Assembly: GCA_040221055.1 (NCBI GenBank)
Contig: JAVJVN010000020.1
Coordinates: 69,528-133,527, forward strand
Reading direction: 5' to 3'
DNA length: 64,000 nt
DNA from: Rhodothermales bacterium
Lineage (GTDB): Bacteria > Bacteroidota > Rhodothermia > Rhodothermales > UBA10348
Shown: one piece after another, positions 1-64,000 of the stretch
Layout of the letters: each line of letters starts with the position of its first letter
How positions within the stretch are numbered: position 1 is the stretch's first letter
Program-made: the position numbers and the translations under genes
The notes under the pieces: generated by a model
Seen by the model: only the letters and a program-made list of their open reading frames with translations
Database searches by the model: none
Told to the model about the DNA's origin: nothing

Positions 1-502
1 TGCCATCGGCGGCCTCAAAGGGCCCCTCCACGGCGGAGCCAACATCAAGGTCATGGAAATGCTGGAGGACATGGACCGCTCGGGGGCCGACCCCGCGACC
101 GACGTCCGTGCGCGCCTCGCCCGGAAGGAACGGATCATGGGCTTTGGACACCGCGTGTACAAAACGGTCGACCCCCGAGCGACCATCCTCAAGGCCATGG
201 TGGACGAGATGAGTGCCGAGCGCGGAACGCGCAAATGGTTCGACATGAGCGTCGCCATCATGGACGTCATGGCGGAGGAAAAGGGCCTGTACCCGAATGT
301 GGACTTTTTCAGCGCATCGGTTTACGGCACCCTGGACATCCCGACCGATCTCTTTACGCCCGTGTTCGCCATGGCCCGGATTACCGGGTGGACGGCGCAT
401 CTGCTGGAACAATGGCATGACAACCGGCTCATCCGGCCGCGGGCGGCCTACACCGGGCCCCGGGGACTCACGACGGGACGCGCAACGGTCGGATCTTCGT
501 GA
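1..502 (+). CDS. gltA: citrate synthase, C-terminal part (5' end lies outside the window; reading frame starts at nt 2)
   Basis: The translation from nt 2 reads AIGGLKGPLHGGAN...MGFGHRVYKTVDPRA, which are classic citrate synthase active-site motifs. The stop codon ends at 502. Confidence 0.85.
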   Translation, partial: AIGGLKGPLHGGANIKVMEMLEDMDRSGADPATDVRARLARKERIMGFGHRVYKTVDPRATILKAMVDEMSAERGTRKWFDMSVAIMDVMAEEKGLYPNVDFFSASVYGTLDIPTDLFTPVFAMARITGWTAHLLEQWHDNRLIRPRAAYTGPRGLTTGRATVGSS

Positions 503-583
503 ACACCCGTTGACTTCGCCCGGGGCGTTGGGCGGCTTGCACATCCGTTTGTACATTGACGTGCGATCAACCGACCCATTATC

Positions 584-1285
584 ATGAGCTCCAATTCTTC
601 CTGGCTGACATCCCCTGTCCTCAAGAAAGTGGTAACGGGCGTAACCGGCCTGGGGCTGACGATCTTCGTGCTTCTGCACATGATCGGCAACCTGTCCATG
701 TTCGCGGGTAACGACGCCTACAATCTGTACACGTACAAACTGACCTCACTCGGTCCGCTGCTCTATGCCGTCGAACTGGGCCTGGTCCTGTTTTTCGGTT
801 TCCACATCGTGGTCGGCGTCCGGATTGCCCTCGGCAAGCGACGCGCCCGGTCGAAAGGATACGCGGTCTACAAGAGTGCCGGACGGCCCAGCATGCAGTC
901 GGTATCCTCCCGATCCATGATCGTGACCGGGATCATCCTGTTCGTCTTCCTGATTTTCCACGTCATCACGTTCAAGTTCGGCCCCGGAGGCCCGGGTAAT
1001 GCCAGTGAGGCCTACCTGACCATCATTGGTGGCGTCGAAATGCGCGACCTTGCGAAGCTGGTCCGCGAGAAGTTCGCCTCCCCGCTCTACACCTTCGGCT
1101 ACACGGCCATCATGCTGCTCCTTCTGGTCCACCTGCGCCACGGGGTCTGGAGCGCGCTCCAGTCCCTGGGAGCCATTCGACCGTCGGCGTCGCCCCTCAT
1201 CTATACCATCGGGGGCCTCATCGGAGCCGGCATTGCCGTGGGATTCGTGGTCATGCCGCTCGCTCTTTACTTCGGGTTGATATAA
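584..1285 (+). CDS. sdhC: succinate dehydrogenase/fumarate reductase cytochrome b subunit (b558-type membrane anchor)
   Basis: A 233-aa polytopic membrane protein with conserved His residues. It sits immediately upstream of sdhA and sdhB. Confidence 0.8.
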   Translation: MSSNSSWLTSPVLKKVVTGVTGLGLTIFVLLHMIGNLSMFAGNDAYNLYTYKLTSLGPLLYAVELGLVLFFGFHIVVGVRIALGKRRARSKGYAVYKSAGRPSMQSVSSRSMIVTGIILFVFLIFHVITFKFGPGGPGNASEAYLTIIGGVEMRDLAKLVREKFASPLYTFGYTAIMLLLLVHLRHGVWSALQSLGAIRPSASPLIYTIGGLIGAGIAVGFVVMPLALYFGLI

Positions 1286-1297
1286 AACCGTTCCACC

Positions 1298-3205
1298 ATG
1301 CTTGATTCCAAGATTCCTGCCGGCCCACTGACGGAAAAGTGGGACAATTACAAGAACAGCTGCAAGCTGGTCAACCCGGCCAACAAGCGGAAGCACACGG
1401 TCCTGGTGGTCGGCACGGGTCTGGCCGGGGGATCGGCCGCCGCGTCGCTGGCGGAGCTCGGATACAACGTGAAGAGCTTCTGCATCCAGGATTCTCCGCG
1501 CCGCGCCCACTCGATTGCCGCACAGGGTGGAATAAACGCTGCCAAGAACTACCCCAACGACGGTGACACCGTCTGGCGCCTTTTCTACGACACCATCAAG
1601 GGAGGCGACTATCGGTCCCGGGAAGCGAATGTGTACCGGCTCGCCCAGGTGGCCAACAACATCATTGACCAGGCCGTCGCCCAGGGCGTACCCTTCGCAC
1701 GGGAATACGGCGGGCTGCTTTCGAACCGTTCCTTCGGTGGCGCCCAGGTATCCCGGACCTTCTACGCCCGGGGACAGACCGGACAGCAGTTGCTGTTGGG
1801 CGCGTACCAGGCCATGAGCCGCCAGATCGGTCTGGGCAACATCGAAATGTTTCCCCGCCAGGAAATGCTGGACCTCGTCGTTGTCGACGGCAAGGCGCGT
1901 GGTATCATCACCCGCAACCTGGTCACCGGGCAATTGGAGCGCCACATGGCGGATGCGGTCTTGCTGTGTACGGGCGGCTACGGCAACGTGTACTACCTCT
2001 CCACGAATGCCAAGAACTCCAATGTGACGGCGGCCTGGCGTGCCCACAAACGGGGCGCCCAGTTCGCCAACCCCTGCTACACGCAGATCCACCCAACGTG
2101 CATCCCGGTTTCCGGCGACTATCAGTCCAAGCTCACGCTCATGAGTGAGAGCTTGCGGAACGACGGCCGGGTATGGGTTCCCAAGACGCCCGGTGACACA
2201 AGGAAACCGAAGGACATTCCGGAGTCCGAGCGGGACTACTACCTGGAACGTCGTTACCCGAGCTTCGGCAACCTCGTGCCGCGGGATGTAGCATCGCGGA
2301 ATGCCAAGGCGGTCTGCGATGACGGTCGCGGGGTCGGTGAGACCAAGTTGGCCGTCTACCTGGACTTCGCCGATGCCATCAACCGGCTCGGCCGCGATGC
2401 CATCGAGGCCCGCTACGGCAACCTGTTTGAAATGTACGAGCGGATTACGGGGGACAACCCGTACGAAACGCCCATGCGGATTTATCCTGCCGTGCATTAC
2501 ACCATGGGCGGCCTGTGGGTCGACTACGAACTCCAGAGCACCATCCCGGGGCTGTTCGTACTCGGCGAGGCCAACTTCTCCGACCATGGCGCAAACCGGC
2601 TCGGCGCATCGGCCCTCATGCAGGGCCTGTCTGACGGCTACTTCGTCATTCCCTACACGCTCGGCAATTATCTGGCCGGCGAGTCCGTCGCATCCATCAC
2701 GATTGAGCACGAGGCCTTCAAGGAAGCCGAAGCGGCCTCCCGCGAGCGCATCGAACGTCTCTTCAAACCGAAGGGTACCAAGACCGTGGTCGAATTCCAC
2801 CGCGAGCTGGGTCGCATCATGTGGGATCACGTGGGCATGTCGCGGACGAAGGAAGGATTGCAGACCGCCATCACGGAAATCCAGTCACTCCGGGACGAAT
2901 TCTGGCAGAACCTGCTCGTACCCGGGGAGGCCAACATGTACAACAAGTATCTCGAATTCGCGGGACGGGTAGCCGATTTCATGGAGCTCGGCGAACTCAT
3001 GGCCCGCGATGCGCTGGAGCGGGAAGAATCCTGCGGCGGCCACTTCCGCGAGGAGTACCAGTCTCCGGAAGGGGAGGCCATGCGCGATGACGATCAGTTC
3101 ACGCACGTCGCATCGTGGGAATGGAAGCCCGATGGGAACCATGTCCGCCACACCGAGCCGCTCGAGTTCGAAAACGTCCATCTGACCACTCGCAGTTACA
3201 AGTAG
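1298..3205 (+). CDS. sdhA: succinate dehydrogenase flavoprotein subunit
   Basis: It has the N-terminal FAD-binding motif [12 protein letters not shown] and the motifs [12 protein letters not shown] and [10 protein letters not shown]. Its length of 635 aa is typical of the b558-type enzymes. Confidence 0.95.
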
Positions 3206-3209
3206 CATC

Positions 3210-3950
3210 ATGAAGATCAAACTGAAGGTATGGCGCCAGACGGGTCCCACCGCTCCGGGACAGTTCGAGACCTATGAAGTCCCGGATGCGAACCCGCACA
3301 TGTCGTTCCTGGAACTGCTGGACGTGTTGAACGAGCAGCTCATGAAGGAAGGCAAGGATCCCGTGGAGTTCGACTACGACTGCCGGGAGGGCATCTGCGG
3401 CTCCTGTGGCGTAGTCGTCGACGGAACGGCCCACGGCCCCCAGCAGCGAACGGCTTGTTGCCAGTTGCACATGCGCCACTACCAGGACGGCGACACGATC
3501 GTGGTCGAACCATGGCGCGCCGATGCGTTTCCCATCATCAAGGACCTGGTCGTGGACCGCGCGGCGTTCGACCGGATTATCCAGGCAGGCGGGTACGTAT
3601 CGGTGAATACCGGCAACGCCCCCGATGCCAACGCCATCCTCGTCGACAAGCATGACGCCGACCTGGCCATGGACTACGCCACCTGCATTGGATGTGGCGC
3701 GTGTGTGGCGGCGTGCCCGAATGCCTCGGCGTCGCTGTTCACGGCGGCCAAGATTTCCCACCTGGCCCTGCTGCCCCAGGGCGATCCGGAGCGGGCCACA
3801 CGTACGCGTGCCATGGTTGACCAGATGGCCGCAGAGGGGTTCGGGGATTGCTCCAACCACGCCGAGTGCGAGGCCGTCTGTCCGAAGGGCATTTCGATTT
3901 CGGCCATCGCCCGGATGCGGCGTGAGTACGTGAAGGCGCTGGGCCGTTAG
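3210..3950 (+). CDS. sdhB: succinate dehydrogenase iron-sulfur subunit
   Basis: It carries the 2Fe-2S motif [10 protein letters not shown] and the 4Fe-4S/3Fe-4S motifs [12 protein letters not shown] and [12 protein letters not shown]. Confidence 0.95.
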
Positions 3951-3971
3951 CGTCGGCTGTGCAGGTTCCGC

Positions 3972-4682
3972 TCAGCCCGTCTCGACGGCGGACAGGGACT
4001 GCAGGATGGACTGGAAGATGCGTGCGCCATCCGGTGTGCCCAGGATGGCTTCCGAGCTGCGCTCGGGATGCGGCATCATGCCCAGCACGTTTCCTTCCCG
4101 GTTGACAATGCCGGCAATGTCATTCATGCTGCCGTTCGGATTGGCATCGCCTCCGACAACCCCGTCGGGAGAGGCGTAGCGGAAAACGACCTGTCCGTTG
4201 GCTTCCAATTCCGCCAGCACATCCGGATGGGCAATGTAGTTGCCTTCGCCGTGTGCAATGGGTACACGCAGCACCTCCCCTTCCGCCAGCGCCGACGTAA
4301 ATGGCGTGCCCGGGTTTTCCGTCCGCACGTACACGTCCTTGCAGGCAAAACGAAGCGAGGCATTCCGGGTGAGTGCGCCCGGCAGCAAATGGGCTTCACA
4401 CAGGATCTGGAAGCCGTTGCAGATGCCCATGACCAGGCCGCCATCGTTCGCAAACCGGATTACATCCTTCATGACGGGCGAAAACCGGGCAATTGATCCG
4501 CTTCTCAGGTAGTCCCCGTAAGAAAAACCACCGGGCACGATGACCAGGTCGACGTCTCCGATGGACGCCTCCTTGTGCCAGATGAACCGTGCGTCCTGCC
4601 CCATGACATGTTTGGCCACGTGGTAGGCATCGTGGTCACAATTGGAGCCGGGAAATACGAGGATTCCTATGTTCGCGGACAT
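3972..4682 (-). CDS. purQ: phosphoribosylformylglycinamidine synthase subunit PurQ (glutaminase)
   Basis: It contains [18 protein letters not shown]...GICNGFQIL...MMPHPER, the class I glutamine amidotransferase triad. The ORF-track entry 3972..5351 is a 5' over-extension; I set the start at the ATG at 4682. Confidence 0.9.
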
Positions 4683-4850
4683 GGCATACAGGGTTGGCGG
4701 ACTATAAAATAGGTCACACGGATGGCGAAAGCGATCTTGCGAATCCGGGCAGCGGGTGTCCCGTATTTGTTGCGTGTGAGCGCGAACGTCCGGGCGTCCC
4801 CGGCGTACCTCGCACAATGAACGAACGTTCCAATCCGTTGTATCCGCGAC

Positions 4851-5726
4851 ATGATCCCCAAGGAACTCTTCCGAAAAATCAGACAGATCGAAATCCGTAC
4901 GAAGGGTCTTGTGAGCAACATCTTCGGCGGGGAGTACCATTCCGCATTCAAGGGACAGGGCATGGAGTTCGCCGAGGTCAGACCATACCAGTTCGGTGAT
5001 GACATCCGGAGCATTGACTGGAACGTGAGCGCCCGCTACGACGAGACCTTCGTCAAGATCTTCGAGGAGGAGCGTGAGCAGACGGTCATGCTCGCGGTGG
5101 ACGTGTCCGGCTCGGGTGATTTCGGGTCGGCGGACCTGCTCAAACGGGAGATGGCGGCGGAAATATGCGCCGTCGTCGCGTTCAGTGCCATCCAGAACAA
5201 CGACAAGGTGGGCCTGCTCTTGTTCTCGGATACGGTCGAATTGTTCGTTCCACCGAAGAAGGGCCGCAAGCACGTATTGCGGATTATCCGGGACCTGTTC
5301 GCCCACCAGCCCCTGTCGCGGGGCACCGGCATTTCCGTGGCCTTGAACCACCTGCTACACGTCCTGCATCGTCGTTCCATCGTCATGCTGGTCAGCGACT
5401 TCATGGATGACGGATACGAACAGGCCTTGCGTGCCCTGGCGCGGCGCCACGACACCATCGCCGTCCATATGATTGATCCGCTCGAGCGGGATCTCCCGGA
5501 TGTGGGCCTGGTCGATTTCGTGGATCCGGAATCCGGACAGACCGTGACCATCGACTCCGGCAACACATCGGTCCGGGATGCCTTTTTCACTGCGGGACTC
5601 CAATCCGATCGCACCACCGGGCAACTGCTCCGCCGGGTGAAAGTGGATCGTATTCCCATCCACACCGACGAGGGGTATGTCGATCCCCTGGTACGATTCT
5701 TCAAGAAAAGGCATCGGGCAGGATGA
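4851..5726 (+). CDS. DUF58 domain-containing protein (MoxR/Bat operon partner)
   Basis: It contains [24 protein letters not shown] and a VWA-like DVSGS motif, the DUF58 signature. Its stop overlaps the start of the next gene. Confidence 0.85.
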
Positions 5727-6904
5727 TTCGATCCACCATATCCCGACTCGCCCTGCTGGCCGGGCTCCTGCTGCCGAATGCGGTAAGGGCCCAACAAACC
5801 GAAGCCTACGTATCGGTCGATTCGACGCGTATTGGTGACCGCTTCGAACTCACCGTGGTCATTGGCCATGACGGTTCGCGATCTCCGGTCTTCCCGCATC
5901 ATCTGATTCCCGATTCCCTCCGGTCGATGGCCCATTTCGCGCTCGGGGACTTCGAGATCCTGGACGTGCGGAAAGAGGGCGGCCGTCCATACGGAAACTC
6001 CGGTCGCCTGGACAGTGTGGTGTATGAGGCCACCACGTTTGCGATCGATACGGCTCGGGTGTCGGGTATTCCGGTGGGACTCGCGCGTTCGACCGATACG
6101 CCGTCAGACGGGCTTGCGACACCGGCCGATACGCTCCGATTCGCCAGCCAGCCGCTCTTCCTTCCGGTCGTTTCTCTCCTGGAGCCAACCACTGAGGACA
6201 TCCGCGACATTACGGAGGTCGCGGAATTCCCTCGATCATGGTGGCCGTGGGTCCTGCTGGGCCTGGTTCTGGCAGCCGCTATCGCAGCCTGGTTCTGGTA
6301 CCGGCTCCGGCAGGCCGATGACGTGGAAGCCGCTCCCGCTCCCCCCCCGGTGCCACCCGTGGATGTCGCTCTGGAGCGCCTGACGCGGCTTGAAGCCATC
6401 GACCTGCGGGCGCTGCCGGATGTAAAATCGTATTACGTGGAATTGGCCGATATCCTGCGCACCTATTTCGGGCAGCGCGCGAATGTGCCGGCGCTCGAGG
6501 CCACCACGCGGGAACTGGTTGATAAACTGACCCGGCTCCGGGCCGATCGCCCGGTTCCGCGGGCCCTTATCCGCGACCTGCACGACATCCTGGACCAGTC
6601 TGACCTGGTCAAGTTCGCCGATATCCAGCCCGTCGTTGACCGGACGCGCGCCATCTTACAGCAGACACGGGAGACCGTCGAGAAAACGGAAGCGGCGTAC
6701 CGGGCCGCTGAACAGGTCGCGCAGGCCGAGCGGATCCGCGCCGCCGAACACGCCAATACACCGGCTGTCTCCGACTCCGCAACGTCCCCAGGCACTTCCC
6801 TGGACGCTGAATCCGCGGATTCCTCAGGTGCCTTCCCCACCGAAAGTCCTGTGAAGCCCACCGACTCTGCCAACCCGTACGCTCCAAAAAACCCGCACGC
6901 CTGA
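5723..6904 (+). CDS. membrane protein, BatD-like N-terminus plus DUF4381-like C-terminal region
   Basis: It has a signal peptide, a single TM segment (WWPWVLLGLVLAAAIAAWFWY), then the pattern LERL..L......YYVELADILRTYF, and it occupies the canonical slot before batA. The family assignment is by pattern only. Confidence 0.55.
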   Translation: MIRSTISRLALLAGLLLPNAVRAQQTEAYVSVDSTRIGDRFELTVVIGHDGSRSPVFPHHLIPDSLRSMAHFALGDFEILDVRKEGGRPYGNSGRLDSVVYEATTFAIDTARVSGIPVGLARSTDTPSDGLATPADTLRFASQPLFLPVVSLLEPTTEDIRDITEVAEFPRSWWPWVLLGLVLAAAIAAWFWYRLRQADDVEAAPAPPPVPPVDVALERLTRLEAIDLRALPDVKSYYVELADILRTYFGQRANVPALEATTRELVDKLTRLRADRPVPRALIRDLHDILDQSDLVKFADIQPVVDRTRAILQQTRETVEKTEAAYRAAEQVAQAERIRAAEHANTPAVSDSATSPGTSLDAESADSSGAFPTESPVKPTDSANPYAPKNPHA

Positions 6905-7875
6905 TGGAATTCGCCCAACCCCTGTGGCTTGTCCTGTTGGTCCTCGTGCCGCTGATCCCCTTCCTGGGGCGGCGCCGGGCGCGGTTGCGTTTCAGCGCCA
7001 CGGCGGCGGCCGGCGCCGCCCCTCCCACGCTCAAGAACCGCCTCCGTAACCTTCCGGTCCTCCTGCGCATGGCCGCGGTGACGTTCGGAATCCTGGCCTT
7101 GGCCCGACCCCAGGACCGCAATACCGTGCAGGAGCGCTATGCAGAGGGCGTCGACATCATGATGGTGCTCGACACGTCCACCTCCATGCGGGCCGAGGAC
7201 TTTCGTCCGAACCGCTTCGAGGCGGCACGCCAGGTCGGGTCGGAGTTCATCTCCAACCGCATATCCGACCGGGTTGGACTGGTCGTGTTCGCGGCCAAGG
7301 CATTTACGCAAGCGCCGCTGACCCTGGACTATGATTTCCTGCTGAGCATGCTCGCCGAGGTCGAAATGGGCGTCATCGAGGATGGTACGGCCATAGGGAC
7401 CGCACTTGCCATGGCGGTGAACCGGCTCAAGGAGAGTGAAGCGGAAAGCAAGGTCGTCATCCTGCTGACGGACGGACAGAACAACCGGGGCGAACTCAGC
7501 CCGGAGACCGCGGCGGAACTGGCGGAAACGTTCGGGATCCGGGTCTATGCCATCGGGGTCGGAACCCATGGCGAGGCTCCGTTCGTTGTCGACCATCCGT
7601 TTGCCGGGCGGCAACGGCGCATGGTGCCCGTCGATATCGATGAGGACATGTTGCGCGCCATATCGGAGCGCACGGGTGGACAGTATTTCCGGGCCACGAA
7701 CAACGAAGGATTGCGACAGATCTATGAGGAGATCGGCGAACTGGAGAAGACCCGCGTGGAAGAGCGCACATATACCGATTTCCAGGAGCGTTATGCCGCC
7801 TTCCTGTTGCCTGGACTGCTGCTGCTCTTCATGGAAATCCTCTTGTCCAACACCGTGCTCAGGAGGTTTCCCTGA
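6904..7875 (+). CDS. batA: VWA domain-containing protein BatA
   Basis: It has an N-terminal TM segment, the VWA MIDAS motif DTSTSM and a C-terminal TM segment. It is start/stop-overlapped with its neighbours. Confidence 0.85.
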   Translation: MEFAQPLWLVLLVLVPLIPFLGRRRARLRFSATAAAGAAPPTLKNRLRNLPVLLRMAAVTFGILALARPQDRNTVQERYAEGVDIMMVLDTSTSMRAEDFRPNRFEAARQVGSEFISNRISDRVGLVVFAAKAFTQAPLTLDYDFLLSMLAEVEMGVIEDGTAIGTALAMAVNRLKESEAESKVVILLTDGQNNRGELSPETAAELAETFGIRVYAIGVGTHGEAPFVVDHPFAGRQRRMVPVDIDEDMLRAISERTGGQYFRATNNEGLRQIYEEIGELEKTRVEERTYTDFQERYAAFLLPGLLLLFMEILLSNTVLRRFP

Positions 7876-8906
7876 TGATGGAATGGCTGCATCCTGAATG
7901 GTTCTGGACCCTGGTCTTCGTGCCGGTGGCAGCCGGACTTTTTGGCTTTGCTGCGTGGAAGCGACGTTCGCTGGTCGCTGCGTTCGGCAATCGCCAGCTG
8001 CTTGAGCGGCTGACGTCCGGCCTGAGTACCCGTCGGCGTCGCTGGAAAGCCGCGCTGCTTTCCGCTGGATTCGCACTGTTGGTCCTGGCGCTCATCGGCC
8101 CGCGGTTCGGGACGCAGATAAAGGAGGTGCAGCGTGAAGGCATTGATCTGGTCATCGCCCTCGACGTATCGGCGTCCATGATGGCCGAGGATGTGGCGCC
8201 CAACAGACTGGAACGTTCCCGGAATGAAATCAAACGCCTGCTCGGGACCCTCACCGGAGATCGCGTCGGCCTGGTCATCTTTGCCGGCGATGCGTTCATC
8301 CAGAGTCCGTTGACCACGGATTATGGTGCCCTGCGCCTGTTCCTGGATGTGGCTGACCCGTCACTCATACCCACACCCGGGACGGATTTCGGAAATGCCC
8401 TTCAGATGGCTCTTCGCGCATTTGAAGCACCGACCCGGATGGCTGACGACGGACCCCGGACGCGGGCGGTCCTGTTTGTATCGGACGGCGAGAACCACGT
8501 GGCCGATCTCGACGAAATCATTGCGCAGGCGCGAGAACAGAACGTCATCCTGTTCGCTGCAGGCGTCGGCGAAACCGAGGGCGTTCCCATTCCGGAATAC
8601 CGGAATGGCCGTCAGGTTGACTTCAAGAAAGACCGGACGGGCACCGTGGTCACCACGCGCCTTGAGGAATCGGTCCTGCAGGACCTGTCCAGGGACGGGG
8701 GGTACTTCCGTATTGCCCGCACGTCCAGCTCGCTCGCCCGGTTCACGACGGCGCTGCAGGGACTCGAGCGGACCTCCTACGGCTCGGAGGAGTTCGAGGA
8801 GTACGACGAAAAATTCCAGTGGCCCCTCTTCCTGGGCCTGTTCCTTCTTTTCCTGGAGCGAATGATACCCGAGAGCAGGAAACCCCGAGAGACCCCATCC
8901 CCATGA
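7875..8906 (+). CDS. batB: VWA domain-containing protein BatB
   Basis: It has two N-terminal TM segments and the VWA MIDAS motif DVSASM. Its position follows batA. Confidence 0.85.
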   Translation: MMEWLHPEWFWTLVFVPVAAGLFGFAAWKRRSLVAAFGNRQLLERLTSGLSTRRRRWKAALLSAGFALLVLALIGPRFGTQIKEVQREGIDLVIALDVSASMMAEDVAPNRLERSRNEIKRLLGTLTGDRVGLVIFAGDAFIQSPLTTDYGALRLFLDVADPSLIPTPGTDFGNALQMALRAFEAPTRMADDGPRTRAVLFVSDGENHVADLDEIIAQAREQNVILFAAGVGETEGVPIPEYRNGRQVDFKKDRTGTVVTTRLEESVLQDLSRDGGYFRIARTSSSLARFTTALQGLERTSYGSEEFEEYDEKFQWPLFLGLFLLFLERMIPESRKPRETPSP

Positions 8907-9661
8907 GAATCCTGATCGTAGTGCTCGCCTTCCTGACGGCCTTCTCCGGCGATGATCCGAAGAAGAAGGGCCGGGAGGGCAACATTCTCTACGCGGCCGG
9001 TGAACTTACGGCCGCGGCCGACGCCTACCGGGCCGGAATCGCGGCCATCCAGGCCGACGGACCCGGTCCCGTGCATGCGGGCCTGCTCAACAACCTGGGT
9101 GCCGCACTGTTCAGGCAGGGAGATTTCGGAAGTGCTGTCGCGTCGTTCACCGGGTCGACCCATATGAGTACCGATGACGCATCTCGTGTGCGCGCCTTCT
9201 ATAATGCCGGAAACGCGCTGACCAAGGCCGAGGAATTGGAGTCAGCGCTCGAAATGTATCGTCAGGCCCTCCTCCAGGACCCGTCCAACCTGGATGCCAA
9301 GTTCAACTATGAGTTCGTGAAGCGAAAGCTGCAGGAACAGCAGCAACAACAGCAGCAGAACCAGGACCAGAACCAGGACGACAAGGAACAACAGGAAAAC
9401 GAAGGCGAGGGTGACGAGAACCAGGAGCAGACCGACGAACAGAACGAGGACCAGCAACAACAGCAGGATTCGGAGAACGCCGATCAGCAGAACCAGGATC
9501 AACCACAGGACCAGCAGCAGCAACAACAACAGGATCCGACCCAGATGAGCCCGGAAGAGGCCCAGCGCATTCTGGAAGCCCTGGAAAACGAGGAGGAGCA
9601 GCTGCTTCGCCAGGTCCAGAAAATGGATGCGCGCCCCCGGCGCGTGGAAAAGGATTGGTAG
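8903..9661 (+). CDS. batC: TPR-repeat protein BatC with an acidic/Gln-rich tail
   Basis: An ATG at 8903 overlaps the batB stop as ATGA. The protein has a signal/TM segment, TPR-like repeats and a long Q/D/E/N low-complexity tail. Confidence 0.75.
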   Translation: MRILIVVLAFLTAFSGDDPKKKGREGNILYAAGELTAAADAYRAGIAAIQADGPGPVHAGLLNNLGAALFRQGDFGSAVASFTGSTHMSTDDASRVRAFYNAGNALTKAEELESALEMYRQALLQDPSNLDAKFNYEFVKRKLQEQQQQQQQNQDQNQDDKEQQENEGEGDENQEQTDEQNEDQQQQQDSENADQQNQDQPQDQQQQQQQDPTQMSPEEAQRILEALENEEEQLLRQVQKMDARPRRVEKDW

Positions 9662-9669
9662 CCGCCGGG

Positions 9670-11529
9670 ATGACCCGAACGATGCCCATGATTCGTCTGT
9701 CCATTCTCCTGTGCCTGCTCGCGGCGATGCAGGTTCGCCCGTCCCATGCCCAGGAGGTTTCCGTGCAGGCATCGGTGAATGCGACCGTAATCGGCACGGA
9801 AGAAGTCGTCACCTATACGTTGTCCGTGCAAGGCTCTGACGGTTCGGACGTGCAACCACCGGCGGCACCCGAATCGCGCGGCCTTGCCCTGGCACAGTCC
9901 ACGCCCGGTACCCAGCGGAACGTATCCATTGTCAATGGGCGCGTTTCCCAGAGTTTCGGCTATACGTGGGCCTTCCGCCCGATCGGAGAAGGCCAGGCCC
10001 GCATTGAAGCCATGACCATCACGGTCGGCGACCGGACCTACCATACCGACCCCATTGAAATCGAGATCGTCCCCCAGTCCCAACGCCCCGCCCGCCCGCA
10101 ACGCCGCGATCCGTTCTCCTCCCTGATGGCACCTGCCGATCCCGAACCGGAGCCGGAGCCGCCGTCCGACCGGGATATTTTCATCCGTGCCACACCCGCT
10201 TCGTCCACGGTATGGCAGAATGAGCAGCTCGTTATCCAGTACCGGCTGTACTTCCGGGAAGGAATCCAACTCCGGCAGAGCCGACTGACAGACAGCTGGG
10301 AAGCCGAGGGCTTCTGGCGCGAAGAAATGGACGTCGAAACACGCCCGATCCCCCAGACCGTCGTCGAGAACGGCCTCCGGTACAATGTGATCACCCTGAA
10401 GCGGGCGGCCGTATTTCCGGCACGGGCAGGTGACCTGAGCGTTGACCCCCTGCGCATTGAAAGTGAGGCCATGTTGCCGACCGAACGGCGTGACCCGTTC
10501 CAGAGTCTGTTTTCCATGCGATCCCGGTATACCCCGGTCGAATTGGCTTCGGGGGAAGTCCGGGTTGCCGCCCGTCCGCTTCCAGGCGGTGCCCCCGAGA
10601 GCTTCCAGGGCGTGGTCGGCAATTTTGTCCTGTCGGCCCGGACCGATCGCCAGCAAGTAGAGGTCGGATCGTCCATCCGCCTCACGGTGACGGTACGGGG
10701 TGATGGCAACCTGGCCACCCTTTCCGCTCCGCGCATCCATGTGCCGGCCGTGTTCGATACCTATGAGCCCGAGTCGTCCCTGGCCATTGATCGATCGGGG
10801 AATCGCCTGACCGGCAGCAAGACGTTCACGTATGTGCTGATTCCGCGGGCCAATGGATCCTATGAGATCCCTCCCGTCGAATTCTCGTGGTTCGACCCCG
10901 ACGCCAATGTCTACCGGACGACGCAATCCGATCCCTTCCCCGTGACGGTCACGGGAACGGCCACCGTCCCGGATGTCGTAAGTGCCACCACGAACGGTCT
11001 GCCCGTGGACGACGTGGCGCCTCCATTCGTCCATGCAGCGAAGTGGGTACGGACGTCCTCCCCTCCCCTCCACCGGCGGACAGCGACGTGGATCATCCTG
11101 CTCCTTCCGGTACTGGCGTTCGGGGCCGGGTTGATCGTGGATCGCCAGCGGCGGCGACATGCGGATGCGCCATCCCTGTCCCGGGGCCGACGTGCCCACC
11201 CGCTATCCCGTCAGCACCTCAAACGCGCTACGGAACTCATGCATACCGATGACACGGCCGGGTATTTCGAGGAATTGGACCGCGCCGTCCTCGGGTTCAT
11301 CGGCAACCGGCTGGACATCCCGGAACGCGGATTGACCCGGGCCCGTCTCGACGCCATCCTGGCTGAAAAAGGCATTCCAACCGGGACGCGCGAGCGACTC
11401 AGGGCCTTCCTGGACACGTGTGACCTGGGCCGGTACGCGCCCTCGGGAATGAACCATGAACGGAGGGAAGGGGCGCTGGACGACGCATCGGCCCTCATTC
11501 CGGACATTGACGAGCACCTTTCAGCATGA
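9670..11529 (+). CDS. batD: BatD (oxygen-tolerance family) protein
   Basis: It has a signal peptide, a large extracytoplasmic region and a C-terminal TM segment followed by a cytoplasmic tail, which is the BatD architecture. The start is the first ATG after the batC stop; the ORF-track start is a TTG at 9655. Confidence 0.8.
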   Translation: MTRTMPMIRLSILLCLLAAMQVRPSHAQEVSVQASVNATVIGTEEVVTYTLSVQGSDGSDVQPPAAPESRGLALAQSTPGTQRNVSIVNGRVSQSFGYTWAFRPIGEGQARIEAMTITVGDRTYHTDPIEIEIVPQSQRPARPQRRDPFSSLMAPADPEPEPEPPSDRDIFIRATPASSTVWQNEQLVIQYRLYFREGIQLRQSRLTDSWEAEGFWREEMDVETRPIPQTVVENGLRYNVITLKRAAVFPARAGDLSVDPLRIESEAMLPTERRDPFQSLFSMRSRYTPVELASGEVRVAARPLPGGAPESFQGVVGNFVLSARTDRQQVEVGSSIRLTVTVRGDGNLATLSAPRIHVPAVFDTYEPESSLAIDRSGNRLTGSKTFTYVLIPRANGSYEIPPVEFSWFDPDANVYRTTQSDPFPVTVTGTATVPDVVSATTNGLPVDDVAPPFVHAAKWVRTSSPPLHRRTATWIILLLPVLAFGAGLIVDRQRRRHADAPSLSRGRRAHPLSRQHLKRATELMHTDDTAGYFEELDRAVLGFIGNRLDIPERGLTRARLDAILAEKGIPTGTRERLRAFLDTCDLGRYAPSGMNHERREGALDDASALIPDIDEHLSA

Positions 11530-12296
11530 CCAACCTTCAGCGCATGGGTCTTTTGGCCATCGTGGCTCTCCTGATGTTCTGCTCGTTCGACGTGCAGGCA
11601 CAGGAATCGGCCGTTGCCCATTTCGACCGGGGAACCCAGGCCCTGCATGAAGGACGATTCCGGGACGCCATCGCCGCCTACGACGAGGCCCGATCGGAAG
11701 GCTACACGAGTGCCGAACTGCTGCACAATACCGGCGTCGCTTGGTATCGGCTGGATGATGTGGGTCGGGCTACCCTGTTCCTGGAACGTGCCCGTCTGCA
11801 GGCTCCGGAGGATGAGCGGATTCTGCACAGTCTTTCCATTGTACAGCGGCTGCAGCAAGACACCTTCTCCACGCTGCCCACTCCGTTCTGGATGCGGGCG
11901 CATCGTTGGATCCTGGATCGTGCGGGGCCGGGTGTATGGTTCGGGTTCGGCGCCGGCCTGCTGCTCCTGTGGGGCGGCGTCGCCGGCGCCCGGTTGCTGG
12001 CCCAGCGCACCCTGCCTCAGGGCCGACGTTTGGAGCGATGGGCGCTGATCATCGGACTGCCCGTGCTGGCGCTTGCCCTCTATTCGTCGGCCTTCCCTCC
12101 GTGGCCCGACCGCGCCATCGTTCTGGTCGAATCCGTCGCCCTCACGGAACAGGCAGCACCGGAAAGCACACCTGTCGAACAGCTCCATGCGGGAACGACC
12201 GTGCATGTACAGGCCCGGGGAGACGGCTGGGTTTTCGTGCGTCTGACGAACGGGGTCGGTGGATGGCTTCCCGACGACGCCATCGAGTCCGTCTGA
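11526..12296 (+). CDS. batE: TPR plus SH3-like domain protein BatE
   Basis: It has a signal peptide, TPR motifs, a TM segment and a C-terminal SH3b-like segment (GWVFVRLTNGVGGWLPDDAIE). Its ATG overlaps the batD stop. Confidence 0.7.
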   Translation: MTNLQRMGLLAIVALLMFCSFDVQAQESAVAHFDRGTQALHEGRFRDAIAAYDEARSEGYTSAELLHNTGVAWYRLDDVGRATLFLERARLQAPEDERILHSLSIVQRLQQDTFSTLPTPFWMRAHRWILDRAGPGVWFGFGAGLLLLWGGVAGARLLAQRTLPQGRRLERWALIIGLPVLALALYSSAFPPWPDRAIVLVESVALTEQAAPESTPVEQLHAGTTVHVQARGDGWVFVRLTNGVGGWLPDDAIESV

Positions 12297-12355
12297 GACG
12301 TATCTTCAGTGGCTCCTGTCCAACCTGAGCGAATCCCAGTCCATCCTAATCCGCC

Positions 12356-12952
12356 GTGGAACCACACGTCCTGCATCGCGCCCGCTCCGCCGGATGGATT
12401 GAAGTCATCTGCGGATCCATGTTCAGCGGGAAGACCGAGGAGCTCATCCGCAGGATGAAGCGCGCCCGGTTTGCCCGGCAGCGGGTCGAGGTGTACCAAC
12501 CCACCATCGATACCCGGTATTCCGAAGAAGAGGTGGTGTCACACGACGCATCGAGCCTTCGTTCCACACCGGTCGCTGCCGCCTCCCAGATCCTTCTGCT
12601 GGCATCCGATGCCGATGTCATCGGTATCGATGAGGGACAGTTCTTCGATTCAGATCTTGTGGACGTCGTCCAGGAGCTTTCGCGAACCGGGAAACGGGTC
12701 ATCATTGCCGGGTTGGACCAGGATTACCTGGGCAAGCCCTTCGGCCCCATGCCTGCGCTCATGGCCGTGGCCGAATACGTGACGAAGCTGCACGCCATCT
12801 GCATGCAGTGCGGGGCGCCCGCGAACCATTCACAGCGTCTTACGGCCGGGGACGAGCGGGTCCTGCTGGGCGCCACGGAATCGTACGAGCCCCGGTGCCG
12901 GAATTGCTTCGACCCGGGCCTGGTCAGGGCGCCTTCCGCAGACGGAAAATGA
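12356..12952 (+). CDS. tdk: thymidine kinase
   Basis: It has the P-loop [20 protein letters not shown] and C-terminal zinc-ribbon cysteines (CMQCG...CRNC). The start is a GTG. Confidence 0.9.
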
Positions 12953-14117
12953 CCTCATCGGCCGCGTACAATCCGCCCCCGAGCACGATAAACGCGACCA
13001 GGGCGGGAACGGGCTGCCAGATGACGAAGCCGCCGAGCGCGCCGAGTGCACCACCCAGGTACTTGATGTAGTTGAGCTGCTCGTTGGTGCTGCGCTTGAT
13101 AAGGTCTTCCAACCGGTGCTCATCGTACGCCATCATGTTGTCCATGACCATGCCGTAGACGTCCAGGTTCTCGACGAATCCGAGTACCACCTTGGTGGCC
13201 CAGGCTTCGATGTCCTCCGCCCGACTCTCGATCTTCTCCGGTATCCGGTCCAGCAGGGCATCCATCTCATCCAGGACCACATCCAGTTGAGCCGGAAGTC
13301 CTTCAATCGCGGTTTCCACACGCCGCGTGAAGTCTTCCTCGTTGATGAACCGATAGGCCTTCAGGGCAAATCCGCCCACGCCCTGTCCCACCCATGACTC
13401 GATCTTGTCGATGGCGAAGGCAACCACCCGGTTGCGGACTTCCTCGGATGTGAGCACGGCGGTCATGTAGGATGACGTCAGCCCCTTCAATTCCGTCCTG
13501 AATTCTTCATCCTCAATGACGCTCCGGGTAACGCCCAGGGCCATTTCCCGGTACTTCGGGATGATCTGGTTTTCCTCGATTTTCTGCTTGATGATCTCTT
13601 CGTTGATCAATTCCTCGGAAACGGCCGTCGCAAGTCGGTAAATGACCCGTTCCCGCTGGGCGGGTATGAGCCCCTGCCCGAAGAGTGGCCGGGAATCACG
13701 GGGATTGAACAGCATGGTGATGGCCACCCAGTTCGTCAGGAAGCCGATGAGACCGCTCACGGCCACAATGCGCATGAGGCCGTCCAACGGATAGGAAACC
13801 CAGGGGAGTGTGAGCGTCATTCCGGGGAAATCCCACAGGAACGACGCCGCGAACATGATGCCGAGCGACCAGGGTATGACCTGCAGGAGGGGCAGGATGG
13901 CCGCATGCGACCCCGCCAGACGAGGCGGTTCGGACGCGGCCGCAACAGGGGGCGGAGAGACCGGGCGATGCCGGCGGATGTAACGGCTGAGCAGATCCCG
14001 GAAATCGCCCGCCGTGGCGCGTGTCACATCCCGGGCTTCCTGGACCGATAGTCCCCGGCTGCCCGATTCGTCTTCCTTCGATGTGTTCTGTTCGGGGTCC
14101 ACTCCGTTCCGGGTCAA
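12924..14117 (-). CDS. DUF445-like membrane protein
   Basis: TM segments flank a long helical region with the pattern [10 protein letters not shown]...[15 protein letters not shown]. The apparent start is a TTG, so the start is uncertain. Confidence 0.55.
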
Positions 14118-14118
14118 T

Positions 14119-14685
14119 TCACCCTTGGGACGCAGAGAGGCCCAGGCGGGTTGCGTCCGCCTGCATGCCGGCGATCACATTCCCGATGTGTTCGTTCAGT
14201 TCAATTCCCAGATCGGCGGCTCCGTTGCGGATATCGTCACGCCCCACCGCCGCGGCGAAGGCCTTGTCCTTGAGCTTCTTGGTCACGGACTTCACGCTCA
14301 TGCCTTCCAACCGGGTCGGTCGTACCCACGCGACGGCGGTAATGAAGCCCGACAGTTCATCGACCGCATAGAGCGCCTTCGAGAGCAACGTCGTGCGCGG
14401 GGTTCCGGTGTGGTCCGCATGGCCCATGATGGCGTCCAGCATGACTTCGGGGTAACCCAGTTCCCGCAGCACGCCCACGCCCACGTACGGGTGCTCACTG
14501 GCCGTCTGGTGCTTCTCGTAGTCCATGTCGTGCAACAGGCCCGTCATCCGCCACAGCTGCTCGTCCTCCCCGAAGTGACGGGCGTAGAAAGCCATGGCCG
14601 CCTCCACGCCGTAGGCATGGCGGCGGAGACTGTCCGTATGGGTCCAGTCATGGAAAAGGGCCAGGGCATCCTTGTATTCAGGCAT
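14119..14685 (-). CDS. HD-domain phosphohydrolase
   Basis: It has H...HD motifs (RRHAYGVE..., GLLHDMDYEKH). I took the ATG at 14685; the ORF-track start is a TTG at 14691. Confidence 0.75.
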   Translation of the reverse strand: MPEYKDALALFHDWTHTDSLRRHAYGVEAAMAFYARHFGEDEQLWRMTGLLHDMDYEKHQTASEHPYVGVGVLRELGYPEVMLDAIMGHADHTGTPRTTLLSKALYAVDELSGFITAVAWVRPTRLEGMSVKSVTKKLKDKAFAAAVGRDDIRNGAADLGIELNEHIGNVIAGMQADATRLGLSASQG

Positions 14686-14687
14686 GA

Positions 14688-15620
14688 TCAAAACAGGTCC
14701 ACGATTCGCATTTCCTTGAGATATCGACCGGGATTGGCCTGGAAATCGGCCATCAGGGCGTTCAGTCCGGTCAGGGTGGAGTCCATTTTGTGATACATGG
14801 AGGGGTCCTTCAACAGCATACCCAGCGTGCCCTCGCCATTGTTCAGGGCCGCGAGCACAGCCGTCAGTTCAACCGATACGCTCCGGACATCCACAAGCGT
14901 CCGGTCCACGCCATCCAGCGTGGATTGCAAACTGTCCATGAGCGCGGCCAGGCGTTCGCCATCTTCTCCGGCAGCCGTATCCAGATCGGCGGTCGCGGAC
15001 TCCACATTGGCCATGACGCGCCCAATCCTCTCCCGTTCGGCCAGCAGCAAGGCTTCGAGTTGTTGCACCGAACGATCCACGGACCCGATGGCGGATCGGA
15101 GGTCTGAATCGGGGGAGTTCAGCATCTGATCGGTTCCCCCGAGGACCCGGTCCAGGCCAACAAGAACCGAGTCGACGCGGTCCACCATGCCCGGAGCCCG
15201 CGCCGTCAGCGAAGCAATGGCATCGGACATTGGCTGCGTGGCAATCCGGCCGCCTTCGGGAATGCGTGGCGCATCGGGTGGTCCAAGCATCAAATCCATC
15301 CGGACGACCCCGAGTGCATCGAACCCGGCAATGGCCCCGGTCGTGCCTTCGGTCACGGGAAGCGAGCTGTCCACATGGAAATCAACGATCACATTGCCCG
15401 TGGACGGGGAAATCCGGACGCCGTTCACCGATCCCACGTTTACCCCATTCACGCGCACGACGTTGCCTGCAATGAGACCACCGGCATCGTCGAATTCCGC
15501 CGTCAGCGACAGCGTTGGCCGGAAGAGGGGCAGATCTTCGAAATACCGGACACCCAGGATGAAGATGGCGGTGGCAATCAGGAGCGAGGCTCCGACTTTC
15601 AATTCATTGGAATACTTCAT
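14688..15620 (-). CDS. mlaD: MlaD/MCE-family substrate-binding protein
   Basis: It has an N-terminal TM anchor and an MCE domain (GLIAGNVVRVNGVNVGSV). Its ATG overlaps the mlaF stop as ATGA. Confidence 0.8.
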   Translation of the reverse strand: MKYSNELKVGASLLIATAIFILGVRYFEDLPLFRPTLSLTAEFDDAGGLIAGNVVRVNGVNVGSVNGVRISPSTGNVIVDFHVDSSLPVTEGTTGAIAGFDALGVVRMDLMLGPPDAPRIPEGGRIATQPMSDAIASLTARAPGMVDRVDSVLVGLDRVLGGTDQMLNSPDSDLRSAIGSVDRSVQQLEALLLAERERIGRVMANVESATADLDTAAGEDGERLAALMDSLQSTLDGVDRTLVDVRSVSVELTAVLAALNNGEGTLGMLLKDPSMYHKMDSTLTGLNALMADFQANPGRYLKEMRIVDLF

Positions 15621-16360
15621 GAGTGGCCGATCTGGTATTCATTGGCTTTGACGAACGCTTTCAGGACCGGATCGTCTGCGTCATGCAGCTCGTCGATGGT
15701 ACCGGCCCAATGCATGCGCCCCTGATAGATGAAAGCGGCGCGGTCTGCGATGTTCAGCACGGAATGCATGTCGTGCGTGACGACAATACTGGTCACGTTC
15801 AGTTGTTCGGACAGGCCCTCGATGAGCGCATCAATGGTGTTGGACGTTTCCGGATCCAACCCGCTCGTGGGCTCATCATACAACACGTACCGTGGCCGCA
15901 AGGCCACGGCCCGGGCCAGGGCTACCCTTTTTTGCTGCCCGCCGGACAATTCGGAAGGCATCTGTTCACCCACATGCGGCAATTCCACCATGTTCAGGCA
16001 GTTCTCTACTTCGTATCGGATTTCATCTTCGGTCTTCCGGGTGAACGTCCGCAGGGGGAATGCCACGTTCTCAAAGGCACTCATGGAGTCGAACAGGGCG
16101 CCGCCCTGGAACAGGATTCCGAAATTGCGACGGATTTCCCGGAGCTCTCCATAGCTGATGGCATTGATGTCAACACCATCCACGGTAATGCGACCGGAAT
16201 CGGGCTTCAGCAGTCCGATGATATGCTTCATGAGCACACTTTTACCCGATCCGGAGCGACCGATGATGGCAATGGTCTCCCCCTCGACAATATCCAACGA
16301 TACGTCAAAGAGGACCTGCCTTTCCTCGAAGCTCTTGTTCAGTCGTTCAATGCGGATCAT
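15617..16360 (-). CDS. mlaF: ABC transporter ATP-binding protein (MlaF-like)
   Basis: It has Walker A GRSGSGKS, the signature LSGGQQKR and Walker B VLYDEPTSGLD. The start at MIRIERL (16360) overlaps the mlaE stop. Confidence 0.9.
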   Translation of the reverse strand: MIRIERLNKSFEERQVLFDVSLDIVEGETIAIIGRSGSGKSVLMKHIIGLLKPDSGRITVDGVDINAISYGELREIRRNFGILFQGGALFDSMSAFENVAFPLRTFTRKTEDEIRYEVENCLNMVELPHVGEQMPSELSGGQQKRVALARAVALRPRYVLYDEPTSGLDPETSNTIDALIEGLSEQLNVTSIVVTHDMHSVLNIADRAAFIYQGRMHWAGTIDELHDADDPVLKAFVKANEYQIGHS

Positions 16361-17118
16361 AGCAGTGTGGCGGCCAGCACGAGGTCGGCGAGGAGGATAT
16401 AGACACAACTGGCCACGGCGGCCTGGGTCGTGGCACGGCCCACGCCTTCCGCGCCGCCGGCCGTGTAGTATCCCTTGAAACACGAGATGGATGTGATGGC
16501 AAAACCGAAAACGAACGACTTGATCATGCCGAAAATGGGGTCGAACGGCTGGAAGAACTCCCGGGCCCCGTCCACGAACACGCCGATGGGGACGAATCCT
16601 CCGAAGTGCCCGACCAACATGCCTCCGGTAATCCCCACGAAGGTCGCCGCAATGTACAGGACCGGAAACATCACGACACCGGCAATCACGCGGGGTACAA
16701 TGAGGTAGCCGATGGAATTGAGCCCCATGGCCTCCAGTGCATCGATCTGCTCCGTGACGCGCATGGTGCCCAGTTCAGCCGCAATCCGGGCGCCGACCCG
16801 ACCCGCCAGGATGAATCCCGTGACGACCGCACCCAGTTCGAGGACCATGGACGGCGCCACGATGGAGCCGATGATGCTCTTGGGAATGAGCGGGGAAACC
16901 AGCTGGTAGGCGGTCTGTACGGTGGTGACGGCGCCCGAAAAGGCGGCCGCCAACATGACGATGGGAAGCGAGTCCACCCCGACGCGCATCATCTGCTCCC
17001 AGAGGTTCTTCCGATACCTCGGAAATTCCGGCAGGGCGCCGAATGCATGGAACATCAGCAGGCTGTACCGGCCCAGGGCCTGGACCGGTTCGCGTATGGA
17101 GTTATGCAGTTGCGGCAT
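16357..17118 (-). CDS. mlaE: ABC transporter permease (MlaE-like)
   Basis: It is a polytopic permease of about 253 aa with the pattern RVTEQIDALEAMG typical of MlaE. I trimmed the start to the ATG at 17118. Confidence 0.85.
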   Translation of the reverse strand: MPQLHNSIREPVQALGRYSLLMFHAFGALPEFPRYRKNLWEQMMRVGVDSLPIVMLAAAFSGAVTTVQTAYQLVSPLIPKSIIGSIVAPSMVLELGAVVTGFILAGRVGARIAAELGTMRVTEQIDALEAMGLNSIGYLIVPRVIAGVVMFPVLYIAATFVGITGGMLVGHFGGFVPIGVFVDGAREFFQPFDPIFGMIKSFVFGFAITSISCFKGYYTAGGAEGVGRATTQAAVASCVYILLADLVLAATLL

Positions 17119-17210
17119 TCGGGTCGGAAGGGTAATCGGCTTCAAGGTACGTTGACCGTTCCAATAGGTGCCCATCCCGTAATGTGGCAGGCACCACGTA
17201 TCTTCCAGGT

Positions 17211-18575
17211 ATGGCCAAAACCAGATCAATCTTCACGTGCCAGCAGTGTGGGGGCGAATCGCCCCGATGGCTGGGTCAATGCCCGTCCTGCGGAGAGTGG
17301 AACACCCTCGTGGAAGAACGGGTGGAGCCGACGTCCCGGCACGCACTCGGAGGAGCGCGACCATCGCGGACCGCCGGAGTCTCGGCCGCACTTCGTCTGG
17401 AAGATGTACAGAGCGGTCAGGAATCACGGATTGTCACCCGGAACGCGGAGCTGGATCGGGTACTGGGGGGCGGCATCGTCCGTGGCTCAGCCGTCCTGGT
17501 GGCGGGCGACCCCGGAATCGGCAAGAGTACCCTGATGACCGAACTCGGGGCCTTGCTCAAGAATCTGAAAATCCTGTACGTGACGGGCGAGGAATCCCCA
17601 GCCCAGGTGAAGATGCGCGCCGAGCGGCTGGGTGTGGACTCCGACACCTTCCTGTTGCTGGCGGAAACCGATGTGGAGGGCATTATTTCATGCGTGCATG
17701 ATGAGCAGCCCGACCTGCTGGTGGTGGATTCCATCCAGACCGTGTACCGCACCGACCTGAACAGCGCCCCGGGATCGGTTGCCCAGGTCCGGGAAAGCGC
17801 TGCGGCCCTCATCCAGATGGCCAAGGCGACCGGAACGGCAGCCTTCATTGTGGGGCACGTCACCAAGCAGGGGTCGATAGCCGGCCCACGGGTGCTGGAG
17901 CACATGGTGGATACGGTTCTGTATCTGGAAGGGGATCGGCACCATGCGTTCCGGATCCTGCGGGCCGTCAAGAACCGGTTCGGCTCGACGAACGAAATCG
18001 GGGTGTTCGAGATGCAATCGGACGGACTGTCGGCCGTCGGCAATCCGAGTGCCCTGTTCCTGTCGGAACGGGCCGTGCATGCTTCAGGCACGGCGGTCGT
18101 GTGCTCCGTGGAGGGGACGCGCCCGTTGCTCGCCGAAATCCAGGCACTCGTTACGGACACCTCCTATTCGACGCCCCAGCGAACAGCGACGGGATTCGAT
18201 CCACGCCGGCTTCAGATGTTGTTGGCCGTGCTCGAAAAGCGGGTCGGCCTGCGCCTTTCCGGATCGGATGTGTTCGTGAACGTCACGGGTGGCCTGAAGC
18301 TGTCCGAGCCCGCGGTTGACCTGGGAATGGTCGCCGCCATCGTGTCCTCATTCCGGAATCGCGCCATTCCGGCCACGTCCGTACTGATCGGGGAAGTCGG
18401 TCTGGGAGGGGAAATCCGCTCAGTCCCGCAACTCGATGCGCGCATCCGTGAGGCCTCCAAGCTGGGATTCACGGATATCTTCGTGCCGGAAAGTGCCCGG
18501 GCGGGAGCCGGCGCATCGACGGCGAAATTGACGGGTGTGGCCTCCCTGGAAGCCCTCGTTGACCGACTGTTCTGA
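17211..18575 (+). CDS. radA: DNA repair protein RadA
   Basis: It has the zinc finger CQQCG...CPSCGEWN, Walker A GDPGIGKST, the KNRFG motif and a Lon-like C-terminal domain. Confidence 0.95.
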   Translation: MAKTRSIFTCQQCGGESPRWLGQCPSCGEWNTLVEERVEPTSRHALGGARPSRTAGVSAALRLEDVQSGQESRIVTRNAELDRVLGGGIVRGSAVLVAGDPGIGKSTLMTELGALLKNLKILYVTGEESPAQVKMRAERLGVDSDTFLLLAETDVEGIISCVHDEQPDLLVVDSIQTVYRTDLNSAPGSVAQVRESAAALIQMAKATGTAAFIVGHVTKQGSIAGPRVLEHMVDTVLYLEGDRHHAFRILRAVKNRFGSTNEIGVFEMQSDGLSAVGNPSALFLSERAVHASGTAVVCSVEGTRPLLAEIQALVTDTSYSTPQRTATGFDPRRLQMLLAVLEKRVGLRLSGSDVFVNVTGGLKLSEPAVDLGMVAAIVSSFRNRAIPATSVLIGEVGLGGEIRSVPQLDARIREASKLGFTDIFVPESARAGAGASTAKLTGVASLEALVDRLF

Positions 18576-18584
18576 TAGTGGGGG

Positions 18585-19286
18585 TCAGCGCCGGTCCAGG
18601 CGCTCCACCGTGCCGTCATCGCGCCCTACGAGCACGGTCGTCGCCATATCCAGGAACAGACCGTGGTCCAGCACACCCGGCGTCTGCAGCAACGTCATGT
18701 TTACAGCATCGAGATCCCCCATGCCGTGATCGAATGCCGCGTCCAGGATCCACAGCCCCTGATCCGTAACGACGGGCCCATCCTTCTTGACGCCCATCCG
18801 GAGGACCGGATCACCCCCCAGTTTCCGGAGCACAGTCATGACGGGAGCCACGGCCATGGGAACGACTTCCACCGGCAGGGGCATACGTTCACCCAAACGC
18901 GACACCCGCTTCGACTCGTCGACCAGCACCACGAACGATCGCGCCTGGGCCGCCACGATCTTCTCCCGGGTATGCGCCGCACCCCGGCCCTTGATGAGTG
19001 CCAATCCGGGATCGAATTCGTCGGCCCCGTCGAATGCCAGATCTACAGCCGGATGCTCATCCAACGTGGTGAGCGGAATCCCGTTCTCGCGCGCCAGGCG
19101 CTCGGAAGCGAACGAGGTCGGTATGCCCTTGACCTCCAATCCCTCCCGGGAAATGCGCTCACCCAGCGCCTTGATGGCCATGGCTGCCGTGGAGCCGGTA
19201 CCCAGCCCCAGCACCATTCCGGCCGTGATCATGTCCGCAACGGTCTGTCCTACCAACCGTTTGGCGTCGTTCTGTGTCCGTGCCAT
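18585..19286 (-). CDS. rpiA: ribose-5-phosphate isomerase A
   Basis: It contains GLGTGSTA...DGADE...KGRGAAHTREK, the RpiA motifs. I trimmed the start to the ATG at 19286. Confidence 0.9.
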   Translation of the reverse strand: MARTQNDAKRLVGQTVADMITAGMVLGLGTGSTAAMAIKALGERISREGLEVKGIPTSFASERLARENGIPLTTLDEHPAVDLAFDGADEFDPGLALIKGRGAAHTREKIVAAQARSFVVLVDESKRVSRLGERMPLPVEVVPMAVAPVMTVLRKLGGDPVLRMGVKKDGPVVTDQGLWILDAAFDHGMGDLDAVNMTLLQTPGVLDHGLFLDMATTVLVGRDDGTVERLDRR

Positions 19287-19287
19287 C

Positions 19288-20517
19288 CTATTCGAATCGG
19301 AGCGCATCGATCGGATTCAACCGGGCCGCCTTGAAGGCCGGATATCCGCCGAAGACCAGCGCAATGAATGTGACCATGACGACGGCGGCAATGGCCCATC
19401 CAACCGGGAACGCCGCCGAGATGTCAAAATACAGGGCGACGCCATTCCCGGCCAGCGCTCCAAGAAGGATTCCGATGGCACCCCCGATCTGGCACAGGAA
19501 AAAGGCTTCCAGCAGGAACTGACGGAGGATGTCCTTGCGCCGGGCACCGATGGACTTCCGGATTCCGATTTCACGGGTACGCTCAATGACGGACACGAGC
19601 ATGATGTTCATGATGCCGATCCCGGCGGCCAGGAGCGATATCAATCCGATGCCGGCTCCTCCCATGGTCAACGTTCCCGTGAAGGCTTCAAATACAGCCT
19701 GCATGGAGTCGTTGGTGGACAGGTCAAAATTGTTCGGGTCGCCCGGTTGCACCTTCCGGATGACCCGCATGCGACCGATGACCTCGTCCTTTGCCGCATT
19801 GATCATGGCCGGATCATGGACGCGGATGGACACATTGGCGATATTGCGCTGGGGCTGTCCGTAGACCGTGAAACCCCGACTGATGGGCACGAAAACCCGG
19901 TTGTCTTCCGAGAACCCGAGGAAACTGCCCTTTTCCTTCAACACCCCGATGACCGAGCATCGCATGCCATCCATGGTCAATTGCTTCCCAAGGGGTGATT
20001 CGTTGGGAAACAGCTCCTCGGCAATAATGGAGCCGGTCACGCACACCGGACGGGCGTACTGGATGTCTTCTGCCGTGAAGAACCTTCCGTATTCGACCTC
20101 GTGGCTGAAGTTGCCCAGCATATCCTCGTCGGTGCCCATGATCATCACATTCGGCTCCGTTTCCCGGTCGGAATAGGAGACCTTCGTCATCTTGAAGTCC
20201 TCCATGGGCGACACCGTGACCGGAACGGTCATGAGGGATTCCAGACGTTCCACCTGATCGTAGGTAATGCTTGGCCGGTTGCGAACAGCCGCGCTCGTAT
20301 TGCCCATCTGGATGGGCGGCGTCCGGGTCACCGAGAAGGTGGACGACCCCAGGAATTGGAGCCGTTCCTTGAAGTACACATCAATCACTTCGACGGCCGT
20401 CACGGACACGATGATGGCGAACACACCGATCACCATGCCCAGCAACGTGAGACCCGATCTCATCTTGTGCCCGCGCAGGGACTCCCAGGCCATCCGGAAT
20501 GCTTCAAGAAATGCCAT
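19288..20517 (-). CDS. ABC transporter permease, MacB/FtsX family
   Basis: It has the MacB-type layout of TM1, a large periplasmic domain and a C-terminal FtsX 3-TM bundle, plus the REIGIRKSIGA motif. Confidence 0.85.
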   Translation of the reverse strand: MAFLEAFRMAWESLRGHKMRSGLTLLGMVIGVFAIIVSVTAVEVIDVYFKERLQFLGSSTFSVTRTPPIQMGNTSAAVRNRPSITYDQVERLESLMTVPVTVSPMEDFKMTKVSYSDRETEPNVMIMGTDEDMLGNFSHEVEYGRFFTAEDIQYARPVCVTGSIIAEELFPNESPLGKQLTMDGMRCSVIGVLKEKGSFLGFSEDNRVFVPISRGFTVYGQPQRNIANVSIRVHDPAMINAAKDEVIGRMRVIRKVQPGDPNNFDLSTNDSMQAVFEAFTGTLTMGGAGIGLISLLAAGIGIMNIMLVSVIERTREIGIRKSIGARRKDILRQFLLEAFFLCQIGGAIGILLGALAGNGVALYFDISAAFPVGWAIAAVVMVTFIALVFGGYPAFKAARLNPIDALRFE

Positions 20518-20528
20518 GTCAAATACGT

Positions 20529-21758
20529 TTATTCGTAGCGGAGGGCTTCAATGGGCGTCGCGTTGGCAGCCGACCAGGCCGGTGCCAGGCCGAAGGTCGT
20601 ACCGATGGCCACGCAGATACCGAAGGCAATGGCCACAATCCCGACGCCCATCTGCGCGGGCAGCACGAGCGAAATCAGGAGTGCGAGGGGGATTGAAAGC
20701 AGGACGCCCACGACGCCACCGACCATGCAAATCACGATGGCCTCGATGAGGAACTGCATGAGGATGGTACGTCTCCGGGCCCCCACTGCCTTCCGGATGC
20801 CGATTTCCCGTGTCCGCTCTTTCACCGTCACGAACATGATGTTCATGACGCCGATACCGCCCACCAACAGGGCGAGCGCCGTCAATCCGATCCCGATGCC
20901 GAAGATGGCATTCTTGATGGGAGCGATGGCTGCCCGCAGCGATTCCTGTTCATTGATTTCGAAGTCGTCCTCCTCACCTGCCTGGAGACCCCGGGCCAAC
21001 CGGACGACGCCCCGCAATTCATCCCGGGCCTCGGCAACAGGCACGCCGGACACGATCTTGGCCCGGACCGATGCATCCCGCCAACGCGTGCCGAAATGCT
21101 TCTGGAACGAGGAGAAGGGCACGAAGGCCGACGTATCGTTCCCGCCTCCGCCCTGTCCTTCCTTCTTCAGGATGCCGATGATCCGGTAACGGTGCCCGCC
21201 TATCCGGATGGTTTTTCCGAGGGCATTTCCGACGGGAAACAACTCGCTGGCCACGACGGCACCCACCACCGCCACGCTGCGTGCGCTCAGGTCATCCACT
21301 TCCGAATAGAAGTATCCCTCCTGCAGATCAACGGTCTGGACCATCGGATAATTCGCCAATGTACCCCGAACCGTGATGTTGGGCAGGTTCTGGTGTTCCG
21401 ATACGGCCGCCCGGCCGGTCGTGACGACCGCGGTGGCGGCTTCCACGAGCGATGCACGCTCATTGATGGCCGTCGCAATATCCACGTCAATGCGGGGCCG
21501 GTTTATGTACTCCCACCATTTGAACCCCGGTCCGCCGACCCATGGCCAGCGCTCCACGTACATGACATCGGCACCCAGGCTGGCCATGTCATTCTCGAAT
21601 CCCTGCTCAATGCCGTTCACAATGGTGGCCATCCCCGTAACGGAAACGATTCCGATGATGATGCCAAGCGTGGTCAGTACGGCTCGCATCTTGTTGCTCA
21701 CGACGGCCCGGACGGCAATCAGGAACGACTCGGTCAACTCGAAGAAATATCGACGCAC
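20529..21758 (-). CDS. ABC transporter permease, MacB/FtsX family (paralog of 19288..20517)
   Basis: It has the same architecture and the same length (409 aa) and carries the REIGIRKAVGA motif. The start is a GTG. Confidence 0.85.
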   Translation of the reverse strand: MRRYFFELTESFLIAVRAVVSNKMRAVLTTLGIIIGIVSVTGMATIVNGIEQGFENDMASLGADVMYVERWPWVGGPGFKWWEYINRPRIDVDIATAINERASLVEAATAVVTTGRAAVSEHQNLPNITVRGTLANYPMVQTVDLQEGYFYSEVDDLSARSVAVVGAVVASELFPVGNALGKTIRIGGHRYRIIGILKKEGQGGGGNDTSAFVPFSSFQKHFGTRWRDASVRAKIVSGVPVAEARDELRGVVRLARGLQAGEEDDFEINEQESLRAAIAPIKNAIFGIGIGLTALALLVGGIGVMNIMFVTVKERTREIGIRKAVGARRRTILMQFLIEAIVICMVGGVVGVLLSIPLALLISLVLPAQMGVGIVAIAFGICVAIGTTFGLAPAWSAANATPIEALRYE

Positions 21759-21842
21759 GTGGGGCAGGGTTTTGGGGGCGTGGAATCTGATCCGGGTACG
21801 CGACGTTCACCCTGTAGTTGCAATACACACCCTCTCCCGGAC

Positions 21843-22001
21843 ATGAGCAAGGCACGCATTCTCGCGGAATTCTGGACGTTCCTGAAAATGAGGCGCAAGC
21901 TGTGGCTGGCCCCCATCGTATTCATCCTGCTTCTGTTGAGCTTGCTGATCGTGCTCACACAGGGCTCAGCCCTCGCCCCGTTCATTTACGCCCTCTTCTG
22001 A
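21843..22001 (+). CDS. DUF5989-family small membrane protein (52 aa)
   Basis: MSKARILAEFWTFLKMRRKLWLAPIVFILLLLSLLIVLTQGSALAPFIYALF matches my recollection of the conserved DUF5989 micro-protein pattern. It lies hidden at the 3' end of shadow ORF 21096..22001. Confidence 0.7.
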   Translation: MSKARILAEFWTFLKMRRKLWLAPIVFILLLLSLLIVLTQGSALAPFIYALF

Positions 22002-22454
22002 TGGATTGTCCAGTCGGACTTCGAAACGCAACCGGTACTCCCTGTAGGTCGTGTTGAAGTCGGACTTGACGAGCCGGAAGCCGTTACGAAGCGCCAGGAT
22101 GGTCATTCCCGGGTGCAGGTTGGGAAAGGTATCGAATGCAAACCGGGTGAACCCCATCTGCTGCACCCGGGCCATCATGTCCGCAAGCAGGGCCGATGCC
22201 ACGCCACGACGCCGCCACGCCGGCATGACGCCCCCCTTTGCACTGTAGAACGTGAACCGGTTTTCCCGGTAGCCGATCTTGAACCCGACCGGGTCCGGAC
22301 CCGACCAGGCAATCAGGATGACCACGTCAGGCCGCTCGAACGTATTGATGATCCGGTCTTCCTCGAAGATGAGCCGGTTCATCGGACGGATGATGGGAAG
22401 TGCATCGAGGCCCACCTGCTCAATCCGGATCCCGGCATGTCCGTACTCCGTCAT
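21966..22454 (-). CDS. GNAT-family N-acetyltransferase
   Basis: It has an acetyl-CoA binding-type motif (WRRRGVASALL) in a 162-aa protein. Its ATG overlaps the helicase stop as ATGA. Confidence 0.7.
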   Translation of the reverse strand: MTEYGHAGIRIEQVGLDALPIIRPMNRLIFEEDRIINTFERPDVVILIAWSGPDPVGFKIGYRENRFTFYSAKGGVMPAWRRRGVASALLADMMARVQQMGFTRFAFDTFPNLHPGMTILALRNGFRLVKSDFNTTYREYRLRFEVRLDNPSEEGVNERGEG

Positions 22455-24439
22455 GAATCCGCCTCCACCAGGGTACCGGGCTCCAGCAGTGCGGGGGGCA
22501 CGTCCTGCAGGAATCGGGTCGGACTCGTGAAATACTGGCCATCGAATCGACGGGCCTGGACCATGGGATAGCTCACATACAGTTCATCGGCCGCCCGGGT
22601 AATGGCCACGTACATCAGGCGGAGTTCCTCATCCACGGCCTGGGTGTCGCCAACGGCCCGGGCGGAGGGCAATACGCCGTCCAGCGCCTGGATGATGAAC
22701 ACGACCTTGAACTCGAGTCCCTTCGCGGAGTGGATGGTCGACAGGGTCAAGGGCAATTCATCATTGCCTTCCTCCTCCACATCCATGGCCGTCAATTCCA
22801 CAGGGTCAAGCGCCATGCTTTCCAACATCCGCGTGCGGTCCGTGAAGGAGGCGGCCAGTGCCGCCAGCGCATCCAGGTCCTGCTGCCGTTTGGGATGATC
22901 CTCGTAATAGACGCGCTTCAGGATGGGCTCGTAATAGGCCAACACCCGCTCCAGTTCATCGGCCGGCGTCGCCCCGGGAGCATTCCGTCCGCTCCGCAGC
23001 AGGTTGAACAACGCGGTCAACTGGTCCGCGTATCGGTCCGACAGGAAAGCATGGTCCAGAGAGAGCGCATCGGAGGGCTCGGCCATGATGGCGTTCATCA
23101 ATCGATGGGCGGTCTTCGGCCCGATCCCCTCCAGCAGCTGCAGGATCCGGTTCCAGGACACGGCATCCTGCGGATTCTCCATCACCCGCACGTGGGCCAG
23201 GACATCTTTTACGTGGGCTGCATCGGACAATTTCAGGCCACCATATTTCACGAACGGAATGCCCATCCGATTGAGTTCCACTTCCAGATTGTACGAATTG
23301 AATCCGTTCCGGAACAGGACCGCCATCTGGTTCAGCTCCACACCCTCCTCCCGAAGTGCCAGGATCTGCTGGGCGACGAACCGGCTTTCGAAGCGCTCGT
23401 CCTGGGCAGCCACGAATACCGGGGTCACCCCGCCGTCCCGCTCCGTGAACAGCTGCTTGTCATGTTTCCGGTGGGCACGCGCCAGGACGTGGTTGGCCAG
23501 ATCCAGGATGGGCTGTGTGGAACGGTAATTCTGCTCCAGCTTGAGGAGCCAGGCACCCGGGAATTGCTCGTCGAATGTCAGGATGTTGCGCAGATCCGCG
23601 CCCCGGAAACCATAGATGCTCTGTGCATCGTCGCCGACGGCCATCACATTGCCGTGCACGGATGAAAATGCGGCGACGAGGGCAGCCTGGGCCGGATTCG
23701 TATCTTGGTATTCATCCACCAGCACGTGACGGCACCGACCGGCCACCGTCCGGCGGATTTCGTCGTGGTCCCGAAGCAGCACCAGCGTCTGGATGAGCAG
23801 GTCGTCATAGTCCATGAGCCCGTGCTGCTGCTTGTAGACCCCATAGGCTTTGGCAAGTGCGGCGATTTCGTCCTCGAAGGAGACGAACTGCGGCCAGGTG
23901 GACTGGAGGATATCGGAAAGGGATGCGCCGCGACTCCGGACGGCGCTGATGATGGCCTGGAGCGTTCGTTTCTTCGGGAAGCGTTTGCGGGACAGCGATT
24001 TGGGAAGCGCTCCCCGCAGGACATCAATCACGTCCGCGGCATCCGATGCGTCGAGTATGGTGAAGTTCTTCGGCCATCCGATGACGGGCGCGTACTGGCG
24101 CAGGATCGATACCCCGAATGCATGGAAGGTGCCGCCCCGGACCTGGTTGCACCGGCCGTCCAGCAGCAACGACGCCCGGGCCAGCATTTCCCGGGACGCG
24201 CGGCGCGTGAACGTCAGGAGTACAATCTGCTCGGGTGGTGTCCCGTGTTCGACCAGCCAGGCCAGCCGATAGACCAGGGTGCGGGTCTTTCCGGTACCCG
24301 CACCAGCCACCACCAACGTTGCTCCCCCGGGTGCACGGACCACATCCAGTTGTTGGGCGTTCAGTTCATCGGCATAGGGAATGACCGTCTGCACCACATC
24401 GGCGTCAGGATCACGCTTGATGACGAAGTGGCGGGCCAT
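22451..24439 (-). CDS. ATP-dependent DNA helicase, UvrD/PcrA/Rep family
   Basis: It has Walker A AGAGTGKT, VDEYQDTN, the YRS motif and TIHSAKGLEF. I used the ATG at 24439; the ORF-track start at 24490 is a TTG. Confidence 0.9.
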   Translation of the reverse strand: MARHFVIKRDPDADVVQTVIPYADELNAQQLDVVRAPGGATLVVAGAGTGKTRTLVYRLAWLVEHGTPPEQIVLLTFTRRASREMLARASLLLDGRCNQVRGGTFHAFGVSILRQYAPVIGWPKNFTILDASDAADVIDVLRGALPKSLSRKRFPKKRTLQAIISAVRSRGASLSDILQSTWPQFVSFEDEIAALAKAYGVYKQQHGLMDYDDLLIQTLVLLRDHDEIRRTVAGRCRHVLVDEYQDTNPAQAALVAAFSSVHGNVMAVGDDAQSIYGFRGADLRNILTFDEQFPGAWLLKLEQNYRSTQPILDLANHVLARAHRKHDKQLFTERDGGVTPVFVAAQDERFESRFVAQQILALREEGVELNQMAVLFRNGFNSYNLEVELNRMGIPFVKYGGLKLSDAAHVKDVLAHVRVMENPQDAVSWNRILQLLEGIGPKTAHRLMNAIMAEPSDALSLDHAFLSDRYADQLTALFNLLRSGRNAPGATPADELERVLAYYEPILKRVYYEDHPKRQQDLDALAALAASFTDRTRMLESMALDPVELTAMDVEEEGNDELPLTLSTIHSAKGLEFKVVFIIQALDGVLPSARAVGDTQAVDEELRLMYVAITRAADELYVSYPMVQARRFDGQYFTSPTRFLQDVPPALLEPGTLVEADS

Positions 24440-24546
24440 GCATGCAGGCGGTTGACTGGGCGATGTGCGTGTGAACGTGGACGCCGACAATTGGTTTGGC
24501 AGGGCCGGAATTCATAGATTGAGCGCCTGTTACCAGGCAGGTTTGT

Positions 24547-25332
24547 ATGGGAAAAATCATCGCGGTTGCGAACCAGAAAGGCGGAGTCGGCAAGACCACG
24601 ACGTCCGTCAATGTGGCCGCGTCCATCGCCGCCATGGAACACCGTACCCTGCTCATGGACTTCGATCCGCAGGCGAACGGAACGTCCGGTTCGGGTATTG
24701 ATGTCCGGTCGGTCGGCAAGTCCACCTACGAGGTGCTCATCGGGGAGGCGACGGCCGAAGAGGTCATCGTACCTACCGAGATGGAATTCCTGGATGTCAT
24801 GCCGAGCCATATCAACCTGGTGGGTGCGGAAATCGAAATGGTCGACGTGGTCGACCGGGAGCGCATCCTGCGCAAGGCCTTGCAGCCCATCCGTGACCGC
24901 TACGATTTCATCATCATCGATTGCCCGCCGTCGCTCGGTCTGCTTACCCTGAACTCCCTGACGGCGGCCGATTCCGTCATCATCCCGGTCCAGGCGGAAT
25001 ACTTCGCCCTGGAAGGCCTTGGACAGTTGCTGAACACCATCAAACTCGTGCGTCAGCACCTGAATCCGGACCTTGAAATCGAAGGGGTGGTCCTGACCAT
25101 GTTCGATACCCGACTCCGTCTGGCCAACCAGGTGGCGTCCGAAGTCCGGAAGTATTTCGGGGACAAGGTCTTCTCGACCATTGTCCAACGCAACGTCCGG
25201 TTGTCGGAAGCCCCCAGCTACGGGCAGCCCGTCATCCTGTACGATGCCGCCAGTACGGGCTCCCGGAACTACATCGGTCTGGCCCGGGAAATCCTGACCA
25301 ACAACAAAGCCTATCTCCAACCTGCCGACTGA
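24547..25332 (+). CDS. parA: chromosome partitioning ATPase ParA/Soj
   Basis: It has the deviant Walker A motif [10 protein letters not shown] and [10 protein letters not shown]. Confidence 0.95.
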
Positions 25333-25339
25333 GGCTGCC

Positions 25340-26281
25340 ATGGCAAAACGAAAGTCTGCGCTCGGAAAAGGCCTGGGGGCCTTGCTGCCCGACAATGAGG
25401 CCCGCACGTCGGCGGCCGAGGATCCGGCCTCCCCACGCTTGTACAATTTCGAAGACCGGATCCGTACGGCAGGCTCGGTTTCGGACATCGCCGTCGACCG
25501 GATTGAACCCAATCCGTACCAACCGCGCGAGCACTTCGACGGGACGGCCCTGGCCGAACTGGCCCAGTCCATCCGGTCGTTGGGCATCATCCAGCCCCTG
25601 ACCGTCCGGGCCGTTGGTCCGAACCGGTTCGAATTGATTTCGGGTGAGCGGCGATTGCGGGCCGCCCGTCAGGCAGGCCTCGAACGCGTACCGGCCTACA
25701 TCCGGGAGGCCGACACGGAGGCCATGCTGGAAATGGCCATCGTGGAAAACGTCCAGCGGGAGCAGCTGAACCCCATCGAAATCTCCCTCGGCTATCGTCG
25801 CTTGATGGATGAGTGCGGGCTGACCCAGGAACACGTGGCCGACAAGGTGGGAAAAAGTCGCTCCGCCGTCGCCAATTTCCTGCGCCTGCTTCGCTTGCCA
25901 CCCGTCATCCAGGCGGGTCTCCGGGATGGTCAGTTGTCCACGGGTCATGCCCGGGCGTTGCTCGCACTTGAATCGGAAGCCGACCAGAAGACGGCTCTCG
26001 AGACCATCGTCGCCAAGGGCCTCTCGGTCCGCGACACGGAGCAGTGGGTCAAAAAAATGCTGTCGGCCGGGCAACCCCCGACACAACAACCGGCAGGTGC
26101 GTCACCTGCCGCCACGCACGAGGCCGATCTGGAATTGCGCCGCATGACCGACGATCTGCGTTCGCGACTGGGGACGAAAGTCCGGATCAAACCTGTGGGC
26201 AAAGGCACGTCCGGGCGGATTGAGGTGGAGTTCTATTCCGCCGAGGATCTGGAGCGCATTGTGGACCTGCTCACATCCTGA
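25340..26281 (+). CDS. parB: chromosome partitioning protein ParB/Spo0J
   Basis: It contains IEPNPYQPR and GERRLRAA (ParB box II) and an HTH region. Confidence 0.95.
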   Translation: MAKRKSALGKGLGALLPDNEARTSAAEDPASPRLYNFEDRIRTAGSVSDIAVDRIEPNPYQPREHFDGTALAELAQSIRSLGIIQPLTVRAVGPNRFELISGERRLRAARQAGLERVPAYIREADTEAMLEMAIVENVQREQLNPIEISLGYRRLMDECGLTQEHVADKVGKSRSAVANFLRLLRLPPVIQAGLRDGQLSTGHARALLALESEADQKTALETIVAKGLSVRDTEQWVKKMLSAGQPPTQQPAGASPAATHEADLELRRMTDDLRSRLGTKVRIKPVGKGTSGRIEVEFYSAEDLERIVDLLTS

Positions 26282-26907
26282 TGCGTGCCCTCTGTGTGCT
26301 GCTCATGGGTCTGTGCGCACTTCCGGACCTGGCGACGGCCCAGGCGACGCTGTCCGGCAATCGGCCTGACGACGTACAGCGCCTGGTCATTGGTCGCGCC
26401 CTGCCTCCCGCCGTGAATCGGACGCCACAGGATGCGCTTCGACGTGCCCTCCTGGTGCCGGGCTGGGGACAGATCTACAATCGGCAGTACATCAAGCTCC
26501 CGTTCGTCTATGGCGCACTCGGCGGGTTGGCCACGCTCGCCGTGTTGAGTCACCAGGACTATACCCTGTACCGCGACGCCTACCAGTACAAGGCGTGGCA
26601 GGAACTCGTGGACGCCGGAGCGCAGGCGGTGAACCCCAAGGCAGAGTTCCAGTCTGCATACGACGAGATCGCTGCCGAATTCGGAACCGTCTCGTCCCGA
26701 CCCATCCAAACGCAGCGAAATAATTTCCGACGTTCGCGTGACCTTTCGCTGATTGGCATCGGCTTAGTGTATGGTCTGGCTGTGCTGGACGCTTATGTAA
26801 GTGCGCACTTGATTGATTTCGATGACGGAACAGACCTGTCGCTGCATGTGGCACCGGTCCCTTCCGGCATTCGAACGACCGTATTGATCCCGCTGGGATC
26901 CCGGTAA
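26281..26907 (+). CDS. DUF5683 domain-containing protein
   Basis: It has a signal peptide and LVPGWGQIYNRQYIKLPFVYG, the pattern I recall for DUF5683, which commonly follows parB in Bacteroidota. Confidence 0.7.
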   Translation: MRALCVLLMGLCALPDLATAQATLSGNRPDDVQRLVIGRALPPAVNRTPQDALRRALLVPGWGQIYNRQYIKLPFVYGALGGLATLAVLSHQDYTLYRDAYQYKAWQELVDAGAQAVNPKAEFQSAYDEIAAEFGTVSSRPIQTQRNNFRRSRDLSLIGIGLVYGLAVLDAYVSAHLIDFDDGTDLSLHVAPVPSGIRTTVLIPLGSR

Positions 26908-26990
26908 TCCTGTAACCTCTTGCTTTGGCGGACGTCTCAGAGACCGCCCAACCACCAACGTGGCCCGTGTGTGCCGCGAGAGTCTTCATC

Positions 26991-28289
26991 ATGCGAGAAG
27001 GTACCAGATTGAATGATCCCGTTACCGACGTGGTCGATGTGACGGCCACGGCACGAACCTCGGAGCCCAGCCTGTTCAAGAAATGCCATGCATTTTTTGA
27101 TTCCGAAAACCTGTATGCGCAGGTGAAGGCGGCTGACCTCTACCCGTATTTCCGGGCCATTGAACGGAACGACGGAACGCGCGCGATCATGAATGGCCGG
27201 GAAGTCATCATGGCGGGATCCAACAACTATCTGGGGCTCCTCTCCGACGAGCGTGTCCGCGAAGCCGCCGTGGAAGCCATCCACAAATACGGCACCGGGT
27301 GCACAGGCAGCCGGTTCCTGAACGGCACCCTCGACCTGCACATCCAGTTGGAAGAACGGCTGGCGCGTTTCATGAACCGTGAAGCCTGCGTCCTGTTTTC
27401 CACGGGTTACATGACCAACGAGGGCGTCATCCAGTCGCTGGCCGGCAAAGGAGACGTCATCTTCTCGGACAAGGACAACCACGCATGCATCGTGGCGGGG
27501 ACGAAGGTGGCCATGGCCGATACCCTCCGCTTCCGTCACAACGACATGAAGCATCTCCGGGCGCTCCTGGAGAAGACGCAACTTGAACGCCCTGGAGCAG
27601 GCAAACTGATCGTCACGGATGGGGTGTTCTCCATGTCGGGAATCGTAGCCAAGCTTCCCGAACTTGTGGAGCTGGCCGAGGAATTCGACGCGGTCCTGAT
27701 GGCCGACGATGCCCATGCCGTGGGTGTCATCGGACCAGGCGGACGTGGAACGGCGGCCCAGTTCGGGCTCGAGGATCGGGTCCACCTCACCACCGGCACA
27801 TTCTCGAAGAGCTTTGCATCCCTCGGTGGATTCTGTGTGGGCGACGCCGACGTCGTGGAGTACATCCGTCACACGAGTTCGACACACATCTTCTCGGCGT
27901 CCATGCCTCCCTCGAATGTGGCCACGGTACTGAAGTGCCTGGAGATCCTGGAAACGGAGCCCTGGCGCCTGGACCGCCTGTGGGAAATCTCCGATTACAT
28001 GCGGGCCGGTTTCGAGGATGCCGGGTTCAATGTCTGGAACAGCCAGACGCCCATCATTCCGGTCGTGGCCGGCAACATGCGCACCTGTTTCGAAATGTGG
28101 CGCGACCTCCTGGACACCGGTGTCTTCGTGAACGCCGTCGTCCCTCCGGCCGTACCGCAGGGACAATCCGTGTTGCGCACGTCCTACATGGCTACCCACA
28201 CCAATGAGGACCTCGACTTCATCCTGGATGCCTTCAAACGGGTGGGCCACAAGCACGGCGTCATAGGAACCAACGGTTCGGCAGCCTGA
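26991..28289 (+). CDS. alpha-oxoamine synthase, serine palmitoyltransferase-like (PLP-dependent)
   Basis: It contains GTGCTGSRFLNGT...VLFSTGYMTNEG...DDAHAVG...GTFSKSFASLGG (PLP lysine). The SRxLNGT/FSTGYMxN pattern resembles Spt and cysteate acyltransferases more than BioF or Kbl. I chose the ATG at 26991 over the TTG at 26925. Confidence 0.8.
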   Translation: MREGTRLNDPVTDVVDVTATARTSEPSLFKKCHAFFDSENLYAQVKAADLYPYFRAIERNDGTRAIMNGREVIMAGSNNYLGLLSDERVREAAVEAIHKYGTGCTGSRFLNGTLDLHIQLEERLARFMNREACVLFSTGYMTNEGVIQSLAGKGDVIFSDKDNHACIVAGTKVAMADTLRFRHNDMKHLRALLEKTQLERPGAGKLIVTDGVFSMSGIVAKLPELVELAEEFDAVLMADDAHAVGVIGPGGRGTAAQFGLEDRVHLTTGTFSKSFASLGGFCVGDADVVEYIRHTSSTHIFSASMPPSNVATVLKCLEILETEPWRLDRLWEISDYMRAGFEDAGFNVWNSQTPIIPVVAGNMRTCFEMWRDLLDTGVFVNAVVPPAVPQGQSVLRTSYMATHTNEDLDFILDAFKRVGHKHGVIGTNGSAA

Positions 28290-29422
28290 TGACCGGATTT
28301 ACGGTTTCTCCGGTCACGTCCCGACGGGACCGGAAGGCGTTCATCCAATTCCCGTTCGACCTGTACCGGGAGAGCAACGTGTGGGTACCGCCGCTCCGCA
28401 TGGACGTTGCGCGACTCATCAACCCCCGGAAGAACGCCTTTTTCGGCCACGGGGACATGCAACTCTTTCTTGCCAGGGATGCCTCCGGCCGTGTAGCCGG
28501 GCGGATTGCGGCCATCCGGAATGGCATGCATCTGCAAAAATATGACGATGCCGTCGGGTTTTTCGGTTTTTTCGAGACCGTGGACGATGACGACGTGGCC
28601 GGGGCCTTGCTTGAGGCCGCAGCCGGGTGGTTGCGCAGCCAGGGACTGTCCGTCATGCGCGGGCCGGCCAATCCCACCTTGAACGACACCGCCGGTCTGC
28701 TTGTGGGTGGGTTCGACCGCCAGCCATCCATTCTCATGCCGTACAATTTCCCGTACTATGAGGCCATGCTGGCGCGTTTCGGGTTCTCCCGGTCCATGAC
28801 CATGTGGGCCTATTACAGCCACATCAAATACCTGGACGATGCCAAGTTGAACCGGGGCCGGGATCTCATCATGCGTCGCTATCCCGGCCTGAGCGCGCGT
28901 CGGCTGGACATGTCCCGTTTCGAGGAAGAAGCAGCCACCATCCTGGACATCTACAACGATGCCTGGTCCAGGAACTGGGGGCATGTCCCCATGACCGATC
29001 CCGAGTTCACGCAATTGGCCTCGGAATTGAAGCAGATCGTGGACCCGCGCCTGGTGGTCATGGTGGAAGACGAGGGTGAACCCGTCGCATTCGCCATTTC
29101 ATTGCCGGACCTGAACTATGCATTGAAGACGCTGAAGACAGGACGGTTGCTGCCGTTCGGCCTGTTCAAGTTGTTGATGCTCGCCAAGAGTGGTGTCATC
29201 CGGGAAATCCGGATGCCGCTCATGGGTGTCCGGCTTTCCCATCAGGGGCGCGGCCTGGATGCCATGCTGATTGCGGAAACCATCAACACGGGTCGGGAAA
29301 TCGGCGTACAGGGATGCGAAATGAGTTGGGTGCTGGACACGAACATGAAACTCAGAAATGCCCTGGAGGCCATGAACGGAGTGAAAGACAAGGAGTATGC
29401 CTTGTTTGATGCACCCATCTGA
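28289..29422 (+). CDS. conserved protein with a putative acyl-CoA N-acyltransferase (GNAT-like) fold; function unknown
   Basis: Its ATG shares one nucleotide with the upstream stop (TGATG). The 377-aa protein has a C-terminal segment, VRLSHQGRGLDAMLIAE, that resembles a GNAT motif A. The fold assignment is tentative. Confidence 0.5.
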   Translation: MTGFTVSPVTSRRDRKAFIQFPFDLYRESNVWVPPLRMDVARLINPRKNAFFGHGDMQLFLARDASGRVAGRIAAIRNGMHLQKYDDAVGFFGFFETVDDDDVAGALLEAAAGWLRSQGLSVMRGPANPTLNDTAGLLVGGFDRQPSILMPYNFPYYEAMLARFGFSRSMTMWAYYSHIKYLDDAKLNRGRDLIMRRYPGLSARRLDMSRFEEEAATILDIYNDAWSRNWGHVPMTDPEFTQLASELKQIVDPRLVVMVEDEGEPVAFAISLPDLNYALKTLKTGRLLPFGLFKLLMLAKSGVIREIRMPLMGVRLSHQGRGLDAMLIAETINTGREIGVQGCEMSWVLDTNMKLRNALEAMNGVKDKEYALFDAPI

Positions 29423-29426
29423 GCCC

Positions 29427-30125
29427 ATGTCCCGACCTGCATTCGTTTATTTCGACATCGACGACACCCTACTGGATCACACCCGTGCCGAGCGGCACGC
29501 GCTCAACGACGTCATTGCCGACCGGTCCGATGCATTTGACGGACTGACGCACGACGAGATCGTTTCGGCGTACCGGGAGGTGAATGCACGGGTCTGGAGC
29601 GAATATGCAGCGGGGTCCCGAAGCAAGGACCAGACGAAGTATGGCCGGTTCGAGCTCCTTCTGGACCGGCTGGGACGTGGCGGAAATGGCCTGCACGTGG
29701 AGCTCGCCGACCTGTACCTGGAACGGTACAGCGACCATTGGAGCTTTGTGGACGGGGCTGAACAGGCCTGGCAGGCGGTATCATCGACGTATCCCTGCGG
29801 TTTGTTGACGAACGGATTCTCGGAGATCCAGCGGGCGAAGCTGTCCCGCTTCCCTGTGCTGGACCGGAACGCCCGGCACATCATCATCAGCGATGAGATC
29901 GGCTGGTTGAAACCGCACCGGGCCCTGTTCGATCACGCAGCCGGAATGGCCGGCGTGCCTCCCGAAGATATCCTCTATGTTGGTGATTCGGCCCGGTCGG
30001 ACGTCGAAGGCGGACTGGGCGCCGATTGGTCCGTGGCGTGGTACCGGGGGGACGATCATGCGTCCGAACGCGTATTCTCCTTCCAGGACTACCGTGAACT
30101 GATGGACCGACTGGAAGCCTCTTGA
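29427..30125 (+). CDS. HAD-family hydrolase
   Basis: It has HAD motif I (FDIDDTLLDH), motif II (LLTNG) and motif IV (VGDSARSDVEG). Confidence 0.8.
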   Translation: MSRPAFVYFDIDDTLLDHTRAERHALNDVIADRSDAFDGLTHDEIVSAYREVNARVWSEYAAGSRSKDQTKYGRFELLLDRLGRGGNGLHVELADLYLERYSDHWSFVDGAEQAWQAVSSTYPCGLLTNGFSEIQRAKLSRFPVLDRNARHIIISDEIGWLKPHRALFDHAAGMAGVPPEDILYVGDSARSDVEGGLGADWSVAWYRGDDHASERVFSFQDYRELMDRLEAS

Positions 30126-30151
30126 GCACGGTGCACGCGCGTGACCCAAAC

Positions 30152-30184
30152 AAAAAAAGCCACCTGTCTCCAGGTGGCTTTTTT
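30152..30184. terminator. bidirectional rho-independent terminator
   Basis: The sequence is AAAAAAA-GCCACCTG-TCTC-CAGGTGGC-TTTTTT, an 8-bp GC-rich stem flanked by an A7 tract and a T6 tract. It can terminate the HAD operon on the plus strand and the candidate RNA on the minus strand. Confidence 0.85.
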
Positions 30185-30783
30185 GCGGACCCCGTCCTTT
30201 TCAGGACGATGGTTCCAAAAGTTTCCTGACGCGCGAATCTCCCCCGGTGGTCCGTTCAGCCGAAGCTGTTCAGAACAGCCGGTTACGGGAGATTCTCGTC
30301 TTATGGTTGGCATCACCACCAGGGTGATGCAATCCGCCGTACGGGCATACAACGGATTTCAGCATTCCGCGGACAACAGGATTCAGCCCGTTTGCCCACC
30401 CTTTCGGGTGCGCCACGTTACATCCGCCTGCCTGTGCCGCTCCCCTCGTCCGCTCCGAAAAGCTTCGAGGTTCGCTTGCACACGCCTTGCAAATCAATGC
30501 AAGGCCCTGCACTTCAACGGACTCTGGTTGCCGGGACGGTACCAGAACGATCCATGCAGTCTCCTGCCTGTGCAGCGCCGGAACCGGCCGAAGCCAGTCC
30601 GCCATCTTCACCAGGCCGGTACGTTACGTACCGCATCCGGAACTCCTGCAAACCTGCCTTGTGAGCGGTATTGCGATCAACACTCCGAACGAGGGGGTCC
30701 AGCTCCCGATCCGAAGATCGGGCGGTCTGCCCTCATGCAGCCTAAAGACTCAGTCGCGTCAAGGAACGGTGCCGTCAGGCACT
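30152..30783 (-). ncRNA. candidate large (~630 nt) structured non-coding RNA of unknown class
   Basis: It runs from about 7 nt downstream of a consensus promoter to the intrinsic terminator, with no credible ORF. On the minus strand there are four UUCG-capped hairpins (30705-30722, 30584-30597, 30452-30463, 30257-30268) and one GAAA-capped hairpin (30397-30410). Other hairpins lie at 30769-30782, 30617-30633, 30485-30504 and 30310-30330. A nested 9-bp helix pairs 30235-30243 with 30287-30295, and a 13-position closing helix pairs 30221-30233 with 30755-30767. Confidence 0.55.
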
Positions 30784-30789
30784 GGGACT

Positions 30790-30818
30790 ATTATAGATCG
30801 GTTTCAGAGTCAAGTCAA
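30790..30818 (-). promoter_or_regulatory. sigma70-type promoter (-35 TTGACT, 17-nt spacer, -10 TATAAT)
   Basis: The minus strand reads TTGACTTGACTctgaaaccgatcTATAAT. The -10 is at 30790-30795 and the -35 at 30813-30818 with an exactly 17-nt spacer. A second, overlapping TTGACT lies at 30808-30813. Confidence 0.6.
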
Positions 30819-30883
30819 TGCAGAATGTTCAACAAAGAGTTCACACAGTTCTCCACAGGGTTGTCCACACCCCCGGAAATGCA

Positions 30884-30911
30884 GAAAGCCCGGCCGCAAG
30901 GCCGGGCTTTC
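30884..30911 (-). terminator. GC-rich hairpin, probable terminator of the sigma/rhomboid transcript
   Basis: The sequence GAAAGCCCGGCC-GCAA-GGCCGGGCTTTC forms a 12-bp stem. On the minus strand it is followed by CUGCAUUUCC, which is only weakly U-rich. It lies about 180 nt downstream of the rhomboid stop. Confidence 0.4.
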
Positions 30912-31013
30912 CACTGCCCATAGTCACTGCGCGACTGAGTACCCCGCGAACGGGGCTTCCACCAGGCGGCATGAGATGCACCAAACGTACGAATACCTCC
31001 CGGACAATGCAAG

Positions 31014-31088
31014 TGCAATAACGGTGACATTGGCTGATCGGCCATTTTCCGTCCCAGATGCCCGTTTATTTCACCTTGCAATAACGGT
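31014..31088. repeat. 12-nt direct repeat TGCAATAACGGT, two copies
   Basis: The copies are exact, at 31014-31025 and 31077-31088, with 63 nt from start to start. They lie just 3' of the rhomboid stop codon. Confidence 0.9.
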
Positions 31089-31090
31089 TA

Positions 31091-31702
31091 TCACATGATC
31101 TGTCGAAGGAAGATCGACAAGGCGGCCGGTTCCACGAGCAACGTTGCGATGAGTCCGCCGATCGCTCCGCCCAGATGGGCCTCATGGGCAATCCCTCCCA
31201 TGTTCGGATTGTCCCGCCGGCTCATGGCATAGACCGAGAAGCCCAGGAAGCCCACCGCAAACAGCCACGCAGGAATCCAGATGGCAAAGAACAGCCCGAT
31301 CTGATCGAACGGCCGGAACAGGCAGAAGGACAACAGTACGCCCGAAATGGCCCCGGACGCACCCACGGCCGCATAGGCGTGCGAATTCCGCTGCCACCAG
31401 AGTGTCAAACCGTGGGCGGCGAATTCGGAGACGAAAAACACCACCAGGAAACCAACCGGACCCAGGAGTCGCTCCAGAGCGGGCCCGAAAAAGAACAGGG
31501 TCAGCATGTTGAAGGCCAGGTGACCCGGCCCGGCGTGCACGAATCCTGCGGACAGCAGTCGGTAGTACTCCCGGTTCTTGAGCACCTGGGCGGGCCGAAA
31601 GGACAACCGGTCCAACAATGCCGTATCGAACCAGAGGGCATATCCACTTACGAGGACATTGAGAAGGATCAGGATGATGGTCAGCGGGCTTTCAACGAAC
31701 AT
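31091..31702 (-). CDS. rhomboid-family intramembrane serine protease
   Basis: It has six TM segments, the catalytic-serine motif GASGAISGV and the histidine motif AHLGGAIGG. Confidence 0.85.
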   Translation of the reverse strand: MFVESPLTIILILLNVLVSGYALWFDTALLDRLSFRPAQVLKNREYYRLLSAGFVHAGPGHLAFNMLTLFFFGPALERLLGPVGFLVVFFVSEFAAHGLTLWWQRNSHAYAAVGASGAISGVLLSFCLFRPFDQIGLFFAIWIPAWLFAVGFLGFSVYAMSRRDNPNMGGIAHEAHLGGAIGGLIATLLVEPAALSIFLRQIM

Positions 31703-32249
31703 GGGCGTACTTCCGGGTTTTCGTCCGGTGTACGACCACCCTGGGCGCAGGATTCTCCACCGCCGATCGCACCCGCCGCGTGAACCGGCTCATGCGCATC
31801 CGGAGTGCGGAACTGCTCACCCCCGTGACCTGGCTGATTTCGGAAAAGGAACGCGACGGCGAGGCACAGCGCGCAGCCACCATCATCCGTGTGATCGTGT
31901 CCTCCTCCCGGAGCAGCCGGCGGGCGGTTCGAACGACCCGCTCGGCCTGGTCGTCAAAGGCATCGCTTGCATCCGTCACGGCATCCGCCGACGGGTCCAT
32001 GGGGAACAGGACCCCTTGCTCTGCACGCCTGCGCCTGAGCTCCCGGATGACCCGGTTCCGGGCCATGCGCCGCACGTATCGGTCGGGCGCGTGCAATCCA
32101 TCCAGTCGGGGAATGACAGCCACCATGACATCCGACGCCAGATCTTCCACATCCTGCATCCCCAGCAAACGTTCCCGCTCCGCACAGGCCCGGAAATATC
32201 GACGGGAATCGTTCCAAAGTCGTACAATGAGTTCAGTACGATTGTCCAT
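31692..32249 (-). CDS. RNA polymerase sigma factor, sigma-70/ECF-like
   Basis: Region 2-like sequence (DVEDLASDVMVAVIPRL...YVRRMARNRVIRELRR) and a region 4 HTH-like sequence (SFSEISQVTGVSSSALRMRMSRFTRRV) are present. I trimmed the start to the ATG at 32249. Its 3' end overlaps the rhomboid start by 11 nt. Confidence 0.65.
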   Translation of the reverse strand: MDNRTELIVRLWNDSRRYFRACAERERLLGMQDVEDLASDVMVAVIPRLDGLHAPDRYVRRMARNRVIRELRRRRAEQGVLFPMDPSADAVTDASDAFDDQAERVVRTARRLLREEDTITRMMVAARCASPSRSFSEISQVTGVSSSALRMRMSRFTRRVRSAVENPAPRVVVHRTKTRKYAHVR

Positions 32250-32316
32250 GACCTCGTGGCTTGACTTGCTCTTCAGGCAAAGACCCCGAACCGGACACCA
32301 CATAACGACCTCCGCC

Positions 32317-32781
32317 ATGAAAATCCTCTTCGCCACCGACCTCAAGGAGCCGACGGCCATCACCAATCGCATCCAGTCCTTCGCGGATCGTTTGGATGCG
32401 GATCTATACGTGTTGCACGTCCATGTCCCGACCCCGACGACCCCGCTGGGCATCGATCCGCTGAGTGGGTTCGGGGAGGTATCCTATGCACTGTACGATC
32501 CGTCCATCGAGGAGAGCATTGTGGAGGCCGAGCAGGGGGATTTCGATGCGTTCGTCCAGGAACGATTCACGCGACCGGTGCGGCCTGCGCTGCATCATGG
32601 CGATCCTGCACGCGTCATCCTGCACGATGCCACCGAATTGGGGGCCGATCTCATCATCCTGGCAAAGCGCCGCCACTCCGCACTGGAGCGCATGCTGCTG
32701 GGCAGTGTCACCAAAGTAGTCGCCAACGAAGCCACGCAACCCGTACTGTTGCTGCCCATTCCGGATCAGGACCGGACCTGA
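32317..32781 (+). CDS. universal stress protein (UspA family)
   Basis: It contains MKILFATDL...LHV...DLIILAKRRHSALERMLLGSVTKVV, the USP ATP-binding-type motif G-x2-G-x9-GS. Confidence 0.85.
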   Translation: MKILFATDLKEPTAITNRIQSFADRLDADLYVLHVHVPTPTTPLGIDPLSGFGEVSYALYDPSIEESIVEAEQGDFDAFVQERFTRPVRPALHHGDPARVILHDATELGADLIILAKRRHSALERMLLGSVTKVVANEATQPVLLLPIPDQDRT

Positions 32782-34817
32782 AAGCGGCGCGTGCCCTTGT
32801 CCAGGAATGCTGCGAACTCGTCCACGTCCATCATTCCGAATTCGCGCAGGAGCAACGTCGTGCCGTCGGTGTCGACCACTGCGTATGTGGGCAGCGCCAC
32901 GATCCCGGTGAGCCGGAGCTGGTATCGGTGGAATTCGTCGCCCTTCTCCGGGCCGTCGGTGTACAGTTTCAGCCGGACGAAGTCGTTGGCCAGCCGCGAA
33001 GCGACCGGCGCCCGTGGAAATACGTTGGCTTCCATGGACCGGCAATTGGTACACGTATAGCCGGTGAAATCAACGAAGATGGGCAGATTCCGCGTGGCAG
33101 CCTCGGCGACGGCGGCGTCGATATCGTCCACGTGCCAGCCGTCATCGGCACCCGGCACCGCGTCCATACCCGAGGCGCCCAGCACATTGAACAGACCGAC
33201 ATCACCGGCTTGGCGAGGCGGAAGGAAGGCATCCAGGGCGTTCAAGGGCGATCCAAACAGTCCCGGCAGCATGTACAGGGACACTGCGAAGAACAGGGAG
33301 CCAAGCATGAGTCGACCGGCACCGATACCATCCGGCGCCGGTTCGTGTGCCAGCCGGAGCTGTCCAATCAGGTACAGACCGGCCAGGAAGAACACCACCA
33401 CGATGAACGCAATGCCCAACGGTCGCGAAATCAGGCCCCATCCCCAGACCAGGTCAGCATTGGAAAGGAACTTGACCGCGGCCGCCAATTCCACGAAGCC
33501 CAGGACGACCTTGACCACATTCATCCAGGATCCCGACTTGGGGAGGCGCTGCAAGGCATTCGGAAACAGGGCGAACAGGACAAACGGCGAGGCAAATGTG
33601 GCCGAATAGACCATCATTCCGGCCACGGGCCACGCCCAGGTACCTCCGGCTGCAGCCGCCAGCAGACCGGCCACGAACGGAGCCGTGCAGGAAAACGAGA
33701 CCAGCGTCAGCGTCAAACCCATGAACCAGACCCCCATGGCGCCTGACCCGCCGCCCAGGGCGTTGACCCGATTCACCAGTCCGGACGGCAGTCGCAGTTC
33801 GTAGAGCCCGAGCAGGGACAGGGCGAAGCCCACCAATACGGCCGCAATCAGCAGGTTCACCCACGGATTCGACGCAATGGTCTGCGCTCCGGCCGCCCCC
33901 ACCACCACGGCCATGACAATGCCGATGACCGTGAACGTGGCAACGATCGAGACCCCGTACAGACCGGCCAGTTTTACCGACTGGACCCGATCATCGGCGT
34001 GTTTCGTGAAATAGGACACCGTAAGCGGAAGCATCGGGAAGACACACGGGGTCAGCAACGACGCCAACCCGGCGCCGACGGCCAGCAGCAGGAAGGCCAA
34101 GAGGCCGGACTGTCCGGGGCGCTCGTCCGGGGTGGGCCCGTCGGTGATCGTGCCGGCATCCAGGGCCCGTGCAATTTGGGCGGTCGATGCGCCGGCGTCC
34201 TGCCCGCCCGTCACGAGCGTGAATGTAACCGGCACCTCCGTGCGCTCCGGACGCAGGCACACACCGAACTCGTCGGAGCAGATCTGGAATTGGACACGCG
34301 GCGTCAATACGACCGGCTCGCTGCCGGCGACCGGTAGCTCAGCATCCACATCCAGCACCGCGTACACGACCGATTCGCTCTTGAAGTACGGCAGTTCCAT
34401 GTCGAACGTGGGATCGTACCCCGAACGGGGAGGATCCTGTCCGAGCGACGCACGGGCGGTGACGCCATCCATGGAATCGGGCCAGGAAACGTCAATGCCA
34501 TAGGGGCGCACTCCCACTGAACGATCCGGCAGCGCCTGGTCCAAGGCATACATCTTCCAATCCCCCGGACCCGTTATCGTAGCCGTGAAGGCCACGATGG
34601 TGGAGCGGCCCGGCGATACGCTGTCCGGCCGGGCTTCCGCGCGCCAGGTGACGTAATCCGCGGATACCCCGATGGACGGCCCTCCGCCCAGCCCGAGGTC
34701 GGGCACCGCATCCTGGCCAGCCACGGCCATGGGCCAACACGCCATGAGGAACAGCACCAACCACGTTTGCAAGCGGGGCCATCCGCTCAGGCGGGGAAAC
34801 GTATCCGGGAGGACCAT
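32766..34817 (-). CDS. dsbD: thiol:disulfide interchange protein DsbD-like (N-terminal periplasmic domain, DsbD TM core, C-terminal thioredoxin)
   Basis: TM-core cysteines (LLTPCVFPMLP; SFSCTAPF) and a C-terminal thioredoxin CxxC (YTCTNC) are present. I trimmed the start to the ATG at 34817; the longer ORF-track entry runs into rplI. Confidence 0.8.
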   Translation of the reverse strand: MVLPDTFPRLSGWPRLQTWLVLFLMACWPMAVAGQDAVPDLGLGGGPSIGVSADYVTWRAEARPDSVSPGRSTIVAFTATITGPGDWKMYALDQALPDRSVGVRPYGIDVSWPDSMDGVTARASLGQDPPRSGYDPTFDMELPYFKSESVVYAVLDVDAELPVAGSEPVVLTPRVQFQICSDEFGVCLRPERTEVPVTFTLVTGGQDAGASTAQIARALDAGTITDGPTPDERPGQSGLLAFLLLAVGAGLASLLTPCVFPMLPLTVSYFTKHADDRVQSVKLAGLYGVSIVATFTVIGIVMAVVVGAAGAQTIASNPWVNLLIAAVLVGFALSLLGLYELRLPSGLVNRVNALGGGSGAMGVWFMGLTLTLVSFSCTAPFVAGLLAAAAGGTWAWPVAGMMVYSATFASPFVLFALFPNALQRLPKSGSWMNVVKVVLGFVELAAAVKFLSNADLVWGWGLISRPLGIAFIVVVFFLAGLYLIGQLRLAHEPAPDGIGAGRLMLGSLFFAVSLYMLPGLFGSPLNALDAFLPPRQAGDVGLFNVLGASGMDAVPGADDGWHVDDIDAAVAEAATRNLPIFVDFTGYTCTNCRSMEANVFPRAPVASRLANDFVRLKLYTDGPEKGDEFHRYQLRLTGIVALPTYAVVDTDGTTLLLREFGMMDVDEFAAFLDKGTRRFQVRS

Positions 34818-34864
34818 GTGGGCTCTGGATGGCGAGGCGTTCAAGGGCGGCGAATCGAGGGAAT

Positions 34865-34900
34865 AAAAAAAGGGGATGGACGCGGAAAACGTCCATCCCC
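34865..34900 (-). terminator. rho-independent terminator of the rpsF-rpsR-rplI operon
   Basis: The minus strand reads GGGGAUGGACG-UUUUCCG-CGUCCAUCCCC followed by U7, an 11-bp stem. It lies 30 nt downstream of the rplI stop. Confidence 0.85.
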
Positions 34901-34929
34901 TTTGAAATGTTGCCAGAAAAGCCAGCCGG

Positions 34930-35382
34930 TCAGGCGGCGACTTCAGGCTCCACGCGGACTTTGACCTCTGCTTCCACTTCGGGATGCAGTTTGACGGTCG
35001 CGGTATACACGCCAAGGACCTTGATATCGTCCTCGACATGGATGTTGCGACGGTCCACGGTGACACCCTGGGCAGCCAGGCCGTCAGCAATATTGGTCGT
35101 GGTGACACTGCCGAAAATGCGGTTCTCCTCGCCCACCTTGGCGAAGACAACGACTTCGATCTTGCCCAGCTCCTTGGCCAGGTTCTGTGCGTCCTCTTTC
35201 TTCTTGCTGAGCTTGCGGGACTGCTGACGACGTTCTTCCGTGACGGACTTGACGACCGACGGCGTGGCCTGCAGTGCCAACCCGCGAGGGAGGAGGAAAT
35301 TGCGTCCATAACCGGGCTTCACAGCGACGATGTCGCCCTTCTCGCCCAGGTTTTCGACGTCTTGGAGTAGAATTACTTGCAT
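34930..35382 (-). CDS. rplI: 50S ribosomal protein L9
   Basis: It starts MQVILLQDVENLGEKGDIVAVKPGYGRNFLLP, the canonical L9 N-terminus. Confidence 0.95.
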   Translation of the reverse strand: MQVILLQDVENLGEKGDIVAVKPGYGRNFLLPRGLALQATPSVVKSVTEERRQQSRKLSKKKEDAQNLAKELGKIEVVVFAKVGEENRIFGSVTTTNIADGLAAQGVTVDRRNIHVEDDIKVLGVYTATVKLHPEVEAEVKVRVEPEVAA

Positions 35383-35403
35383 GACCGTATTCCTTGATCT
35401 GTC

Positions 35404-35610
35404 TTACTTGAGCGAGTCGGTAACGAACGGAATGAGCGCCATGTGGCGGGCCCGCTTCACGGCACGCGTGAGCTGGCGCTGGAACTTGGCGGAAGCATTC
35501 GTTATGCGGCGGGGCAGGATCTTGCCTTGCTCGTTCAAATAACGCTTGAGCATTTCGACATCCTTGTAGTCGACGTACTCCGGCTCCTTGAAATTGGTGT
35601 TGGTAGACAT
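35404..35610 (-). CDS. rpsR: 30S ribosomal protein S18
   Basis: It contains [47 protein letters not shown]. Confidence 0.95.
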
Positions 35611-35630
35611 GTGCGTATGGGGATTGGGTT

Positions 35631-36029
35631 TCAGTCGTCGTCTTCGTCGTCGGCAACCGCTTGGGCATCGGCGGCCTCCTTGGCGAGGTCCGCAGCCTTG
35701 CGACCGCGGTTGGCCTCGAAATGACGCAGCATCTTGGCGTCGAGCCGCAGCGTCATGTACCGGAGGATGTTGTCGTCGATTTCAAGCGCCCGCTCGAGCC
35801 GCTGGATGAGCGGTGCGATGGAGCGGAAATGCATGTTGACGTAATACCCGTTCCGCTTCTTCTGGATGGGATAGGCCAGTCGGCGACTGCCCCACTCGTC
35901 CATTTCAAGGATTTCTCCTCCTGCGTCGGAGATGTATTCTGTCACGCGTGTGACGAGGTCCTTGACCTGGTCATCACTGATGACGGAGTTGACGATATAG
36001 GTCAACTCGTACGTGTTTTTCGTAGCCAT
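35631..36029 (-). CDS. rpsF: 30S ribosomal protein S6
   Basis: It contains YELTYIVNS...[10 protein letters not shown]...GYYV and has an acidic tail. I trimmed the start to the ATG at 36029. Confidence 0.9.
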
Positions 36030-36197
36030 GGAATCCCTTTGGATGATGGATTGACACAGCCCCCTGCCGTCAGCAGGGAGCAGGGACTTTGTCGTCTGTG
36101 CACTATGCACAGACCAGCAAAATACGACGATCCGGACAGATATCCAGTCCTTAACCCAAATTGCACGTTACAGCGCGGGCATACAGGCAGGACCGAC

Positions 36198-37274
36198 CTA
36201 CAGCGCAGACAACCGATCGGCATTCTCCGCCACGCGAAGCGCCCGGATGATGCCACCCAGATCTCCGTCCATGACCTTCTCCAGGGCGTGGTTCTTGTCG
36301 TCCCCCTCAAGCCGGTGGTCCGTCACGCGCCCTTGCGGCCAATTGTAGGTACGGATCTTGGCCGACCGATCCCCCGTGGAGACCATGCTGCGCCGGGCCT
36401 CGGTGCGTTCGGCATTCCGTTTGGCCAGTTCGAGTTCGTACAGGCGTGAGCGCAACACGCGCATGGCCTTGTCCTTGTTCTTCAACTGGCTCTTCTCATC
36501 CTGGCAGGTCACAACCAGGCCCGTCGGAATATGGGTCAACCGGACGGCGGAATCCGTCGTGTTCACGCTCTGACCGCCGGGTCCACTGGACCGGTATACA
36601 TCCACTTTCACATCGTTTGCGTGCAACTCGATGTCCACCTCCTCGGCCTCGGGCAACACGGCAACCGTGGCCGCCGACGTGTGGATGCGACCGCTCGATT
36701 CCGTGGCCGGCACACGCTGGACCCGGTGCACACCGCTCTCGTACTTCATGGTGCCGAACACTTCAGGTCCGGCCAGGGCCAGGATGATTTCCTTGTACCC
36801 CCCCTTCGTGCCTTCCGATGCTTCCATGATCTCCACCGTCCAGCCTTTCAACTCAGCGAAGCGGGAGTACAACCGGAACAGGTCGCCGGCAAACAGTGCG
36901 GCTTCGTCGCCCCCGGTTCCGGCCCGGATCTCGACGATGGCATTCTTGGAGTCCTCCGGATCCTTCGGAATGAGCATGAGGCGCAATTCTTCCTCGACAC
37001 CCGGCAAGCGCTCCTCCAATTCCTCCAACTCGGCCTCGGCCATTTCTCCCAACTCGCCCGAATCGTCCGCCTCCAGCATCTCCCTCAGGTCCGCCGCTTC
37101 CGTGAGCATGCCCTGGTAGGCATCCACGATTTCGATCATCCCCCGAAGGGACGTGTGCTCCCGGCCCAACACCGCCATTTTCCGGGGATCCGTGGCCACT
37201 TCCGGTTGGGCCATCTGGCGCGTGACGTCATCGTACCGACGTCGGATACCGTCGAGCAGCTCGGTTTTGATCAT
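36198..37274 (-). CDS. prfA: peptide chain release factor 1
   Basis: It has the PAT tripeptide (RVPATES) and the GGQ motif (SGPGGQSVNTT). I trimmed the start to the ATG at 37274. Confidence 0.95.
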   Translation of the reverse strand: MIKTELLDGIRRRYDDVTRQMAQPEVATDPRKMAVLGREHTSLRGMIEIVDAYQGMLTEAADLREMLEADDSGELGEMAEAELEELEERLPGVEEELRLMLIPKDPEDSKNAIVEIRAGTGGDEAALFAGDLFRLYSRFAELKGWTVEIMEASEGTKGGYKEIILALAGPEVFGTMKYESGVHRVQRVPATESSGRIHTSAATVAVLPEAEEVDIELHANDVKVDVYRSSGPGGQSVNTTDSAVRLTHIPTGLVVTCQDEKSQLKNKDKAMRVLRSRLYELELAKRNAERTEARRSMVSTGDRSAKIRTYNWPQGRVTDHRLEGDDKNHALEKVMDGDLGGIIRALRVAENADRLSAL

Positions 37275-37503
37275 GGATGCGAAGAGGATGGATGGGGGCG
37301 CGTGTACGCGGATTCCGGGTATTGGTTCAAGCGATCCCGGCGGGCACACGGGCTTCGCAAAGTGAGACCCGAACTGGTCCGGGAATCGGCTCGGACCCAC
37401 ACGGATGGCCGCAAATCACCCGGGACAGCCCGCTGGACGGGCCGGACGGAGCTTGGCACACTTTTGGCGGAAGGTGTGATCGAACGAGAATACCCAACCC
37501 CTC

Positions 37504-37887
37504 ATGCTCGCATCCCCGTACCACAGGATTACCACGTCGCACACCGTGCGCGGCATTGTCATGTGGTTCCTCATGTGTTTCATGGTCTACTGGGTCATGG
37601 ATGGCCTGGCCACCCGCCCCGTGGCCATCGACGTGGAGGACTTCCGCAAGAGCGGCATGTCCGATGAGCACGTCCTGTCGATGGCCCTGCAGGAAGCAGC
37701 CCAAGCCATGGACAACTACTGGTGGATCCACGATCGCCAGCCGTACCTGGTATTCGATGCGACGCGCGAATACGCCATCAGTCCGGGGATGTATGCGGCG
37801 TTCGACATCGAAATCACCTACGATGCGAAGAAGAAGCCGATAGCCGTGCTGGAGCCGGTCCAGAAAGTCGCCGGCATGCGCCCCTGA
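37504..37887 (+). CDS. hypothetical membrane-anchored protein
   Basis: This 127-aa ORF has one TM segment (IVMWFLMCFMVYWVM) and a coding-like composition. I recognise no motif. Confidence 0.4.
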   Translation: MLASPYHRITTSHTVRGIVMWFLMCFMVYWVMDGLATRPVAIDVEDFRKSGMSDEHVLSMALQEAAQAMDNYWWIHDRQPYLVFDATREYAISPGMYAAFDIEITYDAKKKPIAVLEPVQKVAGMRP

Positions 37888-37893
37888 CAGCGC

Positions 37894-39714
37894 CTACTCC
37901 ACCGTTACGCTCTTGGCCAGATTCCGTGGCTGGTCCACATCACAACCCCGCAGGACGGCAATGTGGTAGGACAACAACTGCAGCGGAATGACCGTGAGCA
38001 ACGGACTCAGGAATTCCAGGGTTTTCGGAATCCGGATGACGTATTCGCACATCTCATCCAATTCCGTGTTTTCATCGTCCGTGATGGCAATGACCGATCC
38101 GTCCCGCGCCACCACCTCCTGGATATTCGACACCACTTTGTCGTAGGTACTGTCCCGCAGCGCGATGAACACCACCGGCATGAACCGGTCAATCAATGCG
38201 ATCGGCCCGTGCTTCATCTCGGCGGCCGGATAGCCCTCCGCGTGGATATAGGAGATTTCCTTGAGCTTCAAGGCACCTTCCAGGGCCACCGGGAAATTGA
38301 ATCCGCGGCCCAGATACAGGAAGTTGGATGCGTACCGGTAGATGCGCGCCAACTCTTCGATGCCCGTATCCGATTCCAGGAAGGTCTTGATCTTGCTCGG
38401 TATGGCCTGCAGTTCCTTCAGATACGCCGAGAAGTCCTCATCCGACAGCGTCCGGTCCTTCGACAGGGCGAGCGCGAGCATGGTCAGGACGGTGACTTGG
38501 GCGGTGAACGCCTTCGTGGAGGCAACGCCGATCTCGGGTCCTGCGTGCAGATAGACCCCCGCATCGGTTTCACGCGCGATGGTCGACCCTACGGTGTTGC
38601 AGATACCGTACACCGGGACATCCCGGGACTGGGCCTCCCGAACAGCGGCCAACGTATCGGCTGTTTCTCCGGACTGGGAAATGACCAGGAGGATATCGCC
38701 TTCCGACATGATGGGATTCCGGTACCGGAATTCGCTCGCATACTCCACTTCCACGGGAATCCGGGCCAACCCTTCAATCAGGTATTCCCCGACGAGCGCC
38801 GCATGCCAGGACGTGCCACACGCAGCAATCACAATGCGTTTCGCGCCGCGGAGTCCCTCCATGACGTCAATCAGTCCCCCCAGCACGACATCCGTTCCCA
38901 CGCGTCCCCGCATGCAATCCTCAAGTGAGCGGGGCTGCTCCATGATTTCCTTGAGCATGAAATGGGGGTAGCCGCCCTTCTCGATCTCTTCCAGATCCCA
39001 CTCCAACTCGTGGATTTCCTTGTTCAGGGTCTTGTTGTCGATGGTGCGCACCTCGAACCCGTTGCGCCGGATGACCACCATCTCGCCGTCATTCAGGTAT
39101 ACGACACTCCGGGTATACTCCACGATGGGCGCGGCGTCCGACCCCAGGAAGTACTCGTCATCCCCCACGCCGATGATGAGCGGACTCCCTTTCCGGGCGG
39201 CAATCAGGACATTGTCATCGGTAGCCGTGACCATGGCAATCCCGTACGTACCCACCACCTGGGTCAGCGCCTGGCGCAGGGATTCGTCGAGCGCCAGGCC
39301 GGTCAATTTGTGCACGTCCTCCACCAGGCGGACCAGGACCTCGGTGTCGGTCTGACTGTGGAAGACATACCCTTTTTCCGTGAGCGACGTGCGCAGCGTG
39401 GCGTAGTTCTCGATGATGCCGTTATGCACCAGGGCAAACGAGCCATCCGTGCTGACGTGAGGGTGGGCGTTGATATCGCTGGGGAATCCGTGCGTGGCCC
39501 AGCGGGTGTGCCCAATGCCGAGCGTCCCGGCCATGCCACCATCGACAGACGCCTCGAGCACGGCCACCTTGCCCAGCTTCTTCCGGACCTCGAGGGCTCC
39601 ATTGACGATGGCAATGCCCGCGGAATCATATCCGCGGTATTCCAATCGTTTCAATCCATTGACCAGGATTTCAGCGGCCTGGCGCTGCCCGATGTATCCG
39701 ACTATTCCACACAT
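37894..39714 (-). CDS. glmS: glutamine--fructose-6-phosphate aminotransferase
   Basis: It has the MCGIVGYIG N-terminal nucleophile, two SIS domains and the C-terminal ...NLAKSVTVE. Confidence 0.97.
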   Translation of the reverse strand: MCGIVGYIGQRQAAEILVNGLKRLEYRGYDSAGIAIVNGALEVRKKLGKVAVLEASVDGGMAGTLGIGHTRWATHGFPSDINAHPHVSTDGSFALVHNGIIENYATLRTSLTEKGYVFHSQTDTEVLVRLVEDVHKLTGLALDESLRQALTQVVGTYGIAMVTATDDNVLIAARKGSPLIIGVGDDEYFLGSDAAPIVEYTRSVVYLNDGEMVVIRRNGFEVRTIDNKTLNKEIHELEWDLEEIEKGGYPHFMLKEIMEQPRSLEDCMRGRVGTDVVLGGLIDVMEGLRGAKRIVIAACGTSWHAALVGEYLIEGLARIPVEVEYASEFRYRNPIMSEGDILLVISQSGETADTLAAVREAQSRDVPVYGICNTVGSTIARETDAGVYLHAGPEIGVASTKAFTAQVTVLTMLALALSKDRTLSDEDFSAYLKELQAIPSKIKTFLESDTGIEELARIYRYASNFLYLGRGFNFPVALEGALKLKEISYIHAEGYPAAEMKHGPIALIDRFMPVVFIALRDSTYDKVVSNIQEVVARDGSVIAITDDENTELDEMCEYVIRIPKTLEFLSPLLTVIPLQLLSYHIAVLRGCDVDQPRNLAKSVTVE

Positions 39715-39814
39715 GGGATTCCGCTTGTATTATCAGGCTGCAGGTGAATCATTACTCCGGCTGACTCGGATGGTTGGTCCTGTGTTTCAACACGCTATCC
39801 TTCCCGCCTGTCGC

Positions 39815-40834
39815 TCACGCTGGAACACTGCGTGAAACCGCCAGGGCAACCGCCCGGACGCGCTCCATGAGCGTATTGAATTGCTCAGGGAAGAGGGACT
39901 GGGGACCGTCGGAAAGAGCGGCCGGCGGGTCGGGGTGCATTTCAATCATGAGTCCATCGGCGCCGGCCGCCACCGCTGCAAGCGCCATCGGTTCCACCTT
40001 GTTCCGGATACCGATCCCGTGACTGGGGTCGACTACGATCGGGAGGTGGCTCTTCGACTTGACCACCGGCACCGCGGACAGGTCCAACGTGTTCCGGGTG
40101 GCCGTCTCGAAGGTCCGGATGCCCCGTTCGCACAGGATGACGTGCGGGTTGTCGGCAGCCAGGATGTATTCAGCGCTCATGAGCCATTCCTCGATGGTCG
40201 CCGACAACCCGCGCTTCAGCAGGACCGGACGGCCGGACTGGCCGACGGCCCGCAGCAGGGTATGATTCTGCATGTTCCGGGCGCCGATCTGCAGCACGTC
40301 CGCATACCGGGCAACCAATTCGACCTGCGACGCATCCATGACCTCCGTGATGACGTCCAGGCCGTTCGCGGTGGCGGCGTCGCGCATCCACCGGAGCCCG
40401 GGCTCGCCGTGACCCTGGAACGCATAGGGAGAGGAGCGCGGCTTGAACGCCCCGCCACGCAGCATCCGCGCACCCGCCTGCGCTACTATCCGCGCGGATT
40501 CGTGGATCTGTTCCTCCGATTCGACGCTGCACGGGCCGGCCATGACCACCAGATCCGGGCCCCCGATGGCGGCATGTGGCAACGTCACGACGGTGTTCTC
40601 ACGGCTCCAGGACCGGCTTGCGAATTTGTACGGCTCCGTGACCCGATGGACTTCGGACACCCCGTCCAACAGCTGGATATGGCGGCGATCGAAGTCCGGC
40701 TTCACGCCGATGGCCCCGAGCACCGTCTGCTGACTCCCGCTGGACCGGTGGACGTCGAATCCGAAGTCATTCAGCCGGGCGATGACGGCTTCAATCTGGT
40801 CTTCGCGCGCGCCGCGCTCCATGACTACAACCAT
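39815..40834 (-). CDS. 3-deoxy-7-phosphoheptulonate (DAHP) synthase, type I-beta with N-terminal ferredoxin-like regulatory domain
   Basis: It contains GPCSVES...[15 protein letters not shown]...IGARNMQN...DPSH. The ~65-aa N-terminal extension resembles the regulatory domain of the Thermotoga-type enzymes. Confidence 0.9.
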
Positions 40835-40836
40835 GA

Positions 40837-42108
40837 TCAGCCCTCCACGTGGACAAGGTGATAATTCCGTTTGCCCTTGCGGAGCACGAGCAACGACCCT
40901 TCAATCAGCGCTTCGACGCCAACACGGTCATTTTCATCGGCCACACGCGCGTTGTTGACAAACGCACCGCCCGACCGGACCAGCCGCCGGGCCTCGCCTT
41001 TCGACGCCGCAAGTCCGGTATCCGAGAACAGGTCCAGGACTCCGAGGCCCTCTCCTTCGAGAACGGTCCTGCCAAGCGTGGTCGAGGGTACATCCTCGAA
41101 GATGTCCCGCAGACTGTCCACGCTCACATCGTCGAGCGCGCCTCCGAACAGGACCTCCGATGCCTTCTCCGCATTCGCCAGTTCGGTCGGCCCATGGACC
41201 AACGCTGTGACCTCACGGGCCAGCACGCGGTGGGCTTCCCGGCGCCCGGGGTCGGCCTCGTGCGTCTTCTCCAACGCGGCAATCTCCTCGCGGCTGAGCC
41301 ACGTGAAGTACTTCAGGTACGGCACGACATCCCGGTCGTCCGCATTCAGCCAGAACTGATAAAATCGGTAGGGACTCGTGCGCAAGGGGTCCAACCAGAT
41401 GGTACCCGCTTCGGTCTTGCCGAACTTTGTTCCGGCCGCGTTCGTGACCAGCGGAAACACCAGGCCGTGCGCGCGCCGGCTCCGGGCGCGGCGGATGAGG
41501 TCCGTGCCGGCAATGATGTTGCCCCACTGGTCCGACCCGCCCATCTGCACATGGCATCCATACCGGTCGCTGAGTTCCAGGAAGTCGTATGCCTGCAGCA
41601 TCATGTACGTGAACTCGGTGTACGAAATGCCGTCTTCCGACTCAATGCGGCGCTTGACGGACTCCTTGGCCAGCATGTAGTTGACCGTGAAGTACTTGCC
41701 CACGTCGCGCAGGAAGTCTATCAGCCCGAGGGAGCCCAGCCAATCCAGGTTGTTGACCATGCGGGCCGGGTTGTCCGTGGCCTTGAAATCCAGGAATGGC
41801 TCCAACTGGCGCTGGATACCGGCCAGGTTCTCCGCGACCTGTTCGGCCGACTGCAACTGCCGCTCGGCCGTTTTCCCACTCGGATCGCCGATCAGACCGG
41901 TCCCACCGCCCACGAGTGCAATGGGATGGTGCCCGAACCGCTGCAAGCGGGCCAGGCTCATGATGGGCAACAACGAACCCACGTGCAGGCTCGATGCCGT
42001 CGGATCGAAACCGATGTAAGCGGTCTGCGGTCCGGAAGCAAATAGATCCTTCAACTCCGGCGTGCTGTCGTACAACAGGCCGCGCCATTCAAACTCTTCG
42101 TATATCAT
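40837..42108 (-). CDS. tyrS: tyrosine--tRNA ligase
   Basis: It has a HIGH-type motif (LHVGSLLPI), a KMSKS-type motif (KFGKT) and a C-terminal S4-like domain. Confidence 0.95.
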
Positions 42109-43100
42109 ATGTAACGTTCAAGCGTAAACTTCTCTCCCAGATAGCGCCGGCGCACTTCCGGGTCCGATGCGAGCATCTCGGCCGATCCCTGTTTCAGGAT
42201 CTTGCCCTCGTACAGCAGATAGGCCCGGTCGGTGATGGCGAGCGTCTCGTGTACGTTGTGATCGGTGATGAGGACGCCGATCCCCTTGGCCCTCAACCCT
42301 TTCACGATGGATTGGATGTCCTCGACCGCAATAGGATCCACCCCCGCGAAAGGTTCATCCAGCAGGAAGAACCGGGGACGGATGGCCAGCGCCCGCGCAA
42401 TCTCGGTCCGCCGACGCTCGCCGCCCGAAAGCATGTAGCCCATGGAGCGTCGGACCTGTTCCAACCCGAATTCCCCGATGAGTTCATCCACCCGGCGCGC
42501 GCGCTCTTGCCGGGACAGGTCCTGGTACTCCAGGACCGCCTCCAGATTCTGTTCTACCGTGAGTTGCGAAAAAATGGAGGCTTCCTGGGCAAGGTAGCCA
42601 ATGCCTCGTCGGGCCCGTTCGTACATGGGAAGGTGCGTAATCGGATCCGCCCCGAGCCGGACCGTGCCGTGGTCCGGTTTCACCAGTCCCACCATCATGT
42701 GGAAGGTGGTGGTCTTCCCGGCGCCGTTGGGGCCCAAAAGGCCCACGATTTCCCCTTCCCGGACTGTCAGTTCCACCTCGTTGACCACGGTCCGTTTCCG
42801 GTACCGCTTCACCAGACCCGTCGCCGACAGCGTCAACGCATCCGGCCGGACGGCCGCCGGCGAGGCTGCCGGGTCGTCCGTCGCCACGACAGATCCATCC
42901 CGGATCATCCGGTGGGCACTCCGCCACGCCGATGCCGCATCCTCCTCACGACCCACCGCTTCACAGGCCTGTGCCAGCAGGACATGGGCCAACACGAACG
43001 TCGGCACGTCCCGCGTGACCTGCTCCAGGATACCGATGGCGGCTTCCGGCGTACCCTCCTTGAAGTGGGTCAGGGCCTGTTCGATTTCAGAAAGTGCCAT
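42105..43100 (-). CDS. lptB: LPS export ABC transporter ATP-binding protein LptB with a ~90-aa N-terminal extension
   Basis: It has Walker [10 protein letters not shown], the signature LSGGERRR and Walker [13 protein letters not shown]. The ATG at 43100 lies 9 nt after the upstream stop, and the extension has coding-like GC3. An alternative internal start is at 42908. Confidence 0.85.
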
Positions 43101-43109
43101 GGTGGTGGG

Positions 43110-44519
43110 TCAGTAGCCTGTTCGCTCGGCCGACAAGGCATGGAACCGGGCCGTCAGGAGGGTCCGGTCCGGGCGGTCGCCGGGAATCCAAATATAGCCC
43201 GCAAGATCCGTCAGTCGGTTGAACAAGTTACGTGTGTATTCGGTCCCGGCCGTCTGTCCGGTGAACACCAGCCGCTCCGGCTCCCCGCCGGCAAATCCTG
43301 TTTTGACGGCATCGGCGCTCGCACTGAACGCCAATTCGCGACCGGTATCCTCCTCCACGAGGTACAGCAGGACCTCAGCGTTCGGCGTCATGTAGAGCGA
43401 AGTGAGCGAATCGGAGGCCACACCGGCGGCCAGTCGACCGGCCTTCATTTGATTGATGCGCCCCGTCGCCGAGTCTTCCCGGGCGACAAAAACGCTTCCC
43501 CAGGCAAACACCGAGTCGACCGATGCGTGCGCCTGCTCGATCACGGCCATGCTGTCCGCGGTCACCTGGGTGGACTGCAGCCAGGTCCGCACGTCGCCGT
43601 GGATCCGGCTCCACCCGTCGCCGGCTGCGAGCGAGTCGCCGCGGAGCGCCCGCCCCGGCGCCGAGACCACAACCGAGTCCATGGCCGCCATGAAGTCCCC
43701 CTTCAGCCACGCCCGCCGGGAGGTCACGAACAATGTATCGGTAGTCGCGTCATCGAACCGCCCCACGAACACGCGGCCCTCAATGACCGTGGAATCGGCC
43801 GTTTCGTGGCGATAGACGGCATCCCCGAACACACGCGCGGTCTCGGCCCCCGTGGAGTCACGCGTGACCACGGCCACGCGTCCCGTCGCCCACGACTCCT
43901 GCGTCGTCCGTTCGTACCGGACCGAATCGGCCCAGAGATCGGTATCCTCCCGCTGCAGGCGGATGGTACCTGCAAAATCCGCCCGTTCCAGTTCGGTGTG
44001 ATAGACGCCCCGCTCGGCGGTGAGGACCGAGAGGCTGTCGGCGAACCGCACGCCCTCCTCGAAGTGGGTCTGCTTTTCCCGCGAATACCAGCGTCCGGAC
44101 GGGGCCGTCAAAGCGACCTCACCGTCGGAAACACGCACGTTCCCCCGGGCAACCCCGATCTTGGTCGCCTTCTCGTACCGGATATGGTCGGCCCGGACCG
44201 TGTCTCCCGGCTCGGTGATGACCACGTTTCCCCGGAAGGTGACGAATCCGTTTCCCTCATCGGTGGCAAAATCAGACCGGAGCGACGTGTCGCCCTGGGT
44301 CAGACGCGCCCGGATCATGTCCACGATTTCCAACCCCCCGATCCGGCGGAACGACAGCGAGTCGGCCGAGATGTCCACCTCTTCGGCCGGGGTGTCTACC
44401 TGCCGGGCCTCCGCGGTCCCGGCCATCATGGCCAACAGAAATACCGTCATACAGGCCAACAGGCCGGCAGACGGCCCACCCGAACCGGTCTTCCTGATGG
44501 TATGTTGGCCCGACCTCAC
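43110..44519 (-). CDS. OstA/LptA-family periplasmic protein (long, multi-repeat)
   Basis: It has repeated OstA-like beta-jellyroll patterns (ADSL....G...F.GNV......D...AD...Y). A GTG at 44519 overlaps the lptC stop as GTGA and gives a good signal peptide. An alternative ATG start is at 44450. Confidence 0.6.
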   Translation of the reverse strand: MRSGQHTIRKTGSGGPSAGLLACMTVFLLAMMAGTAEARQVDTPAEEVDISADSLSFRRIGGLEIVDMIRARLTQGDTSLRSDFATDEGNGFVTFRGNVVITEPGDTVRADHIRYEKATKIGVARGNVRVSDGEVALTAPSGRWYSREKQTHFEEGVRFADSLSVLTAERGVYHTELERADFAGTIRLQREDTDLWADSVRYERTTQESWATGRVAVVTRDSTGAETARVFGDAVYRHETADSTVIEGRVFVGRFDDATTDTLFVTSRRAWLKGDFMAAMDSVVVSAPGRALRGDSLAAGDGWSRIHGDVRTWLQSTQVTADSMAVIEQAHASVDSVFAWGSVFVAREDSATGRINQMKAGRLAAGVASDSLTSLYMTPNAEVLLYLVEEDTGRELAFSASADAVKTGFAGGEPERLVFTGQTAGTEYTRNLFNRLTDLAGYIWIPGDRPDRTLLTARFHALSAERTGY

Positions 44520-45172
44520 GGCGTTCCTTCCTCGGGAATGACCGTTCCGCTGACGCGGCTCATGTGCAGATCTTCCAGGTTCTCGTCCGCATCCAGGCCC
44601 CACCCCCGGATGGTCTGCGTGGGTGTCCGGATGGTGGCAAAACCCGGGGTGCCGACCCGCTGGGTGGCCTCGTTCCAGTCCAGGTGTTCGCTCCACAGAT
44701 TCCGACCTTGCGTGGTCTCCACCTGTACATCGCCCCGGGCCGTGAACCGCTTCTCGGCTTCGTACCAGGTGACTTCATTGGCCTGTACCACGGCCGTGGA
44801 CTCGCCGGCCTCATTGAACAAGGTGACTTCGACCCGGCGTACGGAATCCGGGGAGGCGGTCAGGACCATCCATGTGCTGTCCGGGGATTCGTAACGGGCC
44901 ATGTGATCGGCCACCATGTGCAATCGGGGTATGCCGTGCTCACTCACCCACATGTCGGGCGCCCAGGACTCCTGGTCCGGGCCCACTGCAGCGAGCGCGG
45001 AATCGACCGTGACGGCCGACTCATGGCGGGTACAACCGGCCACCACCGCGACAAGGAATACGGCCAGGACAACAGACCTGAATCCGGGCCGTATTCCGGC
45101 AGGCAACCGGGTCAAAAAGCGAGCCCGCGATCTGACCTGCAATGCATGAAATGGATGGATTCGTGGATTCAT
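44516..45172 (-). CDS. lptC: LptC-like protein
   Basis: It has an N-terminal anchor with a lipobox-like VAGC and a beta-rich domain (FNEAGESTAVVQANEVTWYEAEKRFTARGDVQVET). Its position is upstream of the OstA-like gene and lptB, and its ATG overlaps the upstream stop. Confidence 0.55.
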   Translation of the reverse strand: MNPRIHPFHALQVRSRARFLTRLPAGIRPGFRSVVLAVFLVAVVAGCTRHESAVTVDSALAAVGPDQESWAPDMWVSEHGIPRLHMVADHMARYESPDSTWMVLTASPDSVRRVEVTLFNEAGESTAVVQANEVTWYEAEKRFTARGDVQVETTQGRNLWSEHLDWNEATQRVGTPGFATIRTPTQTIRGWGLDADENLEDLHMSRVSGTVIPEEGTP

Positions 45173-45963
45173 GGCGACAGATACGCGGGTGAGGGGCGCC
45201 CGGTCCCGTCCGGTGCCAGAATCGCCCACGTCGCCCGGGCGCCCTCACAGGTGCCTTCGAGCAACCGCGCGAATTCGGTGCAGGCGGCCTCCAGGCGGAG
45301 GCGTTCCGGGTGGGGATTGACGATATCGGTGGGGTTGGCGGGGTTGGTGAGGGATGCTTCGCTTGGGCCAGCCGGCGCGTACAGGAGTGCCAATACCCGT
45401 CGGGTATCCGGGGTGGTCTTGGTGGCCATGCTGTCCTTCACGGCATTCACCACCGGCACGTCACCCACGCAGCCTGCAATCAGGTCTTCCAGGTCGATTT
45501 CCTGTCCGGCGCTGTTGAACACATACGACTCCCCGGGCGCGCCCAGACGGACCATCACAGACAAGGGAGCGGGCATGGCTGCACCGGAATCCGCAATTGA
45601 AGTCAAGCCCGCCGCCCGGTCCAGGTCCAGGATGGAAATGGGCACGACGTGGGCCAGGCTGACCGCGTTGCAGATGTCCACAAGCGTATTGATCCGGGGA
45701 AACGTGCCCTCCTCAGCGGTCCGGAGCAGGTACTCGCTCGCCGGCTTCCCGCGGCCGGTGGGCTTGTAGCGCCCGTTCCGGAATACATCCCGGACGCGCA
45801 TGCGGAACGCATCGTCCGCCGCGTCGAGCGGGGAGCGCCGCTGTTGGAGCAGGGTCTCCAAGCGTTCCTCCAGGGCGGAATGCGGGGCCGTCGCGCGGAC
45901 TCCGTCCGCAGCGACGGCCCCCAAAAGCAGCGATTCAGGACCTCTGTGGTGTATCTCGATCAT
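45169..45963 (-). CDS. B3/B4 tRNA-binding-domain-like protein
   Basis: The pattern RNGRYKPTGRGKPASEYLLR...FPRINTLVDICN matches what I recall of stand-alone B3/4 (PheT-related) domain proteins. Confidence 0.55.
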   Translation of the reverse strand: MIEIHHRGPESLLLGAVAADGVRATAPHSALEERLETLLQQRRSPLDAADDAFRMRVRDVFRNGRYKPTGRGKPASEYLLRTAEEGTFPRINTLVDICNAVSLAHVVPISILDLDRAAGLTSIADSGAAMPAPLSVMVRLGAPGESYVFNSAGQEIDLEDLIAGCVGDVPVVNAVKDSMATKTTPDTRRVLALLYAPAGPSEASLTNPANPTDIVNPHPERLRLEAACTEFARLLEGTCEGARATWAILAPDGTGRPSPAYLSP

Positions 45964-46088
45964 TCTGGAGGGGAGGGTGTATATTCAGGGATCGCGCCAG
46001 AAAAGGGACGCCAGGATGATTTTAGTTTGGTGGTCGGCCGCCGATAACCAGATCACAACGAACGTCCACGATCTGCACCATTACGGTC

Positions 46089-46442
46089 ATGCAAGCTACA
46101 ACAATGAGCTTCTCCATCGAACCTGTCACACACGACACGGTCGTCATCAGGATCGGGAAGGCCCTCGACTTCCGCAACGCCGCCGATTTCAAGGCTGCGG
46201 CGCAGGAGCAGGTTCGGTCCGGCGTCCGGAATTTCATTCTTGATTTCACCGACACCGGCATTCTCGATTCCACCGGATTGGGATCCATTTTCAGCCTTTA
46301 TCGCCAGGTATCGCCCATGAGCGGCCAGGTGGTATTCGCTTCGGTATCGCGCCCTGTCCAGGTCGTCGTACAGCTGACGCGCACCTACAAGGTGTTCCGC
46401 CAGTTCCCGACGGTCGACGCGGCCCGCGAAGCCGTCCGCTGA
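46089..46442 (+). CDS. STAS-domain anti-sigma-factor antagonist
   Basis: It contains FILDFTDTGILDSTGLGSI, with the conserved phosphorylatable Ser/Thr in DST/SG context. The protein is 117 aa. Confidence 0.8.
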   Translation: MQATTMSFSIEPVTHDTVVIRIGKALDFRNAADFKAAAQEQVRSGVRNFILDFTDTGILDSTGLGSIFSLYRQVSPMSGQVVFASVSRPVQVVVQLTRTYKVFRQFPTVDAAREAVR

Positions 46443-46476
46443 GCAAGCATCCCACCGAGACAACCCGTATCCCGCC

Positions 46477-46929
46477 ATGGAAGTCACCAAGACGCACTTC
46501 CGAAAACTGGACCGCATCGTGGATGACCTTCATGAGCTGTTCGACGCGTGGGAATCCGAAGGCGCGCTCTTGTCGCATCTCGATTCCGACACCGTGGAAC
46601 TCATGAAACTGGCCCTCCACGAATGGGTCGCCAACATCGTGCAACACGCGGAATTCGGCGATCGTGAGCCGCGCGTTACGCTCGATATCATTCCCAATGG
46701 TCGGCGGGTACGCTGTGTGATTGAAGACAATTCCCTCGGATTTCCGCTCCTGGAGGAGCTGGTGGTCCGTCAGGAGGCCCTCGAGCCCTTTCCGGAGCGT
46801 GGAATGGGCCTCCTCATGCTCGACGCTGCGACCGAGTACTTCCGCTACTCCCGTCTGGATGACGGTCGACAGAAACTGGAGTTCACCGTATCAGGAGAAA
46901 AGGATCCATGGCTGAACATTCCATTCTAG
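46477..46929 (+). CDS. anti-sigma regulatory factor, RsbW/SpoIIAB-type Ser/Thr kinase (HATPase_c)
   Basis: It has N-box-like EWVANIVQH and G-box-like ERGMGLLML, and it directly follows the STAS gene. Confidence 0.65.
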   Translation: MEVTKTHFRKLDRIVDDLHELFDAWESEGALLSHLDSDTVELMKLALHEWVANIVQHAEFGDREPRVTLDIIPNGRRVRCVIEDNSLGFPLLEELVVRQEALEPFPERGMGLLMLDAATEYFRYSRLDDGRQKLEFTVSGEKDPWLNIPF

Positions 46930-48116
46930 TCGTAGAAGACGAGCACACCCTGCGCCGTCTGCTGGAGTACCGCCTCGGGAAACAGTTCAAGGTGCGCACC
47001 GCATCCAATGGCGAAGAAGCCATGGAACGCATTGCCGAGGAACTCCCCAGCCTCGTCATCTCGGACATCATGATGCCGAAGATGGATGGCTTCGCCCTGC
47101 AGGCTGCCATGCAGGAGCGCCGGGAAACCAGTGTCATCCCGTTCATCTTCCTCACGGCCAAGGCCGATGAGCAGAGCCGCCTGAAAGGCCGCCGGACGGG
47201 TGTGGACGACTACATCACGAAACCCTTCGACATCGATCAGTTGCTGTCCCGCGTGGACCGGCTGCTGGCCCGTACGTCGCACTTCCAGACGCAGCTTGAC
47301 GCGAAGATCGGACAGGACTTCTCGCAGAAGCTCATGCCCAAGAAACTTCCCGTGGTGGATGGCTGGCGCCTGGATTTCCACAACGCCCCGAAAGAACACG
47401 GTGGCGGAGATATTTTTGACTGGACGGAGATCAAGCCGGGCGTCTACTTCATTACCGTCGGAGACGTCATGGGCAAGGGCCTCCAGGCCAAGTTCTACGC
47501 CTTCAGTTTCTTGGGATACATCCGCAGCACGGTGCATGCCCTGCTCCGGACGTCCAACTCACCGGCCGAGATCATGACGCGGGTGAACCAGATGCTTGTG
47601 GACGATCCGCCCATGGAAGACACATTCGCCTCCCTCCTGTTCATCCGCTGGGAGCCGGCCCGGAATCTGGTCACGTATGCCAACGGCGGACACTGCCGCC
47701 CCGTGACCGTATCGTCGAAAGGTGCCGAGATCGTCGAGTATTCGGACATGGTGCTTGGACTGAATCCGGACGCGGAATTCCGCGACACATCGCTTATCGT
47801 TTCGCCCGGATCCGGCTTCCTGGCCTATACCGATGGCCTCGTCGAACAACAGATGGCCTCCGGCAACCAACTGGGCGAAGCAGGCCTGGTTGAGGCCATG
47901 CAGAAGGCCTGGGGCACACCCGAGCCCATGAAAAAGCTGGTGTCCAACGTGCTGGAGGACAGTGCGGCTCCGGAATACAGCGATGACCTGCTCATCTTCT
48001 GGCTGGAACGGCTGGCTGCGAAGGACAAGGACAAGGACAAGGACAAGGAACGCGAACACGCTGCTCCCCGGTGGTTTTCTCCCTTCGGAGAAAACGCCGC
48101 CACGGACACGGTCTGA
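46908..48116 (+). CDS. response-regulator receiver fused to a PP2C/SpoIIE-type phosphatase
   Basis: The receiver shows ILVVEDE...SDIMMPKMDG...TAK. The PP2C domain shows GGDIFDW...VGDVMGKG. Its start overlaps the kinase gene by 22 nt. Confidence 0.85.
   Translation: MAEHSILVVEDEHTLRRLLEYRLGKQFKVRTASNGEEAMERIAEELPSLVISDIMMPKMDGFALQAAMQERRETSVIPFIFLTAKADEQSRLKGRRTGVDDYITKPFDIDQLLSRVDRLLARTSHFQTQLDAKIGQDFSQKLMPKKLPVVDGWRLDFHNAPKEHGGGDIFDWTEIKPGVYFITVGDVMGKGLQAKFYAFSFLGYIRSTVHALLRTSNSPAEIMTRVNQMLVDDPPMEDTFASLLFIRWEPARNLVTYANGGHCRPVTVSSKGAEIVEYSDMVLGLNPDAEFRDTSLIVSPGSGFLAYTDGLVEQQMASGNQLGEAGLVEAMQKAWGTPEPMKKLVSNVLEDSAAPEYSDDLLIFWLERLAAKDKDKDKDKEREHAAPRWFSPFGENAATDTV
48021..48050 (+). repeat. in-frame hexanucleotide tandem repeat (AAGGAC)x4 plus AAGGAA
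   Basis: Read directly from the sequence. It encodes KDKDKDKDKE near the C-terminus of the receiver-PP2C protein. Confidence 0.95.
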
Positions 48117-48127
48117 CAACCCCGCGG

Positions 48128-49267
48128 TCAGCCGGCACGCAATCCGGCCATGAAGCGGTCCACGTCCTCCTCCGAATTGTAGGCATGGACCGATGCGCGC
48201 AGTCCCCCGCCCCGCGGAGAAACGAATACGTTCCGCTGCGCCAACCGGGACGTGAGCGCGTGCGGATCCGACGCATCCACCAGCACGATCCCGGAGCGTT
48301 CATTCGTCGATGTACGCGATCGTATGGTATACCCTTCGATTCGGAGCGCATCCACCAGATGGCCGGACAGGGACAGGATCCGATCGCCGATGGCCTGGAT
48401 TCCGGCGCGCTCCAGCACGTCCAACGCGGCCCCGAACGTAAAAATGCCCGGAAACAAGGGATGCCCCATCTCATGCCCGATCCCCGTGGGCCAGAAATCC
48501 ATCCGGTCATTTTCCAGGTCATAGGCCCGCTTGGCCGACCGCCACCCCGTCAGCGGTGGAAGCCCCTCCCGACCCGGAGCTCCGCGGGACGTCAACAGCA
48601 CGGCAATGCCGTATCCGGCCGTCGCCCACTTGTATCCGCTGAACACCAGGTAGTCCACGCCGTCTGCGTCCAACCGCACCGGAAAGGCTCCCACGGACTG
48701 CGTGGCATCGACCACAAATCCGACCCCCTTGCTCCGGCACACCGCTGAAAGCGCCTTCAGATCGGCCCGGAACCCCGTCGCATACTGGACGCTGCTGATG
48801 ACGAAGAGGGTGTGATCGCTCGTCAGGTGCCGGTCCAGGTCTTCCGCGGTTACCTTGCCGCTCGCCGGAACCGGCATGCGATGCAGCACGTGGCCCGCCG
48901 CCATGAACGGCGTGGTACACGACGGAAACTCGTTCTCCAGCACCACGACCCGGGTGCCGGACGGAAAACTGCGGGCCACCACATTCAGCCCCAACGATGC
49001 GTTCTGCAGGAACGACACGTCCTCGGCCTCCGCGCCGAAAGCCCGGGCGGTCCGGGCGCGCACGGACTCCACCCGTGCCAGCCACCGGGACCAGGCCGCA
49101 TCGCCTTCCTCCAGATGCTCGGTGTAGTACGCCATCCCGGCCGCGGCTGCCTCCCGGGACAGCGCCCCGCCACCGGCCGTGTTCAAATAGGCCGTGCCCT
49201 CCAAGGCCGGGAAGCGCTCCCTGAATGCGTTCCAATCCATACGGGTCTGTCCGGGTGGTGTGTCCAT
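48128..49267 (-). CDS. aminotransferase class V-fold PLP-dependent enzyme (cysteine desulfurase/selenocysteine lyase-like)
   Basis: It contains YLNTAGGG...VDATQSVG...FSGYKW (PLP lysine context). I trimmed the start to the ATG at 49267; the ORF-track entry is a long 5' over-extension. Confidence 0.8.
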   Translation of the reverse strand: MDTPPGQTRMDWNAFRERFPALEGTAYLNTAGGGALSREAAAAGMAYYTEHLEEGDAAWSRWLARVESVRARTARAFGAEAEDVSFLQNASLGLNVVARSFPSGTRVVVLENEFPSCTTPFMAAGHVLHRMPVPASGKVTAEDLDRHLTSDHTLFVISSVQYATGFRADLKALSAVCRSKGVGFVVDATQSVGAFPVRLDADGVDYLVFSGYKWATAGYGIAVLLTSRGAPGREGLPPLTGWRSAKRAYDLENDRMDFWPTGIGHEMGHPLFPGIFTFGAALDVLERAGIQAIGDRILSLSGHLVDALRIEGYTIRSRTSTNERSGIVLVDASDPHALTSRLAQRNVFVSPRGGGLRASVHAYNSEEDVDRFMAGLRAG

Positions 49268-49391
49268 CCGCTGAAGGTACAATTCACGGCCGTTCCCGTA
49301 CCATCCGGGACCGGACTTCGACCGTCCTGCTCCGCTGGCGTGCACCGTGATGCGCCCCATCCGTATATAGGGTTCCACGCTACGTCTGCTC

Positions 49392-49919
49392 ATGGTTCTT
49401 CGCACACGGCACGTACTCATGATTCTCCGCTCATTCCGATCGCTCCCTCCGCGCGCGGCCCTGTTCGTGGTCGTGCTGGCGCTGGGCGGATGCCGCGAAT
49501 TCCCGCTGGACCCGCTGCCCGGGGAACGGAGGGACGAGCCCCAGAGCTTCACGGTGCAACCGGACAGCATGTTCGAATTCCGGGTAGGCGATACCGTGGC
49601 CATTGAAGGCACGAACAAGTTCGTCCAGTTCCGATTGATCGTCGGGGACAGCCGATGCCCGTCCAACGTGGATTGCATCCACCCCGGGCAGGCCGATATC
49701 CTGCTCATCGTTTCAAACAGCCTGGATGACGCCGAATACCAGGTCCTGGCTACGATGCCGGGCCGGGTCGCCCAGCCGTTCCTGTCCGCGGACACCATCC
49801 AGTTCGAAGACCTCGGCATCCGGTTCATGGGCCTGACTCCCTATCCGCTCGCCGGCATCCAGACCCGTGAATCGGAATACGTGGCCAGCATGACCATTTC
49901 AGCGCTGACCGAGGATTAG
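49392..49919 (+). CDS. hypothetical lipoprotein
   Basis: It has a signal peptide with the lipobox LALGGC and no other motif I recognise. An alternative start is the ATG at 49419. Confidence 0.45.
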   Translation: MVLRTRHVLMILRSFRSLPPRAALFVVVLALGGCREFPLDPLPGERRDEPQSFTVQPDSMFEFRVGDTVAIEGTNKFVQFRLIVGDSRCPSNVDCIHPGQADILLIVSNSLDDAEYQVLATMPGRVAQPFLSADTIQFEDLGIRFMGLTPYPLAGIQTRESEYVASMTISALTED

Positions 49920-50037
49920 GCCGTATCAACACTAAGCCCTGGACGGCTGTTGATTCACACGTTTTTCCACGGAAGTCACGGGCCTGCGCCGCGTTCGGGC
50001 GTATATGCCCGCTCCAATCCAACGAACCCCATTTCCC

Positions 50038-50469
50038 ATGGCCATCGAACGCACACTCGCCATCATCAAGCCGGACGGTGTCCGCAAGAACCTCATCGGT
50101 GAAATCATCCGCCGCATCCAGGAAGCCGGATTCACCGTGCGCGCCCTGAAAATGGTGCAGCTCACCCAGACGCAGGCCGAAGGCTTCTACGAAGTCCATC
50201 GGGGCCGCCCGTTCTTTCCGGAGTTGACGGAATTCATGTCCAGCGGCCCGTGCGTCCCGATCGTACTGGAAAAAGAAAACGCCGTTGCCGATTATCGTAC
50301 ACTGATTGGCGCGACGGACCCGGCCGAGGCGGCCGAGGGCACCATCCGCCGTGATTTTGCGGACAACAAAGGGCAGAACATTGTACACGGATCGGATTCG
50401 GTCGAGAACGGCCGCCTGGAATCGAATTATTTCTTCCCCGAAATGGAGATCGTTGCGAACAAGGGCTGA
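50038..50469 (+). CDS. ndk: nucleoside-diphosphate kinase
   Basis: It contains [11 protein letters not shown]...NIVHGSDS, which includes the catalytic His. I trimmed the start to the ATG at 50038. Confidence 0.95.
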
Positions 50470-51733
50470 GGCCGGACTCGTCGTCCTTCCTCTCCTTCTG
50501 CTCGCCGCATGCGGCACCTCCACCGAGGATGCCCGCCAGGGCTCCCTGACTGTCGAAACGTCGGTCCCCGTGCAAACGGGGGCCGACGTTCTTGTTTCGG
50601 ACAGCCGCAATCCGCTTGCGGGCCGGCGGGTAGGGCTCATTGTCAACCACACATCCCGAACGGCCAACGGTCATGTGATCGATGCGCTCGCCGCCATGCC
50701 GGACGTGGAAATCACGGCCCTGTTCGGGCCGGAACACGGCATCCGCGGCGATGCGGATGCGGGCGAGGTCGTGGGCGATGCCCGTGATCCAGAGACCGGT
50801 GCCCCCATCTACAGCCTGTACGGGGAGCACCGGGCTCCAACGGCCGAGATGCTCGAGCATGTGGACCTGCTCATTTTCGACATGCAGGACGTGGGCGCCC
50901 GCTTCTATACGTACATCTCCACGATGGGGCTGTCCATGCAGGCGGCCGCCGAGCACGGAGTGCCGTTCATGGTGCTGGACCGCCCGAACCCGCTCGGCGG
51001 GCTGCGGGTGGATGGCTACGTCCGCGAGCCGGAATTCGAGTCGTTCGTCGGGCAGTTCCCCATTCCTGTCCAGCACGGTCTCACGATCGGCGAACTGGCG
51101 ACCATGATCCGCGATGAAGGATGGCTTCCGGGCGTGGATTCCCTGGACCTGACCGTGGTTACCATGCAGGGCTGGGAGCGATCCATGCTCTGGCCCGGAA
51201 CGGGCCTCGATTGGATCGCTCCCAGCCCGAACCTGCCGACATTCGATGCCGCCCTGGTCTATGCCGGCACCTGTCTGGTCGAAGCCACGACGGCCAGTGA
51301 AGGGCGCGGTACGGACCTGCCGTTCCTGACCATCGGCGCCCCCTGGATGGACGCACCGGCCGTCGCCGACGCCATCCGTCTGCCGGGACTGACCGTGGAC
51401 ACTCTGGACATCACACCGCGCAGCATTCCGGGGGCCTCGACGCATCCGAAGTGGCAGGACGAGGCCATTCGTGCGATTCGCATGGACGTGACCGATGCAT
51501 CAACCGTACGACCGCTGGAAGTGGGCATCCGGCTTTTGACGTCCATGATCCAAACGGCGCCGGATTCGACGCGCGAATCCATCATCCGGAGTTCAGGCAT
51601 GGCCCGGCTGTCGGGTACCCGGCGACTGGAAACGGCGTTGCGTTCGGGTGCATCCCCCGAAGCCATCATGGCGGAATGGGCCGATGAAGTCCGGGCGTTC
51701 GAGACGCTCAGGCGTTCGTATCTGCTGTATTGA
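50453..51733 (+). CDS. DUF1343 family protein (NamZ-like exo-beta-N-acetylmuramidase)
   Basis: It contains [10 protein letters not shown]...[10 protein letters not shown]...[16 protein letters not shown]. No in-frame ATG precedes the lipoprotein signal (LLLLAAC), so I propose a TTG start at 50453, which overlaps the ndk 3' end by 17 nt. The start is uncertain. Confidence 0.75.
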
Positions 51734-52013
51734 CAGCGGACGGAGCGGCGTCAGGTGCCGGCGGGCGCTTCAGAATGGCGTAAATGATTTCAAGGTAGCC
51801 GCCCAGGATCAGGAGCGGTGCCACGTAAAGCGACAGGAAGCCGTCCACCTCGTTCTCCATCCGCATGACCACGTATCCGACCACAATGAGGGCAATGCCG
51901 AGCAGCAGGAGGACGTAGTTCTGGCGCGTGAATACCATCACGCCGCGGGTGCGCTTGCCCTGCGAGCGCCGACTCCGTCGGGCGGAAGACTGATCTTTCG
52001 GGGATTTCGCCAT
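51708..52013 (-). CDS. DUF3098-like small membrane protein
   Basis: It has a basic N-terminus, then FTRQNYVLLLLGIALIVVGYVVM and a second TM segment, a pattern I recall for DUF3098. I trimmed the start to the ATG at 52013. Confidence 0.6.
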   Translation of the reverse strand: MAKSPKDQSSARRSRRSQGKRTRGVMVFTRQNYVLLLLGIALIVVGYVVMRMENEVDGFLSLYVAPLLILGGYLEIIYAILKRPPAPDAAPSAVNTADTNA

Positions 52014-52093
52014 GGCCCGGAAAACTGACCGCGCGGATCCAGGTTCCTTTCCGGACGTGCGACGATGACACGGTCCGCCGTAAGGCCGTACAT

Positions 52094-52624
52094 TTGGGCC
52101 ATCGCCGCACGCCGTCCGGCGTGCATCCACCAACCACCGAAACCACGCATCCTGTGTCCACCTTCGTCCGTGTCATCGTCCTGGGACTGGCCACCATCCT
52201 GGTACAGTGGTTCGTATTGGGACGCATCACATTGTGGGGTGCCTACCCGGATGTCGTCCTGTTGTACGTGGCGTGGGTCGGGCTCCGGTACGGGCGGATG
52301 TGGGGAACGACCAGTGGATTCCTGGGCGGTTTCCTGCTTGACGCCATCTATGGGACATGGGGCATGCACATGCTGTTGAAGACCCTCATGGGCTTCCTGG
52401 CCGGGCTGTATCCCGCCTCCGAGCGGGAGTCGCTGGTCATCCTGCCGCGGCAGGCGTTCCTCGGGGGACTGGTCATCGCGGTCATCCACAATGGACTGTT
52501 CGTGATCATGTTGGCCTTGCAGGCGGGCGTCCGGAATACGTTCCTGGTAGCGGGGCTCTGGCTCGGATCGGCCCTTTATACCGCGTTCGTCGGCACGCTC
52601 GCGACCCTGTTTGGCACCCGGTGA
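52094..52624 (+). CDS. mreD: rod shape-determining protein MreD
   Basis: It is a 5-TM protein with the MreD-like pattern P(D)VVLLYVAW...G...GFLGGFLLD..YG..G. The start is uncertain. Confidence 0.6.
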   Translation: MGHRRTPSGVHPPTTETTHPVSTFVRVIVLGLATILVQWFVLGRITLWGAYPDVVLLYVAWVGLRYGRMWGTTSGFLGGFLLDAIYGTWGMHMLLKTLMGFLAGLYPASERESLVILPRQAFLGGLVIAVIHNGLFVIMLALQAGVRNTFLVAGLWLGSALYTAFVGTLATLFGTR

Positions 52625-52668
52625 CGTATGAATTGACGGTGGAGGCGAACCCAGCGGCGTGCCGTGGG

Positions 52669-52698
52669 TTGCACGACGTACTGAAACGAACCTATTTT
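52669..52698 (+). promoter_or_regulatory. possible promoter of tRNA-Ala (-35 TTGCAC, 18-nt spacer, -10 TATTTT)
   Basis: The hexamers were read directly from the sequence. The -10 ends 9 nt before the tRNA 5' end. The match is weak. Confidence 0.3.
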
Positions 52699-52707
52699 AC
52701 CGGTCTT

Positions 52708-52780
52708 GGGGCTATAGCTCAGTTGGTAGAGCGCTTGAATGGCATTCAAGAGGTCAGCGGTTCGAACCCGCTTAGCTCCA
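52708..52780 (+). tRNA. tRNA-Ala (anticodon GGC)
   Basis: A 73-nt cloverleaf: acceptor GGGGCTA/TAGCTCC with the G3:U70 Ala identity pair, D-arm GCTC/GAGC, anticodon stem CTTGA/TCAAG with loop AT-GGC-AT, and T-arm AGCGG-TTCGAAC-CCGCT. The CCA end is not encoded. Confidence 0.95.
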
Positions 52781-52804
52781 CAACCCAGGCCTTCTGAGGA
52801 TCCC

Positions 52805-53320
52805 GTGGCACATCCCGAGCACCTCGACATCCTGAACGCGGGAATTCCGGCCTGGAATGCCTGGCGGGAGCAGAACCCCGCTGTCACCCCCGATCTGTCC
52901 GGAGCCGATTTCACGGGCCGCGTCTTCATGGATGCCGATCTCCGCGGTGCCAACCTCCGGGGCACCTTCTTCACGGTCGCCGAAATGGAAGGCGCGCAAT
53001 TGGACCGGGCCGACCTCACAGCCGCCAACCTCACGGGCACGGACCTGTCACGGGCCACCCTGGTCGACGCCGACCTCACCGAAGCGGACCTGAGTTACGC
53101 CATCTGCACCTTCGCCGACCTGTCCGGGGTCAACCTGACGGATGCACGCCTGACCGAAGCCATCCTGTTCAATACCCGGATGAACGGGGCCACCCTTCGG
53201 CGGACGCTCCTGAGCGAAACCATCCTCACAGGCGCCGATCTCTCGGGAGCCATCATCGATCAGTGCGATCTGGGCGACGCACTCACGGACGGCGCCATCC
53301 TCCCGATTACCGCTCGCTGA
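52805..53320 (+). CDS. pentapeptide-repeat protein
   Basis: It has long runs of A(D/N)L-x-x repeats (ADLRGANLRGTFF..., ADLTAANLTGTDLSRATLVDADLTEADLS). The ORF-track ATG at 52739 lies inside the tRNA, so I used the in-frame GTG at 52805. Confidence 0.8.
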   Translation: MAHPEHLDILNAGIPAWNAWREQNPAVTPDLSGADFTGRVFMDADLRGANLRGTFFTVAEMEGAQLDRADLTAANLTGTDLSRATLVDADLTEADLSYAICTFADLSGVNLTDARLTEAILFNTRMNGATLRRTLLSETILTGADLSGAIIDQCDLGDALTDGAILPITAR

Positions 53321-54140
53321 CCCCGTCTGACGAGAACCAATGCGGCGCCGTCATGGCGGTGGCCGGGTCAAAGAATCCGTCGGGCAGCGTCACGTCCGCG
53401 CGCATTTCGGCGTAGTACTCCTCCAACGTAAGCGTGGAATCCACGTGGAAGAGCACCTCGGGGGCCACCCACCCGCCGGCCAACGGCTCGTACTTGTTGA
53501 ACAGGATTTCCTGGGTCAGCGGCCCCTGTTTCTGGATGAGGCGCACGAATACACGGCGCTCCTGGTCAATCCAGAACTGGTTGCGCTCCAGGTCCCCCTC
53601 GGCAGCGCCAACCACCCATGCCGGTCGTCCCTGCCACTCGGCCGTGTGGACGACGTCCAGGTCGAATCCCAGGGTATCCATGCGGGAGGCCGTCTCCTCC
53701 AGATCCTGGTGATACACATCGAAACCGAGCAGCAACAACGGATGCAGCGTCGGGCCGGCATTCACCACGGAGCCACCGGCAAACACGTAGATGGAATCGT
53801 TGCGGAAAATCCAGCTGTTCCCGCTGTCCGGCGAACCGATGTCAATCCGAAGCCGGCCCGGCAAGTCCATGGCCTCGTACCACAGGGTCGTATCGGCCGT
53901 GCCATCGGGCCGGTGCTGGATGGTGGTTTGTACGAACGTCATGGTCCGGTACCAATCCGATGCGTGTTCGGCATGCATGGCGGCCAGGACATCCCGTCCG
54001 GACTGGACGTCGACGGAGGCATCGGGCGAGGGCGTGCACGCGGCAAGCACAAGGACCGCCATCGCGAACAACACGGTCGGTAAAAAAGCGGCCGGGAGAA
54101 AACCGGCAAATCGATTCCGTAAGAGGGCTTTCAACATCAT
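53307..54140 (-). CDS. hypothetical lipoprotein
   Basis: It has a signal peptide with the lipobox LVLAAC. Its ATG overlaps the stop of the upstream DUF5916 gene as ATGA. I recognise no motif. Confidence 0.5.
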   Translation of the reverse strand: MMLKALLRNRFAGFLPAAFLPTVLFAMAVLVLAACTPSPDASVDVQSGRDVLAAMHAEHASDWYRTMTFVQTTIQHRPDGTADTTLWYEAMDLPGRLRIDIGSPDSGNSWIFRNDSIYVFAGGSVVNAGPTLHPLLLLGFDVYHQDLEETASRMDTLGFDLDVVHTAEWQGRPAWVVGAAEGDLERNQFWIDQERRVFVRLIQKQGPLTQEILFNKYEPLAGGWVAPEVLFHVDSTLTLEEYYAEMRADVTLPDGFFDPATAMTAPHWFSSDGVSER

Positions 54141-56383
54141 GAGATGAACGTATAGGTGTACTTCAGGAGGACATTCCGGCCGCCCGACACCGGAAGTGCG
54201 GGCGTTTCACGGAACCGGTCCGCGTTCAGGTTTTCGTTGTAGACAATCCAGAGATCGTTTCCTTCCCGGACGTTGTAGCGGAACCGTACGTTGGCCGCAA
54301 TGAGGTCGGCCGCCGTGTTGTACTGGATGAAGGCATTCAAGGATACACGCGTATTGAACCCGATCTGGGAACGCGCACCCACCAGATGCACATTGGCGGT
54401 CTGGTCCCGGTCCGGGAATTCCAGACGGGTATACGAGTACGTTCCGGCCAGTTCCAGATGCCGGTTCAGGTTCCACGTCGGGGAAAGCTCCGCGCCCAGC
54501 CGCCGTCCGTCAAAAAAGGATCCGCCCCGCAATTCGATCTGACCACGAAGCAGGGCGCCATCCGGCATTTCCCAGCGCGCCTGTCCCTCCACGTAGGTAT
54601 AGGACCCGGCAGGCACGGACGTTCCCTGGGGAAACGATACGGGCTCGAGCACATCCTCGTACAGCACATTCACCGAAGCCCGTGCACTCGCACTGCTCTT
54701 GAAATCCATGTCCCAGGAACTGCCCACACGAGCCGATTCCACGGTCCCGTCGTCGTTGCGCACGTACACGTCGCCGAAAACCGAGCCATCGTGATTACGC
54801 AGGACGGAGGCATCGCCTGGTCGCCAGCCGTACTGGCCGTCCAGGTTCATTTTCACATAGTTGTTGCGCGAAATGAACCCGATGCCCGGGTTGTAGGCCT
54901 TCCCGGCATACACAACCGAGGCTTTGTAGGTGAATCCGATGTTGCCACGACGGATGAGTTCCACGAGGCCGAGTCCGGCGTCCGCAAATGCCGTGGATGA
55001 CGCGTCCTCGAAGGACTGGGTCCACTTCAGATCCAGGTATTTTTCGTCGCCCAGGCTCAGCAGGCCATCCACGCCATAGGCCACATTCCACGACCCGTCG
55101 TCACCCAGGCGGGAGGTCATCATCAAGCCCGCATGCGACTGTTCGTTCAATACACGCCGTTTGGCGCGGACGACGCCGAAGTTCTCTGCCGGAATGGCCG
55201 TTTCGCCCACCGTCTGCATGTTGATGACGCCAATGTCCCACAGGCCCACGCGGCCCACCAGGCGGCCACCACCCAGGATCTGCACCGTCTCCCCCCCGAT
55301 GAGTCCGATGTTCCGGCTGTGGAACAAGCGGTCATTCCGACCGAACGAAAAATCAAACACACTCGAGCGCTCCTGGAAGAACTGCCGCTTCTCGGGGAAG
55401 AACAGGGAGAATCGCGTCAGGTTGACTTGCTGGTTGTCGGCCTCGACCTGGGCGAAGTCGGTGTTCAGCGTGACGTCGATGGTGAGGTTGCTCGTCAGGT
55501 TGTATTTGATGTCCACACCGGCCTGCCGCTCGAACCCGGATTCCGTGGACCACTCTCCGCCTTCCAGCGCCGGGGTCCAGTCCGCACCGGCTGCCACGTA
55601 GGGGGTAATATAGACGGGGCGGCTGGACTCCACGTCGGTCAGCACGACGGTCCGGGCCTGCGAGGGTTTGGCAAACCCCCGCTCCCAGTCCGGCGGAATG
55701 GCCGGAAACGTATGTCGCTCCCCTTTCCGGGCAATGTACCGGTAGGCCGACATCCCCATTTCCACCCGGTCGCCGTCCGCCTGGAATCCCAGACTGGAAA
55801 ACGGAATCCGCATTTCTGCGAACCAACCCTCGTCCGTCCGGGACGTCGCCACATCCCAGAACGTATTCCAGGAGTTGTTGATGGCCCCCATGGAGGAGCC
55901 GCCACCACCGCCTTCCGCGTCGTTGGAGACGGCCATATCCATCCGTACGCCGAGCGGAGTGGTGTAGAACCAGAGGGCATTCTGGTTGTCGTTGAAGGTG
56001 TCCAGCAGGATGGCGAACGTGTCGTCCCCGCTGTAGCGGTCGCGGTAGAGCGAGTTCGCCCGGATGCCTGAAGGATCCGAGTCGTACATCCGTCCCGCGA
56101 CGTAGAGGTGGGTCCGGTCGTAGGCCACCCGGATTTCGGTGCGCTCTGTAAGTTCGCCGCCGAAAATGGGCGCGTACATGGACAACGGGAGCGGCGCCAC
56201 GTCAGCCCATGCCGGTTCATCGGAGCGGCCATCCAATTCCACCGGTCCACTCAATCGGACCAGCGGAAGCGCACCCTGATCCTGGGCCGCCACGGGCCTG
56301 ACACCCGGCTCCATGCCGATCAACAGGCCAACCAACACGCCCGTGAATACCGCCCATCCCCTCATCGCCTTCAGCCGCCGCAT
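54137..56383 (-). CDS. CBM9-like plus DUF5916 outer-membrane-type protein
   Basis: It has a signal peptide, the N-terminal pattern DG..DE.AW....PL and FDTFNDNQNALWFYTTPLG, and a long beta-rich C-terminal part ending in an aromatic-rich terminus (KYTYTFIS). The family call is from memory. Confidence 0.7.
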   Translation of the reverse strand: MRRLKAMRGWAVFTGVLVGLLIGMEPGVRPVAAQDQGALPLVRLSGPVELDGRSDEPAWADVAPLPLSMYAPIFGGELTERTEIRVAYDRTHLYVAGRMYDSDPSGIRANSLYRDRYSGDDTFAILLDTFNDNQNALWFYTTPLGVRMDMAVSNDAEGGGGGSSMGAINNSWNTFWDVATSRTDEGWFAEMRIPFSSLGFQADGDRVEMGMSAYRYIARKGERHTFPAIPPDWERGFAKPSQARTVVLTDVESSRPVYITPYVAAGADWTPALEGGEWSTESGFERQAGVDIKYNLTSNLTIDVTLNTDFAQVEADNQQVNLTRFSLFFPEKRQFFQERSSVFDFSFGRNDRLFHSRNIGLIGGETVQILGGGRLVGRVGLWDIGVINMQTVGETAIPAENFGVVRAKRRVLNEQSHAGLMMTSRLGDDGSWNVAYGVDGLLSLGDEKYLDLKWTQSFEDASSTAFADAGLGLVELIRRGNIGFTYKASVVYAGKAYNPGIGFISRNNYVKMNLDGQYGWRPGDASVLRNHDGSVFGDVYVRNDDGTVESARVGSSWDMDFKSSASARASVNVLYEDVLEPVSFPQGTSVPAGSYTYVEGQARWEMPDGALLRGQIELRGGSFFDGRRLGAELSPTWNLNRHLELAGTYSYTRLEFPDRDQTANVHLVGARSQIGFNTRVSLNAFIQYNTAADLIAANVRFRYNVREGNDLWIVYNENLNADRFRETPALPVSGGRNVLLKYTYTFIS

Positions 56384-57579
56384 CAGTACGTCGCCACGGA
56401 TGGGTCAATCTCCCGGGACCAGGCCAGGATGCCCCCCTTCAGGTTGACCGCTTTCCCGAATCCCTGCTGGCGCAGATACGCCACCACCTGTGCCGAACGG
56501 GCACCGGAGCGGCACATCACCACCACGTCCTTTTCCCGCCAGGGCTCAAGTTCCTCCATCCGGGCCGTCAGTTCGCCCATCGGAATGAGGGTCCCGTCCA
56601 GATCGGCGATCTCCAATTCTTCGGGATTTCGGACATCCAGGAGCAGGAAGTCGTCCGCGGCCGCCTGCTTGGCGTGCAATTCCCGGACGGTCATTTCAGG
56701 TACGGAGGGCGAAAAAAACATGGATTCCCCGGTGGGTGAGGGCTCTGGTGTGGGTGATGATTCCTGCGTGGCAGCCGACGCGCAAAACGCATCGTAATCC
56801 ACGGGCTCCGTGATGGTCGGATGCTGCCCACATACGGCGCAATCCGGATCGGGGTCCACGGAAAGTGTACGGAAACGCCCGGACCCTACATCGGCCAGCA
56901 AGAGCCGGCCCACCAAGGGTTCCCCGGTCCCCGTCAGCCACTTCAATGCTTCGGCCGCCTGCAGGCTGCCCAGAACCCCCGGCAGCACCCCCAGCACCCC
57001 CGCCTCGGCGCACGAGGGCACCGCGCCCGGCGGGGGCGGCTCCGGAAACACGCACCGGTAACACGGCCCGCCGGGCGCCCCGAAAATGGAGACCTGACCA
57101 TCGAAACGGTAGATGGACGCATAGACGTTCGGGCGTCCGGTCCATACGCACACGTCGTTCACCAGGTAGCGCGTGGCAAAATTGTCCGTGCCGTCCACCA
57201 CCAGATCGTACTGCGAAATCAGCGCCTCGGCGTTCGCGGCGGTCAGCCAGGTATCGTGTTCCACGACGGTCACGTCCGGATTCAACCCGCGCAACCGCTC
57301 CGCCGCAGCCGCCACCTTCTTTCGACCCACATCCGCCGTCCCGAACAGGACCTGGCGCTGCAGATTGCCCGCATCCACCCGATCGTGGTCGACCAGGCCC
57401 AGGCAGCCGACGCCGGCCGCGGCCAGATACAGGGACACCGGCGCACCCAGCCCACCGGCGCCAATCACGAGGACGCGCGCATCCAGCAGCCGACGTTGGC
57501 CCTCCGCCCCGAACCCCGGAAGCAGCAGGTGCCTGCTGTATCGCTCTTTCTGGGCGGTGGTGAGGGTGGGCGTCAGCAT
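56383..57579 (-). CDS. moeB: MoeB/ThiF-type adenylyltransferase fused to a C-terminal rhodanese domain (MoeZ-like)
   Basis: It has the nucleotide-binding GAGGLG, two CxxC pairs (CYRC, CAVC) and a rhodanese active-site loop (CRSGARS). Confidence 0.85.
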   Translation of the reverse strand: MLTPTLTTAQKERYSRHLLLPGFGAEGQRRLLDARVLVIGAGGLGAPVSLYLAAAGVGCLGLVDHDRVDAGNLQRQVLFGTADVGRKKVAAAAERLRGLNPDVTVVEHDTWLTAANAEALISQYDLVVDGTDNFATRYLVNDVCVWTGRPNVYASIYRFDGQVSIFGAPGGPCYRCVFPEPPPPGAVPSCAEAGVLGVLPGVLGSLQAAEALKWLTGTGEPLVGRLLLADVGSGRFRTLSVDPDPDCAVCGQHPTITEPVDYDAFCASAATQESSPTPEPSPTGESMFFSPSVPEMTVRELHAKQAAADDFLLLDVRNPEELEIADLDGTLIPMGELTARMEELEPWREKDVVVMCRSGARSAQVVAYLRQQGFGKAVNLKGGILAWSREIDPSVATY

Positions 57580-57599
57580 GGGGCGGGAAAATCAGTCAT

Positions 57600-58478
57600 T
57601 CAGTCAGTCCGGGTCAGTCCGAAGAACCCGGCTATCTCCGACTCGATCCCGGACGGCCAGGAATGTCCGTGTCCAAGGAGTTCGAACAGACGCACCCGCG
57701 TGCCTTCCTCACACGTTTCATACCGTCGTGCGTCCACGTCAAAATCCCCGATCTTCTCCGTGGTCCGGTCGGCACCCGCGCTGCATCCGTTGTTGTCGCG
57801 CCACGCCAGCATGGTCGCCGGCACCGACAGCAGCGAGGAAGAGCCGGCCTCCTGCCCGTCGAACGGCAACACCGTGTCCTCCGAACCATGCACCAGCAGC
57901 ATGTCCACCGGCACGTCGGCCGGACACGAGGCCGCTACCGGCCCGTTCATCATCCCGGCAATCGACGCAAAACCGGCGTAGGTCGCCGTACGCTGGCACG
58001 CCAGGTGGTGCAGGAACACGGCACCCTGCGAGTACCCGATGGCGAAAATGCGACTCCGGTCAATTTCCACCACGTCCGCCACGGCTTCAATGACCGCATC
58101 GGCAAATCCCACGTCATCCACCCCGTCCAGATCGGGGCGGATGCATCCGCAGCCCTCGGCCCAGTTCACGCCCGTAGCCGTCGGATAGGCCACCACGAAT
58201 CCGTCGTCATGGGCTTGCCGGTCCAGATCAATCTGGTCGCGGAACAGCGGACCGCTGCCGCCGGCGCCATGGAACGCGAGGACCAGCGGCACATTCGGCC
58301 GGTCGGTTACACTGGATGGAATGAACAGATGCGTCGTCCGCGTCGTGCCCTGATGCTCCACGAATATGCGCTGGAACTGGCCGCTGATGGCCGTGGCGTC
58401 ACACGATGCGAGCAGCAGGAGGAATAACGGGGTCAACAGCGCGGGACCACGACGGAAAGCGGGTAGACGGTGATTCAC
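57600..58478 (-). CDS. PHB-depolymerase-family esterase (alpha/beta hydrolase lipoprotein)
   Basis: It has the lipobox LLLASC, the oxyanion-type FHGAGGSG and the nucleophile elbow GYSQG. The start is a GTG. Confidence 0.7.
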   Translation of the reverse strand: MNHRLPAFRRGPALLTPLFLLLLASCDATAISGQFQRIFVEHQGTTRTTHLFIPSSVTDRPNVPLVLAFHGAGGSGPLFRDQIDLDRQAHDDGFVVAYPTATGVNWAEGCGCIRPDLDGVDDVGFADAVIEAVADVVEIDRSRIFAIGYSQGAVFLHHLACQRTATYAGFASIAGMMNGPVAASCPADVPVDMLLVHGSEDTVLPFDGQEAGSSSLLSVPATMLAWRDNNGCSAGADRTTEKIGDFDVDARRYETCEEGTRVRLFELLGHGHSWPSGIESEIAGFFGLTRTD

Positions 58479-58526
58479 GGGGGATTCGGGTTGATCTGCG
58501 GGGAATGCTTTACAATAGGAAACCGC

Positions 58527-60113
58527 ATGACGATTTTACAGGCCATTCGGATCCCCTGTGCATGTCCTCGTGCACCGATCCCTCGTGCTGGACCTCACCC
58601 CTCCATTCCGTCGAACCCTGAATTCGTGTCCCGAACCTCCCGGTTACCCTTCCTGCTCGCGCTCTGCGCACTGATTGGCCTCGCCCGCGTCCCGCAGGCC
58701 ACAGCCCAGACCGTGCCGGGAACGGCGTCCGGTCCGCTCTTCGTCGAAGGCCGTTTGCAGACGAACCTGTACTCCGGGGACCGCGTCGCACCGTGGATAT
58801 CCGGCCTGGATGGATTGACCGGACGTTTCGGGCCGGGCGCCGGTCTGTCCGTGGGGTACCGCCTGTCCGAACCGCTCTCGGTCGTGGGTAACCTGACCTC
58901 CGGCATATACCCGGAAATTGACCGCAATTCATTGCCCTCCAACCGTTTGGACCCTTCGACCACGTCGTCGCGCCGGAACCATCTTTCCGCCGAGGTGCGC
59001 TACACCCTGCTCCCGATCGGCCGGTTCACCCCGTTCCTGGCAGGGGGCCTGGGGACCTACTGGGGCAGGCTGAACGGTAGCCGGACCACGGCCGTCGGTC
59101 CACAGGTCGGGCTGGGTATCCAGACGCCGCTCTTCGGATGGCCGGTTTTCCTGCGTCTGGACCAGTTCGCCGCGTATCCGAACGATGGACTCGACGGGGC
59201 CGGCGCAATCTCCACGAGCCCGGATGCGGTCACGACCGTTTCCATGGGCATCGTATGGACGCGCAAACCCCGGCCGCCCCGGTTGGGAGACGTCGTGATA
59301 TCCGTACCGGCCCAGGTCCGGACGGGGGACGAAGCCCTGTTCCTCCTGTCGGCTGCCCTCGATCCCGTGTCCTACGCCGTTGCATGGGACTTCGGGGACG
59401 GGCAGCGGGCGTCCACGGCCAGCGCCGTACACCGCTACGCGTCCCCGGGGACCTATACTGTCCGAGTGACCGCGTCCACGGCCCGGGACGAAGTCATCCG
59501 CGAAATCCAGGTAACCGTGCTGCCCGTATTCGAGCGGGTATCCATCCTTTCGGTTACCGCGACACCCCGTTCGCCGCGACCGGGCGAGACCGTCACGTTT
59601 ACCCCCATACTGCGGGGGACGCCCACGACCTGCCTCTGGTCGTTCGGGGACGGGCGCACCTCGGCGTTGTGCGAGGCGGAGCACACATTCGATGCCCCGG
59701 GAACCTACCGGGTGGCCCTGCAGGTCCAAAATGAAGCCCATTCGGCCGTATCCGAACACCTTGTCACGGTCCAAGCCGACGTATGCAGTTCCCCGCCACC
59801 GTTGCACGTGGTGTTTTTCGGCCGGAACTCGTCCACCCTCTCCCTGGCCATGCGCGAACTGCTGCGGGAGAACATGGTGTCCATCGGTTCGTGCCCCGGA
59901 CTCCAGGTGGTCGTCCAGGGATATGCCCTGGCCTCCGAACAGGCGGCCGGCCGCGCCGATGATCTGGCCACGGCCCGGGCGGAAGCCGTCGTGCAGTATT
60001 ACGTCAACCTCGGCCTGGCGGCGGGTCGCGTCGAGAAGGCCGCGCCGCGCGTGCTGGGCGAAGCCGCCGAGCTCGGACGCAGCGTGGACTCGTACCTTCA
60101 GACCCGGAACTGA
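58527..60113 (+). CDS. outer-membrane protein with N-terminal beta-barrel-like region, two PKD domains and an OmpA-like C-terminal domain
   Basis: It has a signal peptide ending ATAQ and two PKD signatures (WDFGDGQ...GTYTVRVTAS; WSFGDGR...GTYRVALQVQN). The C-terminal OmpA-like pattern is VVVQGYA....A.RA.AVVQYYV..GL. The start is uncertain (ATG at 58527 or a downstream GTG). Confidence 0.7.
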   Translation: MTILQAIRIPCACPRAPIPRAGPHPSIPSNPEFVSRTSRLPFLLALCALIGLARVPQATAQTVPGTASGPLFVEGRLQTNLYSGDRVAPWISGLDGLTGRFGPGAGLSVGYRLSEPLSVVGNLTSGIYPEIDRNSLPSNRLDPSTTSSRRNHLSAEVRYTLLPIGRFTPFLAGGLGTYWGRLNGSRTTAVGPQVGLGIQTPLFGWPVFLRLDQFAAYPNDGLDGAGAISTSPDAVTTVSMGIVWTRKPRPPRLGDVVISVPAQVRTGDEALFLLSAALDPVSYAVAWDFGDGQRASTASAVHRYASPGTYTVRVTASTARDEVIREIQVTVLPVFERVSILSVTATPRSPRPGETVTFTPILRGTPTTCLWSFGDGRTSALCEAEHTFDAPGTYRVALQVQNEAHSAVSEHLVTVQADVCSSPPPLHVVFFGRNSSTLSLAMRELLRENMVSIGSCPGLQVVVQGYALASEQAAGRADDLATARAEAVVQYYVNLGLAAGRVEKAAPRVLGEAAELGRSVDSYLQTRN

Positions 60114-60125
60114 CCTCGGAGCCCT

Positions 60126-60767
60126 TTACTTTCCGTGGACAGAGAACCCCAGCGCGGCCTCGAACAGGCGGACCCAATCGCTGGCGCACCGCACGCGCAT
60201 GCGGCTTATCCGGTTGGCGCCCAGGTCCCAGAACGGGACGCCATCCACGCACCGACCGGTCGGCGCCATGCTGAGGGCAATCGCGGCCAACGGCGTGGCC
60301 CATCGGCCTGCCTTCACCCGCCCTGCCGCCGTGAACCAACCCGGTTTCTCCACCACCAGGGCCAGCAGCACGCTGTACAGGGCCTCGTTCGACATCTCAC
60401 CCCGCACACGGAGCAGGACATCCGCACGACCATAGACCAGGCGGACGGCGTCCATTTCCGCAGCGCGGTGCTCGTACCGGCCGGTGAACACGATGGCCAC
60501 GCGGCGATTGCCGCTTGAAACCAGGACATCGACTTCCTGGTCACCGTTGGGCGTGGAAACCCACGTATCCGCGGCCACCCGCACGCCCGGAGCCACCATC
60601 CGCTCCAGCCGATCGGCCAGACGCCGGCCCGGTGACGCCATGCCGAACACAAGCTTGCCAGAGCGCTTGCCGGAAAACGCGGCGGCGCGCGGGGCGCCTA
60701 CCGGCGGGCGGTCGGGTGAGCGGGTTTCGAGCCACTGGACAGTCGGGAATGCAGATACGCGGTTCAT
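60126..60767 (-). CDS. hypothetical protein
   Basis: This is the 213-aa portion of ORF 60126..61586 downstream of the DUF5686 stop, starting at the ATG at 60767. I recognise no motif. The composition is Arg/Ala-rich, so coding status is uncertain. Confidence 0.4.
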   Translation of the reverse strand: MNRVSAFPTVQWLETRSPDRPPVGAPRAAAFSGKRSGKLVFGMASPGRRLADRLERMVAPGVRVAADTWVSTPNGDQEVDVLVSSGNRRVAIVFTGRYEHRAAEMDAVRLVYGRADVLLRVRGEMSNEALYSVLLALVVEKPGWFTAAGRVKAGRWATPLAAIALSMAPTGRCVDGVPFWDLGANRISRMRVRCASDWVRLFEAALGFSVHGK

Positions 60768-60812
60768 GTCGGTCAGCCATTGTTTTGGTGATGCTGCCGA
60801 AGAGTACCGCAG

Positions 60813-60840
60813 GGGGTGTGACACCTTAATGTCACACCCC
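60813..60840. repeat. perfect 11-bp inverted repeat GGGGTGTGACA-CCTTAA-TGTCACACCCC
   Basis: Read directly from the sequence. It lies between the DUF5686 stop (60902) and the hypothetical gene start (60767). It has no adjacent U-tract, so it may be a terminator-like hairpin or a protein-binding site. Confidence 0.6.
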
Positions 60841-60901
60841 GGTAAAGCACACGATTTTTTCCTTCTACGGGGTGAGCAAAGAACAAGGGAGTGCAAATAC
60901 C

Positions 60902-63322
60902 CTATTTGAGCGGCCGCCCTATGCGCACCGAAAACCCGGTCGCGTTCGTGCCCGTTGCCACGTCCACGCGGAACGGCAGGCCGAGCGGATAGGAAATACC
61001 GGCACCGATTTCGTGGTAACGTCCGCGATAGATGTCCGAGAACGCCTCCTTGGTCGTAAAGGCATGACCACCGAAAATGTGCAGTCCCAGTCCCTGCTCG
61101 GCCAACCACCACAGACCCAACTTCTCCCAGGGGGCCGTCGTGAAGTCGTGGTACCAGAAGATGCCTGCCAGTTCGGTGGCCACGAACCGCGTGTTCTGCA
61201 GGGTCCGGAAGCCGGCATATTCCGCGAACGGGCCCGACGATCCGCCGAGCGTGAACTGCCGCTGGATGGGCAACAATCCGGTCCGCGTGCCCCCGAATGC
61301 CGTCACGCGGAGCCGGTTGGGTCGGGAGCGGGACCGGTAGAAGGTGCGCAACCCCATGGTGGCCCGGGCTTCGAAACGGGTGAACGTATAGTCCGATTTC
61401 AGGACCTGTCCCGGACTGTGTTCGACAATCAATTCCAGCGCACGCACATCCGGTTTTCCAATGGAGGCCCCGAACTCCAGGGACCGGAGGTGCCCGTCCT
61501 CTACCGCCGGATTCTCCCGCTGCTCGTTGGTGAACAACCAGCCCATGTAATCGGATCGTTTGCGCAACGAGGAATGCACCTCCCACCGCATACGCGAGGA
61601 GAGCGTCACCGGCCCCCGGAACGGTCGCACGTCCACATAGACCGACGTCCCTCTCCGGTGGTAGTAGTCATACAGGTCATCGTAACCCAGATACGTCAAC
61701 AACCCCGGCACGAACCGACCCAGATCATCCTCCCGCGCAACCACCCCGGTCGCATCGAAGGCCTCGGCGCCCACATGGCCACCCAGCACGCGACCGCCCC
61801 ATGGCATGAGCACTTCCGCATCGTACGTGACCCTTTTGCGCAGCGTGGAATATCCCACGGACCCCGTCACCTGCAGACCGAAGTCGAAGGAGCGATCCCA
61901 TCCCAACCCGGGGTGCCATCCGTCCACCCGGTTGTACCAGAACCAGTCACCGCGGGTCAACTCCCGGAACGTCGTCAACCGGGCATCCTCTTCCGCATCC
62001 GCGGCCTCCCCCTCGCGCGTAACCGGAACAGCCGTGTAGCCCGCCAGCAATCCCTCGGGTCGGAAGGCCTGCTCAAGCGTCATGGTCGGCGGAATGGCCA
62101 TCATGTCCTCCAACTCCCTGGGCGTCAACGGAATCATGGACGGATTCCGCTGGAACAGGAAGTCCTGGTTGGCCGCCAACGGATCGTACAGGACGGCAGG
62201 ACCGGCCACCAGGAAGGAGTCGGGTACGGGCGGATTCACCACCCGCAGGCTCTGGCTGGAGAACTGCTCGTACCGGGCCGGCAGATAGGCCGCTCCCACG
62301 CGCCCGAATTCCACGATGCCCGCTACGTACAACCCCAACGGCATCCACACGGAATCATTCACGGCCGAGTAGCGCTGTTCGAAATACAGATCGTGGCGCT
62401 GCACGGGCGGTGTGACGACCGTTTCCGGCAGCGGACGCAGGTTGGCCTCCAGGACCATGAACGTGGAATCGAGCACGGCCAGATGCCCGGAAAAGGCCGG
62501 CCGCGTGGCGCTCCGGGGCGACAGATAGATGTCGAACACCCGCTGGCCATCCAACTCGCGCACGCCGCCCAGCAGGAACCGGTAGATTTCCAGCGCACGG
62601 GGATGCGTCGGGCCGACGTAGGTCGTGCCGCGCAGCAGAACCTCGTCGTCCAGGAAATTCACCACCACATGTGGTTCGGCGTATTTGAACGTGCCGCTGC
62701 CCTGTGGCCGCGTACGCGTAGCCCGGACGAGTTCTCGCGCGCCGATCGCCGGGGTCCACCACGACGCGCGGACGCTCTCGGTAACCTGCACCAGATCCAG
62801 TTGGCTGTACAGCATGAATCGCGTGTACGTATCGGCATAGGCCGACGTGAACCCCTGCCGCCATCGCGCTTTTTCCTCAATGACCCGTCGCATGATGCGG
62901 TCGGCCGGATTTTCGCCCGATACGACAATTTCCTCCATGGTCACCGTGGAGGGCTTCAGGGCCACTTCAATGGCCCGGTCAGGCAACGCGCGGATATCGA
63001 TGCGCCGCGTGACGTACCCGATGAACCGGACTTCGAGTGTGAACGGCAGCCGATCGGCCATGATCAGGAATTGGCCATCCCGGTTCGTGACGACGCCCCG
63101 ACTCGTGCCCTGGATGGCCACCGTCGCCGACGGCAGCGGCGTGCCGGTGTCGGCGTCGACGACCGTGCCCGATACCCGCACCTGCGCCGCGACCTCGGCA
63201 CCGCCGAGCCACAGCCCCACCAACAACCACAGTCCTGCCAGGAGCAGAGGGCTGTTCAACGGCAAAAGCGTACCCGGGATCGGGAACGGACATCGCCCGG
63301 CTGTGTGGTCGCGTTTTTTCAT
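60902..63322 (-). CDS. carboxypeptidase-regulatory-like domain plus DUF5686 protein
   Basis: It contains VSGTVVDADTGTPLPSATVAIQGTSRGVVTNRDGQF (a CarboxypepD_reg-like motif) followed by a ~700-aa beta-rich region. I trimmed the start to the ATG at 63322 (MKKRDH). Confidence 0.8.
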   Translation of the reverse strand: MKKRDHTAGRCPFPIPGTLLPLNSPLLLAGLWLLVGLWLGGAEVAAQVRVSGTVVDADTGTPLPSATVAIQGTSRGVVTNRDGQFLIMADRLPFTLEVRFIGYVTRRIDIRALPDRAIEVALKPSTVTMEEIVVSGENPADRIMRRVIEEKARWRQGFTSAYADTYTRFMLYSQLDLVQVTESVRASWWTPAIGARELVRATRTRPQGSGTFKYAEPHVVVNFLDDEVLLRGTTYVGPTHPRALEIYRFLLGGVRELDGQRVFDIYLSPRSATRPAFSGHLAVLDSTFMVLEANLRPLPETVVTPPVQRHDLYFEQRYSAVNDSVWMPLGLYVAGIVEFGRVGAAYLPARYEQFSSQSLRVVNPPVPDSFLVAGPAVLYDPLAANQDFLFQRNPSMIPLTPRELEDMMAIPPTMTLEQAFRPEGLLAGYTAVPVTREGEAADAEEDARLTTFRELTRGDWFWYNRVDGWHPGLGWDRSFDFGLQVTGSVGYSTLRKRVTYDAEVLMPWGGRVLGGHVGAEAFDATGVVAREDDLGRFVPGLLTYLGYDDLYDYYHRRGTSVYVDVRPFRGPVTLSSRMRWEVHSSLRKRSDYMGWLFTNEQRENPAVEDGHLRSLEFGASIGKPDVRALELIVEHSPGQVLKSDYTFTRFEARATMGLRTFYRSRSRPNRLRVTAFGGTRTGLLPIQRQFTLGGSSGPFAEYAGFRTLQNTRFVATELAGIFWYHDFTTAPWEKLGLWWLAEQGLGLHIFGGHAFTTKEAFSDIYRGRYHEIGAGISYPLGLPFRVDVATGTNATGFSVRIGRPLK

Positions 63323-63428
63323 GATGCACCCGATACGGCGCTTCCGGGGTGAGGTTCTGCTCAACGGATCACCGGATGCCCTCTGATCGTAGAGGACCGC
63401 ATCTGTCCATGAACCCGGGCCTGTCCGC

Positions 63429-63701
63429 ATGTATCATTTCCTTGGAAAACAGGTGCGCGTGCACCTCTACAGCCGCGAAGGCATTGCCGTGGGCACAGTC
63501 ACCGGTCGTGTGGCCGACGTGGCGGAGGCGGTGGAGGTTGCGCCCGGCATGAAAAAGGACCTGGTCCTGGTGGTCGACATCGAAACCGGCGATCCCGAGC
63601 AACCCTATCGCAACTCCGCCGGCGCCGAGGGCGAATCCTGGTTCGCGGTCCAGGACGTCGAGGTCATCGACGAGGAAAAGCCCCGGATATTCTCGAATTG
63701 A
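63429..63701 (+). CDS. hypothetical small protein (possible Sm-like/SH3-like beta-barrel)
   Basis: It is 90 aa. The N-terminal LGKQVRVHLYSREGIAVGTVTGRVADV resembles an Sm1-type pattern, and the C-terminus is acidic. Confidence 0.45.
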   Translation: MYHFLGKQVRVHLYSREGIAVGTVTGRVADVAEAVEVAPGMKKDLVLVVDIETGDPEQPYRNSAGAEGESWFAVQDVEVIDEEKPRIFSN

Positions 63702-63735
63702 GCCCTCTGTCGCTGATTTGAGGGGCTTGCTTGAA

Positions 63736-63756
63736 ATGTAACCTGCCAGGTTACAT
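63736..63756. promoter_or_regulatory. perfect palindrome ATGTAACCTG-C-CAGGTTACAT, candidate Rrf2 operator
   Basis: It has 10-bp arms and ends 9 nt upstream of the Rrf2 start codon. Confidence 0.5.
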
Positions 63757-63764
63757 ATTCAGGT

Positions 63765-64000
63765 ATGGCCAATACCCGCTTTTCTTCCGCCGTCCACCTG
63801 CTGGTGGCCCTTGCCACCGAGGACACCCTGACCTCTGAATCCCTGGGCATTCGTCTGGATTCGCACCCCGTCGTCATCCGGCGCCTGGTGGCCGATCTGG
63901 GCGATGCCGGATTGGTGACCGCCACCCGGGGCGTGGGCGGCGGCGTCCGATTGGCCAAGGAGCCGACGGAAATCGGGCTCGGAGCCGTGGCACGGGCCGT
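63765..64000 (+). CDS. Rrf2-family transcriptional regulator (3' end lies outside the window)
   Basis: MANTRFSSAVHLLVALA...SESLGIRLDSHPVVIRRLVADLGDAGLVTATRGVGGGVRLAK is the typical Rrf2 winged-helix N-terminus. Confidence 0.85.
   Translation, partial: MANTRFSSAVHLLVALATEDTLTSESLGIRLDSHPVVIRRLVADLGDAGLVTATRGVGGGVRLAKEPTEIGLGAVARA

Follow-up and report, generated by a model that had tools for sequence, protein, structure and literature searches.

A module of two RNA genes in Rhodothermales

We identified a chromosomal module of two RNA genes within the window (the whole 64-kb stretch of DNA that was analysed). A gap between genes in the window holds a previously undescribed, strongly structured bacterial RNA of the 0.5-1.2 kb class in Rhodothermales. 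On the minus strand, the gene of a ~100-nt small RNA (sRNA) comes first and the gene of the large RNA lies ~200 nt downstream. We propose, with a probability of roughly one half, that the sRNA is a dedicated trans-acting antisense operator that switches the large RNA between two conformations.

30152..30783, minus strand: large structured RNA, primary transcript of 632 nt (fold z-score, homologues, terminators, contig ends)
30790..30818, minus strand: promoter of the large RNA, TTGACT, 17 nt, TATAAT (consensus scan; TTGAC and TATAAT kept in homologues)
30876..30977, minus strand: partner sRNA, ~100 nt (HMM and alignments; start inferred from the promoter)

A sequence-only reading of the gap had described a stand-alone, structured minus-strand RNA, and about 110 homologous loci with compensatory changes support that core claim. 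The interval is a real stand-alone structured RNA that runs on the minus strand from a promoter to an intrinsic terminator. That it is neither a leader nor a riboswitch is upheld, the RNA standing alone between its own promoter and terminator. The description as an orphan fails: the segment 30825-31087, immediately beyond the interval originally considered, holds a co-evolving partner sRNA, two CCGTTATTG boxes and a DnaA-box-like array. The GC content of the interval is indeed lower than that of the flanks, but the difference is marginal (0.57-0.60 versus about 0.60-0.63).

The promoter at 30818-30790 is present as described, with a score of 11/12, and is the sole promoter-like site that a sigma-70 consensus scan found in 29000-32000, where shuffled sequences give 0.7. 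The terminator, AAAAAAGCCACCTG-GAGA-CAGGTGGCTTTTTTT at 30184-30152, was likewise found and forms a 14-nt perfect inverted repeat; homologues have terminators at +508 to +984 counted from the promoter match. The predicted folding energy of the 632-nt minus-strand RNA is -305.3 kcal/mol, compared with -247.3 +/- 8.3 in dinucleotide shuffles (z = -6.96). However, the plus strand folds almost equally well (z = -6.37), so folding energy does not fix the strand. Three other lines of evidence uphold the minus strand: promoter conservation, the terminator and the direction in which homologous transcript-like contigs run.

Conserved architecture of the large RNA

The conserved core consists of 55 nt at the 5' end, 90 nt at the 3' end and a single internal hairpin, and the middle is lineage-variable. 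The 5' and 3' parts are joined by the long-range helices P2 and P3 and the 3' domain with P4 and P5. The enclosed middle varies by lineage, yet it holds one universally conserved hairpin, C'.

30769..30782, minus strand: P1, 5' hairpin GUGCC-UGAC-GGCAC (98% of cells paired; compensatory variants GCGUC/GAUGC and GCGCC/GGCGC)
30755..30767, minus strand: P2 5' strand (closing helix), GUUCCUUGACGCG, pairs with 30233-30221 (85% of cells paired)
30221..30233, minus strand: P2 3' strand, CGCGUCAGGAAAC, likely mature 3' terminus (12 contigs and a chimera junction end there or directly after)
30731..30758, minus strand: invariant 5' core, CGCGACUGAGUCUUUAGGCUGCAUGAGG (near-invariant in about 110 loci of 46-72% GC)
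30296..30302, minus strand: P3 3' strand AAGACGA, partner GAGUCUU at 30751-30745 (RNAalifold columns 34-40 with 723-729)
30333..30356, minus strand: C' hairpin with loop UGCCC(A/G)UA (30347-30340), target of sRNA block C (HMM, 84 loci; stem covaries)
30236..30294, minus strand: 3' domain, consisting of P4, P5 and a UUCG hairpin (predicted independently by RNAalifold)
30294-30287 with 30243-30236, minus strand: P4, AAUCUCCC with GGGAGAUU (95% paired; A-U to G-C in 9 sequences)
30282-30279 with 30247-30244, minus strand: P5, CCGG with CCGG (many double changes)
30268-30257, minus strand: UUCG hairpin of the 3' domain (stem with many double changes)
30152..30215, minus strand: 3' trailer, a hairpin around CGUCCUGAAAAGGACG (30208-30193) and the intrinsic terminator (30184-30152) (covariation, inverted repeat)

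Within the 5' core, sRNA blocks B and A have their targets at B' (30758-30748) and A' (30745-30731), and the core overlaps both the P3 5' strand (30751-30745) and a hairpin GGCUGC...GCAG.CC (30742-30724).

The helices are supported by covariation. In an alignment of 40 sequences, 86.9% of cells are paired, versus 38-49% with slid partners, and double changes occur at 18 pairs; the observed value was reached in 0 of 500 shuffles. RNAalifold on 12 full-length members independently recovered P1-P5 and C', predicting 113 pairs, 52 of them with compensatory changes. The long-range helix of the sequence-only reading, GTTCCTTGACGCG (30767-30755) with CGCGTCAGGAAAC (30233-30221), is present and shows compensatory changes in homologues. 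It corresponds to P2, in which C-G became U-A in L015, L024, L026 and L139, and which RNAalifold also predicts independently. Compensatory variants of P3 include GAGUCUC/GAGACUC, GAAUCUC/GAGGUUC and GUCUU/AAGAC. The nested helix GAATCTCCC/GGGAGATTC (30295-30287 with 30243-30235), the four UUCG hairpins and the GAAA hairpin were all confirmed at their positions. In one lineage P1 is enlarged to a tandem array of UUCG hairpins.

The description of the RNA as rich in hairpins is accurate for the window, but the middle third, which holds most of the hairpins listed, differs among lineages. The variable hairpins of the window covary with those of its closest relative, L183, for example CCCGAUC/GAUCGGG to CCCAAUC/GAUUGGG, and so does the hairpin of the 3' trailer. 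A repeated 11-mer, GCACAGGCAGG, does occur in two copies (30573-30563 and 30437-30427) but is not conserved even in L183; we therefore rejected it as a functional motif, and it is probably a chance repeat.

Distribution of homologues

Homologues of 440-1220 nt and 46-72% GC occur at about 110 loci in genomes and metagenomes of Rhodothermales and relatives. The promoter, P1, P2 and the 3' domain are retained in these homologues, and compensatory changes are present. Using nhmmer, we found homologues directly 3' of a rhomboid gene in 22 of 80 loci fetched via the rhomboid protein, and a 19-base core pattern retrieved about 90 further homologues from metagenomes. One pattern match on a viral contig (L081) lacks the flanking core and was discarded as a chance match. 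The middle third of the window RNA found no homologues when used as an nhmmer query, because the middle is lineage-specific.

The module shows chromosomal synteny in dozens of genomes. It also occupies a second genomic context, and no neighbouring protein gene is common to the two. A cultured organism, Roseithermus sacchariphilus MEBiC09517, carries it near 192.6-193.6 kb of CP030158.1 (locus L014). The module is missing at the same site in Salinibacter, Salinivenus and Rubricoccaceae, where a HAD gene directly follows the rhomboid gene; it is thus not essential to the whole order. BLAST against phage and plasmid collections gave no match, and no association of the module with phages or tRNA genes was found.

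Known RNA families and protein-coding potential

The Rfam search proposed with the sequence-only reading matched no family at the RNA. Rfam 15 at the gathering threshold detected only a tRNA (52708-52780) in the whole window; at E values up to 10, the region 30000-31150 gave only terminator-like fragments, the best with 26 bits against a cut-off of 55. No match at the RNA was found in 12 homologous loci and 11 transcript-like contigs. Rfam 15 families including OLE, GOLLD, ROOL, HEARO, raiA, group I and II introns, riboswitches and known ribozymes were rejected, with no covariance-model match near the gathering score. The reported lack of RNase P, tmRNA, SRP and 6S hallmarks agrees with the Rfam result, and ARAGORN detected no tRNA or tmRNA in 29500-31500. 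Full-text literature searched with organism names, the RNA class and the conserved sequences as DNA and RNA gave no match, subscription-only papers excepted.

We give almost no credence to the possibility that the interval is instead a protein-coding gene. A 260-aa stop-free frame (30141-30923) covers it entirely on the plus strand, a 251-aa ORF is annotated at the equivalent place in L183, and several homologues are fully open on the plus strand. However, the complement of the RNA is poor in stops in all frames (15 versus 29 per kb), because the RNA is G-rich and U-poor, and the lower-GC homologues that were checked (L002, L058 and L107; GC 0.51-0.52) have at least 3 stops in every frame. The frame has no Pfam match. 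Substitutions between the window and L183 number 22, 18 and 25 at codon positions 1, 2 and 3, the indels are of 43, 1 and 1 nt, and the changes compensate RNA helices. A conserved ORF with third-position changes, which would have refuted the RNA, was therefore not found; without a conserved frame or a codon-position bias, we reject the 260-aa frame as an artefact of composition.

Transcript ends

About 20 homologous contigs begin in P1 or exactly at GUUCC, some 5' ends lying at 30767, and for 12 of them (1.07-1.24 kb) the other end also falls within the P2 3' strand or immediately behind it. At the P2 3' strand, one contig is joined to eukaryotic LSU rRNA; this fusion at the closing helix indicates that the chimeric contig was derived from cDNA. 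The contigs delimited by the closing helix have the appearance of assembled cDNA, which suggests a transcript that is abundant and processed at its ends, a metatranscriptomic source of the short contigs being inferred from the single chimera and the contig end positions. Judging from such contig ends, the mature 3' end is predicted to lie near the closing helix, probably at about 30220 rather than at the terminator, and the 3' trailer is probably cut off in the mature RNA. No expression data are available for the source organism, and for the sRNA there are none anywhere; the contig collection excludes contigs shorter than 1 kb.

The partner sRNA and its upstream region

Of the 84 loci with enough flank, 75 gave an HMM hit for the sRNA, located upstream of the large RNA gene and in the same orientation; the sRNA is also found in the second genomic context. 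The sRNA occurs without the large RNA in one case only, on a truncated contig.

30976-30962, minus strand: sRNA block A, CCUCAUGCCGCCUGG-type
30955-30942, minus strand: variable hairpin of the sRNA (hairpin kept with entirely different sequences)
30940-30930, minus strand: sRNA block B, ACUCAGUCGCG
30923-30915, minus strand: sRNA block C, CUAUGGGCA
30911-30884, minus strand: terminator hairpin of the sRNA (covaries)
30984..31012, minus strand: sRNA promoter, TTGCAT (31012-31007), 17-nt spacer, TACGTT (30989-30984), of the form TTG...TAnnTT(TG) (conserved columns)
31016..31024, minus strand: CCGTTATTG box 2, abutting the -35 element of the sRNA promoter, 63 nt from box 1
31079..31087, minus strand: CCGTTATTG box 1, putative regulator site upstream of the sRNA promoter

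Blocks A, B and C are inferred to be single-stranded in the sRNA. RNAalifold on the sRNA alignment fails to recover the variable internal hairpin. The sRNA promoter was not detected by the sigma-70 consensus scan; both of its elements fall in conserved columns with fixed spacing in 23 loci, and we take it to resemble the Bacteroidetes-type TTTG/TAnnTTTG promoter. Boxes 1 and 2 are the only exact copies of CCGTTATTG in the 64-kb window. Both are near-invariant in 23 aligned loci including the window, and the same box is found in the second genomic context.

Pairing between the sRNA and the large RNA

Blocks A and B of the sRNA are complementary to the invariant 5' core of the large RNA and block C to the loop of the C' hairpin. 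Pairing reaches 92% in intermolecular helix A and 91% in helix B, versus 29-43% when slid, and double changes are present. One position is CG in 23 sequences, UG in 6 and UA in 3, and another is CG in 22, UA in 3 and UG in 2; in L022, coordinated indels occur in both the sRNA and the large RNA. Helices A and B do not vary at their cores in either RNA, and these cores are thus supported only by complementarity and by covariation at the edges, where uncompensated positions also exist (e.g., A opposite A in L001, L058 and L007). Cofolding gives a gain of -12.5 kcal/mol with the opening of P2 and P3 paid for, compared with -3.6 +/- 2.1 for shuffled sRNAs, and the predicted duplexes are exactly A and B. 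Covariation and cofolding support the pairing; that the large RNA refolds is an inference from the overlap of the pairing sites with P2 and P3.

The pairing of block C with C' was assessed case by case, as MAFFT leaves block C unaligned where spacing differs. Matched double changes occur in L024 (UGCUCAU with AUGAGCA) and L010 (UGUCCAU with AUGGACA), but the sRNA changes in these two also fit a weak 3-bp helix inside the sRNA, and several other variants are neutral or mildly disruptive (L005, L028 and L087). The C' hairpin was seen in none of the five second-context members examined, and the only two of these with a readable sRNA (L144 and L175) have no block C.

A DnaA-box-like array at the large-RNA promoter

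A phased array lies between the two genes and stops some 9 nt short of the -35 element of the large-RNA promoter.

30827..30869, minus strand: DnaA-box-like 9-mers TGTGGACAA, TGTGGAGAA, TGTGTGAAC and TTGTTGAAC, with 11-12 nt phasing

Only three one-mismatch matches to TTATCCACA occur in the 64 kb, two of them in the array, 12 nt apart. Across 70 loci, TTATNCACA with at most one mismatch occurs at 10.7 per kb in the array region versus 0.30 per kb elsewhere, a 36-fold enrichment, and at fixed offsets. The array meets the criterion of a DnaA-box cluster, that is, several TTATNCACA sites, clustered and phased near a promoter. DnaA-regulated promoters and clusters outside oriC (dnaA and nrdAB; datA and DARS in E. 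coli; B. subtilis clusters) likewise have several TTATNCACA-type sites with helical phasing, beside a promoter and away from the origin defined by skew. We know of no DnaA-regulated promoter or box cluster that controls a large ncRNA. Binding of DnaA to the array is inferred, without binding data.

A proposed RNA switch and alternative explanations

Blocks A and B bind the very nucleotides that build P3, the first hairpin and the inner end of P2, which implies two mutually exclusive states of the large RNA. In the first, the core would be closed and self-paired. In the second, it would be open and engaged with the sRNA in a ~26-bp bipartite duplex, forming a three-way junction around the sRNA's own hairpin. 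The sRNA may make first contact at two exposed hairpin loops and then invade the core. Pairing could turn off the abundant end-processed large RNA or expose it to nucleases, and synthesis of the large RNA may be tied to DnaA status. The regulatory direction is pure inference: the sRNA may inhibit the large RNA, the large RNA may sequester the sRNA, or both may form one machine. The function of the large RNA in the closed form is not established. A more ambitious proposal, which remains speculative and rather improbable, is a new two-RNA machine whose large-RNA core is catalytic or scaffolds proteins, and is opened or closed by the sRNA, with DnaA setting the production of the large RNA, thereby coupling replication or cell-cycle state to some process in Rhodothermales.

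The strongest competitor to an sRNA-operated switch, though itself unlikely, is a bipartite RNA in which the sRNA is a permanent structural subunit that staples the 5' core to the C' hairpin, on the pattern of two-piece RNAs or U4/U6-type complexes, only the complex being active. The two genes nearly always co-occur and are adjacent, the three pairing blocks connect regions that are far apart in the large RNA, and helices A and B lie either side of an intramolecular hairpin in a Y-shaped junction. This topology, in which helices flank a stem-loop of the smaller RNA, recalls the U4/U6 junction, but the likeness is topological only, U4/U6 being eukaryotic and spliceosomal and without homology to the locus. 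Competition with conserved intramolecular helices is not what one would expect of a permanent subunit, whereas P3 and the inner end of P2 covary themselves and are incompatible with helix B and part of helix A; the differing promoter types and upstream boxes of the two genes also suggest separate control. Somewhat more doubtful still is that the sRNA is an ordinary trans-acting regulator of mRNAs which the large RNA titrates or destroys as a sponge or decoy. The large-RNA promoter is very strong, the RNA appears abundant, and the extensive, covarying pairing meets the criterion of conserved pairing. Known sponges and anti-sRNAs (e.g., SroC-GcvB, 3'ETS-leuZ and AgvB) share the ability of one RNA to pair with, and possibly neutralise, another through conserved sites. 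However, they are short or by-products without a large conserved architecture, while the supposed sponge would here be the bigger, more conserved and more structured partner. Pairing sites alone would suffice for such a role, yet P1-P5, motifs such as CGUCCCGGCG and a covarying middle of 400-1100 nt are also kept, and it would be unusual in mRNA-target mimicry for three sRNA blocks to match three separate conserved elements of one RNA.

The DnaA boxes might instead mark an origin or a DnaA-titration site, with the two RNAs acting like the ColE1 primer RNA II and its inhibitor RNA I; we see only a slim chance of this. The phased array at the promoter and the presence of parA, parB and other origin-proximal genes at most 5 kb away are in its favour, as is the pairing of a short RNA with the 5' part of a long one that is inferred to refold. 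The ColE1 pair likewise consists of a ~100-nt RNA that pairs with the 5' region of a ~0.6-kb RNA, with likely first contacts between loops and an expected change of fold. But RNA I is antisense to RNA II and perfectly complementary with it, whereas here the sRNA comes from a distinct gene that lies upstream in the same orientation and has a promoter and terminator of its own, and it pairs through three discontinuous blocks. The ColE1 system is on a plasmid and its long RNA ends at the origin; the present module is chromosomal and syntenic, has no origin signature or plasmid match, and its large RNA is served by a terminator of its own and has a defined 3' end that is probably a product of processing. 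Despite the DnaA-like boxes we rejected oriC at the locus: cumulative GC skew falls steadily over all 64 kb, with negative skew on both sides of the locus and no switch of sign, and the flanking genes converge on the locus rather than diverge.

Comparison with other large structured RNAs

Very few bacterial RNAs above 400 nt are known to have a conserved ornate structure; each of them opened work on ribozymes, RNA-protein machines or RNA cages, and they have usually proved important. OLE, GOLLD, ROOL, HEARO and raiA are, like the present RNA, stand-alone, 0.5-1.2 kb long, dense in covarying structure, lineage-restricted and apparently abundant in environmental transcript data, but the present RNA matches none of their Rfam models. 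To our knowledge, none of them has an adjacent co-evolving partner sRNA or a DnaA-box array at its promoter. An sRNA that co-evolves and competes with core helices, and the array, are thus two features new among ornate RNAs. The RNA is well defined, with more than 100 homologues over a wide GC range, clear helices, clean ends and a cultured carrier. A switch of one RNA by another is a concrete hypothesis that is open to tests with compensatory mutants, deletions and DnaA binding. The RNA is hidden in current annotations because gene callers label the region as a hypothetical protein.

An RNA gene with a misleading antisense frame

The large RNA, a 632-nt structured RNA on the minus strand (30152-30783), had been proposed from the sequence alone to lie between a consensus promoter and an intrinsic terminator, and both signals are present. 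The promoter scores 11/12 in a sigma-70 consensus scan and is the sole sigma-70-like site in 29000-32000. The four UUCG hairpins, the GAAA hairpin, the 9-bp helix and the 13-position long-range helix described in the sequence-only reading were all found where it had placed them. The 11-mer GCACAGGCAGG is indeed duplicated in the window, but it is not conserved in the closest relatives.

30818-30790, minus strand: large-RNA promoter, TTGACT-17 nt-TATAAT
30184-30152, minus strand: intrinsic terminator
30295-30287 with 30243-30235, minus strand: 9-bp helix
30767-30755 with 30233-30221, minus strand: 13-position long-range helix
29397-30125, plus strand: HAD hydrolase gene, flanking the large RNA
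31091-31702, minus strand: rhomboid protease gene, flanking the RNA module

Farther neighbours in the window are a sigma-70-like gene, DsbD, ParA, ParB and a DUF5683 gene. The folding energy of the 632-nt RNA is -305.3 kcal/mol, compared with -247.3 +/- 8.3 in shuffles (z = -6.96). The complement folds nearly equally well (z = -6.37), so folding energy by itself cannot assign the strand.

A plus-strand frame of 260 amino acids spans the interval (30141-30923), several homologues are wholly stop-free on the strand opposite the RNA, and in the related locus L183 a gene caller annotated a 251-aa ORF antisense to it (L183:4698-5453). The RNA is G-rich and U-poor, and its complement is therefore short of stop codons (15 per kb over all frames, against 29 per kb on the sense strand). 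In the members of lower GC that were examined (L002, L058 and L107), no frame has fewer than three stops. Comparison of the window with L183 gives 22, 18 and 25 substitutions at codon positions 1, 2 and 3, without third-position bias, and indels of 43, 1 and 1 nt. Pfam returned no domain match for the plus-strand frame. An antisense protein gene was rejected on composition, the absence of codon-position bias and the absence of a Pfam match. A conserved ORF, which the sequence-only reading had named as grounds for abandoning the RNA, is thus not supported. The antisense hypothetical protein of about 250 amino acids is an artefact of composition, one that likely recurs across many Rhodothermales annotations.

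Distribution and genomic context

The expectation that no known family would match was met: Rfam 15 gave no match to the interval at the gathering score, and only terminator look-alikes at E values up to 10. ARAGORN found nothing in the large-RNA region, and Rfam searches of the homologous loci were also negative. The sole Rfam match in the window is a tRNA gene (52708-52780, plus strand, 69.4 bits), unrelated to the RNA module.

The rhomboid protein has its homologues in Rhodothermales (the top one 93% identical, that of Rhodocaloribacter litoris 63%). Among 80 genome loci obtained through this protein and searched with nhmmer, 22 carry a large-RNA homologue immediately past the 3' end of the rhomboid gene and in its orientation, each with an intrinsic terminator 508-984 nt past the promoter match. 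A 19-base pattern from the invariant core, used alone and without reference to neighbouring genes, retrieved 101 metagenome stretches, about 90 of which contain the full core GUUCCUUGACGCGACUGAGUCUCUAGGCUGCAUGAGG. Gene order in the metagenome loci is nearly constant: DsbD, sigma-like, rhomboid and the RNAs, followed in the opposite direction by HAD, a 377-aa unknown, aminotransferase, DUF5683 and ParB. The module also occurs in a second context, between Ddl and Psd/PssA genes (L144, L153, L175 and others; GC up to 0.72), so no neighbouring protein gene is common to all members. It is missing at the equivalent site in Salinibacter, Salinivenus and Rubricoccaceae, where the HAD gene directly follows the rhomboid gene, and phage and plasmid records gave no match to it.

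The sigma-70-like gene of the window (31692-32453) belongs to the conserved neighbourhood. Rhomboid proteins 51-55% identical to that of the window, as many from Rhodothermales are, occur in records labelled Halomonas, Vreelandella and Modicisalibacter (Gammaproteobacteria; L006, L012, L013, L018, L032 and L033), none of which has the RNA module. Gene transfer between halophiles, or contigs assigned to the wrong bin, may account for them.

Architecture and covariation of the large RNA

Family-wide alignment is possible only at the two ends. The elements, all on the minus strand, are in order:

5' end, at the transcription start: P1, a hairpin
after P1: P2, the closing helix of the sequence-only reading, 5' strand GUUCCUUGACGCG with 3' strand CGCGUCAGGAAC
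between P2 and P3: three-base linker
30749-30745 (GUCUU) with 30302-30298 (AAGAC) in the window: P3, GAGUCUC with GAGACUC
after P3: first hairpin, displaying GCAUGAGG
between the first hairpin and C': variable middle
30356-30333: C' hairpin, conserved loop UGCCC(A/G)U
3' domain: P4, AACCUCCC with GGGAGGUU (in the window AAUCUCCC with GGGAGAUU)
3' domain, after P4: P5 and a UUCG hairpin

With the 5' and 3' parts of 40 sequences joined, 86.9% of cells are paired in the proposed structure, compared with 38-49% after a shift of the partners by 1-3 columns. Changes on both sides are seen in 18 of the 41 pairs, and none of 500 shuffles matched the observed values. Because the 5' strand of P2 hardly varies, this helix is supported mainly by G-U/A-U alternation and by C-G to U-A changes (L015, L024, L026 and L139). 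Given 12 full-length members (about 700 nt each) simply aligned with MAFFT, RNAalifold independently recovered P1-P5, C' and about ten more hairpins (113 pairs, 52 with compensatory changes). The variable hairpins of the window covary with those of its closest relatives (L183, L184, L118 and L121), for example CCCGAUC/GAUCGGG to CCCAAUC/GAUUGGG and CACCC/GGGUG to CAUCC/GGAUG.

Short conserved motifs also lie within the variable middle, at about 30520 (CGUCCCGGC) and at 30463-30448 (GCUUUUCGGAGCGGAC) in the window. Twelve distant members all share an unchanged CGUCCCGGCG, and most of them keep GAUGUUCGAAG and GGCAGAUGAUCCC; these motifs could be protein-binding or tertiary-contact sites. One lineage (L175:2791-3065, likewise the upstream region of L128) has a tandem array in place of the single P1 hairpin. 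In L175 a 91-nt unit repeated three times forms nine UUCG-capped hairpins of about 30 nt directly 5' of the conserved core.

A small RNA upstream and the promoters of the pair

The nhmmer searches showed conservation extending upstream past the large-RNA promoter. Alignment of the entire intergenic region that separates the rhomboid gene from the large RNA delimits a small RNA of about 100 nt. The sequence-only reading had missed this partner, while its account of the large RNA and of the lack of a known family stands.

upstream of the small-RNA promoter: box pair CCGTTATTG, two copies 63 nt apart, the only exact copies in the window
30984-31012, minus strand: small-RNA promoter, TTGCAT-17 nt-TACGTT(TGG)
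30977-30876, minus strand: small RNA, in the order block A (CCUCAUGCCGCCUGG-type), hairpin, block B (ACUCAGUCGCG), block C (CUAUGGGCA), conserved terminator
just upstream of the large-RNA -35: TGTGGACAA, TGTGGAGAA, TGTGTGAAC and TTGTTGAAC, spaced 11-12 nt apart

The internal hairpin differs in sequence in every lineage. In 75 of the 84 loci with enough flank, a small-RNA HMM matches on the large-RNA strand, upstream at a median distance of 257 nt; the single match lacking a large RNA is on a truncated contig. Looser pattern matching found the small RNA in second-context members as well. Its promoter resembles the Bacteroidetes TTTG/TAnnTTTG form, while that of the adjacent large RNA is near-perfect TTGACA/TATAAT, which hints at different sigma factors. 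Since promoter type and boxes both differ, the sequences suggest that the two RNAs are regulated separately.

The sites at the large-RNA promoter resemble DnaA boxes: TGTGGACAA and TGTGGAGAA are two of just three one-mismatch matches to TTATCCACA in 64 kb. With up to one mismatch allowed, the density of TTATNCACA over 70 distinct loci is 10.7 per kb within 145 nt upstream of the promoter and 0.30 per kb elsewhere. The sites keep fixed offsets, and perfect matches, as TGTGGATAA or TTATGCACA, are frequent. We infer that DnaA may control this promoter or be titrated at the array.

Pairing between the two RNAs

Block B is complementary to CGCGACUGAGU (30758-30748), an 11-nt inverted repeat in the window, block A to (U)UAGGCUGCAUGAGG (30745-30731) and block C to the C' loop. 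When the small-RNA blocks of 33 distinct sequences were joined to the large-RNA blocks, helices A and B were 92.0% and 91.2% paired, compared with 29-43% when slid, and 0 of 500 shuffles reached the score. One helix A position is C-G in 23 sequences, U-G in six, U-A in three and mismatched in one; a helix B position is C-G in 22, U-A in three and U-G in two. L022 has matched deletions in the two RNAs. Cofolding of the window's RNAs yields exactly helices A and B, around the small-RNA hairpin, with a net gain of -12.5 kcal/mol versus -3.6 +/- 2.1 for shuffled small RNAs.

The C' loop is almost invariant across the family. Joint changes with block C occur in L024 (small-RNA AUGAGCA, loop UGCUCAU) and L010 (AUGGACA, UGUCCAU). 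The C' hairpin was seen in none of five second-context members checked, and block C is absent from both second-context small RNAs that could be read. Because the small-RNA changes in L024 and L010 also fit a weak 3-bp helix within the small RNA, and some further variants leave the pairing unaffected or disturb it slightly, the putative C-C' pairing is supported, not proven.

Two alternative states and other explanations

Helices A and B draw on nucleotides that also form the first hairpin, P3 and the four final pairs of P2, and covariation is carried by the intramolecular as well as the intermolecular pairings. Two alternative states are therefore the simplest reading: a closed one, in which the large RNA would be self-paired, and an open one, in which the small RNA would have opened it. 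The small RNA would then be an operator dedicated to the large RNA and acting in trans, with the C' loop and that of the first hairpin as its likely first contacts. We give this switch a probability of about 0.5. The consequence of opening (inactivation, nuclease exposure or activation) and the role of the closed RNA are matters of inference.

The same intermolecular helices could hold the small and large RNAs together as a permanent two-piece RNA, which we consider doubtful. Somewhat less probable still is that the large RNA is a sponge sequestering the small RNA; the complementarity would allow this, but we know of no sRNA sponge with a conserved architecture of this sort. The DnaA-box-like sites could point to a replication-linked role, but GC skew is negative throughout the window with no sign switch, so the locus is not an origin; a chromosomal origin was rejected on this ground, and we regard such a role as very improbable.

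Besides the switch, we considered known systems. OLE, GOLLD, ROOL and similar RNAs are likewise large, ornate and lineage-restricted, but the large RNA fails their models. In ColE1 RNA I/RNA II a short RNA also binds the 5' portion of a long RNA that refolds; here, however, the small RNA is not antisense-encoded, and the locus is chromosomal without an origin signature. A literature search that also covered the conserved sequences turned up no description of the RNA pair, and we therefore rate it a new RNA family, whose two-RNA organisation we cannot assign to any known kind.

Transcript-like contigs and RNA ends

About 20 contigs of the metagenome collection have their start either some 10 nt into P1 or precisely at GUUCC, and 12 of these, 1.07-1.24 kb long, end within or 0-2 nt past the P2 3' strand. 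In L122 the RNA runs to the P2 3' end point and is there fused to eukaryotic LSU rRNA, a chimera that must derive from cDNA. We infer that contigs bounded by the RNA ends are metatranscriptome assemblies, that the large RNA is abundant, and that in its mature form both ends are paired in P2, with the terminator, and sometimes P1, trimmed. The collection has no contigs below about 1 kb, and shorter members and the small RNA are invisible there.

Three short contigs (L103, L091 and L181) pass internally from AT-rich sequence foreign to the RNA into the RNA itself where P2 begins or close by: the junction is precisely at GUUCC in L103 and L091, and a few bases farther in for L181. Such junctions fit chimeras that arose at a 5' end left by processing, and they support window position 30767 as a second 5' terminus.
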